64,000 bases of DNA. Source: a virus. Made by a program: the position numbers and the translations under genes. The stretch spans positions 1-64,000 of the IMG/VR virus record IMGVR_UViG_3300033990_000306; one strand, 5' to 3'. Under the pieces are notes generated by a model. It searched no databases. It was given only the letters and a program-made list of their open reading frames with translations, and had not been told where the DNA came from. This document shows, one piece after another, positions 1-64,000 of the stretch (positions are counted from its first letter, which is position 1; each line of letters begins with the position of its first letter).

Positions 1-99
1 TCTCTTAATGTGGAAGATTATACGGATGAGTTCAAAATGGTTGGATATCGATGCCTGAGATGTGGTTGTATTTGGTTTGAAAATGAATGGGGATTTTGA
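1..99 (+). CDS. 3' part of small Zn-ribbon protein (runs off window start); paralog of 362..490
   Basis: Manual translation SLNVEDYTDEFKMVGYRCLRCGCIWFENEWGF*, aligns with 362..490; stop overlaps next ATG (TGATG). Confidence 0.65.
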   Translation, partial: SLNVEDYTDEFKMVGYRCLRCGCIWFENEWGF

Positions 100-362
100 T
101 GGTAAAAACAGAAAGTTTAAAGCAAATTCATCTTGTAACTGACTCTAAGACACACCAGTTAATTGGTATATTTGACGAGCAACATTCAGATAAATTCTTT
201 ACATCTGGTGATGTGTTAATGGGTGATAAACTATACGTAGGAGGTATTAAGTTTGCAAAAGATGAGTATGCTTCGTGGACTCTTACTTTAAACAAAGAGT
301 ATCCTGATAGCAGAATAAAAGTATCTAAGTCAAGAGTTACTAAGAAAAAAGAGGGAGTATGA
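99..362 (+). CDS. hypothetical early protein
   Basis: ORF 87..362; likely start is ATG at 99, coupled to the upstream stop. Confidence 0.6.
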   Translation: MVKTESLKQIHLVTDSKTHQLIGIFDEQHSDKFFTSGDVLMGDKLYVGGIKFAKDEYASWTLTLNKEYPDSRIKVSKSRVTKKKEGV

Positions 363-490
363 TGAGGTGTCCTAATTGTTGGTCTGTTAACGTGGAAGAC
401 CATATTGAGTTTGGAATGGTTGGGTATAAGTGTTTAAGGTGTAATTGGATTTGGTTTGATAATGGTAGTGTGAGTTACCAGATTGGGTGA
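362..490 (+). CDS. small Zn-ribbon protein (CxxC...CxxC)
   Basis: MRCPNCWSVNVEDHIEFGMVGYKCLRCNWIWFDNGSVSYQIG*; GAGGGAG SD; below ORF-track cutoff. Confidence 0.65.
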   Translation: MRCPNCWSVNVEDHIEFGMVGYKCLRCNWIWFDNGSVSYQIG

Positions 491-495
491 ATATT

Positions 496-657
496 ATGAC
501 AAGTGGAAAGGGTTATAAGTGGAAATGTTCAAAATGTGGTTATGTACTTCCGAAGGAAAGTGATTTGTTGAAAGTATGTCCAGATTGCGGTGTAGTAGGA
601 GAATTTATTAAAGAGGCTGAAAGAGAGTATATAAGACCCCTCAAGGCGGTGAGATGA
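496..657 (+). CDS. rubredoxin-like small metal-binding protein (53 aa)
   Basis: WKCSKCGY...VCPDCG...EF pattern; GGTGA SD upstream. Confidence 0.65.
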   Translation: MTSGKGYKWKCSKCGYVLPKESDLLKVCPDCGVVGEFIKEAEREYIRPLKAVR

Positions 658-713
658 TGCTGTTCAAGGAAGCCGGAATGGCAAATGATTGAGGTTCGAG
701 TCCTCGGGGGTCA
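635..713 (+). ncRNA. tRNA-like element (degenerate tRNA or tRNA mimic)
   Basis: Acceptor-like stem GACCCC(635-640)/GGGGTC(707-712)+A; canonical T-arm TGAGG-TTCGAGT-CCTCG; no proper anticodon stem. Confidence 0.45.
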
Positions 714-857
714 CTTATGGAATGGAGGTTGGGTATTAATGTTAACAAATGAAGTTATTACTTATCCTTGTGAGATGAGGTTTAGACAGTATTGGCAACT
801 TGGGTGGGGACTTGAGTATATACCTACTTATGTTTTAGGTGCATAGGAGGGAGTTAA

Positions 858-1058
858 TTGAGTAAATTATTTTTGGTGTCTAGAGTTAATTCTATTTACG
901 ATTATGAAAGTTTAGAGCCACTTAAAGTATTCAAAAATTGGGAAGATGCTACTAAATATCTAGTTAATTTATCTAATAAAGATAAGAATAAATATCAGGT
1001 TACATTAATTGAAGGAGAAGGATTTGATGAAGAGAAAGGTAGGAGGAAAGCAAAATGA
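858..1058 (+). CDS. small early protein, paralog family with 2405 and 2619
   Basis: GGAGGGAG SD, TTG start; K(L/V)(F/Y)LV...(V/I)F..xEDA pattern. Confidence 0.6.
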   Translation: MSKLFLVSRVNSIYDYESLEPLKVFKNWEDATKYLVNLSNKDKNKYQVTLIEGEGFDEEKGRRKAK

Positions 1059-1363
1059 AATTCGTAAGATGTCCTTTGACATATGAAATGAAAGGAGTAG
1101 TATTTAATTGTGACTTGCAAGAAGGTCATACTGGTAGTTGTGCAACTCTTCTGACATATCCTTATAAAGATGCTACTATTGTGTGGAATAAGCAGGAGGG
1201 AAGTAAAATGGAATTTGTAAGATGTCCGTTGAAATTTGGAATACGAGGAATAGTCTTTAAGTGTGATTTGCAGGAAGGTCATTCTGGGAATTGTATAAGT
1301 CTTCCAGAATATCCTTATAAACTTGCTACTGTTATGTGGGATAAAAAGGATGGATTTGAATGA
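1055..1363 (+). CDS. tandem-duplicated Cys/His domain protein
   Basis: Two 51-aa repeats, each with RCPL...CDLQEGHxGxC...YPYK. Confidence 0.7.
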   Translation: MKFVRCPLTYEMKGVVFNCDLQEGHTGSCATLLTYPYKDATIVWNKQEGSKMEFVRCPLKFGIRGIVFKCDLQEGHSGNCISLPEYPYKLATVMWDKKDGFE

Positions 1364-1692
1364 GCATTTCTGTTGATAAAGAGGCTTTGGAGAGATTACA
1401 AAAAGAATCAGAATTTAATCATAAAGTAAAACATAAAGTATATGACGAAAGTAAGAAATCACATTATGCTTATTTTGGACATAGGTATAAGCCTAAATTA
1501 GGTTATGAACTTGGAGTAACTTATAGAAATGGTGAAGTAATAGAAACTAACGTAGTAGGTATAACGAAAATGGACATTAACCTTGATAGAGATATATATT
1601 TATATTCTGGTAAAAGACTTATAGTTAACTTCAAAAAAGAGAATTTCGTTTCTTTAAGCGTTAATAAAAAAGAGAGTAGGCGATGTAGATGA
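1360..1692 (+). CDS. hypothetical protein
   Basis: ORF coupled to neighbours by overlap. Confidence 0.6.
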   Translation: MSISVDKEALERLQKESEFNHKVKHKVYDESKKSHYAYFGHRYKPKLGYELGVTYRNGEVIETNVVGITKMDINLDRDIYLYSGKRLIVNFKKENFVSLSVNKKESRRCR

Positions 1693-1880
1693 AAGTTAGT
1701 CCGAAGACTTGGGAATTTGCTGGTGACTATTGTTGCTGGGATTTTCAGGAAAGAACTATTGACGATGGTTATTCAACGCCCTCTATTTTTACTGACGGAG
1801 AAAAGGTATTCTTTGGTGGGGCAACTATAAAAAATTGTCCTTTCTGTGGTAAAAAAATAGAATTGAGGAGGGAATGCTAA
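1689..1880 (+). CDS. small Zn-binding protein
   Basis: YCC...IKNCPFCGKKI motif. Confidence 0.6.
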   Translation: MKVSPKTWEFAGDYCCWDFQERTIDDGYSTPSIFTDGEKVFFGGATIKNCPFCGKKIELRREC

Positions 1881-2260
1881 TGACTGTTCCGGAAAATACA
1901 CTACACATAAAAGATTTGAGTATCGTAAAAACTTCTGAATTTTTGGATAAGTTTAAAGAGAAGAGTCTTATTATGTGGGGTTCTGACGTTTCTACTATGT
2001 TTTTTATTCCTCAATTACTTAAGTATGAAATTATAGAAAGTTCTTCTAACAATGAGTATGACGAAGACATTGGGTATAAAATAGTATTTACTGGGAGAGG
2101 TAAAGAAGCGATTTTCTTTAAGAATTGTTTTGGGTTTGTAGAATTTGAAAAACAAGAAAAATATTGGGTAGATAGTTTTAATGAAAAGGAAATGGTAATT
2201 ATTTCTTACTGTAGAAATTATAAAGACTATTCTAAAATATTGAGCGATGAGGTGAAATGA
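1874..2260 (+). CDS. hypothetical protein
   Basis: ORF with GAGGAGGG SD. Confidence 0.6.
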   Translation: MLMTVPENTLHIKDLSIVKTSEFLDKFKEKSLIMWGSDVSTMFFIPQLLKYEIIESSSNNEYDEDIGYKIVFTGRGKEAIFFKNCFGFVEFEKQEKYWVDSFNEKEMVIISYCRNYKDYSKILSDEVK

Positions 2261-2404
2261 GAATACATTTAGAGCCTAGATGTGAAGTTCACGCAAAAGG
2301 AGATATGAAGCTTACAGGTATTATGAGACCTTGTGTAGTATGTGGGCGACTTTGTAATACGGCTAGAATGATAATTGACGAAGATGAAGAGTGAGGTGAA
2401 TGAA

Positions 2405-2626
2405 ATGACAAAGGTTTGGATATTGTTTGGAGATAAAGTAGAGAGTAGATTTGTGCTAGGGGTATATTCTTCTTTTGATTTAGCTAAAAGAGATTGGTTA
2501 AAGTATTATGAAAAGAATAATCCTTATTCTGAGTTTAGTGACGAAGATGAAATATGGTGGGTAAATGAGCAACCAGAAGAGTCTATTGAGGAATTTGAGG
2601 TCAAAGAGGAGTGGTTTGATGACTAA
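2405..2626 (+). CDS. small early protein (paralog of 858, 2619)
   Basis: GAGGTGA SD before ATG 2405; MTKVWIL...VLGVYSSFDLA. Confidence 0.6.
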   Translation: MTKVWILFGDKVESRFVLGVYSSFDLAKRDWLKYYEKNNPYSEFSDEDEIWWVNEQPEESIEEFEVKEEWFDD

Positions 2627-2777
2627 GGTATATTTGGTAAATAAGTGGGATTATGGTCCATACGCTGACTATAGGTATAAGGCTATGAAAATATTTAAGA
2701 GTAAAGAAGATGCTGATGAATTTGCTAAAGCTGAGGGCAAATGTGAAGTTGTTGAAATTGAGGCGGAGGGAGTTTAA
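2619..2777 (+). CDS. small early protein (paralog of 858, 2405)
   Basis: MTKVYLV...KIFKSKEDA. Confidence 0.6.
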   Translation: MTKVYLVNKWDYGPYADYRYKAMKIFKSKEDADEFAKAEGKCEVVEIEAEGV

Positions 2778-2778
2778 T

Positions 2779-3018
2779 ATGGAAGACAAAAAAGAGAATA
2801 ATGATAAAAGTATTGAAGAGGAAAAGAAGGAGTTAGCAGAAGAGTTGTATGCTAGTTTTGATAAAGTAACGCCATTGCTTATTGACAAAAAAGTAACAAT
2901 AAAAGAATTAATTGGGTTTATTGTAGTATTTATGGCTAAGTTAAAAGAAAGTAATAAGGAAGACTTTGATATAGCATTAATGCTTATAGAGTCAGTTTCA
3001 TTTAACAAAGAAGAGTAA
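2779..3018 (+). CDS. hypothetical helical protein
   Basis: GGAGGGAG SD before ATG 2779. Confidence 0.6.
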   Translation: MEDKKENNDKSIEEEKKELAEELYASFDKVTPLLIDKKVTIKELIGFIVVFMAKLKESNKEDFDIALMLIESVSFNKEE

Positions 3019-3032
3019 AAGAGGGAAACTGT

Positions 3033-3284
3033 ATGGAGACATATGTAGCAGATTGTGTAGCGGTGGACAAAGTTGGGTTGGTTACTGTTATAGTTAAAGC
3101 TAACAATATAAACGAGGCGTGGGAAAAAATACTTAAGCATATAGAGGAAAATTATGGAGATACTTATGCTAAGAATTTTTCTGCATTTGGTTATGTTGAA
3201 GTTTTGCCAGAAGATGAAGTATATAGTTATGTTGATTCTTATTTCAAGAATTACTTTGAAAATAAAGAAGAAGTTAAAGAATAA
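3033..3284 (+). CDS. hypothetical protein
   Basis: ORF with GAGGG SD. Confidence 0.6.
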   Translation: METYVADCVAVDKVGLVTVIVKANNINEAWEKILKHIEENYGDTYAKNFSAFGYVEVLPEDEVYSYVDSYFKNYFENKEEVKE

Positions 3285-3333
3285 AAAGAATATTTATATA
3301 ACTTGTTTAAATGACTAAATTTGGAGGAAAATT

Positions 3334-3687
3334 ATGGAAATGAGTGAAAGGGGGTTAAAAATGTCGGAGTTACAGAAGAAGTATAAGTTTTATAGAGTTG
3401 GGAGGAATGCAGTAAGCAAAAATGGTTTTATTTCCGACTTAATGGTATTTGGACTTGAATGTCCTCTTGAGTGGTATGAGCCTTTAGACAAGTTAGGGCA
3501 AAAGGTTGAGGAAGGTATAAAGAGAGGGTTATTACCTAAAAATATTAAGGCTTCACAAGTTAAAGAAAAATTCAATGAGTTGAGGGTTTATTATTATCCT
3601 TATCATAAATTAGTAGAGCGTTACATTAGAGAGGCAGAGAAAGAGGTAGCAGAAATAGAGAAGAATAGTTTGAGGGGGAAAGAGTAA
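3334..3687 (+). CDS. conserved viral hypothetical protein (QVKEKF-x-x-LRxY family)
   Basis: QVKEKFNELRVYY motif; TATA at ~3293 and GGAGG SD. Confidence 0.65.
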   Translation: MEMSERGLKMSELQKKYKFYRVGRNAVSKNGFISDLMVFGLECPLEWYEPLDKLGQKVEEGIKRGLLPKNIKASQVKEKFNELRVYYYPYHKLVERYIREAEKEVAEIEKNSLRGKE

Positions 3688-3688
3688 A

Positions 3689-3958
3689 ATGGACACAGAA
3701 AGAGATTTTGAGGAAGTAAATAGGCAAGATGTGTATTTGGTAGTAAACGAGCAGGGAAAATTATTAGTTGGGGTATATGAAAGACTAATTTTTATGAAAA
3801 CATTTCTTGATGATATTGATGATTCAGCTATAGATGAAATTACAGATGCAGATGCTTTTATGTTTATAAAGGCAGGGTATAAGGCTTATAAAGTGCATTT
3901 GAATACTAATTTAACTAATTATGACGTTAAAGTAATAACGGAAGGTGAGGAGAAATGA
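3689..3958 (+). CDS. hypothetical protein
   Basis: ORF in operon. Confidence 0.6.
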   Translation: MDTERDFEEVNRQDVYLVVNEQGKLLVGVYERLIFMKTFLDDIDDSAIDEITDADAFMFIKAGYKAYKVHLNTNLTNYDVKVITEGEEK

Positions 3959-4140
3959 AACTAATAAAGTTTGAGACTGAAATACCAGAAGATGTATTTG
4001 AGCGGTGGAAGAAGCATTGTAAGAAGTTTTTTAATACTTCAATGCAAGAAGACTTTATTATGGCGATAATAGAGCATATGGATTACTTTGACGATGACGA
4101 GAGAGAAGAGAGTGGGGAGAAGTACCACTTTATTTATTGA
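3955..4140 (+). CDS. small protein, possible ribbon-helix-helix DNA binder
   Basis: N-terminal beta pattern followed by two helices; GGTGAGG SD. Confidence 0.45.
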   Translation: MKLIKFETEIPEDVFERWKKHCKKFFNTSMQEDFIMAIIEHMDYFDDDEREESGEKYHFIY

Positions 4141-4149
4141 GGTGAAAAT

Positions 4150-4662
4150 ATGAGTAAGTATAGAGAGTATACATATAGAGAAAGAGACCCTATAAAGATA
4201 TTGAAAGAGTTTAATGAGGCTATGTTGAAGGACGGAGCTTATATAGACGTTAATAAAATTAAAAAAGAGAATACAATCGTTGAAAAACGGAAGTTTAAGT
4301 TTGTGTATGCAAGTTCACATAAGTGGGATTTTGGTCCTTATATTTTATTTTTTGACGAGAAGTATATTGGAATGTTAGAGCCACCAACAATAAAAAACTT
4401 ATTTATTGGGTCAGACTCATTAAGTAAGGAAGAATTAGCATCTTGGGCTATTTTTATTTATCCTTATAAAAAGGGAGCGGTAATACCAGAATCTCTTCAA
4501 ACTATAATATATTTCAAGTATAGAAATGACTTTAAGAGCCCTAATAGGCTTGCTAAAAAAGTTGACAAGATAATGAAAAAATTTGAGAAGAATAAGTTTA
4601 ATGACAAAATTGAGCAGGAGAAAATAGGGGACAAAACCATTCCGAAAATTTTTGTAAATTAG
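4150..4662 (+). CDS. hypothetical protein
   Basis: GAGGTGA SD. Confidence 0.6.
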   Translation: MSKYREYTYRERDPIKILKEFNEAMLKDGAYIDVNKIKKENTIVEKRKFKFVYASSHKWDFGPYILFFDEKYIGMLEPPTIKNLFIGSDSLSKEELASWAIFIYPYKKGAVIPESLQTIIYFKYRNDFKSPNRLAKKVDKIMKKFEKNKFNDKIEQEKIGDKTIPKIFVN

Positions 4663-4663
4663 T

Positions 4664-4942
4664 TTGAGTGAGGTTGTTTGTATGGAGAAAGTTTCATTTT
4701 TTAAGTGGTTGTTAGGAGGAAGTAAGTTAATAATTTTTGGTCTGTTTTGGACAATAGTAAAGGACTGGAAATTATTTTTGTGGACATTTGAACTTTTTTT
4801 CCTTCTAGTATTGTATTATTATGTATTTCCAAATACGAGTTTTATTTATTATTTGGTACTTGTTATATGGGCTATTAGTGCAGTATTCTTTTTGTTGTAT
4901 ATAATATATTTGACTATGCAAGGGTTGAATGATAATGAGTAG
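4664..4942 (+). CDS. small membrane protein
   Basis: Three hydrophobic segments; likely start ATG 4682 after GAGG. Confidence 0.6.
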   Translation: MSEVVCMEKVSFFKWLLGGSKLIIFGLFWTIVKDWKLFLWTFELFFLLVLYYYVFPNTSFIYYLVLVIWAISAVFFLLYIIYLTMQGLNDNE

Positions 4943-5077
4943 GAGGGAAGATGAGCTTAAGTATAAAAAGTATGTTTATAAAACTTCTAGAAGAAGACTA
5001 TACCCTAAGCATTATAAGAGGTTGGCTCGTGAAGTATTGTTATACTTGAAGGTAACTGTTTATGAGAGGTTGTAAAT

Positions 5078-5272
5078 ATGTATATTAGGTGTTCGTGTAA
5101 TACAGTTTTTAAGTTAAAGACTAATAGTAGGAGTAAGACTTGTGGTAGTTTTACTACTCATATAAAGAGAAACCCTACACACTATGAAGTTGACAGGTGG
5201 ACTTTTAAGCCGAAGAGTGGACGAGTAGTAAAGTCTGTTGGGAAGAAAGGACTTACCTTTTTGGAGCAATGA
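5078..5272 (+). CDS. small basic Zn-finger-like protein
   Basis: CxC...FxxHxxxxxxH. Confidence 0.55.
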   Translation: MYIRCSCNTVFKLKTNSRSKTCGSFTTHIKRNPTHYEVDRWTFKPKSGRVVKSVGKKGLTFLEQ

Positions 5273-5357
5273 AATTACTTTTGAGAATTTTTAAATACTT
5301 TAAAATAATACCTATTTACCTAGACGGAAACCTAAAAACCCTAAATGTATACCCATT

Positions 5358-5426
5358 AAATGAGGTGTAAGTTCGGTTACTTAAGTATGCGGTTACCTAA
5401 AAATACCGAGCTTTTAATCCTCATTT
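5358..5426 (+). ncRNA. Y-RNA-like stem-loop 1 (putative Ro60 ligand)
   Basis: AAATGAGG/CCTCATTT outer stem, internal loop, AAGTTCGGT/ACCGAGCTT inner stem, GTTACTTAA at loop entry; directly upstream of TROVE gene. Confidence 0.7.
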
Positions 5427-5435
5427 TAAATTCAA

Positions 5436-5499
5436 GAGAGAGGTGAAGACTTAGTTACTTAAAAGCTGATTTTTTACTAAGTCTTGAAAGTCCTCTCTT
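5436..5499 (+). ncRNA. Y-RNA-like stem-loop 2 (putative Ro60 ligand)
   Basis: AGAGAGG/CCTCTCT outer stem, AAGACTTAGT/ACTAAGTCTT perfect inner stem, same GTTACTTAA motif; covaries with copy 1. Confidence 0.7.
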
Positions 5500-5564
5500 C
5501 ACTCCCATAAAAACTTAAATATAAAATTAACTTAAGGGAATTACTAGAAAAGGAGGAGATTTTG

Positions 5565-7106
5565 ATGAGTGTAACAAAGAAGTTGGTAAAGAATAGAAAG
5601 TATGATACGGTGAATGACGAAGGAAGACCTAGTTATAGTATTGACGACAAACATATGTTGGTTAATATGGCATTGCTTGGAACATTGGACTCTACTTTTT
5701 ATAAGAGCGAAGATGAAAACAAAACAATGCTTTTTGACACTATAAACAAGTGGACAGAAGAAGACGTAGATTTTCTCATTAAAACAGCTATTTATGCTAA
5801 GGAAGTTGGAGGAAAAAGAACAAGCCCCATTGCTCTGATGGTCAAAGCTAGTACTCTGGACTTTGACAAATTTAAGACTAACTATAGTAGAGTAATAAAA
5901 ACTCCTAAAGATTGGTCTCAATTTATGGACTTGGCAAGGTCAAAGAGTTTGGGGAGAGTTGGAATTGGGTCTGGAATAAAGAAGTTGATGATTAGTGATA
6001 TTGCTGGGTATAATGATTACTTAGCTCTCAAGTATAGTGGAGAGATAAGGGAAATGATAAGAATGGCTCGCCCTAAAGAGAGTATTAATCCTTCCGTCAT
6101 TCCTTATATAATGAGAAGGGAAACAGTTAATAAGAAGGGAGAGGTTAATCAGTACTTTAATAATCTTGAGCTTTATAAGAAGGGCAAAATAAGTTTTGCT
6201 GAGTTTTCTAAGGAGAGGGTTTATCCTTATGAGCTTGTTTCTAGTTTTGGTACTTCTCCAGAAATTTGGGAGTATTTAATGAACACCAGTCCTATATTTA
6301 ATTTTCTCAGGAATTTGAGGAATTATTTTGCGAATGTGGACGCTGACAAAGTTTTAGAGAGAATGGAGAAAGTGTTTACTAAAGAGGCAATAAAGCATTC
6401 AAAGATTTTCCCAGCACAACTTTATATAGCTTACAAGGAGAATGTAAAGGATTGGGACATAGAAAAACCACCATTGAAGTTTTATAGGTTTAAAGATATA
6501 ATGACTAACGCAATAAAGGCTTCACTTGAGAATATTGCTATACCATTCGAAGGTAGAGTTGCAGTTCTTGGAGACATAAGTGGTTCTATGACTTCTACTT
6601 TGACTTCTAGTCATTCAGACATAAATGCGGCTATGGTTGTAGGACTTGTTACAGCTAGTATTATGGAGAAGAATGACGTAATATTCTTGCCATTTGATTC
6701 TGGAATTAGAGTTGGGGGAATTAGTGCTATGGCAAATGCTACTGACTTTCTGAGTAGAGTTTCTACTGTGGAGAATATGGTTGGTGGAGGGACTAATTTG
6801 GCTGTAGGATTTGAGTACCTTACTACTTTCAATAACAAAGTAGATAACATAATAGGAATAACAGACAATGAAAGTTGGTTTGGGAATGATGTGGAGAATG
6901 CTATAAAAACCTACATTAAGAAAATTAATCCTAACGTGAAGATTTGGTTAATGACTATAGTTCCTAATGACACCCAAATGACTAAGAGTAGCAATCCTAA
7001 CATAACTTATTTGTATGGGTGGAATGATGATATATTTTCTCTTTCAAAGAGCAAGACAGTTGATGAGCAAATAAAAGAAATAGAGGCGATAAAATGGATA
7101 GTGTAA
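5565..7106 (+). CDS. rsr: Ro60/Rsr-like TROVE + VWA domain RNA-binding protein
   Basis: N-terminal NDEG...GTLDSTFY, IRMARPK, LRNLRN, FPAQLY; VWA MIDAS DISGSM, GGGT, ITDNESW; GGAGG SD. Confidence 0.9.
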   Translation: MSVTKKLVKNRKYDTVNDEGRPSYSIDDKHMLVNMALLGTLDSTFYKSEDENKTMLFDTINKWTEEDVDFLIKTAIYAKEVGGKRTSPIALMVKASTLDFDKFKTNYSRVIKTPKDWSQFMDLARSKSLGRVGIGSGIKKLMISDIAGYNDYLALKYSGEIREMIRMARPKESINPSVIPYIMRRETVNKKGEVNQYFNNLELYKKGKISFAEFSKERVYPYELVSSFGTSPEIWEYLMNTSPIFNFLRNLRNYFANVDADKVLERMEKVFTKEAIKHSKIFPAQLYIAYKENVKDWDIEKPPLKFYRFKDIMTNAIKASLENIAIPFEGRVAVLGDISGSMTSTLTSSHSDINAAMVVGLVTASIMEKNDVIFLPFDSGIRVGGISAMANATDFLSRVSTVENMVGGGTNLAVGFEYLTTFNNKVDNIIGITDNESWFGNDVENAIKTYIKKINPNVKIWLMTIVPNDTQMTKSSNPNITYLYGWNDDIFSLSKSKTVDEQIKEIEAIKWIV

Positions 7107-7423
7107 AGTTGTGTAAGAATTGCGGACACCCAATAGCAGAGTTTGAGGGAGAAGTTTACCATATAGACAGAGGAGAGCAGAAAGCAAAGCTAGAAGAAGT
7201 TGACGGAAATGTTGTTACTAATGTTGTTCTCATTGAGAAAGACTTAGAAGATGAAACTATTGAGTTGCATAAAATGTGTTACTTTTCTAAAGACGATGAT
7301 GAAATACTTGGTAAGACAGACGCATATTCTAAAACTTTGCTAAAGGAAAAGTATGGCGAAAACTATGGACTTGATTTCTGGTTTACCGAAATACATTGTC
7401 TTTGCAAGAAACCTGAACTCTAA
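7094..7423 (+). CDS. Zn-binding hypothetical protein
   Basis: CKNCG...H and C-terminal CxCxxP. Confidence 0.6.
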   Translation: MDSVKLCKNCGHPIAEFEGEVYHIDRGEQKAKLEEVDGNVVTNVVLIEKDLEDETIELHKMCYFSKDDDEILGKTDAYSKTLLKEKYGENYGLDFWFTEIHCLCKKPEL

Positions 7424-7573
7424 AACCTCTTAATTTTAATTAATTTATTTTTTGCATTAATTAATACCTTTAAATTTTTAAACACTCCTAAAATGATTTA
7501 TAAATTAGGGGCGAATATTAATCTTTATTTTCTTTTAATAAAATATTTATATACCTGTTAACGATTGTCTGCT

Positions 7574-9226
7574 ATGGCTATTAATTCTAAACAACCGTTT
7601 GTTACTAGGGTATTTTCAAAACTTAATTCAGCTTTTAATCTTTCTGGAGGAGACATAAGTAAAAGTAGTGCTAGAGGAGGACTTTCTTTTAGAAACGTTC
7701 CTTTGCCTTTTAATAGTTATGTTCAGATGGTGGGGGCTAATGAAAAGACCCCTTTGTATCGTTGGTCTTATAGTTGGGTAATGGACTTATTTTATGGTAG
7801 TGATATTCTCCGAACTGTAATAAAGAATTTGAATGATGAAATATTTAAAAATGGTATAAGTATAGAGGAGAAATTCGTTAAGAAGTGTATTAACCCTAGA
7901 TGCGGTTATGAAGTATTTGAGGAAATAGACAAGTGTCCGGTTTGTGGTAGTCCTATGAGAAACCCAGACCTAACGCAGAAACTTAGAGGGGAAGCTTTTC
8001 TAAGAAAGAAGAATAGGTTTGACGAAACTACTATTGGAATTTTAAAGAGTTCTGACTTGGACGTTAATATATTTGACAATGCTTTTCTTTTGCTTACTAG
8101 GAGATATAATTATGACGATAGTGGAAGAATTACAGGGGCGGAAATAGATGATTTAGTGAGGTTAAGCCCAGACAAGGTTAAGTTAATAATAAGTAATTAT
8201 GGAATGGGAAGAGGAGATAATGGAGCATATTTGTATGTATGTCCAGAGCATAGAGAGAAGATAGTTATTAAGCCCCAGAAGGGAGAGTATTATTGTGACA
8301 TAGACCACAAAGAATTACTAGAGTGCTGGTTTGCGGCTAATCCTTCTGGAAGTGCAGGGAGTGGGGCTAGTGGACAGAATTTATATTTTGGGAGAGGAGA
8401 GTTGTATCACGTTAAAAGGTGGAGTAGTCAGGAAGGTTATGGAGTTAGTATGGTTTATACTATTTGGAGAAAGGTTTTGACGTTAATAAAAATGGACGAT
8501 TATACTCTTGAAGCATATAGTTTGCAGAGGACACCGAGAAGTTTCTTAGTTATAAGAGGAAAACTTGACAATGTGAGACAGGCGTTTTTGTGGTTAAGTC
8601 AGAAGGCTAGAGAAAATCCTAATATGATTTACCCATTGGTAGTTGAAGGAGAAGACAGTGGGGCTAGGAGAGTTGTTGAACAGGTTAATATGGACTTGAA
8701 ACCAGATGAAATGCAAATGCTACAGATGGTGGAATTGTTTAGAACACACATAGGGCTTATGTATGGAGTTCAGCCTATAATGAGTGGGGGCAATGGTTCT
8801 AGTGGAGGACTTAATAATGAAGGGCTTCAGGTTACTATTACTAACAGAACTATAAGTGAAAGCCAAAGGGTGTGGAATGACTTCTTACAATGGCTTGGTA
8901 GTAAGTTAAATGTTGTTGACTACGTTATGAAGCTTAAGCCTAATGAGTTGGAAGATGATATGAGAAAACTTGAAATGGAAAGTACCAGAATAGAACAGGC
9001 TATAAATATGAGTAAAATAGGATTTGATGTTGATATGGAGATAGACAAGGAGGGTATGATGAAATTCCGTTACCACAAGATTAGTTTAAGTACGGGTGCA
9101 GAAGGTGGAGGCGGAGGAGGAATACCTGAGTTAGGAGAAGAAGGTGGAATGCCAGTACAGGGAAATCCTAATGCTCCACAAGGGCAGAACGAAAACGTTA
9201 ATAACGAAGGAGAGAATAAACCATAA
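7574..9226 (+). CDS. portal protein with Zn-ribbon insertions
   Basis: DNAFLLL, L.P..V, GYG.S, I..mYGV.P portal-like motifs; start reset to ATG 7574, 28 nt after TTTATATA. Confidence 0.85.
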   Translation: MAINSKQPFVTRVFSKLNSAFNLSGGDISKSSARGGLSFRNVPLPFNSYVQMVGANEKTPLYRWSYSWVMDLFYGSDILRTVIKNLNDEIFKNGISIEEKFVKKCINPRCGYEVFEEIDKCPVCGSPMRNPDLTQKLRGEAFLRKKNRFDETTIGILKSSDLDVNIFDNAFLLLTRRYNYDDSGRITGAEIDDLVRLSPDKVKLIISNYGMGRGDNGAYLYVCPEHREKIVIKPQKGEYYCDIDHKELLECWFAANPSGSAGSGASGQNLYFGRGELYHVKRWSSQEGYGVSMVYTIWRKVLTLIKMDDYTLEAYSLQRTPRSFLVIRGKLDNVRQAFLWLSQKARENPNMIYPLVVEGEDSGARRVVEQVNMDLKPDEMQMLQMVELFRTHIGLMYGVQPIMSGGNGSSGGLNNEGLQVTITNRTISESQRVWNDFLQWLGSKLNVVDYVMKLKPNELEDDMRKLEMESTRIEQAINMSKIGFDVDMEIDKEGMMKFRYHKISLSTGAEGGGGGGIPELGEEGGMPVQGNPNAPQGQNENVNNEGENKP

Positions 9227-10299
9227 TGGCTGAATATACTAATAATGGAATAAAATGCTCTTGTACTAGGGTGCAGAAGGGAGAGAGAATATATTACACC
9301 TGCAAGAGTGAATTAGACAATATAACGTATGGGGCATATGATATTGATAAAGCTCTTAGTATGTTGGGCTTTCATATAGAGAAAGAAATAAAGAAGAGTG
9401 GAAATAATAGGGTTTTATTTCCTCCTGATGAGAATGAAGTGAGAGTTGATGAGGAGTATGATAAATATTATGACGAGGTTATGGAGACTCTTAAATCTCA
9501 ATATTGTAAAGATGCACCAATGCAAGTTAAAGGAGTAGGGTTAATGTTAGTTAAAATGTGTAAGTGTCCTTTTGAGGAGGGAAGGAAGTCTGAGCTTTAT
9601 CCTTATTGGGTGTTACACTTAGAGAATAATCACGCAAATGAACTTGAAGATATAGTTAATGAGTTAATTAAAGTTAAAGTAAACCCTCTTAGTGACTTAA
9701 GACTTAAAGAGAAACTAGACAGAAATAAAGCAAATTATAAAAATGGTGATGATGCTATAAACATAGAGTATGTTGAGTATGCACGAGCAAAACCAGCCCT
9801 TACTAAGCCCAATACTCCAGACCTAACACCATTAAACGGTAAGAGAGTAGAGGAGAATGAGGAAGAAGAGGGAGACAATTATAACTATATGAGGGAGAAT
9901 AGAAAGGCAGAAACTCACAAATACGGGGGAGGAACAGGCGTTAAGAGGAAGAAAGGCAGGAGTCAGTATTATTTAAGTGAGAAAGCTAATTTTGGTAATT
10001 ATAGTGAGAAAGAGAAAGCAAAGAGTAAGAAGAATAAAGACGGTAGAAAAATGGGATATGATTATGCGGAGTTCTTTGATAGTGACGGAATACCAGACAA
10101 AAGTGTAAAGAAGATAGTTGACGACAATAGGAGTACAGTAATACCCGGTCAAACAGTACCTCAATATTCTCGTAATGCCGCTAAGAATCCAGCAGTACAA
10201 ATGAGCAGAGGGAAGAAGCTTAAGAGTAAAAAGAAGCAATTAGTAGACGACAGTCCTAAAATTTTAGGGGTAGACCAAGCGGCAGGCTTTGCTCATTAA
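9226..10299 (+). CDS. Zn-finger-containing head-region protein
   Basis: CPF...HLENNHANELEDIV module shared with 10848 and 12622. Confidence 0.6.
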   Translation: MAEYTNNGIKCSCTRVQKGERIYYTCKSELDNITYGAYDIDKALSMLGFHIEKEIKKSGNNRVLFPPDENEVRVDEEYDKYYDEVMETLKSQYCKDAPMQVKGVGLMLVKMCKCPFEEGRKSELYPYWVLHLENNHANELEDIVNELIKVKVNPLSDLRLKEKLDRNKANYKNGDDAINIEYVEYARAKPALTKPNTPDLTPLNGKRVEENEEEEGDNYNYMRENRKAETHKYGGGTGVKRKKGRSQYYLSEKANFGNYSEKEKAKSKKNKDGRKMGYDYAEFFDSDGIPDKSVKKIVDDNRSTVIPGQTVPQYSRNAAKNPAVQMSRGKKLKSKKKQLVDDSPKILGVDQAAGFAH

Positions 10300-10332
10300 T
10301 TAAGTTTATATATGGGCTAATAATAAGGCAAT

Positions 10333-10791
10333 ATGGTTTCGAAAGAACACTTAGTACTAAAGGACAATAACGTCCAAATTACAGTTAAAAGACCTACAGG
10401 AGATGTTGAGTCGTTTGATGTTTCTAATATTTTTGTGACTGCTGGGCTTGATGCTATAGCTAACCTTATAAGTGGTTTGGCAAGTGTTAATGCTTTTAAG
10501 TATATGCAAATAGGAACTTCTAGTACCGCTTCAACTACAGGAATGACTTCTTTGCAAGCAGAGTACGAGAGTACTACTTCTGGTATAACTCTAGGGACTA
10601 CTAACGTTTCGAATGACACAATAAAATATTCTGGAGTGTTTTCTATAAGTACTACAGTAGCTTTGAAAGAAGCAGGACTGTTTAATAACATTCCCACTTC
10701 AAGCCCTATTATGTTGGCGAGAATAACTTATCCAGTTATAAACTTGAGTAAGAATAGTACGATGACTATAAACTGGCAAGTAGTTGTCTAG
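10333..10791 (+). CDS. virion structural protein (fibre/collar-type), paralog of 23079
   Basis: N..V.aG...A.LI.G...F.YM.IGTS...TSL...EaGLF...W.VVV. Confidence 0.7.
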   Translation: MVSKEHLVLKDNNVQITVKRPTGDVESFDVSNIFVTAGLDAIANLISGLASVNAFKYMQIGTSSTASTTGMTSLQAEYESTTSGITLGTTNVSNDTIKYSGVFSISTTVALKEAGLFNNIPTSSPIMLARITYPVINLSKNSTMTINWQVVV

Positions 10792-10847
10792 TTAGAAATT
10801 TTCTAATTTTTAAATAGGTTTATATATTAAAATACAATTCTTAGCTT

Positions 10848-12641
10848 ATGACTTTGACTGATACCATAGGTGTTTTTAACTATATAAGTAAGAAGAATAA
10901 TACTTGTCCTTTTGATGGCGAAACTTTTGAAAAGAGTTATGATTTATTTGACCACTTAGAAAAATTCCATACGCAAGAAATGAACTCTATAGTTGACGTT
11001 TATAAGAATGAGTTTGGGGATGAGACTTTAAGTGCTAACGTTAGTGGGGATAAAGATGATGATGAAGAAGAGAGTGAGGATATAGATGAGAAGACGGAGA
11101 TTAATCATTTTCCTTATGTAGGTGAGAAAGAGCCTGATAGTGGTAAAGTAGCTTGGGCGACTTCTAGACATCTTCCAGAGGGAGCGGAAGAGGGAGAAAA
11201 TTATGAAGATGTTAGTGCTGGAATATTTCCAGAGGCTAAGACCGCAGAAGAGACAGCATATTTTATAGCTTCTAAAGCTAAGGTTACTAGAGACGGTGAC
11301 TATGAGTGTCCTATGTGTCATTATGTAGCCCCTTCAATTTATACATTGGCTGGGCATTTAGTTGACGAGCATCTTCCTTATGTTAATAGAATTTTTGAGA
11401 AAGAGTTTGAAGTTGTTGATGATGGAGAAGAGGAAGAAGAGAGAGACAAACAGTATGAGAATGTTATAGAGGGAGAGACTTATAAAGGTAGAAGAGGAAG
11501 GGGTGTAAATGGTCCTCAAGCTTATGCTAAGAGAGTTAGAGCATACTTTAAGGGAGTACAGAGAAAAGGAGAGGTTTCGTGGAATGAACAGTATAGAGTT
11601 GAAATAACGAAACCTGATGATACTAAAATGGAGGCTACTATGGTTACTCACCACCAGTTGTATAATAAAGAAGTGTATGACTCAGAGACTAAAGAAAAAT
11701 ATTATTATGTTACTTGTAAGTATGATAACTTAACACATTTTCCAGTAGAGGGAGATGATGTTGAAAGTCAGAGAACAATATCAGTCCTTCTTAGGTCAGC
11801 AATGCAAATGACAAAGTACGGAAATTGGACTGAGCCTAGAGGAGAGTGGAATGAAGTTTACGATTTAACTATGGAACGTTATAATAACGACAAAGAAAAA
11901 TATAATAAAATGGTTCAGGAGGAAGCTATAGAATTTGCAAACAGATATATAAATAGGGCTACAGGAGAATATGACGAAGATGAGAATGTAAAATTGCCCG
12001 AAACTCTTAATCCTGCTAATTTAAAAACAGAGGAAGAGAAGGAGAAAGATAGAGTTTTAGGTAAATTGCGGAGACAATATGAAATAGCTAGAAGTAAAAA
12101 ACTTCGTAGTGAGTCTATAGGAACTGCCGCTTCTCAGAAGTTGCCTTTTAAATTAATTGGGGAAGATGGTAAGGTTAGATTTGTTTATCCAGATTCTCCG
12201 GAGTACAAAGAGTATGAAAGAGCGGCAAATGAGAAGATTAATGCAGAGCATCCTATAACTAATACTAAGTATAAAGAGGAACAAAGAGCTTTAAGAAGTT
12301 TGGAGAGACGAGAGACGAGAGAAAGAAACAAAAGACGTGCTAAAGAGTATGAGGAAAGTGAAAGAGCTAGGCAGAATAAAACTAAGAAAGGAGTTGTAGG
12401 AGTAAGAGTATTATCTCCTGACAACGAGTATGTGTGGGTTAGTAAGTTTAATTATGAGAGAGATGTTGATGAAACTATAAAGGAATTAGTTGACAGACAG
12501 GAGTATAGAGGTACTATAGGGTTGGAGTATAAGTGTCCTTTTGACTCTGCTGTTTTCATTAATAAGAATGGGCTGGCTTATCATTTGCTTACGAAACATA
12601 CTAATGAGCTTGACGATATAATTGATGACTATGAGTACTGA
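10848..12641 (+). CDS. acidic multi-C2H2 zinc-finger protein
   Basis: CPFD..F...HLEKFH, CPMC...HLVDEH, CPFD...HLLTKH. Confidence 0.7.
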   Translation: MTLTDTIGVFNYISKKNNTCPFDGETFEKSYDLFDHLEKFHTQEMNSIVDVYKNEFGDETLSANVSGDKDDDEEESEDIDEKTEINHFPYVGEKEPDSGKVAWATSRHLPEGAEEGENYEDVSAGIFPEAKTAEETAYFIASKAKVTRDGDYECPMCHYVAPSIYTLAGHLVDEHLPYVNRIFEKEFEVVDDGEEEEERDKQYENVIEGETYKGRRGRGVNGPQAYAKRVRAYFKGVQRKGEVSWNEQYRVEITKPDDTKMEATMVTHHQLYNKEVYDSETKEKYYYVTCKYDNLTHFPVEGDDVESQRTISVLLRSAMQMTKYGNWTEPRGEWNEVYDLTMERYNNDKEKYNKMVQEEAIEFANRYINRATGEYDEDENVKLPETLNPANLKTEEEKEKDRVLGKLRRQYEIARSKKLRSESIGTAASQKLPFKLIGEDGKVRFVYPDSPEYKEYERAANEKINAEHPITNTKYKEEQRALRSLERRETRERNKRRAKEYEESERARQNKTKKGVVGVRVLSPDNEYVWVSKFNYERDVDETIKELVDRQEYRGTIGLEYKCPFDSAVFINKNGLAYHLLTKHTNELDDIIDDYEY

Positions 12642-13482
12642 AATATTAAAGTATGACGATGATGACGATGATGATGACAACATCTCACACTTCGTAGTTA
12701 ATAGAGACGGTAAAGGAGTTAGTTTTACTTGTCCAGTTTGCGGGAGAACATTTACTTCTGCTAAGGAGTATGCTAACCATAAACACTATAAGAACAATCC
12801 TCACGATGAAAAGTTTCCTACAATAAGAAGAGAAATTAATGAGGAAATTTCAGCTTTCGGTCCATATGCAAAAGATATTGATGTAGCATTGTCTACTTTG
12901 GTTAGTAAGGGTACTCATAATTCTGGGGGAAAGGTTTTCTATTCTTGTGTGTTGGGCGACAATAAAGTTTTTAAAGACAGGACTTTGTTAGAGTATCATA
13001 TTTTGAAAATGCACGGGGATGAACTTTCTAATATTATTTCTAAATTAGACACAGAAAAATCTAATTGGAGATTTGGGAGACATCTTACTGAGGGACAAAT
13101 TAATAACTTAGTAGAAGAGTTAGCTAATAATAATATAGTTGGAGAGTACAAAGGAAGATATGAGTATAAGTGTCCTTTGCATAAAGCTGTGTTTTATGAC
13201 TTGAATAAATATAAAAATCATATATTAAACTCCCACACGGAAGGAGAACTTCTTGCTATGTTGGGCAAATTAACTCCAGATGACGTTGAGGGAGCAGAAG
13301 AGCAAGTTGCTGAGAATGTTAGGTTTAAGGATAAAGAGGGAAAAATATTCTTTAGGTGTCCAGTTGACGGTTATAGGTTTAAAACAAAAGAAGAGTTTAT
13401 TGAGCATTTTAAGACTCATACTCCAGAACAGAGATTTCAGAATGTATTGTGGAGAAAGAGTGATATAAAGAGAAACCCTTAA
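12622..13482 (+). CDS. four-finger C2H2-like zinc-finger protein
   Basis: CPVC...H, CVLGD...HILKMH, CPLH...HILNSH, CPVD...HFKTH. Confidence 0.75.
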   Translation: MMTMSTEILKYDDDDDDDDNISHFVVNRDGKGVSFTCPVCGRTFTSAKEYANHKHYKNNPHDEKFPTIRREINEEISAFGPYAKDIDVALSTLVSKGTHNSGGKVFYSCVLGDNKVFKDRTLLEYHILKMHGDELSNIISKLDTEKSNWRFGRHLTEGQINNLVEELANNNIVGEYKGRYEYKCPLHKAVFYDLNKYKNHILNSHTEGELLAMLGKLTPDDVEGAEEQVAENVRFKDKEGKIFFRCPVDGYRFKTKEEFIEHFKTHTPEQRFQNVLWRKSDIKRNP

Positions 13483-13504
13483 TAGAAATTTGGAATAGGG
13501 GATT

Positions 13505-13936
13505 ATGACTACTATTGATTGGCAAACTTGGAAAGTTCAATTTGAGAGAGGGCATACTATAGCTTCTTATATTTTTATTTTGCAAGTGCTTATTTCGGCA
13601 TTTTATTTAGTTTTTTACGGAGAACAATTTGAGTATAGGTTAATTTTCTTTATTAGTTTTGGTAGTGGACTTGGGGCATTAGTTGATACTACCGCTCACT
13701 TGTATGTAAGTAAAGCTATGACTGGGCTGAGTACTGTTAATATGTCTACTTTTTGGAGAGACTTTTTTACTTTGAGAACTCACGTTTTAATTGGAGAGTT
13801 ATTAGCTTTAGTAGCTTTGAGTTATGAGATTGTTGTGTTTAGAGAAGTATTATTTTATCAATGGGAAATTTTAATACTATACATTTTATACCTTATTGGA
13901 ATTATGATAATAATTAAAACGAGGTATTATCATTAG
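13505..13936 (+). CDS. four-TM membrane protein
   Basis: Hydrophobic segments. Confidence 0.6.
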   Translation: MTTIDWQTWKVQFERGHTIASYIFILQVLISAFYLVFYGEQFEYRLIFFISFGSGLGALVDTTAHLYVSKAMTGLSTVNMSTFWRDFFTLRTHVLIGELLALVALSYEIVVFREVLFYQWEILILYILYLIGIMIIIKTRYYH

Positions 13937-13948
13937 GAGGTAGTTAAT

Positions 13949-14413
13949 ATGGAAAAGAAAGTAGTTAAATTAACAAGAGACGATGTAGACTTTGAGGTTA
14001 GAAAGATATTCAAGAACTTTAAGTTTATGAGTATGGTGCAACCAGTAAATGGAGAGAAACCCATAGTTGTAGCAGTAATGAAAGGGGGAGAATATTTTGC
14101 TAGGAAGGTAGCAACTAAGTATGATTTGCCTTTGGAGTTTATAGAATGTAAGAGTTATAAAAATAAGGAACTTGGTGATACTATTGACATAATGCATATA
14201 CCTATTAGTTTATTTGAAGAGAAGAGACCAATAATATTTGTTGATGACATTTATGAAACTGGTACTACAAAGAAAGCGTTGCAGAGAATATTTCCGAATA
14301 GTAAGTTTATAGTGCTTTATAAGAAGACTACTGATGATGTGGTTGATACATACGGAGATGTTTTGGCGAAAGATATTTGGTTTGAGTTTTTTTGGGAGAA
14401 TGAAGTAGAGTAA
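13949..14413 (+). CDS. type I purine phosphoribosyltransferase (HGPRT/XGPRT-like)
   Basis: VAVMKGG, PRPP loop IIFVDDIYETGTT, C-terminal W.eF.WE. Confidence 0.85.
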   Translation: MEKKVVKLTRDDVDFEVRKIFKNFKFMSMVQPVNGEKPIVVAVMKGGEYFARKVATKYDLPLEFIECKSYKNKELGDTIDIMHIPISLFEEKRPIIFVDDIYETGTTKKALQRIFPNSKFIVLYKKTTDDVVDTYGDVLAKDIWFEFFWENEVE

Positions 14414-14435
14414 AGTTTAGAGAGGGTGAGAAAGT

Positions 14436-15407
14436 TTGAAAGCGAAAGTTTTAATTACTGGGGTTTCTGGACAGGACGGCAAGTTATTGAGTGAGTTTCT
14501 TCTTGAGAAGGATTATGAAATATATGGGCTAGTAAGAAGAATTGCTGATAGGAAGTTTACTAAGGAAGGGGTAAATGTTATAGAGGGGGACATAAGAGAC
14601 ACCTCTTTAATAGAGAGTATTGTAGCTAAGTATAAGTTTGATGAAATTTATCATTTGGCTTCTATTTCTGACGTAGCTTATTCTTTTGAGCATCCTGCGG
14701 AGGTTTATGACGTAAATATTAATGGGACACTTAATTTGCTTAATGCTATAAGAAAGACTAACATAGCCTCATTTTATTTTGCTGGTACTAGTGAAATGTT
14801 TGGGAAACCCACTACAAAACCACAGACAGAAGATTATCCTATGGAGCCAGTAAGCCCATATGGAGTTTCAAAACTTGCTGGGTACTGGAGTTCTAATTTG
14901 TATAGGCAAGCTTATAATTTGCCTATTTATTGTGGAATATTATATAACCACGAGAGTAAGTATAGACCTGAGAATTTTGTAACTACAAAAATAATTAAGG
15001 GAGTAAAGAGGTATATTAAGACAGGAGTTAAATTTTCTCTTGGGAATATAATGGCTTTAAAGGACTGGGGTTATGCTCCTGAATACGTCAGGGGAATGTA
15101 TGAAATGGTTCATAATGCTCCGACACCTAGTGATTATATTTTAGCTACAAATGAGCAACATAGTGTAAAAGAGTTTCTTGATGAAGTAGTAAAGTTAGCA
15201 GGTATAGATAGAATGTATGTTGATGAGAGTCTTTATGACGTTACTACTAATTTTCCAGTAGTTACTTTTGAGAAGAGTTTGTATAGACCTAATGAGGCTG
15301 ACAATTATATGGGCGAATATTATAAAGCTTTTAAAGATTTTGGCTGGAAGCCTACTATAAGGTTTAAAGAATTAGTTAGAAAATTGTATGAAGAAATAGA
15401 GGTGTAA
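14436..15407 (+). CDS. gmd: GDP-mannose 4,6-dehydratase
   Basis: LITGVSGQDG, EIYHLA, TSEMFG, PVSPYGVSK, YNHES, FVT.KI, DWGYA.EYV. Confidence 0.93.
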   Translation: MKAKVLITGVSGQDGKLLSEFLLEKDYEIYGLVRRIADRKFTKEGVNVIEGDIRDTSLIESIVAKYKFDEIYHLASISDVAYSFEHPAEVYDVNINGTLNLLNAIRKTNIASFYFAGTSEMFGKPTTKPQTEDYPMEPVSPYGVSKLAGYWSSNLYRQAYNLPIYCGILYNHESKYRPENFVTTKIIKGVKRYIKTGVKFSLGNIMALKDWGYAPEYVRGMYEMVHNAPTPSDYILATNEQHSVKEFLDEVVKLAGIDRMYVDESLYDVTTNFPVVTFEKSLYRPNEADNYMGEYYKAFKDFGWKPTIRFKELVRKLYEEIEV

Positions 15408-15409
15408 GT

Positions 15410-16432
15410 ATGAAAGACGTAGTTAATATTTTTGCTCCTTATAATGTGTCATCGCCTAGTTCATTTCTTACTCAAGCATTTAGGCTTGGAGGAGAGTTGT
15501 TTGGTAGAGGGTATGAAGTTAATTTTTACAATATTTATGACCATAATGAGGTTGCTAAAGGAGCTTATAATATTTATATGCCTTTTCATTATTCAGTAAC
15601 TTACGAGGGCAAACATAAAATTCCTCCATATGCTAATGACACATTTCCAGATTTGGCTAAGTTAGATTTTGATGTAGAGCCTAATGCTATTCTAGTAGGT
15701 ATTGCTGACAAGGAGAAGGTTAGTGAAAAAGTTTTAGAGAAGGTTAAAGAGAAGAATTATGACACATTTATAGTTTCAAGTATTATGCAGAAGAACATAT
15801 TTAACTTGCCGAAAACTAGAGTAATACCGTGGACACTTCCTTCTGATTTTAATATGTACCAACCCATATTGCAGTCTAATGAAAAAGTGCCGATATTTTT
15901 TATTGATGCTCATACTGACTATATAAGGAGAGGGGTTGACATTGCTTTTAAAGTGTTTGACAAGTTGTATGAGGAGAATTATAAATTTGCGGTTATTGTG
16001 CATAAGTGGAATAAGGAGTTTACTTTGGGGAAAAGAGCATATTCAGTTACGGAGTTTGATGGGTATATGAATGATTTTACTTATTATGGAATGTTGAAGT
16101 CTTGCACTCATTTTCTTTCGCCCTTGAGAGGAGGAAGCTTTGAAATAAGTACGTTGGAGGCGTTGGCTTCTGGGCTTACAGTTATTATTCCAGAGGGGTC
16201 TCCGAGTTCAGAAATTCCTCTGAGTAAGGATGATGTTTATTGGTGTCAGTATAATAGTAATAAAATTGAGACGTGGGATAATATTTTTCATATGGGCAAA
16301 ATGAAAGACATAGATTTTAATTCAGTTTTGGAAGCTACTAGGAAAAGTCTTGAGAAGCCTAAAGTTATACAGAAGAATAATTATTTGAGAAATTATAATA
16401 TGAGTAAATGGGCGACTAAGTATTTAGACTGA
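15410..16432 (+). CDS. GT-B glycosyltransferase (family 4-like)
   Basis: RRGVD, P.RGGSFEISTLEALASGL.VI. Confidence 0.85.
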   Translation: MKDVVNIFAPYNVSSPSSFLTQAFRLGGELFGRGYEVNFYNIYDHNEVAKGAYNIYMPFHYSVTYEGKHKIPPYANDTFPDLAKLDFDVEPNAILVGIADKEKVSEKVLEKVKEKNYDTFIVSSIMQKNIFNLPKTRVIPWTLPSDFNMYQPILQSNEKVPIFFIDAHTDYIRRGVDIAFKVFDKLYEENYKFAVIVHKWNKEFTLGKRAYSVTEFDGYMNDFTYYGMLKSCTHFLSPLRGGSFEISTLEALASGLTVIIPEGSPSSEIPLSKDDVYWCQYNSNKIETWDNIFHMGKMKDIDFNSVLEATRKSLEKPKVIQKNNYLRNYNMSKWATKYLD

Positions 16433-16465
16433 AAATGTTTAAATATTGTACAATAATACAAGGTT

Positions 16466-17248
16466 ATGTCTACACATATAGAAGCAAGTGTTTTACCAAT
16501 AGAAGTAAGCTGGTCTTGGGTTAGTACTACACAGGGAGTAGTTAATTGGAAATTTAAAAACCCTAATAACGTGCCATTGAATTTTGTTTTAGTTAGAGGA
16601 GTATCTACAGCAAATTCAACTACTTACCCACAGAATATTTATTTGTTTGGGGACGCCTTTTACCCACTATATTATTACGATTTTGGGACTCAATTTCAGT
16701 CTGGTCAGCCAACTCCATTAAAGAGTTCCATTGTTCAGCCTCCTCTAGCTGTATTTCAGGCTCCTAATGGAAATCTACAGGCAGGCTTTATATTTACTCT
16801 AGGGGCAAATGGTTCTTGGAATATGAATGAAGGAGGGTTCGTTGGTATTGAGCCAGCAGGAATAAGTACTGTTATAGTTTCATATTCTCAGACTACTAAG
16901 TTTAGTATAAATTACAACAAACAAATTTCTTGTCAGCAGTACAATTCTCAGGCAGGAACTAATTATCCTTGTCCCCCAGACCCATTCGTAGTTGAGAGTG
17001 CTATGTTTTTGCTTCCTACTAATATCCCTAGTGAAGTTCCAAATGACATAATAACAGAGGTTGGAAGTTCTTCTGGTGGAGGAAGTAGTGGAAATATTGA
17101 TTCTTGTATAACTGGGTTAATTGACGCTATACTTGGAGGGAACATAAAGCAAGTAGTAGAGAATTTGACTTGTATATTCGGGGGAATAGACACTTCTACT
17201 CAGGTAGAGCTTAGAGGTAGATTGGAGGAATTGAGGAGTAAACTATAA
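16466..17248 (+). CDS. probable virion or extracellular beta-rich protein
   Basis: S/T/G/P-rich, low charge, leaderless TATA promoter. Confidence 0.5.
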   Translation: MSTHIEASVLPIEVSWSWVSTTQGVVNWKFKNPNNVPLNFVLVRGVSTANSTTYPQNIYLFGDAFYPLYYYDFGTQFQSGQPTPLKSSIVQPPLAVFQAPNGNLQAGFIFTLGANGSWNMNEGGFVGIEPAGISTVIVSYSQTTKFSINYNKQISCQQYNSQAGTNYPCPPDPFVVESAMFLLPTNIPSEVPNDIITEVGSSSGGGSSGNIDSCITGLIDAILGGNIKQVVENLTCIFGGIDTSTQVELRGRLEELRSKL

Positions 17249-17279
17249 GTTTAAATATAGTTTATTATTTTATTGTTAA

Positions 17280-17435
17280 ATGTGTAAGAATTGTATTAAT
17301 GACTTGGTAGACGAGTGTACTTGTTTGTGTGAGGATGACGATTTAGAAGTTCTTAGTTTTAAAGACGTATTTGGTTATCGTTGTAAGAAGTGCGGGGACT
17401 ATATTTATTTAGAGAAATTTGCAGAGGGAGTATAA
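17280..17435 (+). CDS. small Cys-rich protein (51 aa)
   Basis: MCKNC...CTCLC...YRCKKCG; TTTAAATA ~31 nt upstream. Confidence 0.55.
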   Translation: MCKNCINDLVDECTCLCEDDDLEVLSFKDVFGYRCKKCGDYIYLEKFAEGV

Positions 17436-17467
17436 AAGTTTATAATACGCTTTAATATTGGCATACA

Positions 17468-20400
17468 ATGACTGGTATATTTGTTGGTTACAATATTAAA
17501 ACTGGCGAAGGGCTAAGTTTTATTTCTTCTACTAATACTTTAGAGAATACTGGTGTTCTTAGTTTACAGGGAGATACTGGAAGTTTAAGTTTAGTTTCTG
17601 GTACTGGGATTAGTATTAGTGGGCTAACAATAACCAACACAGGACTTATTAGTGCTAATGCAGGGAGTGGTATAAGTGTAAGCGGCAGTAACCCTCTTAC
17701 AATAACCAATACTGGAGTTTTAAGTTTACAGGGAGATACAGGGACTTTATCTCTTGGGGCTGGGAGTGGTATAGGAATATCAGGACTTACCATAAGTAAT
17801 ACAGGAGTTTTGGGCGTAGGGGGAGGAACAACAAACTACTTAAGTGGGAGTATAAAATTAGTAGCTGGGTCTGATATTGATATAACTCAGTCAGGTCAAG
17901 ACATAACTATAGCAAATACTTATAGCTATAGTCTTCCTAATACAGTTTTAACTTCTTCTTCTACTTACGTTAAAACATTGCAGGGAGATAGTGGGGAATT
18001 ATCATTAACTGCTGGTACTGGAATAGGTATATCAGGGCTCACTATAAGCAATACTGGGGTTACTTCTTTAGCTGGAAGTACTACAATAAGTGTTAGTGGG
18101 AGTGTTGGAGGAATAACAGTAAAGGGATTATATGAAGCGGGTAGTGGGCTTAGTTTAAGCGGGGCTACTTTTACTAATACTGGGGTGTTAGGTATTGGGG
18201 GAGGGACTACTTCTTATTTAAGTGGGGACGTTAAGTTAGTTAATGGGAGTAATATAAGTATAACTCAGAGTGGGCAAGACATAACAATAGCTAATACTTA
18301 TTCTTACACTTTGCCTAGTAGTGTGTTGACTAATAGTAGTACTTATGTGAAGACATTACAGGGAAGTTCTGGGGCTCTTAGTTTGACTGCTGGAACAGGT
18401 ATAGGAATTTCTGGGCTTATTATAAGTAATACTGGAATAATTAATTTGAGTGCGGGGAGTGGTATTAGTGTTAGTGGGAATGAAATTACTAATACAGGAG
18501 TGCTTGGAGTTGGAGGGGGAACGACAGCATACCTTAGTGGAGACATAAAGTTAGTTGCTGGGAATAGTATTAGCATTAGTCAGGGTACTGACACTATAAC
18601 AATAGAAAATACTTATAGTCCTCCTACTAATATTCTTACAAGTAGTTCTACTTATGTTAAGACTTTAGACGGTAGTAGTGGTGCATTGACTCTAGGCTCT
18701 GGCACAGGTATTAGTATTTCAGGACTGACAATAAGTAATACTGGAGTGACTTCACTTTCAGCAGGAACAGGAATTTCTTTATCGGGTTCTACTGGCGGTA
18801 TTACAATAACTAATACGGGGATAATTTCATTAACTGCTGGGAATGGTATATCAGTTAGTGGTTCTTCCATATCAATGTCTGGAAGTTATAGTGGAAATTT
18901 TGATTTGTCTGGTTCTTTAATTCTACCTTATGGTAATACTATTGGGTATGGTGGAGCAATAAATCTGACTGGAAATACTACTGGTGGAGAAGTTTCTGAG
19001 ATTTATTTTCAATCAGCAGGAAATACAAATTCGGATTATGGAATAATTGCTTACCACGATACTATGCCGAATTATGCATTTTGGGGAGCAAGCTCGGAAA
19101 ATAGTGTTTTAGAAATAGCAGCAGGTAACGACTCAAGAAATGGTGATTCAGATATTATTTTGCTCAACGCTACTGCCGCAGTTGTTATAGATGGTGGGAA
19201 TACAAACAATCCCGGGTTTTATAATCAAAATGCTGCAAATCTTATAGTTTTGGGTGAGATATATACAGGAACATCGTCATCAACTGGAAGTCTAACAGTC
19301 AGAAATACTCTTGACAATGGTTCTGGAGATATGTCTATAGCTGGAACATTATCAGTAGCAGGAGAAATTTCAGGGGGAAGCTATAATTTAGTAGGCGGAA
19401 CAGGTATTTCTTTTAGCGGAATTACTATAACAAACACGGGTATTATTTCAGCGTCAGCAGGAAATGGAATTAGTGTAAGTGGAAGTGACCCTTTAACAAT
19501 AACTAACACAGGTGTATTGGGTGTTGGCGGAGGAACGACTTTATACTTAACTGGTGACATTAAATTTATAGCTGGTAGTGATATAAGTATAACACAATCT
19601 GGGCAAGATATAACTATTGCTAATACATATTCTTACACTTTACCTAGTTCAGTTTTGACTAACAGCAGTACTTATGTAAAAACTTTACAAGGGAATAGTG
19701 GAACGGTCTCTTTTACTGCTGGAAGTGGAATAAGTATTAGTGACTTAACTTTTAGTAATACTGGGGTTTTAGGACTGGGCGGAGGGACAACCGCATATTT
19801 AACAGGAAATATTGAGTTGAAGGCTGGAAATAGTATAAGTATTAGTCAGAGTGTTGATACTATAACCATAACCAACACTTATACACCTCCTGCAAATATT
19901 CTTACGAATAGTTCAACCTATGTTAAAACTTTAGATGGCAGTAGTGGAGCTTTAAGTCTTGGGAGTGGAAGTGGAATAAGTATTTCAGGGTTAACAATAA
20001 CCAATACTGGAGTGTTGGGTGTAGGAGGAGGGACTACAAGTTACTTGACAGGAGATGTTAAGTTTGTAGCTGGAAGTAATATAGACATTACTCAGTCTGG
20101 TCAGGACATAACAATAGCAAATACATATAGTTATACTCTGCCTAGTACAGTACTTACTAGTAGTTCTACCTATGTTAAAACATTACAGGGGAGTAGTGGG
20201 GTTTTATCATTATCTGCGGGTACTGGAATTAGTATTAGCGGGTTGACAATAACTAACACGGAGCCTAATGTTGATTACCCTGCCCAGAGTAATACTTGGA
20301 GTGCTTTACAGACTTTCGGGGATAATATTAGTTTTATGGGAGAGCAGGTTAGTGGGAGTACTATTTCTGCTGGGAGTTTTCTATATGACAATGGAACGAA

Positions 20401-21067
20401 TTTTGTTAGACAGAGTTTAGCTGGAGGAACGGGTATTAGTGTTTCTGACTATACTATAACAAATACTGGAGTAACTTCTTTAGCTTCTGGTACAGGTATT
20501 TCTTTATCAGGAAGTACTGGAGGAGTTACAGTAACTAATACAGGTGTAACTTCATTGCAGGGCTATACGGGAGGACTATCTTTAAGTGCAGGAAGTGGTA
20601 TTAGTATTTCTGGGTTGACTATAAGAAATACTGGTATTATTAGTGCTAGTGCGGGAAATGGTATTAGTATAAGTGGTACAAATCCTTTGAGTATTTCTAT
20701 GAGTGGAACTTATAGCGGAAGTATGACTTTAAATGGGGGTATGACTCTTGGGGGAGTATTAAATTTAAATAACAACTATTGGCAAGGTTTTGGTTCATAT
20801 GAGTATTTGCCGAATCCCGGTAATATGAGTGGTGCAATAAGAATGATATATTTAAATGGTAGTAGTATGTTTAATAATACATCACCACACGATGTTTTTT
20901 GTATTGTTATATCACAAGGTTTTGTAACTAGTGGTAGTTATTGGAATCAATTGACATATGCAGGCTCGTATGTTTCAATGATAATATTGTATCCTAATAA
21001 TTACATACAAAATGCATCAGGCGGTACAACTTCAATATTTGCTATAGAAATAGATAATGTAGGTTAA
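17468..21067 (+). CDS. long tail fibre with Gly/Ser/Thr repeats
   Basis: Many (T/S)NTGV..L.G..G.L.L.AG.GI.ISG and GGGTTxYLxGDIK repeats; unique central and C-terminal domains. Confidence 0.85.
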   Translation: MTGIFVGYNIKTGEGLSFISSTNTLENTGVLSLQGDTGSLSLVSGTGISISGLTITNTGLISANAGSGISVSGSNPLTITNTGVLSLQGDTGTLSLGAGSGIGISGLTISNTGVLGVGGGTTNYLSGSIKLVAGSDIDITQSGQDITIANTYSYSLPNTVLTSSSTYVKTLQGDSGELSLTAGTGIGISGLTISNTGVTSLAGSTTISVSGSVGGITVKGLYEAGSGLSLSGATFTNTGVLGIGGGTTSYLSGDVKLVNGSNISITQSGQDITIANTYSYTLPSSVLTNSSTYVKTLQGSSGALSLTAGTGIGISGLIISNTGIINLSAGSGISVSGNEITNTGVLGVGGGTTAYLSGDIKLVAGNSISISQGTDTITIENTYSPPTNILTSSSTYVKTLDGSSGALTLGSGTGISISGLTISNTGVTSLSAGTGISLSGSTGGITITNTGIISLTAGNGISVSGSSISMSGSYSGNFDLSGSLILPYGNTIGYGGAINLTGNTTGGEVSEIYFQSAGNTNSDYGIIAYHDTMPNYAFWGASSENSVLEIAAGNDSRNGDSDIILLNATAAVVIDGGNTNNPGFYNQNAANLIVLGEIYTGTSSSTGSLTVRNTLDNGSGDMSIAGTLSVAGEISGGSYNLVGGTGISFSGITITNTGIISASAGNGISVSGSDPLTITNTGVLGVGGGTTLYLTGDIKFIAGSDISITQSGQDITIANTYSYTLPSSVLTNSSTYVKTLQGNSGTVSFTAGSGISISDLTFSNTGVLGLGGGTTAYLTGNIELKAGNSISISQSVDTITITNTYTPPANILTNSSTYVKTLDGSSGALSLGSGSGISISGLTITNTGVLGVGGGTTSYLTGDVKFVAGSNIDITQSGQDITIANTYSYTLPSTVLTSSSTYVKTLQGSSGVLSLSAGTGISISGLTITNTEPNVDYPAQSNTWSALQTFGDNISFMGEQVSGSTISAGSFLYDNGTNFVRQSLAGGTGISVSDYTITNTGVTSLASGTGISLSGSTGGVTVTNTGVTSLQGYTGGLSLSAGSGISISGLTIRNTGIISASAGNGISISGTNPLSISMSGTYSGSMTLNGGMTLGGVLNLNNNYWQGFGSYEYLPNPGNMSGAIRMIYLNGSSMFNNTSPHDVFCIVISQGFVTSGSYWNQLTYAGSYVSMIILYPNNYIQNASGGTTSIFAIEIDNVG

Positions 21068-21137
21068 GGAAAATGAAAAAAGTTTTAAATAAAACAATTA
21101 ATAGAAATCTTTATAATACTACTCTTAATACAGTTTT

Positions 21138-21371
21138 ATGACAGACTTGGAAGAGTTAAGAAAGCAGTTGCAGGATTCTATGAAGAAAATTATGGAGAGT
21201 TACAATGTTGCCAAAGAGGCTTCTACTTCTCTTTACGAGAAGACAGTAAGTTCATTGGTGGGTAACATTGACTTCCTAATGAAAGAAGTTGAAAGGCTTA
21301 ACATAGAAATAAAGCAACTTAAAGAGAAAGACAATGACAATAAAGAAACTAGCAAAGAAACTTCTAACTGA
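21138..21371 (+). CDS. coiled-coil protein (possible fibre chaperone)
   Basis: Heptad pattern; follows the fibre gene. Confidence 0.5.
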   Translation: MTDLEELRKQLQDSMKKIMESYNVAKEASTSLYEKTVSSLVGNIDFLMKEVERLNIEIKQLKEKDNDNKETSKETSN

Positions 21372-21480
21372 AATTAGGGCGGGCATTGCTGGGCAGGAAG
21401 TTTATGTTTGCGAGGATTGTGGAGAAGCGTTTGAGACTGACAGGGAATTATTCTTGCATAGAGTAGAAAATCATAGGTGA
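21334..21480 (+). CDS. single C2H2 zinc-finger protein (48 aa)
   Basis: YVCEDCGEAFETDRELFLHRVENH; not in ORF track. Confidence 0.6.
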   Translation: MTIKKLAKKLLTEIRAGIAGQEVYVCEDCGEAFETDRELFLHRVENHR

Positions 21481-21932
21481 ATAATATGGTAGGAGTTATG
21501 ACTGACAAAGAAATATTAGAATACATTAAAGTGGGCAAACTTATAGCTGTTAATTTTAACGAAAAGAATTTAACGCCAAACGGCTATGACCTTTCAGCAA
21601 AATTAATGAATTTTACTGAGCTTGACCCAACATTAAAAGTTTACAAAATTATGACAGACGAATACCTGAAAATACCAGAAGATATAGTTGGGAGAATGTA
21701 TTTAAAGTCTCGTTACTGTAGAAAAGGAGTTTGGGGTAGTTTTGGGTTTATTGATGCTGGATTTGAGGGAGCAATAGAGTTTACTTTATTTAATTTTCCT
21801 AAAGAAGAGTTTGAGGGAAAGACCGACTCAATTCCTCTAGTCCAAGTAATTTTTGAGAAATTGGGCAAGAATGTAGAAAAGAGTTATGCTAAGAGGAGTG
21901 GGAATTTTCAGTTTACGGGTTTAGAAATATAA
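21477..21932 (+). CDS. dcd: dCTP deaminase / trimeric dUTPase family
   Basis: LTPNGYDL, LKSRYCRKG, IDAGFEG, Y..RSGNFQ. Confidence 0.85.
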   Translation: MNNMVGVMTDKEILEYIKVGKLIAVNFNEKNLTPNGYDLSAKLMNFTELDPTLKVYKIMTDEYLKIPEDIVGRMYLKSRYCRKGVWGSFGFIDAGFEGAIEFTLFNFPKEEFEGKTDSIPLVQVIFEKLGKNVEKSYAKRSGNFQFTGLEI

Positions 21933-21964
21933 ATATTTAAGTATATTAATGTTATAACTGGGTT

Positions 21965-22327
21965 ATGAAAGAAGTAGAAGTTTATGTTAGCAAGAGTTTT
22001 GTAGAGGAGTTAAAAGGAGATTTCCTTAAGTTTATGGAGTTTAATTCTAGACTCTATGGTATTTTTGGAAATTGGAAGAGAATGACCACATTTGAGCCCT
22101 TTGTTGACCAGACAGTTTTGTATGGGGCAAACTTGGTTAAATACCGTATTCCGGCAAAACTAGGAATGCTTATAGGTGTAAAGAAACTTTGTTTGGCTTA
22201 TGGGGCTTCTAATTTTATATTTGCGGAAAAGAAAATAAAAGAAGAAAAATATGTTAATTGGAATGAGTTAATGGAAAAATTATTTGAAGAGTTTAAAGTT
22301 TTGGGAGAGAAGGAGCAGGAACACTAG
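21965..22327 (+). CDS. hypothetical protein
   Basis: ORF with TATA 29 nt upstream. Confidence 0.6.
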   Translation: MKEVEVYVSKSFVEELKGDFLKFMEFNSRLYGIFGNWKRMTTFEPFVDQTVLYGANLVKYRIPAKLGMLIGVKKLCLAYGASNFIFAEKKIKEEKYVNWNELMEKLFEEFKVLGEKEQEH

Positions 22328-23009
22328 CTTCTTGTTTCTTTTTAAGTTCCTCTTGTCTTGCCATAATTTCTTCTATTGACATTGGCGGTTCTAGAGGAAT
22401 AGTCTTATAGTGAGCTACTCTTATTCTTGGGTCACAACCTATTTTAGCGTCATATTTCTTTCTTGAGGTTCGGCAGAAATTATATTCTTCTGAGGTCTGA
22501 TTAGTGTATTGAGTATATAGTGGTATAAATTCTCCAGAGACCAACCCATATTGACTGATGGGCTTTAGTTGTTTCATTAGGTTATAGCTAATTCCAGCTA
22601 GAGTAAAACTACCAGCTTCAATTTCAAACGTCTTAAAGTCTGCTATATGTTTTGGGTAAGTAAACCCTTTCTCAAGAGGAGAAATTAATACATTACCGTC
22701 AAGCCCTCTTACTGGGGCTACTACTATATCAAACTCTTCGAAGTCTTCAAGAAGATATTTTATTGTCGTAGCATAATCAGTCATTGGAAGGGCATCGTGG
22801 TCTAACATTATTAGATTTCTTTTAGCCTTTAAAGCTCCACTTATTAACTGACTTCTGTTTACGTCAACTCTATTAGACTGGGAAATCAAAGGCATTACAG
22901 GGCTACCACTCATCCACCTAATAAGGTGAGAATAAAACTGGGTATAGCCCAAATGTCCGGCTGGCACTCCTAGTAAAAATTCTTTGCTTTCTAACACTTT
23001 CTTTACCAT
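22293..23009 (-). CDS. GT-A fold glycosyltransferase
   Basis: NRSQL, MLDHD (DxD), SEEYNFC, CDPRIRVAHYK; the only credible minus-strand gene. Confidence 0.8.
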   Translation of the reverse strand: MVKKVLESKEFLLGVPAGHLGYTQFYSHLIRWMSGSPVMPLISQSNRVDVNRSQLISGALKAKRNLIMLDHDALPMTDYATTIKYLLEDFEEFDIVVAPVRGLDGNVLISPLEKGFTYPKHIADFKTFEIEAGSFTLAGISYNLMKQLKPISQYGLVSGEFIPLYTQYTNQTSEEYNFCRTSRKKYDAKIGCDPRIRVAHYKTIPLEPPMSIEEIMARQEELKKKQEASVPAPSLPKL

Positions 23010-23078
23010 AGCACTAAATTAATAACTTATTATTAAAGTTAATCAAATAATTTAATAGGAGGAATATATTACTGTAGT

Positions 23079-23489
23079 ATGGAGGGGAGAGTTATTATTA
23101 AGAGGAATGGAGAGGTAGTTGCGGAGAAAGAGAATTTAATTGTTAATAGTGGGGTTGAGCAATTAGCTAAACTTATTAATGGGGAAAGTACTATTTCTTT
23201 TAACTATATGGGAATAGGAACTTCCGCTACGACACCTTCTTCCACCCAAACTTCGTTAGGGAGTCAAGTAGCAATAGTGAAAACTACTAATAGTTTAGCA
23301 ACTACAAGAGTTAGTAATGACACTTGTTTGTTTCAGGCTACTTTTAGTTTTAGTACTAGTTATGCTTTGACTGAAATTGGACTATTTACTTCTTCTACTT
23401 CGGGTATAATGCTCAATAGAACACTCATAGGGACAGTTAATGTGTCTTCTGGGATAGATGTTTCTGTACTATGGCAAGTTGTCGTCTAA
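23079..23489 (+). CDS. virion structural protein, paralog of 10333
   Basis: NLIVNSG...FNYMGIGTS...TEIGLF...WQVVV. Confidence 0.7.
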   Translation: MEGRVIIKRNGEVVAEKENLIVNSGVEQLAKLINGESTISFNYMGIGTSATTPSSTQTSLGSQVAIVKTTNSLATTRVSNDTCLFQATFSFSTSYALTEIGLFTSSTSGIMLNRTLIGTVNVSSGIDVSVLWQVVV

Positions 23490-23555
23490 TGAATTATAAA
23501 TTTGACCTGAATAAAAATGTCGAGACATTTAAATAGAAGGATGGTATGACTGAAT

Positions 23556-23948
23556 ATGGTTAAGTTGTTTAAATTGGAAAATGTAAATGGACTTGTTAAG
23601 GTAACAATGACTTCAACTATGAAGGCTATACTTATACTGGAAGTTTTGTTTGCGGCTTTTCTATTTGAGACGGGCTATACTTTTCTAGGCATTGCAACAT
23701 TCGGATTTTATGTAGTGGGATTTCTCTTCTTTGTAGGCGGAATAGGAGTAGTGTTTATAGCAGTACTTCCATTTATGCCTTCGTTTACAGGAATACTCGG
23801 AGAGCTACAGTCCCAACTTATAAAGCAGGAGAATCAGCTTACTCCAGAAGAACTAGCTCAACTTAAAGCTTTACTGCCTATTCTTGAGAACCTTCTTAAA
23901 GCGGAAGGAGAAAACTTGGGAAATAGTCTAGTAGAGAAAAAGGAATAG
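23556..23948 (+). CDS. two-TM membrane protein (holin-like)
   Basis: Two hydrophobic helices and charged C-terminal tail. Confidence 0.45.
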   Translation: MVKLFKLENVNGLVKVTMTSTMKAILILEVLFAAFLFETGYTFLGIATFGFYVVGFLFFVGGIGVVFIAVLPFMPSFTGILGELQSQLIKQENQLTPEELAQLKALLPILENLLKAEGENLGNSLVEKKE

Positions 23949-23975
23949 TTTTTAGTTAAGTAATGATATCCAGTT

Positions 23976-26672
23976 GTGTCTACTACAATCGTAAGAGGGT
24001 ATGATGAGTTTGCTTTATATGAAATTTCCTTAAATGATTATGTAGAGAATGAGTTAGACAAAGGAAATTTTAATCCTACTTTTTATGTACCTAAATCTTA
24101 TTTACCTCACTTAGAAATAGTTCAATTACCTTTTTATGCTAGTATAAGTGAGCTTATTGATTTGCTTACTTTGAGTACAAATTTGAAGACTGGGGAAGTT
24201 AAGTTTGTGTTGGAGAGTTTAGACCTTTCTCCCATTGAAAAGAGTTATAGTAATACTGTTAATAATTATTATGAGGAGTTTAGTTTAAGTGAAGTTCAGT
24301 TTTATAAGCCTAATTTATATTCTAAGTTGGAGGAATTATTTTCTGAGGAGTATAGTTTTAAGTTAGCAGAAAGTTTTAAGAGTAATATTTCTCTTGAAGA
24401 GTATTTTAATTTAAAGACCAATATTAAGTTAATTTCTAATTTACTTGTAGAAGAGTTGGAGAAATTTGGAATTAATATTTTGGAAAAGACAGAAATGACT
24501 CTGACTCAAGAAACCTTCTTTAAAGTGGCAGTAAAAGAATTATTGAGTTTAGTTTTTAGTGAAGAAGTAGTTTATTCTCAGGGAGTAATAGAAACTTTAA
24601 CTTTAGTATTGACTGAAAAATATTCTGCTTCTACGGAGTTTAAGGAAGAAAGTAATTTAGTATTTGGGGAAAAATATTCTTTTGACTTAATAATAAAGAC
24701 TTTGTTAGACTTATATTTGGCTTATAAGAAAAATATAAGCTTATTATTTTCAGAAGAAAATGTTATTAGTTTGCTTGAGGAAATAAGAGAGAATGTAGCA
24801 TTGAAAGAGGAAGTTAGTTTAGCTTTAGAAACAAAGGAGTATAGTAGTGCAGAAAGTAAATTTTCTGAGGAGTTTTTGTTACAAGAGAAAAGTACTTTTG
24901 CTACCACTATTATAAGTTTGTTAGACTTATTGCTTACCGAGAGTAGTTATGTTAAGAACATTAGTATTGAAAGTTTATTAGAGTTAATTATTAGTGAGAA
25001 AGAAACTTTCAAAGTTTTACTAAGTGAGTTGCTTAGTCTAACTTTTCTGGAGAAGACTATTATTGGTCAGCGTTGGGAGGAAATAACTAACTTAGTGCTT
25101 GAGGAGTTAAGTAGTTTGCACGTTGCCGAGACTGAGACTAATTCTTTAAGTTTGGTGGAGGAGGTCGTTAGTAGAATTTTATTGAGATTGGAAGAGGGAT
25201 TAGTATTGTCCTATAGTAACGTTTCTTTGCTTAATATAGAGCAGAGTATAGAGTTACCTTTAGAAGAAGTAACTATAGCAAAAGTTAATACTAATTACTA
25301 TGAGAATTTGCAACCGAGTGAAATTTCTAATATTGAGCTTACATTACTTTCTTTTGGGGACTTAGTTTTAAGTTATGTTATTTCTCCGCCTAAAGTAAGT
25401 TTTGAGAAACATAGTAAGGTATTACTTTATTATACATTGAAAAATGAGGTAGACATAGAGGAGAGTTTAATAGTACTTCCTCAAGAGTATACAAGGTTTT
25501 ATATTGATTTGGAAACCTTTAATGAAATTGTATTAACAGAAACTACTATTATTGCTAGACTAGAGAATATAATAGAGACACTATTGTTAGAGAGTTATAC
25601 TGAGTTTAGTTTAACCGCAAAAGAAGTTACTGAGTTAAATATTTTTGAGGAATTTTATTCGTACATTCGTACCTTTCTGACAACATCTCTTGGGCTAACT
25701 TATGATTTTAGCTTGTTACCAGCTATAAGTGAGCTATTGGAGTTTATATTTTCGGAGACTGCTTTTATAAATAAGGTTGCATTGGCGGAGACTATTGATG
25801 TGAACTTGGTGGAGAATTACTTTAATTACATTAACACTACAAAGGAAACAGAAATTACACTTACAGAGTTAATAACCAATGAAATAAAGTTAAACGAGAA
25901 AGGAGAACTGAGCTTTGAGTATTCTGTTAAGTTTGGGGTTTTAGACTCATTTAGAGAGGAGTTGCAGGTTACTTATTCATATTTTGTTGGGGGAAAGGTG
26001 GAGAAGTTTTTAGAGAGTGACTTAGGGTTAGAGGAATTTCCGACAATGAATATAGTTTTTCCAAGAAAGGAAGAGGAAGTATTAGTAGAGTATTCAGAGT
26101 TAGTACCTTCTATAGAAGAGTTTAATGACTTAAGAATTGTAGAGACGATAAGTGAAGCAGTAGATGGAGTATTAAACATTAAAGAGATTTTGCCGTTAAG
26201 AGTAACTGCTTTTGCTGGAACAAATTACGTTACTATGCTGGACTTCTTCCAACATTACTTTACCAGTATTAGTGGAATTAGTTTTAATTCTATTTATGAC
26301 TTAAAGAATTATGACTTAGTAAGACAGGGGAATGGGATATTCTTATGGACAGAAAAGCAGGATGAAGATTATGTTGGGTTTGGTAACGAAGTCTTTGGAA
26401 AGTATATTATTGGGGCAGACTTATATTTATTTGGGGTTAATACTGCTACTTTGCTTAATACTATAATTTCTGAGGTAAGTAAATTGACTGGTGACTTTTC
26501 TGCAAATTCATTGTTAGTTGGGGGAGAGTATATAGTTTGGCTTAAGTTGTTGGGGCAGAGAAACTTTCAGAGGAAGATGAGAGGGGCTACAAAGTATAGG
26601 TTTGTTTTTGAGTTAATGACTTATAATGCTATGAAGTATAATAGGTATGGTATAAATATGAGCGAGGTATAA
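23976..26672 (+). CDS. Glu/Leu/Ser-repeat filament protein with C-terminal tail-completion-like domain
   Basis: Degenerate short E..L.L.E repeats; C-terminal domain homologous to 26682 and 29733. Confidence 0.6.
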   Translation: MSTTIVRGYDEFALYEISLNDYVENELDKGNFNPTFYVPKSYLPHLEIVQLPFYASISELIDLLTLSTNLKTGEVKFVLESLDLSPIEKSYSNTVNNYYEEFSLSEVQFYKPNLYSKLEELFSEEYSFKLAESFKSNISLEEYFNLKTNIKLISNLLVEELEKFGINILEKTEMTLTQETFFKVAVKELLSLVFSEEVVYSQGVIETLTLVLTEKYSASTEFKEESNLVFGEKYSFDLIIKTLLDLYLAYKKNISLLFSEENVISLLEEIRENVALKEEVSLALETKEYSSAESKFSEEFLLQEKSTFATTIISLLDLLLTESSYVKNISIESLLELIISEKETFKVLLSELLSLTFLEKTIIGQRWEEITNLVLEELSSLHVAETETNSLSLVEEVVSRILLRLEEGLVLSYSNVSLLNIEQSIELPLEEVTIAKVNTNYYENLQPSEISNIELTLLSFGDLVLSYVISPPKVSFEKHSKVLLYYTLKNEVDIEESLIVLPQEYTRFYIDLETFNEIVLTETTIIARLENIIETLLLESYTEFSLTAKEVTELNIFEEFYSYIRTFLTTSLGLTYDFSLLPAISELLEFIFSETAFINKVALAETIDVNLVENYFNYINTTKETEITLTELITNEIKLNEKGELSFEYSVKFGVLDSFREELQVTYSYFVGGKVEKFLESDLGLEEFPTMNIVFPRKEEEVLVEYSELVPSIEEFNDLRIVETISEAVDGVLNIKEILPLRVTAFAGTNYVTMLDFFQHYFTSISGISFNSIYDLKNYDLVRQGNGIFLWTEKQDEDYVGFGNEVFGKYIIGADLYLFGVNTATLLNTIISEVSKLTGDFSANSLLVGGEYIVWLKLLGQRNFQRKMRGATKYRFVFELMTYNAMKYNRYGINMSEV

Positions 26673-26681
26673 GGAGATAAT

Positions 26682-28397
26682 ATGAAGATTACAATAACCA
26701 ATGACACTAGTAATAATCTTCCTGCTTCTTATTCTTATAGTTTAAATTTGAGTGGGCTGGTGCCATTTAATTCTTATGGGAGCAATATTTATTTTACTAG
26801 TTCTACAAGCGGTAATAGAATTTATAGTTGGTATGAGGGTGGGGGAGTTTATTGGGTTAATATAGGGAGAGAATTACTTATAAGCTCTACAGTAAATGTT
26901 TATGTTAAAATTGGAACTACTGGGGCTAATTATTTTAATTCTTCTACTGGTTGTTCACCACTAATTAGTACTACTTATGGAGAGTATGATACTGGGTTTA
27001 AAGTATTTCAGTTTTATGATAATTTTGCAGGTACAGTATTAAGCTCAGCGTGGACTACAATTACTACTAATGGAGGTACATATTCAGTTAATAATGGTAT
27101 AACTGTTAGTGAAAATACTCAAACAACCGATATGAGAGTAGTAACAAAATCAACATACAGTAATGGTATACTTGAGGCTTATATTTTGGGTCAAACCTTT
27201 GGAAGTTATAGAGGTACTGGGTTAGAATATGATACAGTATTGCCAAATAGTAGTGGAAATAATGGACAATATGGATATAGATGGATGTCTTCTCTTAACA
27301 GCGAGCCGGGAAACTATATTCAGTCAGTGGTAAATGGTGGGGATAATACTATAGTTAGTCTTGGTAGTATTTCGTCTTCTTATAATTTTCTTTTAACAGC
27401 AGATTGGAATGAAACGGGTTATGTAGCTTGGTTTAATAATTCTTCTACTACACCACTATTATCAGTAAATAGTAGTACAGTTACTTATGGTCCAGCTTAT
27501 TTAGCTATTTATGCTGGGTCTGATGGAAGTAATATAGGGACTATAGATGTCGCTTATATTAGGTTTAGAACTTCTTTTAACAATGAGAAACCTAACGTAG
27601 CAATTCCACAAGGTTTAAATTTGCTTTCAGAGTTGACACTTGTTAGTAGTACTATAGTAAAGGGTTATGGGTTTGACTCTCTTACTAATACATTGACTGT
27701 AGTTCCTCTTAATTTATCTCCAATTTCAGAAATAGGATTTAATGAAGTATTTGGGGAAGAAAGTAGATTTGCTTTTTATGAGGGCTTTTTTAGTTTTCCT
27801 AAGAGTATTGGGGTAATTCCTCCTAACATTCCAATATTAGAGTTTATGGATTCATTTTTCGAAGGACTGTTACCAGTAGAGCATATTTATGAAGTAAAGA
27901 ATTATGACTTGATAAGACAGCAGAATGTTGTTGTTATGTGGGTGGATGACTTAGACCAGACTTATATTGGGTTCGGTAATGAGAGTTGGGGAGATTATTC
28001 TATTTCGGCTGATATTTATTTAATTGGGCAAAATACTAATGGGTTGCTAGATAATATTGTTAGTACTATTCACCAGAGAGTAGCTAGTTTTGATAGTAGA
28101 AATTCCTTTATAGAGCTTGATAAAGTTGTATGGATTAAGTTGGAGAGTGAGGAGAATTTTCAAAGTTCAGTAAGAGGGGCTACAAAGTATAGGTTTACTT
28201 TTTCAGTAAGAGTTTATATTAATGAATTGTTGGATAGGTACTCTACTGGGGGAGTTACTAGTATGTATATGAATATTTCTGGAGAAAGTTCTACTGGGAT
28301 AAGTACTAGTTATAGTAGTACAATATTAGTTAATGCTGACATTACGTCAGAGCAGTTTAATCAACTTATGAGTTCTACTATTAGAAAAATTATTTAA
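26682..28397 (+). CDS. DUF2341-like virion protein with C-terminal tail-completion-like domain
   Basis: NIYF...YSWYE...WV, G..VF.FYDNFAG; shared KNYDL.RQ...RGATKYRF domain. Confidence 0.7.
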   Translation: MKITITNDTSNNLPASYSYSLNLSGLVPFNSYGSNIYFTSSTSGNRIYSWYEGGGVYWVNIGRELLISSTVNVYVKIGTTGANYFNSSTGCSPLISTTYGEYDTGFKVFQFYDNFAGTVLSSAWTTITTNGGTYSVNNGITVSENTQTTDMRVVTKSTYSNGILEAYILGQTFGSYRGTGLEYDTVLPNSSGNNGQYGYRWMSSLNSEPGNYIQSVVNGGDNTIVSLGSISSSYNFLLTADWNETGYVAWFNNSSTTPLLSVNSSTVTYGPAYLAIYAGSDGSNIGTIDVAYIRFRTSFNNEKPNVAIPQGLNLLSELTLVSSTIVKGYGFDSLTNTLTVVPLNLSPISEIGFNEVFGEESRFAFYEGFFSFPKSIGVIPPNIPILEFMDSFFEGLLPVEHIYEVKNYDLIRQQNVVVMWVDDLDQTYIGFGNESWGDYSISADIYLIGQNTNGLLDNIVSTIHQRVASFDSRNSFIELDKVVWIKLESEENFQSSVRGATKYRFTFSVRVYINELLDRYSTGGVTSMYMNISGESSTGISTSYSSTILVNADITSEQFNQLMSSTIRKII

Positions 28398-28434
28398 CTG
28401 CTAATTTAAATATTACTAATGAATATGGTGAAAT

Positions 28435-29733
28435 ATGGTTACAATACCGAATGGTGTTTTATATTATGCTCCGATTACTTTGACTTATTATTATAATGAA
28501 GTAGTTCCTCACGTTGAAATAGACACTTTACAGAATATAACAACCACCTATACAACTACTAACGCTACTATGTTGGGCACTACTTATCAGCAACAGCTTT
28601 TCATTCCTATGAATAATTCTTATAGTACAACAGCTAATTCAGATTGGAGTAATGTAGTGTTTTTTGATGTTGGTGGAAATTTATTGCCTTCTTGGATAGA
28701 GAATTTTAGGGGTATAGGTACTGGAGGGACTACGGCTTTAGTGTGGGTTAAGAATGCTGGGTTTAGTACTAATTCTAGTACAGTTAAAATGACAGTTGCT
28801 AGTACTACTCAAAGCCAAAGTAATTTAATTACAGTTTATACAACTACTTATAGTACTACTAATGTTATTACTTTCAGTAGTACAATGTATATAGGCTTCC
28901 AAGACAAGAGAAACTTTCTCTTTAATTCTGGAGGTACAACGGGGTGTAATTATTTGCTTAAGTTGGGGTTAGGAGGAGTAGACAATGGTAAGCAGGTGTT
29001 TAATTATTATGGAGGGTTTGAGGTACAGGCAATTCCTTTTGATTGGTTAATGATGTTTATTTATAAACCAGAGTTTCCTAGTGATGGGGGAGTGTTAATA
29101 AGTAGTTTAGGGGGATGGCAGGGTTATGTTACTAGTTATCAAACTAAAGTTCCAGAAATATTAGAGTGTATGTTTAATAGTGGGACTGCTAATACAGCCG
29201 CTTTAGGAGTAGTACAGAATAGAGAAGCTGGTATTAATCAACAGCCAGTAGACTTGAGTGACACTAGTTTTGACAACCCAGTAGGAAATTTAGCTCCTAC
29301 ATTTACTTTACCTACAAGAGGGTTTATGCAAATGGAGTTTAATGTTGGGGGTTATTTTGGAGAATGGTGTATAAAGACTAGTAATATGCAAGACCACGTT
29401 TGTGCTGGGTATGCTTTTAATGGGAGAAATTATGTAATGAGTTTATTTGTTACTGCTGACAAATTGCAGGGACAGAGTAATTATGGTAATGTTAATATGA
29501 CTAGTCAGAGTACTAGACAGACTACAGGTATTCCTTTCTTTGAGGTTAATGTGCCGGGTCAGAGTGGGTTTTTAGACTTTGGAAATTTTAGTGGGAGTAA
29601 TACTCAATTCTTTTGGTTGAGGACAAGAGAATATGTTCAGCAACAGCCTTCGGCAGTATATGGAGTATTAAGTAGTAATGTAGTAGCACCGACCTATACT
29701 TTGTCTTTTAAGGAGAGTTTGGGGGTTAATTAA
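28435..29733 (+). CDS. DUF2341-like virion protein
   Basis: NVVFFD.GG.LLPSWIE...VWVK, DNG..VF.YY, WLRTR. Confidence 0.7.
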   Translation: MVTIPNGVLYYAPITLTYYYNEVVPHVEIDTLQNITTTYTTTNATMLGTTYQQQLFIPMNNSYSTTANSDWSNVVFFDVGGNLLPSWIENFRGIGTGGTTALVWVKNAGFSTNSSTVKMTVASTTQSQSNLITVYTTTYSTTNVITFSSTMYIGFQDKRNFLFNSGGTTGCNYLLKLGLGGVDNGKQVFNYYGGFEVQAIPFDWLMMFIYKPEFPSDGGVLISSLGGWQGYVTSYQTKVPEILECMFNSGTANTAALGVVQNREAGINQQPVDLSDTSFDNPVGNLAPTFTLPTRGFMQMEFNVGGYFGEWCIKTSNMQDHVCAGYAFNGRNYVMSLFVTADKLQGQSNYGNVNMTSQSTRQTTGIPFFEVNVPGQSGFLDFGNFSGSNTQFFWLRTREYVQQQPSAVYGVLSSNVVAPTYTLSFKESLGVN

Positions 29734-30488
29734 TGGCAGAAGAGAAGTTACCAGAGGCTATAATGGAATATCAATTAAATGCAATTTTTAAAGCAGTTGG
29801 GCTTCCTTTTACTGGTAGTACTACTTATCAGGAGTGGAGTTTAGTAAATGTAGTAACTACTACTTTTTCAATAACTTATAGTACAACTTTTTTAAATATT
29901 AAAGTGAGTACTACTATTTATGGTAATGGAGTTTTTAATATAATTTCTCCTTCTTCTTATTATGATATTTCAGAAACAGTTATAGCTACAGACGGAATTT
30001 CGACAACAAGTACTACGTTAAGTACGACTACTTTAACATTAGACCCTCGTTTAGGTTATTCTATAAGTATATATTATAAGTACAATAGTGTTATAGAAAT
30101 GCTTGAGAATATTTTAAAATTTAATGGTATTCCTGCTCAGTATATGGCAGAGGTTAAAAACTTACAAGTAAGGACTAATAACCCTTCTGCTGTATTTGTT
30201 ATGGATGAAGTTAAGCCCGTCTTGTATTGGCATAATTGGGCAGACGAATATAATTTTACTTTGCAAATATATGCCCTGAAGCCTAGTGTTGGTCCTTCAG
30301 CAGGATTCGGGGTTTATGATGAAATAGTTAAAAGAGACATTATGTATGACATTATTAACTCTAAGTTGACTACTGGGGGTACGGTTATAGGTTACAATGC
30401 CGTTTCTAATTGGCTAGCTATGAAGCAGAAGAGAGGAATAACTTATGTTGAGTATAAAATAAAAATACTGGTAGTGTATTCTTCATAG
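29733..30488 (+). CDS. Thr-rich virion protein with divergent tail-completion-like domain
   Basis: EVKNL...Y.FTLQIY...KRGITYVEY resembles the two upstream C-termini. Confidence 0.55.
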   Translation: MAEEKLPEAIMEYQLNAIFKAVGLPFTGSTTYQEWSLVNVVTTTFSITYSTTFLNIKVSTTIYGNGVFNIISPSSYYDISETVIATDGISTTSTTLSTTTLTLDPRLGYSISIYYKYNSVIEMLENILKFNGIPAQYMAEVKNLQVRTNNPSAVFVMDEVKPVLYWHNWADEYNFTLQIYALKPSVGPSAGFGVYDEIVKRDIMYDIINSKLTTGGTVIGYNAVSNWLAMKQKRGITYVEYKIKILVVYSS

Positions 30489-30527
30489 AGGGGAATAGGA
30501 TTATATACTAGTTTAAAATAATGGCAT

Positions 30528-31310
30528 ATGACTGATTATACGTTTATAGACACGTTGAATATGTTTGAACACGGTTACAGAGGTATTATAAGGACACTTG
30601 ACGGAGATACCGTTTATATTGACGAGCCAGAAAAATTTAAGCAGGAATTTAAAGAAGACACAGATAAGAAATTTAGAGTTACTGACTCTAATGGGAATTA
30701 CTTGAAGCTAGATGTTGTGGAGAAAGGTTATGATGATGCTAATAAAAGGTTTGAGGGCTATAATGACCTTCTTCACGTTAATAAGTATGATTATGGAGAT
30801 GGGAGAGAAGAGGGAGGAGACCCTAGAAGAAATTTTGTTTTGAGTATAGCTGTTGATATGGCTAGAAAGAGAGGGCTCGGAGAGGAGGGAGATAAGGCTA
30901 TAGAAGGTTATGTTATTAGTAAATTTGACTCCATACAGACTAGGTTAGCCAAATACTATGGTATTAACTGGTTTAAATTTGCTAAAGTGGAGAACCCTTT
31001 TAGAGTTATTATTGTTTCATTCTTGAAGCATTATTTACAGAAAGATATAGACAATATCGTTATGTCTTTTCAGGAAGGGGTTTTGAAGAGTAATTATATG
31101 AATGACAAGCCCGGTATGACACAAATGCTTAATGTTAATTATACTCCAGTTATAGAAGATGAGAAAGCTATGGTTGATACTGGGGTTGACGAGAGTCTTA
31201 ATCCTGATTTGTATAGGGCGGAAATGAACAGGATTAATGAAATGAAAAATAAAAAGAAACAACCGGAAGGTGTATACCACGAGTCTAAAACTCAACAGAA
31301 ATTAAGGTGA
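30528..31310 (+). CDS. hypothetical head-region protein
   Basis: ORF with leaderless promoter, upstream of protease. Confidence 0.55.
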   Translation: MTDYTFIDTLNMFEHGYRGIIRTLDGDTVYIDEPEKFKQEFKEDTDKKFRVTDSNGNYLKLDVVEKGYDDANKRFEGYNDLLHVNKYDYGDGREEGGDPRRNFVLSIAVDMARKRGLGEEGDKAIEGYVISKFDSIQTRLAKYYGINWFKFAKVENPFRVIIVSFLKHYLQKDIDNIVMSFQEGVLKSNYMNDKPGMTQMLNVNYTPVIEDEKAMVDTGVDESLNPDLYRAEMNRINEMKNKKKQPEGVYHESKTQQKLR

Positions 31311-31314
31311 AATC

Positions 31315-31731
31315 TTGTCAGGTAGCAATGACAGTATTGACGTTCCGATTTCAATTTTGATGAATATGAAAGAAGATATAGGTACTTTAACAAATAAAAT
31401 AGAAAATATAGAAACTAAAGTTGATACTATAGACAAGAAGTTAGAAGTATTTACTGAGAAAATTATTCCAAAGTTCGAAGAAAAAGTTGATAATGTCGAA
31501 GATAAAGTTGAAAAATCATTAGTAGTTTTTGACTCTAAGTTAAATTCTTATGAGAAAGAAAATAAATTTCTAATTGAGAAACAAAAAATAGATAGAGACA
31601 AGTCAGAAGTTGCTTTGAGTGAAAAGAGGACTAAAGTACAATTTTTTCAATTAATTGCTTATTTGTTTATTAATGTAGGGGCGAGTGTTTCTACAGTTCT
31701 TATTGTTTTACATTTCTTAGGAGGTATATAA
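31315..31731 (+). CDS. coiled-coil protein with C-terminal TM
   Basis: Heptad repeats and terminal hydrophobic helix; GGTGA SD. Confidence 0.6.
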   Translation: MSGSNDSIDVPISILMNMKEDIGTLTNKIENIETKVDTIDKKLEVFTEKIIPKFEEKVDNVEDKVEKSLVVFDSKLNSYEKENKFLIEKQKIDRDKSEVALSEKRTKVQFFQLIAYLFINVGASVSTVLIVLHFLGGI

Positions 31732-33497
31732 TGCCGATAAAGGATATGACTGAAATTGTAATTAAGGAAGAGGACTCTAGGTTAGTTAAAGGTTTTGCTT
31801 CAGTAGAAATATTAGACAGACAAAACGATATGGTTCCCGTTGACGCTATGCAGGGAGCTATGTTGAAGTATATGGAGAGAGGAGGGCTTATTATGTATGG
31901 GCATTTGAATAAGCCAGTAGGAAAGGTTTTGAGTTGGGAAGTGAAGGAAGAACCTTCGTATGGAGTTCCTGCCGTTGAAATTATAGCACAGATTAATAAA
32001 GGTTATAAAATGGAAGATGAGGTTTGGGAATTAATAAAGTCTCATAAACTTAGTGGGTTTAGTATTGGAGGAACAGCTACAGAAGTTGGGGAAGCAAAGA
32101 TGGCTGATGGTAGTAATGCTAGAGTTTTGAAATCTTTAGAATTGAGCGAAATAAGTATTGTTGTTGAGCCTGCTAATCAGGGTGCATTAATAAATGCTGT
32201 AAGTATTGCTAAGGCTAGTACTGAAAAAGAAATTGATGATAATGAAGTAGAGAAAGTAGCAGAAGAGGCGGTTAAGGAAATTTTATTTGAAAGAGAAATT
32301 TTGAAAGAGAATATTAACAAGAAGAGTTATCCGTGGAGTAAGTGTATTTCTGACCAGAAGAAGCACGGTTATAGTGCTGGGTCAGCAAAAAAGATTTGTG
32401 GTTCTATAAAGGCTAAGTATGGTAAAGGAATTGGAATGTTAGATTATGACGAAGATTTTATTATGCATACTTTTATAATTCAGAAGGCAGAAGGGAAAGA
32501 CCAGAAAGAGTATAAAGCTAGACCTTCGAAAATGTTTATGGAGTATTGTATTCCTAAAGCTCTAGAAAAGGAGAGAGGAGATGAGGGTGGAGCTAGAAGA
32601 TTATGTGGGTTTATATTTTATTATGAATTTCGGGCAGATTTGCTTGAAGCAGAAGATTGGGCTATGAATGGAAAAATTAATGACGATATGCTTCTGCACC
32701 ACAATATACATAGTTATTTTGCTTATCAGACTAAGAGTAGTATTATAAGTAGACATTTGGAGAATGGAGTATTTCCAACTTTGCAATGGTTTGATAAGTG
32801 TGTAGCTAATTATGAAGGGGAAGAGTCTCCAGAGAGAGCTTGTATTTATTTGTGGAGTTCTAATTACTATAATTTGGGTAAAGAGAACGAGCCGAGTGTA
32901 CCTGTTATTGATGACGAAATAAAGAATTTGAGGTTATATTTTCCTAATGTAATAAAGAGTATTGACACAATGATAGAGGTAATGAAGCCTTTTCACGGGT
33001 TTAAGAATTGGGAAGATTGTATGAAGAAAATAGGAAAAGGTTCGAAGAAGTATAGTAAAGAGGTCAAGCAAAAAATTTGTGGAAGACTTAAAGCTGACTA
33101 TGAAAAAGAAAATAACATTGAGAAAGCTTCAAGACTAAAGAGAGAGGAAGTTCCTGATTTCGTTAGTTGTCCTTACTGCGGAGAGAGTGATTTTGAAGTA
33201 GGAGAGAGTTACCCAGTTATACCTAGTGGAGAAGGTCCAGACCCTAGTATAGAGGGAATGTTCTATGAAGCTAAATGTAAGAATTGTGGAAAGACTTCTA
33301 GGTTTACAGTTTGGGATACTGGTAATGACGAGGACATTGAGGTACAATTTGAAGATGAGGAGACCGAGAAAGATTCTCACTATGACCCAGAGATAGTTGA
33401 CGAAAGTGAGGAAGACAAAGAGAAGCGGGAGAAAGAGCGAATAGAGAGATTTCTTAGGGCTTCGAAGGTTGACCAGACAGATAATAAAAAAAAATAG
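31731..33497 (+). CDS. HK97-family prohead protease with long C-terminal repeat extension
   Basis: VKGFASVEILDRQND, H..KPVGKV, LSGFSIGG, LSEISIV.EPAN. Confidence 0.9.
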   Translation: MPIKDMTEIVIKEEDSRLVKGFASVEILDRQNDMVPVDAMQGAMLKYMERGGLIMYGHLNKPVGKVLSWEVKEEPSYGVPAVEIIAQINKGYKMEDEVWELIKSHKLSGFSIGGTATEVGEAKMADGSNARVLKSLELSEISIVVEPANQGALINAVSIAKASTEKEIDDNEVEKVAEEAVKEILFEREILKENINKKSYPWSKCISDQKKHGYSAGSAKKICGSIKAKYGKGIGMLDYDEDFIMHTFIIQKAEGKDQKEYKARPSKMFMEYCIPKALEKERGDEGGARRLCGFIFYYEFRADLLEAEDWAMNGKINDDMLLHHNIHSYFAYQTKSSIISRHLENGVFPTLQWFDKCVANYEGEESPERACIYLWSSNYYNLGKENEPSVPVIDDEIKNLRLYFPNVIKSIDTMIEVMKPFHGFKNWEDCMKKIGKGSKKYSKEVKQKICGRLKADYEKENNIEKASRLKREEVPDFVSCPYCGESDFEVGESYPVIPSGEGPDPSIEGMFYEAKCKNCGKTSRFTVWDTGNDEDIEVQFEDEETEKDSHYDPEIVDESEEDKEKREKERIERFLRASKVDQTDNKKK

Positions 33498-33541
33498 CCA
33501 AAGAAGTTTATACAGTAACTAGAGCGGGTTATAGTTCTGGA

Positions 33542-33907
33542 ATGCCTTTCAGAGGAGGATTATGGTTTCAAGTAGTTTCAGAGCCTAAGCCTCAAATGGA
33601 AGACTTAGAAAATTTATGGGCTAAAGGTAAATCTGACAAAAATGTTAAGGTACATTATGGTAAGGTAGATTTGGAGAGACCATTTTATTTAGACGTTGAT
33701 AATATTTATAAGTTTAATAAATTTATGTATAAAGAATTAAAGGTAGATATGGACGCTTTTAATAGTAGTTCAGCAATTCAAAAGAAAGTTTTTGCCTATT
33801 TAGAGAGTAAGGGTTATGATGGGTTAGTATATTATAGAGACGGAGAACCTATTACTTTAGTAGCTTTTAATCCTTCTGCTGTAGAGTGGTATGATGAAAA
33901 GGCTTAA
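33542..33907 (+). CDS. ADP-ribosyltransferase-like domain (probably reached by -1 frameshift from the protease)
   Basis: L..P...L...GYDGLVY.DG...VAFNP pattern of viral ART-like domains; frame open back to 33488. Confidence 0.5.
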   Translation: MPFRGGLWFQVVSEPKPQMEDLENLWAKGKSDKNVKVHYGKVDLERPFYLDVDNIYKFNKFMYKELKVDMDAFNSSSAIQKKVFAYLESKGYDGLVYYRDGEPITLVAFNPSAVEWYDEKA

Positions 33908-33948
33908 TTTTGTTAAAGTTTATATAGTTGAGAATAATAATGGCTCAT

Positions 33949-34830
33949 ATGTCGAAGAAAAATCCCATTGAACAACTTTTGAGTAGAAAGAAACATAAGA
34001 AGCAGAAAAATAAAGCTTCTGTACCCACTGCTGAGTTTTATGACGAAGATGGGAATTTTATCGGAAGCATAACTAAAGGGAGAGAAATGAAAACAGAAGA
34101 AGAAATAAGGAAAGAGAAAATAAGAAAAGCAATAGACGCTAAGGTCGCTCAGTACAAAGTTAGAAAAGACGAGGAAGAGCTTGTAGAAGAGGAAGAGGAA
34201 GAGTCTGTTGATGTTGATGAAATTAAGGAAATGCTCGCAGAAGTTCTTGCTATACTCAGAGGAGAGGCAGAAGGAGAAGCCGCTTCCGAAGAGTCAGAAG
34301 AAGTCGAAGAGTTCCCTGATGCAGATGAAGTTAAAGCTATTAGAGCCCTCGCTTCAAAGTACGGAGGACTGAAAGGAATTAAAAAGCGGCTTATTGCTAA
34401 AGAAGAGGAAAAGCATAAACCTAAAGAAGCAACGGAGAGCGTTGATACTGGTAAAGATGAGAGAGAAGTGGAGGAAGATGACTTTGGTTCTTTCGAGGAA
34501 CAGGGTAATGAGTCTCCAAAAGTAGCAGACAGAAATGTTCTTTCTGAGAAAGCAAACTATAAGAACGAGTATGGTAAGCCTAAAGAGCTTCCAGAGAAGT
34601 CTCAGCTTAGTCAGAAAGTTATTCCACAGGACTCAATTCCAGATCAATCATCTGTAAGCAGAACGACTAGCAAACAGACCACAGGTAAATCTATGGAGGT
34701 TGGGGCAGTAGCTTCTGTTGAGAAAGGAGAAACTGAGAAAACTAATTCAGATATAGCAGACATTCTTAAAGGAAAGAAGAAAGCTAGGGATGTTATTGGT
34801 ATTCAGAATGGAGGTGTGTTCGGTTGGTAA
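33949..34830 (+). CDS. capsid scaffolding protein
   Basis: Acidic/charged protein between protease and MCP; start inferred from TATA spacing (ORF track gives 33928). Confidence 0.65.
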   Translation: MSKKNPIEQLLSRKKHKKQKNKASVPTAEFYDEDGNFIGSITKGREMKTEEEIRKEKIRKAIDAKVAQYKVRKDEEELVEEEEEESVDVDEIKEMLAEVLAILRGEAEGEAASEESEEVEEFPDADEVKAIRALASKYGGLKGIKKRLIAKEEEKHKPKEATESVDTGKDEREVEEDDFGSFEEQGNESPKVADRNVLSEKANYKNEYGKPKELPEKSQLSQKVIPQDSIPDQSSVSRTTSKQTTGKSMEVGAVASVEKGETEKTNSDIADILKGKKKARDVIGIQNGGVFGW

Positions 34831-36092
34831 GAACACGAGCATTAACTTTTCAGGACATACTAACGTATTACGAAGGTAATGCGGCACAGCCTAATTTCTC
34901 ACTTGGAGAATATCCTAGTATTCAGAAAGCAATAATCAACACAGGACAGGGTCTTGGAGTCTGGAATCCTATTTACGGTTCTCAGGCTTGGTATCAGCTT
35001 AACACAGAAGCAAACTGGTTTTCAGCTATGCCTAAGCTTACTTGGGACAAGTCAGGTTTCAGAACGATACAGGGCTATACTAGAACAGCTTCCACTATGG
35101 CTATTAGTGAAACTTCAAGTCTGCCTACGCCTACAATACCTAACATAAATGTCATAAAGATAACTCCGAAAATTGCCATTAACACGTTTGAAACCTCACA
35201 GGTTGCACAACAGTTGGCTTCCGAGTCGATGGATGATATTTATGGTAACCTTGACGTAATAAGAAACTTCTATGCTACAGAACACGTCAAGCTGTTGAAC
35301 GAACAGATAGGTCAGAAAGCGGTTGGTACTACAGTTGCAACTTCAGTTTCAGGAAGTGGAAGACTACAGTTTGAGAGTATAGACAGAATAATATCTTCAT
35401 ACCCCGAAGCTATAGCGGCTGGTCTTAGTGCAACTACTACGCCTACTATTAATCAGGTTATTAACCCGTGGCTGGGAGCATTACCTCAGAGAGGTCAGGG
35501 ACCTAGTGTCTATGATGCTTTCGTTGTTAGTGGTAGTACAGCTATGGAGAAGAATGACAAGGGAACATTTACAGCCGTTAGTGACACATTTACCCCCGCC
35601 AATATAGCAGTAAGCACTTTGCTTTCAACTATACAGGGAGCGGCAATAAATGGGTCAAACGCTAACGTTGTAATGACTGGTTATAACACCTATGCAAAAG
35701 TAACCAATCTCTTCCAGAGCAGGGTAGAATATTTCCCAATGAGTGAAACTCTTGTGAAGTACGACCTTAATGGTATAGAGAGTGGAGAAGGTGTAATTGG
35801 TGGAGTTCAGGTAAGCACGGTCTTTGGTCTGCCTCTGATAAAAGCTGTAAACACACCTTCAAGTAACGGTAAGTTCGAGAATATGTATTTCTTGGACACG
35901 ACTGATACAGAAGGATATGGTTACGGAAGACTTGGAGTACAGGTTCTTAACCCAACGACTTATCTTGAGACTACAAGCAGAGACTTCATACTGCTACAAC
36001 AGTTGGCATATGAGGGAATGTATTACACCATTGGTGAAAACGTATCCCGTTTCCCGGGCACTCTTGCTAAAATCAGAGATATTACAGGCTAA
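34824..36092 (+). CDS. major capsid protein (HK97 fold)
   Basis: Position, size, NPIYGSQAWYQLNTEAN...PK..W..SGFR motif of archaeal tailed-virus MCPs; terminator follows. Confidence 0.85.
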   Translation: MVRTRALTFQDILTYYEGNAAQPNFSLGEYPSIQKAIINTGQGLGVWNPIYGSQAWYQLNTEANWFSAMPKLTWDKSGFRTIQGYTRTASTMAISETSSLPTPTIPNINVIKITPKIAINTFETSQVAQQLASESMDDIYGNLDVIRNFYATEHVKLLNEQIGQKAVGTTVATSVSGSGRLQFESIDRIISSYPEAIAAGLSATTTPTINQVINPWLGALPQRGQGPSVYDAFVVSGSTAMEKNDKGTFTAVSDTFTPANIAVSTLLSTIQGAAINGSNANVVMTGYNTYAKVTNLFQSRVEYFPMSETLVKYDLNGIESGEGVIGGVQVSTVFGLPLIKAVNTPSSNGKFENMYFLDTTDTEGYGYGRLGVQVLNPTTYLETTSRDFILLQQLAYEGMYYTIGENVSRFPGTLAKIRDITG

Positions 36093-36108
36093 AATCATTA
36101 AACAATTT

Positions 36109-36144
36109 GCCTCCTAGTTTTTTTGGAGGCTTTATTATTTTTTT
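36109..36144 (+). terminator. hairpin plus T-tract terminator after MCP
   Basis: GCCTCC(36109-14)/GGAGGC(36125-30) stem followed by TTTATTATTTTTT. Confidence 0.7.
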
Positions 36145-36185
36145 ATAATTGAGTATTTTTAAGTATTAGTTAGTATTTTAGTGGT

Positions 36186-36497
36186 ATGGACATAAGTGTG
36201 AGTACTTTCAAAGTAGACATTTTTAAAATTGAGTCTATAGTAGAGTATACTGACGAAGGAGAATATGTTGATACTAATTTCGTAATGTCTCTTTCACATA
36301 AAAGTTCGAATGAGTATGATACTATGAAGGCTTATTCTATTCTTAATTCTATGAATAAGAGTGTTGGAAGTTATAGTGATTATGTAGATTCTTTGGTTGA
36401 TTATGTAGTTGGAACATTTGACGTTTTAAAAGCGGCTGTTAAGTTTACATTAGAGGACAGAGGAAGAATTGAAGATGATGACGGTATGTATGCTTAA
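36186..36497 (+). CDS. hypothetical protein (weak QueF-like T-fold resemblance)
   Basis: Leaderless promoter; size and pattern only. Confidence 0.45.
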   Translation: MDISVSTFKVDIFKIESIVEYTDEGEYVDTNFVMSLSHKSSNEYDTMKAYSILNSMNKSVGSYSDYVDSLVDYVVGTFDVLKAAVKFTLEDRGRIEDDDGMYA

Positions 36498-36560
36498 GTT
36501 TATTAATTTAGTATTTTTAGAATAAAAAAACGAATAAATACTCAAAGGGAATGGGGAAGA

Positions 36561-38852
36561 ATGATAACCGAAGTAATTAAGAGAAATGGTAAGACTGTTA
36601 AGTATGATATAAAGAAAATTACTAAGGCAATATACAAAGCTATGATTGCTAGTAATTTGAGTAATATGAGTGAGGCTAAGAAATATGCCGAAGAAGTTGA
36701 GAAGAGACTGGGAGAGGTCTCCATAATAGGAGTAGAGAAATTACAGGATGTAGTTGTTGAAGTGTTAAGAGAACATAATATTCTTTTGGCGAACATTTAT
36801 TCCAGCTATAGAGAGGAGAGGAGTTTAGCAAGGAGAGTTGTTGAGAGAATGAATATAGTTGACGAGCTTAAGTTGCCCAAGAATAGTCTAGAAATTTTAG
36901 AGAGTAGGTATTTGCTGAGAGATAAAAATGGAAATATTATTGAAACTCCAAAAGAGTTGTTTGAAAGAGTTGGGAAAGCAATAGGAGTTATTGAGTTGTG
37001 TTATGATTATATTAGTTTTAAGAAAGAGCTTGGAAATGGGTTGAGGTATTTTGGAGAATTGAATATAGCTAAAGCCGAAAAGGTTTTGAATAATATAATA
37101 GCAGAAGCTCCACCCAGAGATAAAAATCCTTTGACATTCAGGGAGTATGTTTCTAAGTATGGTGGGAATGCTATTTCTTATTCTAAAAAGTTTATTGACT
37201 TTATGAGTAAGTTAAAGTTTCTGCCAAATACTCCTACACTTATGAATGCTGGACTTCCTAACGCCCAATTATCAGCTTGTTATTTGTTGGGCATAGAAGA
37301 CAATATGGAGAGTATATTTGACATAGTTAAGGAGACAGCTTTAATACATAAAACAGGTGGAGGTACAGGTTTTAATTTTAGTAACTTGAGACCTCAGAAT
37401 GATTTTGTTAGGAGTACTCAGGGAGTAGCTAGTGGTCCAATAAGTTTTATGAAAATATTTGATGCTGTAACAGAAGAAATAAAACAGGGAGGTAAAAGAA
37501 GAGGGGCTAATATGGGAATGCTCAGATATGACCATCCCGATATTCTTAAGTTTGTTACATTAAAGGACAGTGAAAATACAATACTGAGAAATTTTAATGT
37601 TAGTGTTATTGTAGACGAAGAGTTTTTTACAGCATTGAGAAATGACGGAGAAATAAAATTAAGGAATCCTCATTCTGTTGAGGTTGGGGAAATTGCTGGG
37701 AAAATAAGTGCAAAGAAGTTGTTTAAAGAAATAGCTTATAATGCTTGGAAGTCGGGAGACCCCGGTCTATTTTTTGTTGATACAGCCAATAGAGATAATT
37801 ATTTGGAGGGGTATGGTGATATAGAGGGTACTAATCCTTGTGGTGAAGTTCCTATGCATCCTTTTGAGTCTTGTAACTTGGGAAGTATTAATTTATCTAA
37901 ATTTGTTGATGAGAATGGAAGGTTTAAGGAAGAGGAGTTTAGAAGTGTAGTGAGGCTAGCAGTTAGATTTCTTGATGATGTTATTGATGCAAATGAAATG
38001 GGTATAGAGAACGTAAGAAGAATGAATAGAATTGGAAGAAAAATAGGACTTGGAGTAATGGGATTTGCAGATATGTTAGTCCTTATGAAAATTAAATATG
38101 ATTCTCTTGAGGCATTAAATATGGGAGAATACGTAATGAAGACATTGCACGAAGAGTCTTACAAAATGTCAGAAGCATTAGCCATAGAGAAGTATCCTTT
38201 TCCGAATAGTACAGAAAAAATTACAACAGCAAAAGGAAACAAGTATACTGCTGGTAAAATAGAAATTCCTAGAAGAAATTCTACAGTTCAGAGTATAGCT
38301 CCTACTGGGACTATAAGTATAATAGCAGACTGTTCTTCTAGTATAGAGCCTTATTTTGCTTTAGCTTATAAGAGAGATTATGACGCTATGGGAGTAAATG
38401 GTGGGCTTCATACTCTTGTGGAGAAGAATAAGTATTTAGAGAGGGAGTTGAGAGAGAGAGGAATATATAGTGAGAGTTTAATTAATAGAATAGCAGAGAG
38501 TGGAAACCTTAGTAATATAAAAGAAATTCCAGAAGACTTGAGAGAGTTGTATGTTACTGCTCACGAAATTTCTCCAGAGTGGCATATAATGATGCAGGCA
38601 GTATTTCAGAATTATTGTGATAGTGGGGTTAGTAAGACTATTAATATGCCTAACTCAGCTACGGTAGAGGACGTTGAAAAGGCTTATCTTATGGCTAGGG
38701 AATTAAATTGTAAGGGTATAACAATATTCAGAGATGGAAGTAAGAGTACTCAGGTTTTAAAGACTCTAAAGAAAGAAGTTAATTTAGAGTTGCCTTTGGA
38801 AATTCCATTAGACCCTAATGTAACTTGCGCTCACGGAACTTGTGAGCTTTAA
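36561..38852 (+). CDS. nrdJ: class II (B12-dependent) ribonucleotide reductase with ATP cone
   Basis: VIKRNG ATP cone, PNTPTLMNAG, LSACY, TNPCGE, IAPTGTIS, SKTINMP, C-terminal Cys pair; no beta-subunit gene. Confidence 0.92.
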   Translation: MITEVIKRNGKTVKYDIKKITKAIYKAMIASNLSNMSEAKKYAEEVEKRLGEVSIIGVEKLQDVVVEVLREHNILLANIYSSYREERSLARRVVERMNIVDELKLPKNSLEILESRYLLRDKNGNIIETPKELFERVGKAIGVIELCYDYISFKKELGNGLRYFGELNIAKAEKVLNNIIAEAPPRDKNPLTFREYVSKYGGNAISYSKKFIDFMSKLKFLPNTPTLMNAGLPNAQLSACYLLGIEDNMESIFDIVKETALIHKTGGGTGFNFSNLRPQNDFVRSTQGVASGPISFMKIFDAVTEEIKQGGKRRGANMGMLRYDHPDILKFVTLKDSENTILRNFNVSVIVDEEFFTALRNDGEIKLRNPHSVEVGEIAGKISAKKLFKEIAYNAWKSGDPGLFFVDTANRDNYLEGYGDIEGTNPCGEVPMHPFESCNLGSINLSKFVDENGRFKEEEFRSVVRLAVRFLDDVIDANEMGIENVRRMNRIGRKIGLGVMGFADMLVLMKIKYDSLEALNMGEYVMKTLHEESYKMSEALAIEKYPFPNSTEKITTAKGNKYTAGKIEIPRRNSTVQSIAPTGTISIIADCSSSIEPYFALAYKRDYDAMGVNGGLHTLVEKNKYLERELRERGIYSESLINRIAESGNLSNIKEIPEDLRELYVTAHEISPEWHIMMQAVFQNYCDSGVSKTINMPNSATVEDVEKAYLMARELNCKGITIFRDGSKSTQVLKTLKKEVNLELPLEIPLDPNVTCAHGTCEL

Positions 38853-38890
38853 TTGAATAAGGTTTAAATAGTAGCGTCTAATTATGGAGT

Positions 38891-39304
38891 ATGGTCATAG
38901 ATACAAGCGAAATAAGTACTCTGAATGCACAGGCTAGTTTTCCTAAAGTTTTGATAGGTTCAGGCTCTTTTAGTAAAGGAGCGTCAATATTTTCTACTAC
39001 TTATATAGTGGAAAGTACTGGAAATGTTTTTGTTAAAGCTTTTGAGTATGGTACTGATGTAGCTAGCGGAGATGGTTCTATAAAGATTTCAGCAGTCAGT
39101 TCTTTCAATTCTTCATTCGCTCCTAGTACTACAGTCTCAACGACTTCATTTCTAGGAGGGGCTGGAATAGTATTTGCACCTTTCAACACGCAATATCCTA
39201 TTGATACAGTTCTCACTATAACAGTCTCAGCTTCCGTGAGTACTACTTCAACAGTAGGATACGCCTTCGAGCTTTCTGAGCTTCAGACTGGTATATTCCG
39301 GTAA
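38891..39304 (+). CDS. virion protein (possible capsid decoration)
   Basis: S/T-rich beta protein with own promoter and T-rich terminator. Confidence 0.5.
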   Translation: MVIDTSEISTLNAQASFPKVLIGSGSFSKGASIFSTTYIVESTGNVFVKAFEYGTDVASGDGSIKISAVSSFNSSFAPSTTVSTTSFLGGAGIVFAPFNTQYPIDTVLTITVSASVSTTSTVGYAFELSELQTGIFR

Positions 39305-39384
39305 GTTTAAATTAGAGTTTGTTATTCTTTTTTTATGTCAAAACTAGCATTAGCTATGACTCTAATAAATAGGAGAAAAGAATA

Positions 39385-40092
39385 ATGGGATTTCAATGGA
39401 ACGGTGGAACAACTGCAAATTATTACGTAACAGCAGACGATGTATTAAAGTTTTTAAAAATAGATAATTTGTATACTTCTACTACCCAGTATAATAGCGA
39501 CATAACTTTGCTTAATACTATTATTATACCTTCAAATTGTAGTTATATAGATACTATAACAGGGAGAAGTTGGGGGAAAGTGTTGAGTCAGGTCGAGACC
39601 TATAGTATAAGTAAACCTTCTTACTTGGGTTGGTACTTGGTTGGGGCTCCAGTTTATTTAGAACATTATCCTGTTATTCCTGCTAGTAGTACTCATACTG
39701 CCGTTCAATTAGGAATTTGGAATGGTACTCAATATAGTAATTGGATAGGTACTATGGTTGAGGCTAGGTGGGGTAGTTATTGGTTTGATGATGAGAATGG
39801 AATTTTGTGGATAATAGGGTGGTACTGGTATATGGGTTATGAAGTTAGAATACAATATTATTATGGGTATAATACTAGCCAGACTCCTTATATGGATGGG
39901 CAGATATATAATTTAGCTTTGTATAAAAGTGCTAAGATGTTTCTAGACAATGAGCGTTATACTGCTCAGGTTGCTGAAAATGTTGGGGGTATTGAAATGC
40001 AACGTTTCTACGACTGGATTAGTGATGAAATAAAGAAACTTGAGGATGCGGTTCTTGGTTATAGAATATTGACTAGAAGCTGGATGTCTTGA
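39385..40092 (+). CDS. head-tail adaptor
   Basis: Y.T.DDV..FL, YID.ITGRSW, V.I.Y.YG pattern. Confidence 0.7.
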   Translation: MGFQWNGGTTANYYVTADDVLKFLKIDNLYTSTTQYNSDITLLNTIIIPSNCSYIDTITGRSWGKVLSQVETYSISKPSYLGWYLVGAPVYLEHYPVIPASSTHTAVQLGIWNGTQYSNWIGTMVEARWGSYWFDDENGILWIIGWYWYMGYEVRIQYYYGYNTSQTPYMDGQIYNLALYKSAKMFLDNERYTAQVAENVGGIEMQRFYDWISDEIKKLEDAVLGYRILTRSWMS

Positions 40093-40149
40093 GGTTAGAA
40101 TAACTTTTAGTACTATGTTTTACTACCGTAATTATGACGGAGGAAGACG

Positions 40150-40500
40150 ATGATGCAAGCCGTAGGTGGGCATCTTATAGCAGACTTATATGGAGTGAAT
40201 GCTATTTTTCTGGAGAAAATTCAACCAATAAAGAATATAGTGGAAGAGGCTATAGCTGAGGGTAAGTTAACAAAAATATCTTCTGATTATTTTCAGTTTT
40301 CTCCTGTAGGAGTTAGTGGGATAGTTTTAATTTCGGAGAGTCACGTTAGTTTTCATACCTTTCCAGAGAAGGGTATATTGACATTAGACTTGTATACTTG
40401 CGGGGATGTTATGTATTTGTTTAAGACTTATGAAATTTTAATTGGAATTTTACAGCCGGAGAGTGTTAAAACTACTTTCTTGCAGAGGGGAGAATATTAA
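40150..40500 (+). CDS. speD: S-adenosylmethionine decarboxylase proenzyme
   Basis: G.HLIADLYG, F.P.GVSG, ISESHVSFHTFPE, D.YTCG. Confidence 0.9.
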   Translation: MMQAVGGHLIADLYGVNAIFLEKIQPIKNIVEEAIAEGKLTKISSDYFQFSPVGVSGIVLISESHVSFHTFPEKGILTLDLYTCGDVMYLFKTYEILIGILQPESVKTTFLQRGEY

Positions 40501-40703
40501 TGAGTAGTGAAGAGGTTAAGTTGTTTCATAGAAGAGTTTTGAGGAAGGTTAGAGAGGTTTTGTATAGTATATTAGAAGACGAGTTTGGAGAGAATGTTAG
40601 TTATAATACTAAAGAGACATCTATAGAAATAAGTGGAGTAACAGTGAAAGAGGTTAAGGAAGCTTTAGAAAGACCTTCTTGGAGAAAAAATTTATGGCAC
40701 TAA
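40500..40703 (+). CDS. hypothetical protein
   Basis: ORF coupled to speD. Confidence 0.5.
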   Translation: MSSEEVKLFHRRVLRKVREVLYSILEDEFGENVSYNTKETSIEISGVTVKEVKEALERPSWRKNLWH

Positions 40704-40736
40704 AGTTTATAAGGAAGTAACTAATAAAGGCATAAT

Positions 40737-41681
40737 ATGACGACTCCAACTATTTTTCCAGCAAGTGTATTTCAGGCTTCATTTGGGCAAGAAACTGCAT
40801 TCGGTAGTGGTGCAGGTACTACATTAGGTGTTTTAGGTGTACAAATGTCTATTACTGATTTTAAGCAGGAGAATCAATTTGAAGGTTTATATAGGCTGGG
40901 AAGCAGGGCGGCTCAATTATTTTATAGTAAAGGTTTAGAAGTTTCTGCTTCAGCTAATTTTACTATGGCTACAGACAATAAGAGTTGGCTTAATTTAATG
41001 CTTAACTATGTTTCTAGTACTTCTGGTGATTATTGGACAATACCAGATGAGGTTGGGGAGTTAAAGAGTGCATTTATGGATTTGCAAGATGAAAAGGGTT
41101 ATTATTATATTGCTAAAGGATTTGTTGTTGACACGGCTGATTTATCTTTTAAAGAAGGTGAAACTTGTGATGTTAAACTTTCTCTAAAAGGACAGACCGT
41201 TAATTACCAGAGTAGTACGGCATTGCCTTCTACTTTCCAAGCTGGAGGTACTTTAAGTTATCCTATTGATTTTACTACGTGGGCTAATGTTCAGGTAGTT
41301 TATAACGGAAAATATGGTAGTACTACGTTTAGCGTTCAGCCTATAAAAGAATTAACAATAAACATTAAGAACAATTTGCAATTCTATTATGGACTGGGTT
41401 CAATAGAATATGTAGGGTTTGTACCACAGAAACTAGAAGTTAGTGGAAAGATGGATATATTGCACGATAGTAATTTGATTGAGCATATACTTACTACTTC
41501 GACTACTCAGAGTAGTACTAATTCTTATACTTTAGTTTTGACAATAGGAGGAACGGCAAGTCCTTATATTATAACTATAGAAGGTATGTATTGGAATGAC
41601 GGTAGTATGACATTTACTCCAGTAGACCCGATAGTTGATGAGTTTAATTTTAAGGCTAGAAATATTAAAGTAACAACGTAG
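40737..41681 (+). CDS. major tail tube protein
   Basis: FGQETAFG N-terminus, two-domain beta pattern, position before chaperone and TMP. Confidence 0.8.
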   Translation: MTTPTIFPASVFQASFGQETAFGSGAGTTLGVLGVQMSITDFKQENQFEGLYRLGSRAAQLFYSKGLEVSASANFTMATDNKSWLNLMLNYVSSTSGDYWTIPDEVGELKSAFMDLQDEKGYYYIAKGFVVDTADLSFKEGETCDVKLSLKGQTVNYQSSTALPSTFQAGGTLSYPIDFTTWANVQVVYNGKYGSTTFSVQPIKELTINIKNNLQFYYGLGSIEYVGFVPQKLEVSGKMDILHDSNLIEHILTTSTTQSSTNSYTLVLTIGGTASPYIITIEGMYWNDGSMTFTPVDPIVDEFNFKARNIKVTT

Positions 41682-41692
41682 GAGAGAGGAAT

Positions 41693-42001
41693 ATGAGAGA
41701 GGAAATAATAGAAGTTAACGGAAAGAAAATAACGGCTAAAATAAGAGAAATAACGTATGATGAAATGTCTAGTGTTTTGCAGAGATGCTCAGAGACTAAG
41801 ATGGTTGGTACTGTAGTGAACTCTCAGCTTAATATTTTTAAGTTACAGAGGGAGATTGCGGGGCTAGCAGTAACTCTTAGTGAGGGCAAGGTGGGAGACC
41901 TTCCTGCGAAGATTGGTAGACATTTAGAGGAGATAGCATTGGAGGAGAGTGGGCTAGAAGACTCATCCTTTCGTGAAGCTCTCTCAGACAGTAAAGAATG
42001 A
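41693..42001 (+). CDS. tail assembly chaperone (gpG-like)
   Basis: Position; contains in-frame TCC TTT CGT shift site. Confidence 0.75.
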   Translation: MREEIIEVNGKKITAKIREITYDEMSSVLQRCSETKMVGTVVNSQLNIFKLQREIAGLAVTLSEGKVGDLPAKIGRHLEEIALEESGLEDSSFREALSDSKE

Positions 42002-42143
42002 GTGGGAGTTAGAGTATATTTTTGCTAGAGACCTTCATATAAGTGGAGAGGAGTTTAGGAGTATGCCTTATAGAAAAATTAAGTATTTTATTAAATTGCT
42101 CAAAGACGACAAAGAACTTATGAACAAACAATTTTCGAAATAG
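41970..42143 (+). CDS. +1 frameshift extension of tail assembly chaperone (gpGT-like)
   Basis: +1 frame open: FVKLSQTVKNEWELEYIFARDLHISGEEFRSMPYRKIKYFIKLLK... Confidence 0.7.
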   Translation, partial: FVKLSQTVKNEWELEYIFARDLHISGEEFRSMPYRKIKYFIKLLKDDKELMNKQFSK

Positions 42144-42186
42144 AAATTTTTATATATTTTTTCATAATACACTTTCGGGGATAAAA

Positions 42187-42753
42187 ATGACAGATATATT
42201 GAATGAGTTTGGAAAAGCCGCAGAAGGAATAACTATATTGGCTGTAATACTGTCTTTGTTTGTTGGACTGCCTTTCTTTGTTGTTAGAATGTTTTATAGA
42301 CTAAGCAGGTATTCTTTGAGAATTGGGGCTATACTTGGGTTAATAATGTTAGTTATATTCTGGGAAGTTAGTAATATATTTTTAGCCGCTTCTAATTTGA
42401 CTTGGTTTGGAGATATATTTTATATTTACTTTTTTGGCATATTTATAGGCATTGGTATATCAATTATATATGCTATGGGTCAAAGAGAGAATGGAGATTG
42501 TAATTATTATAGTAAGGTTCCTAGTAATTTTGGAGCAGACTTTCTATATTTTATTTTAGCGGTAGTGCCATTCTTCTTTTATGGAGTAATGACTTTGCTT
42601 AATTATAATTATGTTGGAGTTTGGGCGGCAGTAGACTATGTATTATTAATTTGGGGTATTATAGGAATATTAATAGGAACATTGCTAGAAGTTATTGAAA
42701 TGATAGCTAACTCGGAATATAAGAAGAATTTGCATAAAAGTGTTCCTTCATAA
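42187..42753 (+). CDS. multi-pass membrane protein inserted in tail operon
   Basis: About five TM helices; own TATA near 42149. Confidence 0.6.
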   Translation: MTDILNEFGKAAEGITILAVILSLFVGLPFFVVRMFYRLSRYSLRIGAILGLIMLVIFWEVSNIFLAASNLTWFGDIFYIYFFGIFIGIGISIIYAMGQRENGDCNYYSKVPSNFGADFLYFILAVVPFFFYGVMTLLNYNYVGVWAAVDYVLLIWGIIGILIGTLLEVIEMIANSEYKKNLHKSVPS

Positions 42754-42783
42754 AGTTTATAATAGACTTTATAATAAGCAGTC

Positions 42784-43872
42784 GTGGCAGAAAAGGTTCA
42801 AGTAAAAGTATCTATAGTTACTGATGATAAAGATGTAAACGTATTAAAGTCAAAGCTTTCTAAAGCTCTTAGTGGGGTTATTGGCGATGATATGGTTAAG
42901 GGTGCTTCTCTTATTGGGCAGTCTCTTAAAACTGGAGTTGTTAAGAATTTAGAAAATGTTTATAGTAGAATTAGAAATATTCTTGGGAAAACATTTAATG
43001 TTAAAGTTAGTGGAGAAGTTAAGGAAGCTAAAGTTGGAGTACCTAAACTACCTAAAGAAGAAGAGAAGAAGAAAGGAGAGGAAGCTTCTAAAGGAGGAAA
43101 CAAATTATTAGCAGGGGTAGCTAGTATAGCCGCAGGAATTTTTGGAATTATAACACAACTTAAACCAGTTAGAATAATACTTGATGCTATAGGGAATATG
43201 TTTCAGTTAATATTTTTGCCTATAGGTTTAATTTTAATGGCTTTCTTAGCACCAGTATTAATGGGACTAGCTAGTATTATAAGTAGCAAAACTTTTCAGG
43301 GAATTTTAACTCAGGTTATTAAGTTTGTAACATTTATGTTTACTATTTCTCCGACAATAATTAAAGGAATAGGGGCAGTATTTAAAGAAGTTTTTACTCC
43401 GGCTGTAAATATACTTAGGGCTACTTATGACATCTTTAGGTCTGACATAGTACAAATTATAGGTTATGTAAACGCTTTGAATAGTATAGTACATAATGGT
43501 CTTGGAGAGCTAGGTAATTTTATTTTGAGTTTGCCTGTAAGAATATATAATTATTTTGTGGGGTTGTTTAATGACTTAGTAAAGAATTTTGTTTCTGGTA
43601 TAGTTGGAGTATTTTCTGGGTTTGCTAATAAACTTAATCCTGTCTCGTGGTTTTCTAGTTTGCCTCACTTAGCTAATGGAGGGGCAATAGTTTCTGGAGG
43701 GTTAGCTGTTCTTCATTCGGGAGAAACAGTAGTGCCAGCTAATCAGAGTTTTGGTGGGCATACTTTTAATATAACAATTAATGGAAGTAATAGTATGCAG
43801 TCACCTAAAGATTTTGCTAATCAGGTAATGCTTGAAATAGAAAAGAGAACAGGGAGATTACAAAGATGGTAA
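42784..43872 (+). CDS. short tape measure protein
   Basis: Amphipathic helices; C-terminal PHLANGG.IV..GLAVLHSGE.V typical of TMP ends. Confidence 0.75.
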   Translation: MAEKVQVKVSIVTDDKDVNVLKSKLSKALSGVIGDDMVKGASLIGQSLKTGVVKNLENVYSRIRNILGKTFNVKVSGEVKEAKVGVPKLPKEEEKKKGEEASKGGNKLLAGVASIAAGIFGIITQLKPVRIILDAIGNMFQLIFLPIGLILMAFLAPVLMGLASIISSKTFQGILTQVIKFVTFMFTISPTIIKGIGAVFKEVFTPAVNILRATYDIFRSDIVQIIGYVNALNSIVHNGLGELGNFILSLPVRIYNYFVGLFNDLVKNFVSGIVGVFSGFANKLNPVSWFSSLPHLANGGAIVSGGLAVLHSGETVVPANQSFGGHTFNITINGSNSMQSPKDFANQVMLEIEKRTGRLQRW

Positions 43873-44405
43873 GTGATAGTACAATTCAGAGTTACTTAAT
43901 GAGAATAGATGAAACTTTGCCTACTACTTCACAATTTTATGGTAATGCTAGTTATGACTCTAACGTGGCTATAGGAACAGTAGACCATTACCCTTTCTAT
44001 TCTAATTTGCTTGGGCTTACTACAAAATATACAGCTTCTTATGGTTTAACTCAAATGCCTATACCAACACAAAATACTCCTTTCTTACTAAACTTTACGG
44101 GTCCTTCATTGGCTATTGCATTGAATTGGGAGAGTGTACAAATGTTGGATGTTGCATTTATGTTGGAGTTTTTTACTACGGCTAATCCTTCTGCGAAAAT
44201 AGTATATGATGTTACTAATGTTTGGGGAGCTTCTAGTAGTACTAACAATATAATTACTGAGAAGTATAATTTTAATAACCAGATTTTAGGTAGTGGGTAT
44301 ATGAGGTTTAATGGAGTAGTTAATGAGTTTACTGTAGAGGAAGATGCTGGGGCTATTAAGTGGAGATATAGTATGACCATATTTATTGGAGAGGTTTTGG
44401 GCTAA
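43866..44405 (+). CDS. distal tail protein (Dit-like)
   Basis: Position after TMP; F.G.V..F......W.YSM. Confidence 0.55.
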   Translation: MVSDSTIQSYLMRIDETLPTTSQFYGNASYDSNVAIGTVDHYPFYSNLLGLTTKYTASYGLTQMPIPTQNTPFLLNFTGPSLAIALNWESVQMLDVAFMLEFFTTANPSAKIVYDVTNVWGASSSTNNIITEKYNFNNQILGSGYMRFNGVVNEFTVEEDAGAIKWRYSMTIFIGEVLG

Positions 44406-47400
44406 TGGGAAGAACAACAACACAAGTTAGTTTGGGAGTAGCTGGTGGAGATAACGCAACTATATATGGGTTTATAAATGGAGTTCAAATAAGTAGTTTA
44501 AGTACTGTTACTGGTACTATTGCTACAACTAGAGCTTATTATAGTTCGACTATTTCTCCTCAGAATTTTTCTGTAGAAGTAGAAGTAGATAATACTGGAC
44601 AATATAAGTCAGCTTCTAAGAATGTTTGGGTAATTTCTGGTACTACATTATTGTGGGGAGATAATACAAGTGGTTCAGTTTTTACTGGGTATGGTTGGTT
44701 TTCAGTAGCTTCGACTACTGGTGTTGGGTTTAAGAGTACTTCATATGTTAAGAATGGAAACCCTATGAATGTTGGAAATACATATTGTTTTGCAGTAGAA
44801 AATGTTACTGGAATAGCTCCATTTACTACTACGTGGAATGGAGATAGTTCAATAAAAGGAACTACTTATTGTGTAGTAATAGAACATCCCCAGACTGCGT
44901 ATAATGCTAGTGTAGAAGTAAAAGCTAGTAATGGGACTAATAAGGTGGAGTACAGTCAATCTTATAACCCAGCTACTACTTTGCCATATTCCAACTCTAT
45001 TGGTATAACAGTAAGTGAAAGTACTACTATAGCTATAGTTGGAGCAGATGTAGGTATTAAATTTACTGTAAGTACAGTTCAGGATAATGCATATCCTTAT
45101 GAGTATTTAACTTATTATACAGACCTTAATGGTACTACATTTGTCAGCACTACAGTTATAAGTAATTCTACTGATAATGCTTCTACTACATTTACTATAA
45201 GTCCTACCTCAAGCCCAAACGACAATAGTTTAGGAAGATATGAGCTTAAGTTTGCTTATAAAGATTATTATAGTAATTATAGTACAAGTTCAGTTTATTC
45301 TTTTCAAGTAATAAATATATTTGGGGCGGTATTAACGGTTTCTGATGTTGGAGAATTAGCTAATAGTACTTCTTCGACTAAATGGTATTATTTGTCTCCT
45401 TTGGAAAATCCTTTATTTTTGACTTATATTCAATGGAGACAGAACGCTATAGTGCAAACTAATTTTTCTTATGCTTTTTATACTAATAATATTCCAAGTA
45501 AGTCTATATTAGCTTCTACAGTTGTTCTTTCTTCTACTAGTCCTCCGGTCTTTTCAATACTAGGGGCTAATTATACTGACAGAGTTAACGCTACAACTTA
45601 TGTATTTTCTGTAATGGCAAATAGAATTAGTACTACTCCGAGTTATTCTACTTCAAACTTAATAGGACTATTTTGGAATGACCCACTAACAGTTTCAATT
45701 TCTACTACATTAGTCGAAGGTACGGCTGGGGTTAAACTTAGTACTACTCTTAGAGCTTATGGTTATGGTGGAGGGGTTGCGACAGCTTATGATTATACTT
45801 GGTATAAGAATGGGGTTAGTACTGGGGTTAAAACTTCTACTTATTCAATTAGTACTACTTATAATGTTGGGCAAAATTATGTTTTATTCGCTTTAGTAGA
45901 GTCAGTTGAGACTAAAGAGTCATTGTCTACTTCTCCGGTTAATGTTGTTATTAAGTCTCCAGTTAGTGTTACTATTAGTCCTTCTAGTTTGAGTGGGGGA
46001 ATTGTAGGGAGGCAATATTCTTTTTATGCTAATGTGAGCGGTGGAGTGAGTCCTTATGATTATACTTGGTTTTATTCTTCAACAGCAAATGTAGTTGGGA
46101 GTACACTTAGTTTGAATTTTAGTACTACTATAGCTGGGAGTAATATATTAGGGGTTAGTGTGAAAGACAAAAATGGGTCTGGAGATAAGGTTACTATTAA
46201 TACTTCGTTTTATGATTATCCTACTTCTGTATTAAGTGCCAACAAGAGTATAGTTTTGACTAGTTCTACAGTAACATTTACTGATGTTTCTCAGGGGAGT
46301 TCTAATTTTAATTATGCTTTCTATGTTAATGGTATTGAGAAGAGTAGTGGGAGTGGGGCTAATTTTAGTTTTAGTACTACTGCTACAGGAACATATAACG
46401 TTTATTGTCAGGTAGAAGACTTAGACACTCACGTAGTTCAGGACAGTAATATAATTCAAATACAGGTAGTTCAAGGTATTGGGGCAGAAGTTAAAGTTCA
46501 ATATTCTACTACAGTAGTAACAGTACCTGATGCTTTTATGGTTAATGGAGTATATGGGTTTCCACCATATAGTTATACTTGGTATTACAATACTAGTGAA
46601 AGTACTTCGGGGGCAATATTAATTTCTAGTACTCAGGTAATGAATTTTAGTACTACTGTTGCAGGACTTTATTATGTGTTTGCACACGTGAGTGATTCTG
46701 CTTTACATTCTATTAATAGTTCTTTCGTAGAAATAAAAGAAGTGAATAAGCCTTCAGTTAGTATAAGTGGTCCTACTTTGGGAAATACAAACGTAGTAAT
46801 AACTTGGAGTTCTAATATTGTGGACGGAAGTGGAAATTATTCTTATACTTGGTACTTAGACGGAAAAACAAATATTTCTAACGGAAACTTTACTAGCTCT
46901 ACTTTTAGTACTACATTTACTAGTGACGGTACTTATACTATAAACTTGGAGGTATATGACAAAGGTTACAGGTATACTTTGCCTTTGAGTAACACTATTA
47001 CTTTATTAGTAGCTCCAGTTGCTACATTGACTTTAAATATAAAGGACACTCTTACTATGCATAATTATTTAACAGGAACAAAAACTTCCACTTCAGCTTC
47101 TCCTTCAACAACTTCATTACCTTTTACAGTACTAGTAAACGGTAGAAATGTTCACGCTATGAATATTTCTTCTGAGCGAAATATTGATGTAGCCGGAGAA
47201 TTAGATTTTACTGTAGTTAAAAGGTATATGTATAGTACTACTAATGGAAGTACTACCTTTATGACAGTAGGAAGTCCAGTTCAATTTTACTTATATAACA
47301 ATTTAGTATTTAGTGGAGTAGTTAATAATATTAATATGCAGAGTAATATGCAGTATAAAGTTCAGGCATATGACGGACTATATTATTTAGCTGGTACTAG

Positions 47401-48199
47401 ACTTCAAACAAATGTAGGGTCTCCTTATAGTCCAGTAGATTTAGCTACTATGTTCGGGAAGTTAGTTAGTTATTCTACAGTTAATTATGACACTTCGAAT
47501 ATTGGTTATGGAGGGTTTTCTGCTGAAGTTTTTAGTACACAATCTTTCTATTATGAGTTATTACAATTAGCAACAATACTCGGTTATGGAACGTACTTGG
47601 ACAATAGTAACACTTTGCACTTGCAACCTCTGTTAGGGGCAAATTCTACCACTATAGTTGAAAACGTAAATTGTATTTTCAGTACTACAGTAAATGATAC
47701 TAATTACTTTTATAACACAGTTAATTTAATAGCAAACTCTTTACAGACTACAACTGTATGCAGTACTACTAATTCTTTTACAACCTGCCAAAAATTTAGT
47801 ACTACAGTTCTTAGTTCAACAGTAGCTTCAGTTAATATAAGTGGGGCTTCTGCTACAGCGAAGAAGGTTGATTTAAGTTGGTTAAGTGTTAATGGAGGAG
47901 GTACTTGGGCTAATGGTATGTCTGTTTCTTTGGAGAATTTAGCTAATGTAGCTTTGAGTAGGTTTGAAGAGGGTTATAGAGAGATAGATGTATGGTATAG
48001 TTTGAGTGCGACTAATGCTACAACTTTTCTTAATGTAGGGAGTAATGTTAATATTACGGCAAAATTTGTTGATGGGAGAGAATGGAATAATTTATTTATT
48101 TCACAAGTTAATATAGATTCGACAGGGTTGTATTTGACATTGGTTAATTTCCCGAAAGATATATGGAGTCAAATTTCAAGCGTAACAGCTTATTCCTAA
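44405..48199 (+). CDS. tail tip protein: PKD/Ig-like repeats plus C-terminal hub-like domain
   Basis: Repeated GG..PY.YTWY and GTY.V...V.D; C-terminal LVFSGVV..I...V.AYD.L..L hub motif. Confidence 0.75.
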   Translation: MGRTTTQVSLGVAGGDNATIYGFINGVQISSLSTVTGTIATTRAYYSSTISPQNFSVEVEVDNTGQYKSASKNVWVISGTTLLWGDNTSGSVFTGYGWFSVASTTGVGFKSTSYVKNGNPMNVGNTYCFAVENVTGIAPFTTTWNGDSSIKGTTYCVVIEHPQTAYNASVEVKASNGTNKVEYSQSYNPATTLPYSNSIGITVSESTTIAIVGADVGIKFTVSTVQDNAYPYEYLTYYTDLNGTTFVSTTVISNSTDNASTTFTISPTSSPNDNSLGRYELKFAYKDYYSNYSTSSVYSFQVINIFGAVLTVSDVGELANSTSSTKWYYLSPLENPLFLTYIQWRQNAIVQTNFSYAFYTNNIPSKSILASTVVLSSTSPPVFSILGANYTDRVNATTYVFSVMANRISTTPSYSTSNLIGLFWNDPLTVSISTTLVEGTAGVKLSTTLRAYGYGGGVATAYDYTWYKNGVSTGVKTSTYSISTTYNVGQNYVLFALVESVETKESLSTSPVNVVIKSPVSVTISPSSLSGGIVGRQYSFYANVSGGVSPYDYTWFYSSTANVVGSTLSLNFSTTIAGSNILGVSVKDKNGSGDKVTINTSFYDYPTSVLSANKSIVLTSSTVTFTDVSQGSSNFNYAFYVNGIEKSSGSGANFSFSTTATGTYNVYCQVEDLDTHVVQDSNIIQIQVVQGIGAEVKVQYSTTVVTVPDAFMVNGVYGFPPYSYTWYYNTSESTSGAILISSTQVMNFSTTVAGLYYVFAHVSDSALHSINSSFVEIKEVNKPSVSISGPTLGNTNVVITWSSNIVDGSGNYSYTWYLDGKTNISNGNFTSSTFSTTFTSDGTYTINLEVYDKGYRYTLPLSNTITLLVAPVATLTLNIKDTLTMHNYLTGTKTSTSASPSTTSLPFTVLVNGRNVHAMNISSERNIDVAGELDFTVVKRYMYSTTNGSTTFMTVGSPVQFYLYNNLVFSGVVNNINMQSNMQYKVQAYDGLYYLAGTRLQTNVGSPYSPVDLATMFGKLVSYSTVNYDTSNIGYGGFSAEVFSTQSFYYELLQLATILGYGTYLDNSNTLHLQPLLGANSTTIVENVNCIFSTTVNDTNYFYNTVNLIANSLQTTTVCSTTNSFTTCQKFSTTVLSSTVASVNISGASATAKKVDLSWLSVNGGGTWANGMSVSLENLANVALSRFEEGYREIDVWYSLSATNATTFLNVGSNVNITAKFVDGREWNNLFISQVNIDSTGLYLTLVNFPKDIWSQISSVTAYS

Positions 48200-48246
48200 G
48201 AATTTTTAAATATTATATACCGATAGGGAAAAAGGAGGAAAATGAA

Positions 48247-48558
48247 ATGACAAAAATAGTTGAATTTGAACCACCCCCGAAAGAAGAGCCAAAAGAGAAG
48301 TATCTGAAGCCTATAGAGGTACTCAATATACCAATAATAATTGAGTCCTACAGTATAGAGAAGAGACCCGGCAGGAAAGGAGATTACGATAATCTCATTC
48401 TTGTAACAGACAAAGGAAAAATACAGACAGGGGCTAAAGTTCTAGTAAAACAAATACTAGCAAAAAAAGATGTATTTGAGAATGGCAACAAGCTTCGGGC
48501 AATAATAAAGACGAAAACCTCACCAGCAGGTACATATTATTATTTCGAGAAACCATAA
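48247..48558 (+). CDS. probable ssDNA-binding (OB-like) protein
   Basis: GGAGG SD before ATG 48247; first gene of replication block. Confidence 0.45.
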   Translation: MTKIVEFEPPPKEEPKEKYLKPIEVLNIPIIIESYSIEKRPGRKGDYDNLILVTDKGKIQTGAKVLVKQILAKKDVFENGNKLRAIIKTKTSPAGTYYYFEKP

Positions 48559-48569
48559 GAGTAATAATT

Positions 48570-48761
48570 ATGCGTTGGTATGTGTTACTTCAAGCTAAAG
48601 ATATTAATTTATTTTTAGTTGAAGGAAACACAAAAAATTATTTTGTTAGTGAAAACAGTTTCGGAGAGTGGAGATGCACTTGTCCGAGTTTTTTATTTAG
48701 GAGTAAGGAGTGTAAGCATATTCTTCAAATTAAAGAAGAATTAAATAAGGAAAAACAATAG
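48570..48761 (+). CDS. SWIM zinc-finger protein
   Basis: WRCTCPSF.FR...CKHI. Confidence 0.8.
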   Translation: MRWYVLLQAKDINLFLVEGNTKNYFVSENSFGEWRCTCPSFLFRSKECKHILQIKEELNKEKQ

Positions 48762-48782
48762 AGAAAGAACGGAGAAGTTATT

Positions 48783-49601
48783 ATGATAGAGAGTTATTTG
48801 AGCGGAATTAATAAGTTGATAGGTAAAGGCTACGAAGAACAAGAAATATACGCTTTGTATGGAGAGCCTAATGTTGGCAAAACTACTTTTCTTATAGGAG
48901 AAATTGCTAGTTTAATTAGTAAGGGCTATAGAGTAGTTTGGATTGACACAGAAGGAGGCTTTAAAGGAGTATGGGAAAAATGGTTTCCTTTGTATAAAAC
49001 TAAGTATGGGTTGAAAGATAGTGACGATGATAAGTTTCTTTATCATAAGGCTTTTACAGTAGAGGAATTTGTAAAGTACTTGGGTTATAATATTTCCGTA
49101 GAGTATGACAAGAATAAAATAAACGTTTCTCTAGGTGGGAAAGTTGACGAGAAAGAAACAATATATGAGAAGTTTGGTAAGTTGAAAGGAAAGGTAGCTG
49201 TGGTTGTTGATAGTTTTTCTTCACCAATTAAGTTACAGTTTACTGGGAATGTTCAGAATTTTAGTGGAAGGGCTGATGCTGAAAGTATAATGCTATATGG
49301 ACTAATGCAGTATATGGAAAAGACTAATGCTTTTTCAATAATAACTAATCATTCGAGTAAGAATCCTACTGACATATTCCATAACAATCCTACTATGAGG
49401 GGCGGAAAGACAATACAGTATTACAGTAAGCATATACTTTACTGGGAGAAGCCTCTAAGAAAGACTTGGGCTGACTATAGAAAAGTAACAGCAGTAAGGA
49501 CTCCAATAGCAAGAGATTGGGAATTGTTTAGCTGGATAAAGATTAATGGAACAGCAGGGATGTCAGACTCTTCTGAAGCAGAGTTAGAATCTATTAAATG
49601 A
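48783..49601 (+). CDS. RadA/RadB-like RecA-family ATPase
   Basis: Walker A GEPNVGKT, IDTEGG, Walker B VVVDS, RGG. Confidence 0.85.
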   Translation: MIESYLSGINKLIGKGYEEQEIYALYGEPNVGKTTFLIGEIASLISKGYRVVWIDTEGGFKGVWEKWFPLYKTKYGLKDSDDDKFLYHKAFTVEEFVKYLGYNISVEYDKNKINVSLGGKVDEKETIYEKFGKLKGKVAVVVDSFSSPIKLQFTGNVQNFSGRADAESIMLYGLMQYMEKTNAFSIITNHSSKNPTDIFHNNPTMRGGKTIQYYSKHILYWEKPLRKTWADYRKVTAVRTPIARDWELFSWIKINGTAGMSDSSEAELESIK

Positions 49602-49686
49602 AAGAATATGGTGATGACAATGATTTACACCTTTGAAGAGAGAAAACCTTCTCTAATGATTTATAAATTCGAGGTGAATATAATTA

Positions 49687-50694
49687 ATGTTAACTTCTAA
49701 AGAATTTTCAGAGAAATTTTCCACACAGATAAATTTGTGGTGTAGAGGAAAGGAAAATGTATTTCCGAGAGAGTTGGGGTTAAATAGAGTTATAGTTAAG
49801 AATGAGGAAGAGTTAATTTCAGGTTGGAAAGATGTGGACGAGTATATGTCTGTCTTTAATTTGAAGCAAAGGTTTTATGAAAAGTATGACACAATATATT
49901 TTGATGTGGACGGAAAGACTAATGGAACAGAAGAAGCCTTTGAGAAAGTTAAGAAAGTCTATAGTAAATTTCCTCATATAAGTAGATGCTATTATAGTGG
50001 AGTAGGTTATCATTTATTTGTTGACTTGCTTTATGAAATAAATGGGAAGGGACTTTACAAAGAATATGTACGGCAGTTAGTTGAAAAGTATGGAATAAAA
50101 GAATATTTAGACCCAAGTGTATTGGGAGACGTTAGTAGAGTAGCTAGAGTACCTAACTCTATAAATTCTAAGAGTGGGAAAACAATGGTATTAATTGACT
50201 TAGCTTCTTTGGGAAAAAGTGATAAACCTGAACAATTAGTTTCAGTAAGTACTACTTCTGTACCTAAAATTTCATTTGAGCAACTTAACTTGTTGCCGAA
50301 TGAAATAGAAGAAAAAAAGAAAATACCAACCCCGAAAGCCGAAATTAGTTGGGAGAGTAAGTATGGAGTTAATTACCCTCCTTGTATAACTAATAGTATT
50401 AAAATGCTTAGTGAAGAAGGAGAATTAAATCATAGCGAAAGGTTACACTTAGCTACCTTTTTAATTAATATAGGTAAGGAGAAAGACCTGAGAGAATATT
50501 TAAAACTGGCAAATGATTATAGTGAGAGTATAACTGACTACCAGATAAATTATTTGAAGGAGAGAGAAATGTCTAGCTTTAGTTGTGATAGAGTAGAGGA
50601 TGATATTTGTAGTTATGTTGGGCGAAAAAGGCTGTGTCCTTTTTATCCTTCTGTAAACGTAGCTGTTAGGAGGTTAAAGAATGAAACTAGATAA
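49687..50694 (+). CDS. archaeo-eukaryotic primase, PriS fused to PriL Fe-S domain
   Basis: FDVD, YSGVGYH, RVARVPNS.N.KSG; PPCI...H.ER..LATFL...DY...T.YQ...SC...C. Confidence 0.85.
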   Translation: MLTSKEFSEKFSTQINLWCRGKENVFPRELGLNRVIVKNEEELISGWKDVDEYMSVFNLKQRFYEKYDTIYFDVDGKTNGTEEAFEKVKKVYSKFPHISRCYYSGVGYHLFVDLLYEINGKGLYKEYVRQLVEKYGIKEYLDPSVLGDVSRVARVPNSINSKSGKTMVLIDLASLGKSDKPEQLVSVSTTSVPKISFEQLNLLPNEIEEKKKIPTPKAEISWESKYGVNYPPCITNSIKMLSEEGELNHSERLHLATFLINIGKEKDLREYLKLANDYSESITDYQINYLKEREMSSFSCDRVEDDICSYVGRKRLCPFYPSVNVAVRRLKNETR

Positions 50695-52822
50695 TGTAGT
50701 TAATTTAACCTACAGCAGAGAGAAGAGAGGATTTGTTGATGTAACGTTTAATGACGGAGAAATAATAAGTTATTCATATGCCCAACTAGAGCTTCCTTAT
50801 TTTTATTCTGGAGTTAATTTTCTTACTAGTGGTAAGTTAAAAGCTGATGAGTTAGCTTTAATAGAAAGTTGTACTTATGAAGAGAAAGAAGCATTGACAG
50901 ATAATGGTTATATTAAAATGCCCTTTTATAAAATAGTTACTAAAGTTCCAGAAGAAATTGGAAGGTTAAGAAGTAAAAGTTCTTATTCGGCAGAAGGAAA
51001 TATACCATACCTAGAGAGAAGGTTAGGGGCAGATGGTATAGTTAATTTTACTTATAATGTAGAAAGGTATGCTTATATTGATATTGAAGAACAGAAAGCA
51101 AAGATTAGTTTAATTGGGGTTATAACTTCATTGGAGGATAAATATTACCCATTTTATAATATGTCTTCGTTTTTAGAGTTTATGGAGAAAAATAAAATAA
51201 GTACTATTTTTGCGTGGAATGGTAATGGGTATGACTATTTGAGAATGGAGAAAGACATTCCTATGGTCGAGAAGGGTAAGTTGGTTACTAGGTGGAATGC
51301 TTTATTGAAAATTGATGCTATGGAGATATACGCTCGTTATATGCAAAAGAAGTTAATGAGTTTGAATGCGGCTTCGGCTGAGGAAGAGTTAGGTAAGAAG
51401 ATAGAGTTAAGTGGAAAGTTTGATGAAATTCCTATGAAGGAGTTGGAAGTGTATAATGAGCAGGACGTTAGACTGCTAAGAGGTATTATAGAGAAAACTA
51501 AAATTCACCAGATAATATTTAGAATTGGGTCATATGCTGGGCTTATTCCTAATTTAATTAGTCCTACTAGGTTAGCTGATAATTTATTTATTAAGGAGTT
51601 ACAGCCTCAAGGAAAGGTATTGTTTGACTATAATGTTAGAGCGGTAGGTAAACTTGAAGGAGCTACAATTATTACAACCAAGTCTGGAGTTCACCAGAAA
51701 GTAGCTGGAATAGACTTAGACCACCTTTACCCTAGTGTAGTAATGTACAATAGCTGGCTGGGTAGAGATATGGAAGTTTGGAAATTAGTTCAATATTTCA
51801 TACGAAAGTTTTTAGAAATGAGGGCGGAAGAGAAAAATCTTTATTCAACGACTAAGGATGACGTTCACGACATAGCCCAAAAGGCTTTGAAAGTTATGAG
51901 TAATAGCTGGTATGGAGTTTTACAAAATCAGTATTACCGTTATGCTAATACTGATATGGGAAATTTTATTACTGAAAACGCTAGGAAAGTGCGGGAGAAA
52001 CTTCAAGCTTTAGTAGAGTTATTCGGGTTTGAAGTTATATTGAGTGATACTGATAGTGTGTTTATAACTAATGTAGAGGAAGACAAAGCTAAGTCTATGG
52101 TAGAAATAATAAATAAAAAGTTATTTCCATATCAGGTTAAGGTAGAAAAGTATTTCCACAAAATGATAGTAATGGTTTCTAATAGTGGAAAGAGTGTTAA
52201 GAAGAGGTATGTAGGAATTGACTCTAAAGGAGAATTAAAGTCTACTGGGGTGGAGATAATAAGAAGCGAGAGTATACCAATAACGAAAGAAGTTGAGAAG
52301 ACTTTGTTTAATTATTTGTTAGTGGAAAATAAGAGTGAGGCAGAAATTCATTCTTACTTAAATAGTATAGAGGAAAGGTTTAATAGTATACCAATAGAAG
52401 AATTACTGAAAGAGAAGGTGGTCGACTCTGAGAAAGAGTATAAGTCCAAGACTACTGTAGTTAAAGTAGCTGAGGCATTGAATTATGAAATTGAAGTTTC
52501 TACTGAGAGTTTTACAAACAAGAATGGAGTAACTAGAGACAGGAAGAAATATAGAATAACATCTCCGAATGGAGCAAGACTATTTGAGTTAAGGTGGTTA
52601 CTCGGAGAAAAAGGAAAGCCAATACCAGTTGAAGAAGGAGTTTCTTTAGAGAGTTATAGTTCGTTAGTTGACTATGACTTTTATTGGAACTCGGCTATCG
52701 TTCAGCCAGTAAACAGAATACTACTGTCAGTAGGAATGAGTATGTTAGAGCGAAAAAAGAAACCAAGAAAAAGACTTATAAAGACTAAAGAAATAACAAC
52801 GAAGAAATTGGAGGTAGAATGA
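50681..52822 (+). CDS. polB: family B DNA polymerase
   Basis: Exo DIE, WNG.GYD; DLDHLYPS, K..SNS.YG, SDTDS, KKRY. Confidence 0.92.
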   Translation: MKLDNVVNLTYSREKRGFVDVTFNDGEIISYSYAQLELPYFYSGVNFLTSGKLKADELALIESCTYEEKEALTDNGYIKMPFYKIVTKVPEEIGRLRSKSSYSAEGNIPYLERRLGADGIVNFTYNVERYAYIDIEEQKAKISLIGVITSLEDKYYPFYNMSSFLEFMEKNKISTIFAWNGNGYDYLRMEKDIPMVEKGKLVTRWNALLKIDAMEIYARYMQKKLMSLNAASAEEELGKKIELSGKFDEIPMKELEVYNEQDVRLLRGIIEKTKIHQIIFRIGSYAGLIPNLISPTRLADNLFIKELQPQGKVLFDYNVRAVGKLEGATIITTKSGVHQKVAGIDLDHLYPSVVMYNSWLGRDMEVWKLVQYFIRKFLEMRAEEKNLYSTTKDDVHDIAQKALKVMSNSWYGVLQNQYYRYANTDMGNFITENARKVREKLQALVELFGFEVILSDTDSVFITNVEEDKAKSMVEIINKKLFPYQVKVEKYFHKMIVMVSNSGKSVKKRYVGIDSKGELKSTGVEIIRSESIPITKEVEKTLFNYLLVENKSEAEIHSYLNSIEERFNSIPIEELLKEKVVDSEKEYKSKTTVVKVAEALNYEIEVSTESFTNKNGVTRDRKKYRITSPNGARLFELRWLLGEKGKPIPVEEGVSLESYSSLVDYDFYWNSAIVQPVNRILLSVGMSMLERKKKPRKRLIKTKEITTKKLEVE

Positions 52823-52823
52823 A

Positions 52824-53465
52824 ATGGATTTAGAGGCTGTAAAGAAATGGGCTAGTATAAATTACCCATATTTGATTAGCAACGAAGACGCAATAGTGAG
52901 ACTCTATAAGAAGAGTGTTCTGGGAGAGGTTATAGTGGAGAAGACAAAGTATATAGCTCCTTACAGACCTATAGCAAAGTTGGAAGATAAAATTCCAGCA
53001 ACTATAGCTGTGACTAAAATTGTCAAACTAAGGACTTCTTCGAAAGAAGTATGTGCGGTGTGCGGAAAGAAAATATGTACTGAGCATACTCAGAGAGTAT
53101 TGAAGTATGCTGGGGTTTATCAAATGGCAGACCCAACAGGAATTGTGGAGGCATTTGTATTTGAGACTAAAGAGTTTGTAGACGGGTTAGACAAAGCAGA
53201 CTTTCTATTATTGGCAGGGAGATATGAGAAGAATACTAATGGGGCTTCTTTTATAATAAGGAGTTATGAAGTTTTGACAAAAGATGCTCTTAAAGCGTTC
53301 TATGATGTTATGGACTTTTTTACTATAAGTAGTAGTGGAGGTACAATACAAGAAGATAAGTACGAGAAGTACATTAAGTCTAGTGGTAATGAAATTGAAA
53401 TTAGAGCCATTGAAAAGTATTTTGTTAGTAAAAAAGAAAGTGGAGTTCTATATTTAAATTTGTGA
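52824..53465 (+). CDS. RPA-like OB-fold protein with Zn finger
   Basis: C..CGKK.C.H within OB fold; D.TG.V.A.VF. Confidence 0.55.
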   Translation: MDLEAVKKWASINYPYLISNEDAIVRLYKKSVLGEVIVEKTKYIAPYRPIAKLEDKIPATIAVTKIVKLRTSSKEVCAVCGKKICTEHTQRVLKYAGVYQMADPTGIVEAFVFETKEFVDGLDKADFLLLAGRYEKNTNGASFIIRSYEVLTKDALKAFYDVMDFFTISSSGGTIQEDKYEKYIKSSGNEIEIRAIEKYFVSKKESGVLYLNL

Positions 53466-53474
53466 GGAATGTAG

Positions 53475-54194
53475 ATGAATAGTGAAGAAGAGGAAATAGC
53501 AGATAAAATTAATGAGAAGTTTAGAGAGGGAGTTAGAAAATGGATGGACGAAGAACAAGCTAAACGTGATAAAAGTATATTTCACGTTAGTAGTTTTGTT
53601 TATGGTTGTCTAAGGAAAGTTTGGTATGAAGAAAAGTATGCCGACAAAGTTCCTCCAGTTGATGATGAAGGAATTTTAAGAATGTGGATAGGTACTAAGT
53701 TGCACGAAACACCGATAACAGAAATGCACGAAACTCCTGTATGGATAGATTTTCCAGTAAAAGATTTTGGTGGGAGGCTTGATGAGATTTTTGAAATTGA
53801 CGGTAAGAAAATATTAGTAGACAAAAAATTTAGTAATAGTTTGCCGAAGAGTATGAATGACCATTATTATAAACAGATTACATATTATGCCGCTATGCTT
53901 CTGTATTCTAAAAATATTTTGGTAGACGGAGTTGGAATACATTATATGAAACCAACTGTGAATTATAATGATAAAGAGCGGGAGAGAACTTTTGTTAAGT
54001 TGTTAACTAAAGAGGAAATTCTGGAAGTAGGAGAGGAAATAAAGAGAATGGTATATGAAGTAATGGAGGACTTAGAGAAAGATATTCTACCTCCGCCATA
54101 TCATAGTTGGTATTGTCAGTATTGTCCTTTCTCTGTTTCTTGTTATGCAGAGACTAAAGACTATTTAGCTGATACTGGAGAAGTTGTAGAATGA
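53475..54194 (+). CDS. Cas4-like PD-(D/E)XK exonuclease
   Basis: C.RK.WY, GT.LHE, GRLDE...VDKK, Q...Y, C.YCPF...C. Confidence 0.85.
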   Translation: MNSEEEEIADKINEKFREGVRKWMDEEQAKRDKSIFHVSSFVYGCLRKVWYEEKYADKVPPVDDEGILRMWIGTKLHETPITEMHETPVWIDFPVKDFGGRLDEIFEIDGKKILVDKKFSNSLPKSMNDHYYKQITYYAAMLLYSKNILVDGVGIHYMKPTVNYNDKERERTFVKLLTKEEILEVGEEIKRMVYEVMEDLEKDILPPPYHSWYCQYCPFSVSCYAETKDYLADTGEVVE

Positions 54195-55015
54195 TAATAG
54201 TGGACATTTTTGAGACTACAAACAACCCAAAGACTAAAGACCAGATGGACGCAATAAAGTTGAATTACGAAATAAGACCATTAACTAAAGGCGGGGATTA
54301 TTTAATTGAAGGGGAAATGGCTAAGGTGGTAATAGAGAGAAAAGAAATTAATGACTTATTTAGTAGTAACCACGAAGGAAGACTACCTAAGCAAATGAAT
54401 AAGTTGGTTACTGAGTACCCAGACTATAAGAAGATATTGCTTATAGAGGGAAGTATTTCTACAGTTATTAGTAGGGCTGGTGCTAGGAGTGGAGTTAAGA
54501 AAGGAGGAGTAGTAGACTTTAGTAATAATTCTAAGAATTTATATGCTAGGTATTCTAGTGAGTTTGTTGGAATTGTTAATAGTATAATTACTACTAGTGA
54601 TATAAATGTAATACAGGTGAGTAGTAAGTGGCAGACTATAACTTTACTAAAGAATTTAGACGCTTGGGTTTCTGGAGAGAAGCATACGAGGATGAGGAGT
54701 TCTGTAGCGAAGAAAGTTGATAGACCATTAGACAGAGAAGTAGAAGACTTATGGTTAACTATTCACGGAGTAGGTTGGCAAAGAGTGTGGAAAATAGTTA
54801 ATGAATATCCTTCTTTACTTGACTTAGCAAAAGATATTATAGAGAGTAAGGACTCAACTATAAAAGAAAAGTTAGGAGAAAGTTTGGGTAGTCATATAAT
54901 TGAAGTGTTTAAAAACAAAATAGACAATAGCAAAAAAGAGGTGGAGGAGAATGAAACTAAGAAAGCAAAAAAAGAAAGAAAGCCGAGAAGTAAACCAAGT
55001 AGTTCTTCCAAATGA
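54191..55015 (+). CDS. ERCC4/XPF-family nuclease
   Basis: GDY...IERK..DL..S..GRL..Q, LLIEG, HhH GVG. Confidence 0.85.
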   Translation: MIIVDIFETTNNPKTKDQMDAIKLNYEIRPLTKGGDYLIEGEMAKVVIERKEINDLFSSNHEGRLPKQMNKLVTEYPDYKKILLIEGSISTVISRAGARSGVKKGGVVDFSNNSKNLYARYSSEFVGIVNSIITTSDINVIQVSSKWQTITLLKNLDAWVSGEKHTRMRSSVAKKVDRPLDREVEDLWLTIHGVGWQRVWKIVNEYPSLLDLAKDIIESKDSTIKEKLGESLGSHIIEVFKNKIDNSKKEVEENETKKAKKERKPRSKPSSSSK

Positions 55016-55307
55016 TGAAGAAACTATAAGCAAGTTTATAGACGAGCCTATAATATGTCCTAAACACGCTATGGAAATAGAAAGTAAGTTAAAGGTAACT
55101 GACGAGGACACATTTCAGAAAGTAGTGGAAGTAACTTCTGATAAGTTTTTATTGTATATTGACGAAGAGGAATATGACCGAATGTATGGTACAGGTAGGT
55201 GGAGTGCTTTTAAGAAAAATCTCAAAGCTAAAGGGAATTGTATATTTTGTCTTTTAGAGAATACTAGTTTGCTGGAAGATGTAGTTAAAGAAGTAAATGG
55301 TGAGTAG
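54951..55307 (+). CDS. Zn-binding hypothetical protein
   Basis: ICPKH...CIFC. Confidence 0.55.
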   Translation: MKLRKQKKKESREVNQVVLPNDEETISKFIDEPIICPKHAMEIESKLKVTDEDTFQKVVEVTSDKFLLYIDEEEYDRMYGTGRWSAFKKNLKAKGNCIFCLLENTSLLEDVVKEVNGE

Positions 55308-55308
55308 A

Positions 55309-55464
55309 ATGTTATATTGTTCTAATTGTAGAGTAAAATTTCCTAGAGAGGAATTGCAGGAAATATATTGTTTTAAGCATAAGAGGAAAGAATTGTTTTG
55401 CGATATGTGTGCTATAGAAATAGAATTTAATGGAGGGGATGAACATAGTTTTGTGGGTGAATGA
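55309..55464 (+). CDS. small Zn-finger protein
   Basis: YCSNC...FCDMC; manual translation. Confidence 0.45.
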   Translation: MLYCSNCRVKFPREELQEIYCFKHKRKELFCDMCAIEIEFNGGDEHSFVGE

Positions 55465-56149
55465 CATTTCTCCTAGTACTCAGGGAGAAGGGAAGTATAT
55501 GGGTACGAGTATAGTTATACTGAGAATGATGTTATGTAACTTAGAGTGTAGTGCTAGTAAAGGAGGGTTTGATTGTGATACTTATTACACGTGGGATAAG
55601 AATAGGTTAGCCGAAGGAAGAAAGTTAACTGTAGAAGAAACTGTTAATGAGGTTAATAAGTATATGTCTCCAGAAAGAAACACTATAATGCTTACAGGGG
55701 GAGAACCTCTTATATGGCAGAAGAATGAAGAGTTTGTTGAAGTTTTGAAGAAACTTAAAGAGTTAGGTTGGAAAATACATTTAGAGACTAATGGTACTCA
55801 GAAGTTAGAAATACAAGAGTTAATGGACTTTATAGCTATTAGTCCAAAGCAAACTCAGTACAAGTCTTATTATAATAATGAAATAGTGCAGAGTTATTTT
55901 ACAGTACCACATATATGGAAATTTGTTATAAGGACTAGGGAAAATGTTACTGACGCAATAGAATTTCTACTTATTCACAAAGTTCCAACTTCTGATGAAA
56001 TTTTTCTTATGCCGGAAGGAGTTACTTCTGAGCAACTACTTTCCTCAATAAAGAAATTTATAAACCCTAACATAATACTCTTTCCAAGAAATAAATATAA
56101 TAACATATATATTTCTAACAGAAGGCAAATAACGGAGGGATTTAAATGA
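55430..56149 (+). CDS. queE: 7-carboxy-7-deazaguanine synthase (radical SAM)
   Basis: STQGEG..MG, CNLEC...CDT.Y.W, LTGGEPL, LETNGT, ISPK, KFVI, LMPEG. Confidence 0.9.
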   Translation: MEGMNIVLWVNDISPSTQGEGKYMGTSIVILRMMLCNLECSASKGGFDCDTYYTWDKNRLAEGRKLTVEETVNEVNKYMSPERNTIMLTGGEPLIWQKNEEFVEVLKKLKELGWKIHLETNGTQKLEIQELMDFIAISPKQTQYKSYYNNEIVQSYFTVPHIWKFVIRTRENVTDAIEFLLIHKVPTSDEIFLMPEGVTSEQLLSSIKKFINPNIILFPRNKYNNIYISNRRQITEGFK

Positions 56150-56370
56150 AGAGAAACAAAGTTAAGACAAAGGTGGATGGAGAGAAGCTTATATTGACAG
56201 GATTTTCAGAGAAGGAGTTAAATTATTTTAAGGAGAATAAAGTAGTTTTCTTCGAGCAAATGAATGATATTTTTGTGTTGTATATAAATGACAATACTAC
56301 ATTTGCTACTGACGATGAGACTTATAAGCCTAATGAAGACACGAAAGACCACTTAAATATGTATAGGTGA
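56146..56370 (+). CDS. hypothetical protein
   Basis: ORF in operon. Confidence 0.5.
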   Translation: MKRNKVKTKVDGEKLILTGFSEKELNYFKENKVVFFEQMNDIFVLYINDNTTFATDDETYKPNEDTKDHLNMYR

Positions 56371-56377
56371 AAATTAG

Positions 56378-56941
56378 TTGGGCGACAAAGAGGTAGAGGA
56401 AGCTATAAGGAGTTTGATGAAAGTAATGGAGGAAAATTATAATTGGAAGTTTACAGAAGAAGAGTATAGAGAAACTCCAGTAAGAGTTAAGGAAATGTAT
56501 AAAGAGTGGTATGGTAATAACACTTATGAGAAAATGACTGCATTTGACCCTATAAATAAATTTGACTCACTAATAAGTTTGTCAAATATATCATATGGAG
56601 CTATATGTAGTCATCACTTAATGCCTTTTACTGGTAAGGTTTCTATAGTATATTTGCCTAGTAATAAAATTCTTGGGGCTAGTAAGTTAGCCCGTTATGT
56701 TAATAAATTTGCTTATAGACCAACCACTCAGGAAATAATGACAGAGAGTATAGCAAAAGCTATAATGGAAGAAACTTCTGCTAGGGCAGTTATGGTTTAT
56801 AGTACTGGTACACATACTTGTATGACTATGAGAGGAGTTAAGAAGAATGAAGCTACGTTTAAAGTTTCTACAATATTAGGAGACTTTAAAGTATTTCCGA
56901 GTTTGAAAGAAGAAGCTTTTGAGTTGGCGGAGAAGGAATAA
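56378..56941 (+). CDS. folE: GTP cyclohydrolase I
   Basis: ETP.RV, CSHHLMPF.G, G.SKLAR, QE, HTCMTMRGV. Confidence 0.93.
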   Translation: MGDKEVEEAIRSLMKVMEENYNWKFTEEEYRETPVRVKEMYKEWYGNNTYEKMTAFDPINKFDSLISLSNISYGAICSHHLMPFTGKVSIVYLPSNKILGASKLARYVNKFAYRPTTQEIMTESIAKAIMEETSARAVMVYSTGTHTCMTMRGVKKNEATFKVSTILGDFKVFPSLKEEAFELAEKE

Positions 56942-57876
56942 TGATATACGTAATTACTTTACCGAGTATAGAAACTAGGTATACAGGACAATGGTATAAG
57001 TGGATGTGGAATTATGTTGATTCTACTAAAAGACAAGACATAAGAGTTATGGGAGACAATCTAGCTATTAAAATTCCACCTACAGAATTTTTAGATTTTC
57101 GTCAGTATTATTTTAAAGTTTATCCTTTTTTAATGGCTACTATAAAAGTAATTAAGAGTGGAGATACAGTATTTTTTATGGACGGAGAAACTGCTGGAGT
57201 AGAAGCTTTTGAGTACATAAGGAAAATGGAAAATATAAAAGTGGACATAAGAACATTTTGGCATTCAGGGACTTATGATAAGTATGACTTGACAGCCATA
57301 AGAGGAGTTCACGGAGAGAATTTTGAGAAAGGATGGTTTGATATAACTGACAAGATTTATGTTAGTAGTGATTTCCATAAGAGACTATTAGTGGAGTCTC
57401 GTGGGGTAGAGAAAGAGAAGATAATAGTGACGGGCAATCCTCTAGATTTGAATTTGTTTAGTGATGGTACTAAGACAATAAAGACTAACAATGTTATGTA
57501 TGCTGGGAGATTAGTACCTGAGAAAGGTTATGACATAGTAAAAGAATTAAGAAAAAAGAGAATTGATATTACAGTTAGCTTGGAAAATAAATGGGACAAG
57601 AAGAGATTTTATGAAGAGTTAGCGGCTAGTAAAGTATTGTTTTCTCCTTCGAAACAAGATATGTTTGCTACGGCTTGTATGGAAGCATTTGGGTCTAATG
57701 TTCCAGTATTAGTGCCTGACATAGAAAACTATAAAGAAATAGTTCCAGAAAGGTATAGGTATAAAAAGTTGGAAGATATTGACTGGAATAATTTAGAAAA
57801 ATTGTCTACTGGCAATGAAAGGAAATTAGTAGAGAAATTTCAGTATGAAAAAGTAATGGAGGAATGGTTTAAATGA
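56941..57876 (+). CDS. GT-B glycosyltransferase within deazaguanine cluster
   Basis: IETRYTGQW, WHSGTYD.YD, AGRLVPEKG, QD.F....EA. Confidence 0.8.
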   Translation: MIYVITLPSIETRYTGQWYKWMWNYVDSTKRQDIRVMGDNLAIKIPPTEFLDFRQYYFKVYPFLMATIKVIKSGDTVFFMDGETAGVEAFEYIRKMENIKVDIRTFWHSGTYDKYDLTAIRGVHGENFEKGWFDITDKIYVSSDFHKRLLVESRGVEKEKIIVTGNPLDLNLFSDGTKTIKTNNVMYAGRLVPEKGYDIVKELRKKRIDITVSLENKWDKKRFYEELAASKVLFSPSKQDMFATACMEAFGSNVPVLVPDIENYKEIVPERYRYKKLEDIDWNNLEKLSTGNERKLVEKFQYEKVMEEWFK

Positions 57877-58211
57877 TAACATATGTGTATTGTACATTTC
57901 AGAAAGAAGGATTTCACAAATGGAATGGAGCTACAGAAATTCCAGAGGTTAGTTATTTAGCTAACAAGCATAGACATATATTTCATTATAAGGTTGGGGT
58001 TTCAGTAGAGCATAATGATAGAGAAGTAGAGTTTATTATGTTAAAACACCAATTAGAAACTTTCGTTGATAAATGGAATAAGGAAGATTATGGAAGTTGT
58101 GAAACTCAGGCTTCTAGAATTTATGGGTATTTAGTTTACAATTATAGTAATAGAAATTATTTTGTAGAAGTTTCAGAAGACGGAGAGAATGGAAGTATAA
58201 TGTTAAGTTAA
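57873..58211 (+). CDS. queD: 6-carboxytetrahydropterin synthase, viral QueD-like
   Basis: EGFH.W, L...HRH.F, DREVEF, SCE, VSEDGENG; context. Confidence 0.75.
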   Translation: MITYVYCTFQKEGFHKWNGATEIPEVSYLANKHRHIFHYKVGVSVEHNDREVEFIMLKHQLETFVDKWNKEDYGSCETQASRIYGYLVYNYSNRNYFVEVSEDGENGSIMLS

Positions 58212-58257
58212 TGTGAATACGAAGATATATTTATATAGCATTTAGTTATATGAAACT

Positions 58258-59820
58258 ATGACAGAAGTATATTTTAGCGGAATAGAAGGTTCATTAGACG
58301 AATTAAAAGTTATGTTCGAGAATGGTTATAAAATTAATAACCTAATGACTTCATTCGCTTCTTTTAGAAGGATTCCCAAATTCATTGAGGAATTAAAAGA
58401 AATGAAAGACAAATATAAGTTTAAGTTAATTGTTGATAGTGGGGCTCACGCATTTCTTTTTGCTCTTAATGTTAAGAATAAAAAAATTACTAAGGGTTGG
58501 CACGATGAGGCTCAAATAGTGAAAGAGTTTGAGGGGAGAGAGGAAGAATACTTTGAGGAGTATTTTAATTGGTTAGACACTCACAGAGATTATTATGACT
58601 ATGCTGTAGAGTTAGACATAGCTACAGTAGTTGGAGAAGAGAAAGTGAGTGAATGGAGAAAGAAATTGGCGGAGTCTAAACTTCCTATTATTTATGTCTT
58701 ACACGCAAATGCGGGGGATACTTTTAAGACTGTTGAGTATTTTAAAGAGTTGGGAGCTACTTATATAGGTATAGGAGCATTGCCAGAAGAGTTTAATAAA
58801 ATGTTAATGTTTGCGAGAGAAATAAGAAAGAATGGAATGAGTGTTCATATTTTTGCTTTTACTCCTAAAGAGTTGTTTAAGTATAAGGACATATTGAGTA
58901 GCGTGGACTCTACTTCTTGGTTGAGTGGAAGTAAATTAGCTAAAGCTGTAGAATTAAAAGGTAAGAGTTTAGTAGACGTTAATTTGAAAGAAGACAAGTT
59001 AAAGAAAATGTCAATACTCAGAGACAAGTTTTTTGATATGTTTGGGAGAAAGAAGGTAGAAGAGAAAACAAAAGGTAATCAGTATTGGTATTTTAATTTC
59101 TGGAATTTGTCTCAATACCAGAAATGGGCAGACAAGAATAATGGAGTTAAAGGTTATACTAAACAGTTGCAGGAAATAGAAGAAGGAGTTTTACCAGCAC
59201 CTAGTTGGATGAATAATTTTGACAAGAATGGAATGCCTAAAACAAAATATTTAGCTAGTAGGTTTAATAATTACAGAAGTGGGGCGTTTGCTAAAGGAAT
59301 ACAAAGTATGGCTATGTTTTGTGATATGTGTCCAGTTGGAGGACAGAGTGCAACAGGAGAACCTTTATGTCCTAAGTATGGTGCAGGAGAGGTCTGTTTC
59401 TTCTTACCGTACTGGAAAAAGTTGGGAATGAATACTAGGAATAAGCAACAGGTAGTAAGGACTCTAGAAGACTTGGTAGCAGAAGCTATAGTGAGGTGGC
59501 AATTCGCTAGGTTTCAAGAACAGTTGACTGGTGTTATAGACAAGAACGTAACTGCCCTTTATAAAGAGTTAGTGAGTTCTTTGGAGTTATATAATAGAGT
59601 AGCCTTTGGAGTACAGAATGTTAATACTCTTAATATGCTTAATATAGGAGACAATAAAGTTCAGGTGAGTATGAATTTTGATGATGCTCTTGAAAAGGTG
59701 AGAGAAGTTTATGGAGAGAAACTCTCTAAGAAGATAGAAAAGAAAATAACAGAAGCATACGAAAATAAGGGAGAGAATGAAGAAATTGACTTCACAGAGA
59801 ATAAACACCCACAAGAATAA
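58258..59820 (+). CDS. dpdA: DpdA-like DNA transglycosylase (TGT fold) with Cys-rich/helical C-terminal extension
   Basis: IVDSGA..F, ELD, PIIYVLH, YIGIG, VHIFA, SVDSTSW; C-terminal CDMC...CPKY...C. Confidence 0.75.
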   Translation: MTEVYFSGIEGSLDELKVMFENGYKINNLMTSFASFRRIPKFIEELKEMKDKYKFKLIVDSGAHAFLFALNVKNKKITKGWHDEAQIVKEFEGREEEYFEEYFNWLDTHRDYYDYAVELDIATVVGEEKVSEWRKKLAESKLPIIYVLHANAGDTFKTVEYFKELGATYIGIGALPEEFNKMLMFAREIRKNGMSVHIFAFTPKELFKYKDILSSVDSTSWLSGSKLAKAVELKGKSLVDVNLKEDKLKKMSILRDKFFDMFGRKKVEEKTKGNQYWYFNFWNLSQYQKWADKNNGVKGYTKQLQEIEEGVLPAPSWMNNFDKNGMPKTKYLASRFNNYRSGAFAKGIQSMAMFCDMCPVGGQSATGEPLCPKYGAGEVCFFLPYWKKLGMNTRNKQQVVRTLEDLVAEAIVRWQFARFQEQLTGVIDKNVTALYKELVSSLELYNRVAFGVQNVNTLNMLNIGDNKVQVSMNFDDALEKVREVYGEKLSKKIEKKITEAYENKGENEEIDFTENKHPQE

Positions 59821-59862
59821 GAATAAGTCGTCTAGCGATTTATAAATTTGAGGTGAATAATA

Positions 59863-61278
59863 ATGGCTGAAAGAATAGACTATACAAATATATTTAAGTC
59901 CCCAACTTTGTTTGCTATGAAGGTTTTAAAGGTAATGCCGTTGAGACACCAAGCACAAATATTAGAAGACGAAAGTTCAAGAATATTAATAGTAAGTGGA
60001 AGACAGGCTGGCAAGTCTACTCTCTTAGCAATTAAAGCTTTATGGACAGCTTTTGTTAAACCTTCACAGGACATACTAATAGTAGCCCCAACACTAAGAC
60101 AGAGCCGAGTAGTATACCAACGAATAACAGACTTTATACTTTCCTCAAAAGAAGTTAAAGCTCACATTTTAAAAAGTAATATGGAAGAAACTAGATTTGA
60201 CAATGGGAGTTATATTCGTTGCTTAACAGCTTCAAAGACTGGAGAAACTATAAGAGGGTTTAGTGCTACTATGTTAATATTTGACGAAGCTGGGAGTATA
60301 GAGAATGATGAAGTGTTTTCAGCAGTAGAGCCTTCTTTGGCGGTTAAAGGAGAACAATTAATACTAAGCGGTACACCAAGAGGAAAGAGGGGTTACTTTT
60401 ATAATAACTATGCAACCAATGACAAAACAAAGCGTTGGCAAATATATAAGTTTACTTCGAGAGTTAACCCAATAATAACAGAAGACTACTTAAAAGAGGA
60501 AAGGGCTAATATGACTGAGAATAGGTACTTAGAGGAGTATGAAGCAGAGTTTATTGACGAAATAGGGCTGTTTTATCCTCAAGAGTTAGTAGCCCAATGT
60601 TCAGAAGACTATACTTATACATTAGAGAGAGAGGAAGGTTATAAGTATTATTTGGGTGCAGACATAAGTAGAGCAGGTAGTGATGAGACTAGTATAGTTA
60701 TTATTGCTGTACCTGACGACCCAATTAGAAAGATTAGAGTAGTTTGGGCGGAAGGATTAAAGTATAGTGATATAACAGTATCCTCCAGAGAAATAATAAG
60801 GAAGGCTTTAGCTATAGGAGTAGAACAAGTGTTAGTTGATGCTATAGGAATAGGAGGGGGAGTATATGATATTATTCAGAAAGAGTTGGGGAGTAGTAAG
60901 GTTACTGCCGTTACTCTTGAAGGAGAAAGAAGGGAGACTGCCTATACTAATTTAAAGATAATGCTGGAGAAGAGAAGGTTAATACTTAATGAGAATGACA
61001 CTAAAATGTATCACCAGTTTAGTAGTTACTCTTTAAAAGAAAAAGTAGGAGGAGGAATAAGAATAGTAAAGAGTGAGGAAATACACGATGATATAGTTGA
61101 CGGCTTAGTGTTGGCTTTGTATGGAGTAGAGAGTATTACTAAGTTTACAGTTTTTGAAGGAGTTAATTTAGACAATGATTTCTTTAAGAATTGGGCAGAA
61201 CAGAGTGCAATGCAGTCAGTTATAAAGTCTCCACTTAATTCGCCTTTCTATTATCCGTTAGACTATTTGGAGAAGTAA
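59863..61278 (+). CDS. terL: terminase large subunit
   Basis: GRQAGKS, APTLRQS, IRG, FDEA, SGTPRG..G.FY, EYEAEF, GADI, HDDIVD. Confidence 0.93.
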   Translation: MAERIDYTNIFKSPTLFAMKVLKVMPLRHQAQILEDESSRILIVSGRQAGKSTLLAIKALWTAFVKPSQDILIVAPTLRQSRVVYQRITDFILSSKEVKAHILKSNMEETRFDNGSYIRCLTASKTGETIRGFSATMLIFDEAGSIENDEVFSAVEPSLAVKGEQLILSGTPRGKRGYFYNNYATNDKTKRWQIYKFTSRVNPIITEDYLKEERANMTENRYLEEYEAEFIDEIGLFYPQELVAQCSEDYTYTLEREEGYKYYLGADISRAGSDETSIVIIAVPDDPIRKIRVVWAEGLKYSDITVSSREIIRKALAIGVEQVLVDAIGIGGGVYDIIQKELGSSKVTAVTLEGERRETAYTNLKIMLEKRRLILNENDTKMYHQFSSYSLKEKVGGGIRIVKSEEIHDDIVDGLVLALYGVESITKFTVFEGVNLDNDFFKNWAEQSAMQSVIKSPLNSPFYYPLDYLEK

Positions 61279-61325
61279 CAATAAATTTATATATAAATTT
61301 TATATAATGGGAATAAGGGAAGATT

Positions 61326-61553
61326 ATGGAAGAGAGTAGTAAATTAGAGAATTATAAGGTTGTAAAGAGAATAGAGAAGATAGAAGAGTTGTCTGGAGTT
61401 TATCTCAAAATGGCTCTCAATAAACATAAGACTGTTGGGGCTTTAAAGTTCAGAGAACAGACTGAGAGAGAGGCTTTGGAGGAAATAATAAGAGAGGTAA
61501 GAGTAATAGAGGACATTCTTGTGAATGATTTGGGCGAGAAGGTGATAGAATGA
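61326..61553 (+). CDS. hypothetical protein
   Basis: ORF with TATA and SD. Confidence 0.55.
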   Translation: MEESSKLENYKVVKRIEKIEELSGVYLKMALNKHKTVGALKFREQTEREALEEIIREVRVIEDILVNDLGEKVIE

Positions 61554-61747
61554 GTAGGGAGAAAAGAGTAAGACTAATTGAGAAAACGTTTAAAGACAGA
61601 AGTAAAATAGTGTGGATGACAGTAGAGACTAATGAGAGGCTTAAGAAAATAAAGAAGGAATTACGTTTAGCCGCAATGGAGGATGTCCTTATTTATTTGT
61701 TAACATTGCAGGACGAGGTTAAGAAAGCTCAGGAAGAAAGAAAGTAA
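61550..61747 (+). CDS. ribbon-helix-helix-like DNA-binding protein
   Basis: IVWMTVET.ERLK.IK...EDVL.YLL. Confidence 0.5.
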   Translation: MSREKRVRLIEKTFKDRSKIVWMTVETNERLKKIKKELRLAAMEDVLIYLLTLQDEVKKAQEERK

Positions 61748-61960
61748 ATGTGGTATAACTTGTATTTGAATGATGGTACTCAGGTGAGGATTAATTTATT
61801 TTCGAGAAGAGACGGGAAATTCAGAGGAGTTGGAGTGGACGGAAAAGACTTAGTTATAAGTGAGAGTGACGTTCAGAATATAAAGTTGGCAGAAGGTAAT
61901 AATGACTATTATGGTTACTCAACAACATTCGGAGGTGTAGAGGGAATTGGATATGGATAA
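61748..61960 (+). CDS. hypothetical protein
   Basis: ORF in operon. Confidence 0.5.
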   Translation: MWYNLYLNDGTQVRINLFSRRDGKFRGVGVDGKDLVISESDVQNIKLAEGNNDYYGYSTTFGGVEGIGYG

Positions 61961-62219
61961 GTATAGAGAGAAGGAAGAGTGGACTACAATAGGCGGGTAT
62001 ATATTAGGAGAGAAAATGCCAGTACTAATTTCTACTGGGGATATTGCGGTTACTATTACATTGCCGAAGTTGGGGTTAAGTGGAAGAGGAATTAGTTATA
62101 GAGAAGCATACTGGAGACTGTTGTATGAGTTTGAGAGGGCTTTAAAAGAGCCTAAAGAGTTTGATGATATTGAATGGAAGAGGTTGAGGGTTATTAATAG
62201 GTTAAAGGAGGAAAAATAA
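61947..62219 (+). CDS. HicB-N-like small protein
   Basis: LP.LGL.G.G.SY.EA...L. Confidence 0.45.
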   Translation: MDMDKYREKEEWTTIGGYILGEKMPVLISTGDIAVTITLPKLGLSGRGISYREAYWRLLYEFERALKEPKEFDDIEWKRLRVINRLKEEK

Positions 62220-62220
62220 T

Positions 62221-62499
62221 ATGAGTAATTTGTTGGAGAAAGCTAAGGAGCTTAAAATAGACAAACCACCAGAAGAAAGTCCAAAGGAGAGTATAATAAA
62301 AGAGCCTAAGTTGAAGCCAGAAACGTCTAAAGAAAAATTTAGAAAGTATAGTCCGCCTTCTACTACGTGGTATACTCAATGGAGTTATACTTCGGGAAAT
62401 GATTATACAACTACAGTTACAGTACCAGCAACTTCTTGGACTATTAGCCCTATAAGTACAACCATAACATATGTAAACACTTCGGTTTGGAGTATATAG
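62221..62499 (+). CDS. paralog 1 of shared-N-terminus family
   Basis: MSNLLEKAKELKIDKPPE. Confidence 0.6.
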   Translation: MSNLLEKAKELKIDKPPEESPKESIIKEPKLKPETSKEKFRKYSPPSTTWYTQWSYTSGNDYTTTVTVPATSWTISPISTTITYVNTSVWSI

Positions 62500-62508
62500 A
62501 GTAATAGT

Positions 62509-62694
62509 ATGAGTACACTACTGAGTAAGGCGAATGAAATTAAAATAGAAAGGGTGCCCGAAACTGGAGTTGTTTTTAACTCTAGTGAAACAATGTTAAT
62601 AACTCAAACCTATTTTGACTTGGCGGTTAATAAGTTTGGGAAAACATTTAAGCCCAATATTCTAGTAACAATAAGTACTACTAGTTGTAGTTAA
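62509..62694 (+). CDS. paralog 2 of shared-N-terminus family
   Basis: MSTLLSKANEIKIERVPE. Confidence 0.6.
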   Translation: MSTLLSKANEIKIERVPETGVVFNSSETMLITQTYFDLAVNKFGKTFKPNILVTISTTSCS

Positions 62695-62721
62695 AGTATT
62701 ATTTAAATTTGAGGGGAGAGT

Positions 62722-62922
62722 ATGAGTACATTAATGGACAAGGCTAAGGAGATTAATATAGAGAAGTCACCAGAGGAAGAAGAGGAGTATAGTGTTGAGA
62801 AGGAGACACAACTTTTAGCCCAAATAAATGAAGAAGACCCGATGAAGTTGGTTGCTATAACTGTTACTTCTTTGGCGGTAATATTTATTCTTTTGCTTCT
62901 TTATCTTTGGCCTTATTTATGA
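62722..62922 (+). CDS. paralog 3 of shared-N-terminus family, C-terminal TM
   Basis: MSTLMDKAKEINIEKSPE. Confidence 0.6.
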   Translation: MSTLMDKAKEINIEKSPEEEEEYSVEKETQLLAQINEEDPMKLVAITVTSLAVIFILLLLYLWPYL

Positions 62923-63189
62923 GTTCTTTAGGCGTGAGTATGAAGGGGACTAATAGTAAAGAGTATAGTGTGAAGACGAAGATTGGCGGGGTATTAATTT
63001 TTGTGGGGAAGAGGAGAGTAATATAATAAGGAGAAAGGAGTATTAAAGCAATAAAGTATTATAATATTATAGCTAAAAACTACATTCACCGCAGGTGGCT
63101 GTTGAGGTATAATTGTCTTAGTATAAAAGTGAAAATATTTCTGCCCGTGTATAATTTTTATAAAACTATTTAAACTTTTCCTATAAATT

Positions 63190-63412
63190 TAAACTACAAA
63201 ATATTTATATACTACTTAGGTCAAACTATATAAACTTTTTTTAATTTTAATTACTACAAAAACTTTTTATAAAATTAGAGAATTAGGGATTATCGACTCT
63301 ATGTAACCATAGGGGGAGCAGGGGGGAGTGGAAAAAGAAAAACACTATATAAAGAAAAATTTGCGACCAGAACTACAAAACATTTATATAAAATTAACGA
63401 ATTAGGAATTAC
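63190..63412 (+). repeat. AT-rich direct repeats / promoter array
   Basis: ACTACAAAA-N1-2-TTT(A/T)TATA three times; two copies extend to AAATTA..GAATTAGG.ATTA. Confidence 0.65.
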
Positions 63413-63449
63413 AGACCCTATAGAAAAATAGGGATGGGAGTGACAACGA

Positions 63450-63944
63450 ATGTCTAAGAAGGACAGACAGGTAGAACCTGTGGAAAACGGAAATGGAGCA
63501 GCCGTTGGTGGTACCATACCAGAAGCCACCAGCGAAAACGTACCTGAAGTGAGTCAGGAAGCCAAGGACTTGGCTACTGAATTTGGGAAATCACCAGAAG
63601 AAGTGCAAAAAGAAATAGACGCACTACTTCAAGAGCCTGCACCTAAAAGGGGCGGAGCAGGTAGAACTGCCATAGAGAAAACGCCCGGTGAAGAGCTTAG
63701 GTTCCATAAAGGCACAAGTGGAGCCCTTGCTATATTTGAGGCGAGAATGGCTGGCAATAGGAAGTCGCCAACTGAGCCTAAGAAGTTCAGACTCATAATA
63801 ACCAACAGTGGGGTTCGCTGTGAGTATATGGACAAAAAGGGCACGCACGGCTTTAACAAGAAGCCAGCAGACCTTAGCGAAGCAGGGTGGAAGCAGTTCG
63901 CTCAGACAGAGTTTGTGTCTCTGAGGAATTTGCCTATAAAGTAG
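63450..63944 (+). CDS. hypothetical protein, visibly higher GC
   Basis: ORF with upstream promoter repeat and SD, T-tract downstream. Confidence 0.7.
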   Translation: MSKKDRQVEPVENGNGAAVGGTIPEATSENVPEVSQEAKDLATEFGKSPEEVQKEIDALLQEPAPKRGGAGRTAIEKTPGEELRFHKGTSGALAIFEARMAGNRKSPTEPKKFRLIITNSGVRCEYMDKKGTHGFNKKPADLSEAGWKQFAQTEFVSLRNLPIK

Positions 63945-63947
63945 GCA

Positions 63948-63968
63948 TTTTTCTTTTTTTTTGTTTGT
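63948..63968 (+). terminator. oligo-T archaeal terminator
   Basis: Long T-tract right after stop codon. Confidence 0.65.
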
Positions 63969-64000
63969 TAGTTTGTGAATAGGGAAGAGGTGAGAATAGT

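Follow-up and report, generated by a model that had tools for sequence, protein, structure and literature searches.

The locus at positions 58,258–61,278 of the window, the 64,000-nt stretch of DNA analysed here, which comes from an archaeal tailed virus, raises the question of whether a transglycosylase encoded beside a terminase gene acts in DNA modification, in genome packaging, or in both. The region comprises two plus-strand ORFs, a DpdA-like gene and terL, separated by a spacer of 42 nt (Table 1). The DpdA gene thus lies directly 5′ of terL and in the same orientation, as had been noted originally, and this is the position in which the gene for a small terminase (TerS) would be sought; the original prediction was a DpdA–TerS fusion through which packaging would be tied to base exchange or to the reading of the modification. 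A leaderless TATA promoter had also been proposed, and this is supported by the TATA-box-like TTTATATA, which precedes the DpdA ATG by 28 nt with no SD sequence and recurs in the same register at 12 of 126 ORFs (9.5%), against 1.2% of random positions. We regard it as the predicted promoter of a leaderless transcript beginning at the DpdA gene, which may be the first gene of a transcription unit running on into terL, and the spacer itself carries TTTATAAA followed by an SD-like element.

Table 1. Features of the locus and of the genes upstream, with positions in the window
Feature	Positions	Strand	Details or basis
7-deazaguanine module (four genes below)	55430–58211	+	5′ of DpdA gene
QueE-like radical SAM	55430–56149	+	
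FolE	56378–56941	+	
GT4 glycosyltransferase	56941–57876	+	
QueD-like protein with DpdL motif	57873–58211	+	112 aa; motif read in translation
TTTATATA, TATA-box-like, without SD	58230–58237	+	28 nt 5′ of DpdA ATG; sequence
Long-form DpdA gene, barrel + CHH (Cys4 + helical hairpin)	58258–59820	+	520 aa; stop codon 59818–59820
TGT/DpdA-type TIM barrel, residues 1–310	58258–59187	+	AF2, Foldseek, 9g DpdA profile, alignment
R335-F-N-N-Y-R-S-G342, conserved, in low-confidence linker	59260–59283	+	homologues, AF2
Cys4 cluster C355-x2-C358-x12-C371-P-x7-C380, putative metal site (Zn or Fe-S)	59320–59397	+	alignment
Two-helix hairpin, residues 396–424 and 429–450, CHH core	59443–59607	+	alignment, AF2 (pLDDT about 90 for both helices)
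Terminal helices 474–504 and acidic tail ending ...NEEIDF...	59677–59817	+	AF2, alignment
TTTATAAA (59839–59846) and SD-like GAGGTGA (59850–59856) in the DpdA–terL spacer	59839–59856	+	sequence
terL, terminase large subunit	59863–61278	+	471 aa, ATG at 59863; Pfam Terminase_6N 1.2e-14; phrog_2 1.2e-49

The N-terminal part of the protein provides a clear indication of enzyme class. The TGT-like barrel anticipated for about the first 300 aa is recovered by AF2, Foldseek, phrog_887 and the 9g DpdA profile alike: the full-length AF2 model has a pLDDT of 85, rising above 90 across residues 1–310, and the closest Foldseek structures to the barrel are arcTGT 1iq8 and bacterial TGTs (E about 2e-5), with further matches to BFVD models named as phage ‘queuine tRNA-ribosyltransferase’. 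The protein also matches phrog_887, which bears the same name, at 5e-13, and phage 9g DpdA is matched by the family profile A3 with an E-value of 2.7e-24 over positions 38–280. Alignment with 9g DpdA reveals D60-S61-G62, H149, H197 and D217-S218-x-x-W221 in common, and D60-S61-G62, H197 and D217-S218..W221 are invariant or near-invariant among 75 homologues; by analogy with the TGT literature, catalytic or substrate roles would fall to the Asp of DSG, the His (H196 of 9g) and the Asp of DS(S/T)SW. No Pfam or NCBIfam family and no PDB sequence or profile matched the window protein, including Pfam DUF6610 (DpdA4), and a Pfam scan of the 75 homologues returned zero family matches. Membership of DpdA3 or DpdA2 was considered but is not supported, the family profile having no matches in the genomes of phiST and CP220 (DpdA3) or nt-1 (DpdA2).

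The phage DpdA of the Enterobacteria phage 9g type, in the DpdA1 sense (PMC6884629, PMC10516641), is likewise a TIM-barrel transglycosylase with the shared motifs DSGA, VHGF and DS(S/T)SW, and its gene likewise adjoins FolE/QueE/QueD-type genes. In the window, the precursor genes for the QueE-like, FolE and QueD-like proteins lie directly 5′ of the DpdA gene, the genomic association sought for such an enzyme, and the QueD-like protein contains the DpdL motif L-x3-H-R-H-x-F as defined in PMC10516641. A YhhQ/Vut_1 transporter is found in related loci, and the gene order from deazaguanine module to terL is an ancient, repeatedly seen synteny. The ORF is therefore best described, as predicted from fold and motifs, as a probable catalytically intact 9g-type phage DpdA, which would replace guanine in the DNA of the virus with a 7-deazaguanine base supplied by the FolE/QueE/QueD-like genes upstream. 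The alternative of a pseudoenzyme barrel, with the protein serving only as a DNA-recognition or packaging factor, is highly improbable, given that the barrel retains D60-S-G, H149, H197 and D217-S-x-x-W221, all in alignment with the active 9g DpdA, and that a complete precursor pathway sits directly 5′ of the gene.

The two proteins differ at the C-terminus, where 9g DpdA (317 aa) has no further domain whereas the window protein extends by about 210 aa, consisting of a linker and a distinct conserved domain of ~170 aa that we name CHH. This widespread and previously undescribed domain is made up of a Cys4 knuckle, a two-helix hairpin with conserved R, E and G residues, and an acidic tail. The cysteine motif read originally is borne out as C355-D-M-C358 ... 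C371-P-K-Y ... C380, with all four cysteines invariant across the 75 homologues, and the long helical region is resolved by AF2 into the hairpin and terminal helices of Table 1. Hairpin residues R413, E421 and G425 are near-invariant, and the Cys4 cluster and hairpin are retained in all 75 long-form homologues. Inteins interrupt the region at two points, between R340 and S341 in homologues P0013, P0014 and P0018, and immediately N-terminal of C380 in P0002 and P0008; because these are two independent intein sites, the motifs around S341 and C380 are likely to be functionally constrained. CHH is not the ordinary TGT/DpdA zinc subdomain, a match to which alone would have spoken against the proposed fusion. 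Specifically, the CxCxxC-x22-H site of TGT and bacterial DpdA (PMC10164549), which in bacterial DpdA lies inside the barrel, is absent from the window protein, and the sole conserved Cys residues, at positions 355–380, lie outside the barrel in the separate domain. A CHH-only AF2 model was of middling confidence (pLDDT 63); its fold search of the PDB returned nothing but generic alpha-hairpins (Z ≤ 8.9), and comparison with BFVD gave no significant match beyond its own family.

The termini of this extension could suggest that CHH tethers DpdA to some other machine, such as the portal, the inside of the capsid or the replisome clamp, and in this way brings the enzyme to its DNA substrate, and is neither a TerS nor a catalytic accessory. 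Beyond a disordered linker, the protein ends in a short, conserved acidic/hydrophobic tail (E-x-[IV]-D-like), which is present in both fused and stand-alone CHH, and the linker of bacterial members contains a conserved GGILSK[IL]FG resembling a short docking motif. However, both motifs were read by eye only, with no partner identified, and the GGILSKLFG peptide is absent from the archaeal clade; we consider a tether unlikely.

The distribution of CHH provides further clues to its role. The DpdA family comprises 3992 representatives at E ≤ 1e-3, and long forms are the majority of the best 150. CHH is fused to DpdA in PHROG 887, including Bacillus phage BCD7 gp021 and Streptomyces phage BRock gp36, which share the barrel-plus-CHH architecture of the window protein, and PHROG 887 coverage extends over CHH in other family members. 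BCD7 gp021 matched the A3 profile at 9.3e-76 and 1.6e-28, and the comparison also drew on tblastn of the CHH region. The BCD7 protein is longer than that of the window (757 aa), and its gene belongs to a FolE/QueC/QueD/QueE cluster and lies 60 kb away from terL, which in BCD7 is preceded by small ORFs of no known function. The BRock gp36 gene, unlike that of the window, is also not adjacent to terL. Elsewhere the domain is split off: in six of six viral loci a stand-alone CHH gene (231–253 aa) lies directly 3′ of, and overlaps, a short DpdA barrel, and none of the six has terL nearby, the large downstream ORFs not being TerL. No internal start for a free CHH protein was found in the window gene or its relatives, the in-frame Met codons having neither SD nor TATA. 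A synteny check of homologues showed that, for long-form clusters defined at 50% identity, six of nine have no terL within 3 kb and are followed by RNA ligase or PhoH genes, and in many phages with CHH fused or next to the barrel DpdA is 45–60 kb from terL. Because CHH travels with the DpdA barrel even far from terL, its primary association is with the transglycosylase rather than the terminase.

The bacterial DpdA/DpdB system of Salmonella Montevideo, in which a TGT-like barrel exchanges G in DNA and a second component is required (PMC10164549), offers a point of comparison. A DpdB-like ParB_N gene follows short phage DpdAs in eight clusters of related loci, and never follows long or split forms. 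We infer the function of CHH from the distribution of the domain only, and assign a probability of roughly 0.55 to the reading that the window protein is a DpdA of the long form whose accessory module is built into the protein. CHH would then be a dedicated module of the transglycosylase, with possible roles in DNA handling and/or self-association, and may stand in for the ParB-like DpdB partner seen beside short DpdAs.

The same synteny check also showed that adjacency to terL recurs. In the archaeal-virus clade to which the window virus belongs, the long DpdA gene abuts or overlaps terL in all six loci (–31 to +28 nt), and in a bacterial-phage locus, L003, it likewise overlaps terL; short DpdA genes in the vicinity of terL are always separated from it by an ORF, recognisable as a canonical TerS (phrog_4102/309) in four of the seven tested. 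Together with a genome in which no TerS is recognised, a DpdA gene that has its own leaderless promoter ahead of an SD-led terL, and the presence of CHH in TerS-slot proteins of GTE7, TIN2, GourdThymes and Reynauld, this is consistent with a protein of two functions, in which CHH is the small terminase of the archaeal-virus clade, its hairpin forming the ring and its tail binding TerL. The long DpdA would itself be TerS, giving a physical link between the initiation of packaging and either base exchange or the reading of the modification. Both parts of this proposal appear doubtful to us, although the recurrent adjacency, the unrecognised TerS and the actinophage occurrence do count against a purely accessory module. 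Similarly tentative is the extension that the Cys4-hairpin is a functional TerS in the archaeal-virus clade and also, as independent cases, in L003 and among the GTE7-like actinophages.

Canonical TerS proteins (e.g. the HTH-type PHROG 309/4102) occupy the same place 5′ of terL, and their oligomerisation core and TerL-binding tail are similar in outline to the modelled hairpin and flexible tail of the window protein, a resemblance that also counts against the accessory reading. In contrast, they are small (about 100–250 aa) with an N-terminal HTH, whereas the window protein has 520 aa and begins with an enzyme barrel, and no sequence or fold match links the two. Neither the Pfam nor the PHROG TerS families matched the window protein, no homology of CHH to recognised TerS families, solved TerS or ParB was detected, and hhalign against the TerS of related loci gave probabilities of at most 0.3%. 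The language-model lead is weak: the top ESM Atlas feature, T5_Terminase_small at 0.82, is within the noise range. The original remark that no separate TerS was recognised holds: none was recognised among neighbouring small ORFs by Pfam or PHROGs, further small ORFs likewise had no PHROG match, and HMMs built from TerS-like ORFs of related loci had no match in this genome. However, TerS often escapes recognition in archaeal viruses, and its apparent absence is therefore weak evidence, an absence of evidence only.

The actinophage proteins provide the sole family-level homologue with a TerS label. The PHROG 6902 ‘terminase small subunit’ (Gordonia phage GTE7 gp1, Tsukamurella TIN2 gp1, GourdThymes gp9) has a C-terminal Cys4 and hairpin homologous to CHH (hhalign 97.6%, E 2.7e-12; HMM 8.5e-20), which forms the C-terminal end of TerS-slot proteins of 447–472 aa in Gordonia, Tsukamurella and Rhodococcus phages, and these genes, like that of the window, directly precede or overlap terL. 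In their N-terminal ~290 aa no similarity to the barrel of DpdA is detectable, and no DpdA barrel was found in GTE7, the one such genome searched. A degenerate DpdA barrel at the N-terminus of the GTE7-like proteins was considered but is not supported (hhalign probability 0.2%); a barrel there is hinted at only by a Foldseek alignment, long but poorly superposed, to a model from Gordonia phage Jumbo. The TerS function of GTE7 gp1 was itself assigned from gene position only (PMC4524720), and CHH has no homology to any validated TerS. Overall, the proposed DpdA–TerS fusion gains from the recurrent terL-adjacent position and from a related domain in the GTE7-like TerS slot, but lacks homology to recognised TerS, and is further opposed by the many phages in which CHH, either fused to the barrel or encoded by the following gene, occurs at a distance from terL. 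We therefore retain the accessory module of the transglycosylase as the preferred reading.

These results bear on the DpdA family as a whole. DpdA is described as a single-domain barrel that, in bacteria, is partnered by the ParB-like DpdB. The present analysis reveals that ‘long’ DpdAs make up a large class without annotation, in which no Pfam model matched any of the 75 members scanned; they carry, or adjoin a gene for, a conserved Cys4-hairpin module never seen with the ParB-like partner. CHH thus offers a concrete candidate explanation of phage DpdA function without DpdB, and may bear on the very high replacement levels reached by some DpdAs. Caution is warranted over the ‘terminase small subunit’ labels of PHROG 6902 and 16015, which depend on gene position. 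As several virus groups that are unrelated to one another have CHH in the TerS slot, a physical link between modification and packaging becomes a testable question; if CHH were indeed a TerS, the transglycosylase itself would be the packaging-initiation subunit, and the insertion or sensing of 7-deazaguanine would be mechanically coupled to packaging.

The interval 58258-61278, which the original prediction had treated as one enzyme, holds two genes; the first, DpdA-long, does lie directly before terL, as predicted, across a 42-nt spacer. Pfam and NCBIfam models do not match the 520-aa DpdA-long protein. The barrel proposed for its ~300 N-terminal residues is nevertheless borne out by phrog_887 ('queuine tRNA-ribosyltransferase'; residues 2-330, 5e-13) and by an AF2 model from 75 homologues (pLDDT 85 overall, >90 across residues 1-310), for which the closest PDB folds are archaeosine TGT and bacterial TGTs (E ~2e-5). 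The family profile matches phage 9g DpdA, an enzyme shown experimentally to be active (E 2.7e-24), with no match in the genomes of phiST, CP220 (DpdA3), nt-1 (DpdA2) or HGTV-1. Given the TGT-like fold, this profile match and the invariant or near-invariant D60-S-G, H149, H197 and D217-S-x-x-W221, all aligned with 9g DpdA, the barrel looks catalytically competent; with every one of these residues kept, a pseudoenzyme is highly improbable.

Features of the DpdA-long locus, in window positions
Feature	Position	Strand	Basis or remark
Precursor cluster	55430-58211		FolE, QueE, QueD-like with DpdL (CDG decarboxylase) motif
GT4 glycosyltransferase gene	56941-57876		Immediately 5' in the DpdA neighbourhood
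TATA-like TTTATATA	58230-58237		28 nt 5' of DpdA-long ATG; no SD
DpdA-long gene, 520 aa	58258-59820	+	phrog_887, AF2, family profile
TerL gene, 471 aa	59863-61278	+	Terminase_6N 1.2e-14; phrog_2 1.2e-49

The source record spans 88.5 kb (completeness estimate ~79%), and the window, its first 64 kb, has a G+C content of ~34% and nearly all genes on the + strand. Because its genes include those for the large subunit of an archaeo-eukaryotic primase, for PolB and for Cas4-like and ERCC4 nucleases, the virus is assigned by gene content to the archaeal tailed viruses. One oddity for such a virus is a protein of 514 aa (5562-7106) that has TROVE and Ro60 vWA domains (1e-10 each). The leaderless TATA promoter anticipated for DpdA-long is supported by a genome-wide excess of the motif: 12 of 126 ORFs have a TATA-like octamer in a fixed register, 24-30 nt ahead of the start codon, versus 1.2% at random positions. 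An SD is absent in 8 of the 12, and the TATA-preceded ORFs suggest a set of leaderless transcription-unit starts. Since TTTATATA precedes it, DpdA-long is predicted to open a unit that runs into terL, separate from the precursor-synthesis genes; the spacer before terL carries TATA-like TTTATAAA and the SD GAGGTGA.

Directly 5' of DpdA-long lie genes for a QueE-like radical-SAM protein, FolE and a GT4 glycosyltransferase, followed by that for a QueD-like protein of 112 aa with the DpdL motif L-x3-H-R-H-x-F (PMC10516641) as LANKHRHIF. Because FolE, QueE and this DpdL-motif protein occur without a QueC in the annotated stretch around the cluster, the base is predicted to be 7-deazaguanine (dDG) or a derivative, not preQ0. 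A further QueD-like ORF lies outside the window (genome 76307-76777). The GT4 gene is kept well outside the clade, with 52 matches across the collected loci (L003, L004, L007-L010, L019, L043 and others), mostly in lineages with DpdA near terL; it may reflect a sugar-decorated base or some other common function.

The C-terminal ~210 residues of DpdA-long comprise a low-confidence linker with conserved RFNNYRSG and then three elements. The Cys motif and long helical region originally described are present beyond the barrel, as C355-x2-C358-x12-C371-P-x7-C380 and as hairpin helices 396-424 and 429-450 (pLDDT ~90; R413, E421 and G425 near-invariant), followed by two helices (474-504) and an acidic tail. 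An ordinary TGT/bDpdA zinc site, CxCxxC-x22-H within the barrel (PMC10164549), is ruled out for this Cys4 and helical hairpin domain (CHH), the cysteines of which differ in spacing and lie outside the barrel. Profile searches retrieved 3992 cluster representatives at E <= 1e-3; among the best 150, the majority are 450-560 aa long with CxxC-x5-CP-x7/8-C, and CHH is kept across this very large family. No Pfam family was found in any of 75 scanned members. Modelled alone, CHH is poorer than in the full-length model (pLDDT 63) and matches generic alpha-hairpins only; PDB profile searches with CHH gave no match. LAGLIDADG-endonuclease inteins split DpdA-long homologues at two distinct sites, one just before the fourth cysteine (C380 equivalent; P0002, P0008 and loci L074, L075 and L081) and the other between R340 and S341 (RFNNYR/SG; P0013, P0014 and P0018), which argues that the RFNNYRSG and Cys motifs are under functional constraint. 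A limited search of the DpdA literature found no mention of inteins in DpdA. In bacterial CHH domains (alignment A4 and P0164-P0176), the disordered linker past the hairpin holds a strongly conserved GGILSK[IL]FG peptide, and the tail is of the E-x-[IV]-D type. Stand-alone CHH proteins also have a Cys-rich segment at the N-terminus and are basic at the C-terminus. All of these are read as putative docking motifs.

The proposal of a DpdA-TerS fusion was weighed against 151 loci, drawn from collections of viruses, genomes and metagenomes and annotated with HMMs built for the analysis; the TerL HMM spans a single TerL clade, and terL adjacency counts are lower bounds. The window clade (56-82% identity) shares the order PolB, Cas4, ERCC4, QueE, FolE, (GT), (DpdL), DpdA-long, TerL, and DpdA-long adjoins terL throughout, overlapping or abutting (-31 to +28 nt) in all six clade loci with room. 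CHH also forms the C-terminus of 447-472 aa proteins directly before or overlapping terL in Gordonia phages GTE7 and GourdThymes, Tsukamurella phage TIN2 and Rhodococcus phage Reynauld. These proteins (phrog_6902, 'terminase small subunit') resemble DpdA-long in CHH (profile-profile probability 97.6%, E 2.7e-12, confined to CHH) and in their place before terL, but differ in the N-terminal ~290 aa, where similarity to the DpdA barrel is not detectable; no DpdA barrel was found in the GTE7 genome. The TerS label in GTE7-type phages derives from gene position (PMC4524720).

Canonical TerS, moreover, stands between DpdA and terL only where CHH is absent. Short DpdA, which has no tail, lies <=3 kb from terL in at least 8 of ~17 lineages, always with at least one ORF between, often including a DpdB-like ParB_N; the terL-adjoining ORF is a recognisable TerS in 4 of 7 tested lineages (phrog_4102 or phrog_309, E 1e-7 to 1e-34). 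Cluster B mycobacteriophages have the same order, DpdB-like, DpdA, QueC/D/E, TerS, TerL (PMC6392294). Gut-phage relatives place a putative queuosine-precursor transporter between short DpdA and TerS: a 154-155 aa membrane ORF in L049, L045 and L126, QueT-like as judged by eye only, and Vut_1/YhhQ in L034 (Vut_1 by Pfam) and L048.

As originally stated, no separate TerS was found in the window virus, either by Pfam and PHROGs among the small ORFs flanking terL or with HMMs from TerS of related loci. TerS is notoriously difficult to recognise, and this absence is therefore weak evidence. The best remaining candidates are four small ORFs just 3' of terL (61326-62219; 75, 65, 70 and 90 aa), kept across the clade; the 65-aa ORF (61550-61747) reads as a putative ribbon-helix-helix DNA binder. 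In some long-form phages with DpdA far from terL, TerS was likewise not recognised in the slot, which holds an Mre11/SbcD-like exonuclease. The positional evidence for a TerS role, from terL adjacency, the canonical TerS genes seen only where CHH is absent and the actinophage slot, is genuine; the case is circumstantial and partly based on positional annotations, and CHH follows the barrel irrespective of terL distance. A TerS role is accordingly doubtful.

The strongest pattern is that CHH accompanies the DpdA barrel, fused or as the next gene, at any distance from terL. At least 3 of 9 long-form lineages (50%-identity clusters) adjoin terL; the six others, not found adjoining, have RNA ligase or PhoH downstream, with terL 45-60 kb off where located. 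Fusions occur in isolates (for example Bacillus phage BCD7 gp021, 757 aa; Streptomyces phage BRock gp36, 500 aa), and in the split form a 231-253 aa CHH gene overlaps the 3' end of a short DpdA gene (311-323 aa) in six of six viral loci, with no TerL found within 5 kb. An internal start releasing free CHH from DpdA-long finds no support in the window clade, where neither SD nor TATA stands ahead of the in-frame Met codons. One split-form phage (L189, the record of L184) has a QueD-like ORF (phrog_2389, 9e-6) directly 5' of terL, apparently a further deazaguanine gene adjoining it. CHH and the ParB-like partner are mutually exclusive in the loci examined: ParB_N follows short DpdA in eight clusters and long or split forms never. 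Because CHH travels with the barrel and excludes this partner, it is best read, with a probability of roughly 0.55, as an accessory module of the transglycosylase; that it tethers DpdA to some other partner is improbable. As an accessory module, CHH may contribute DNA handling or self-association, or may stand in for DpdB.
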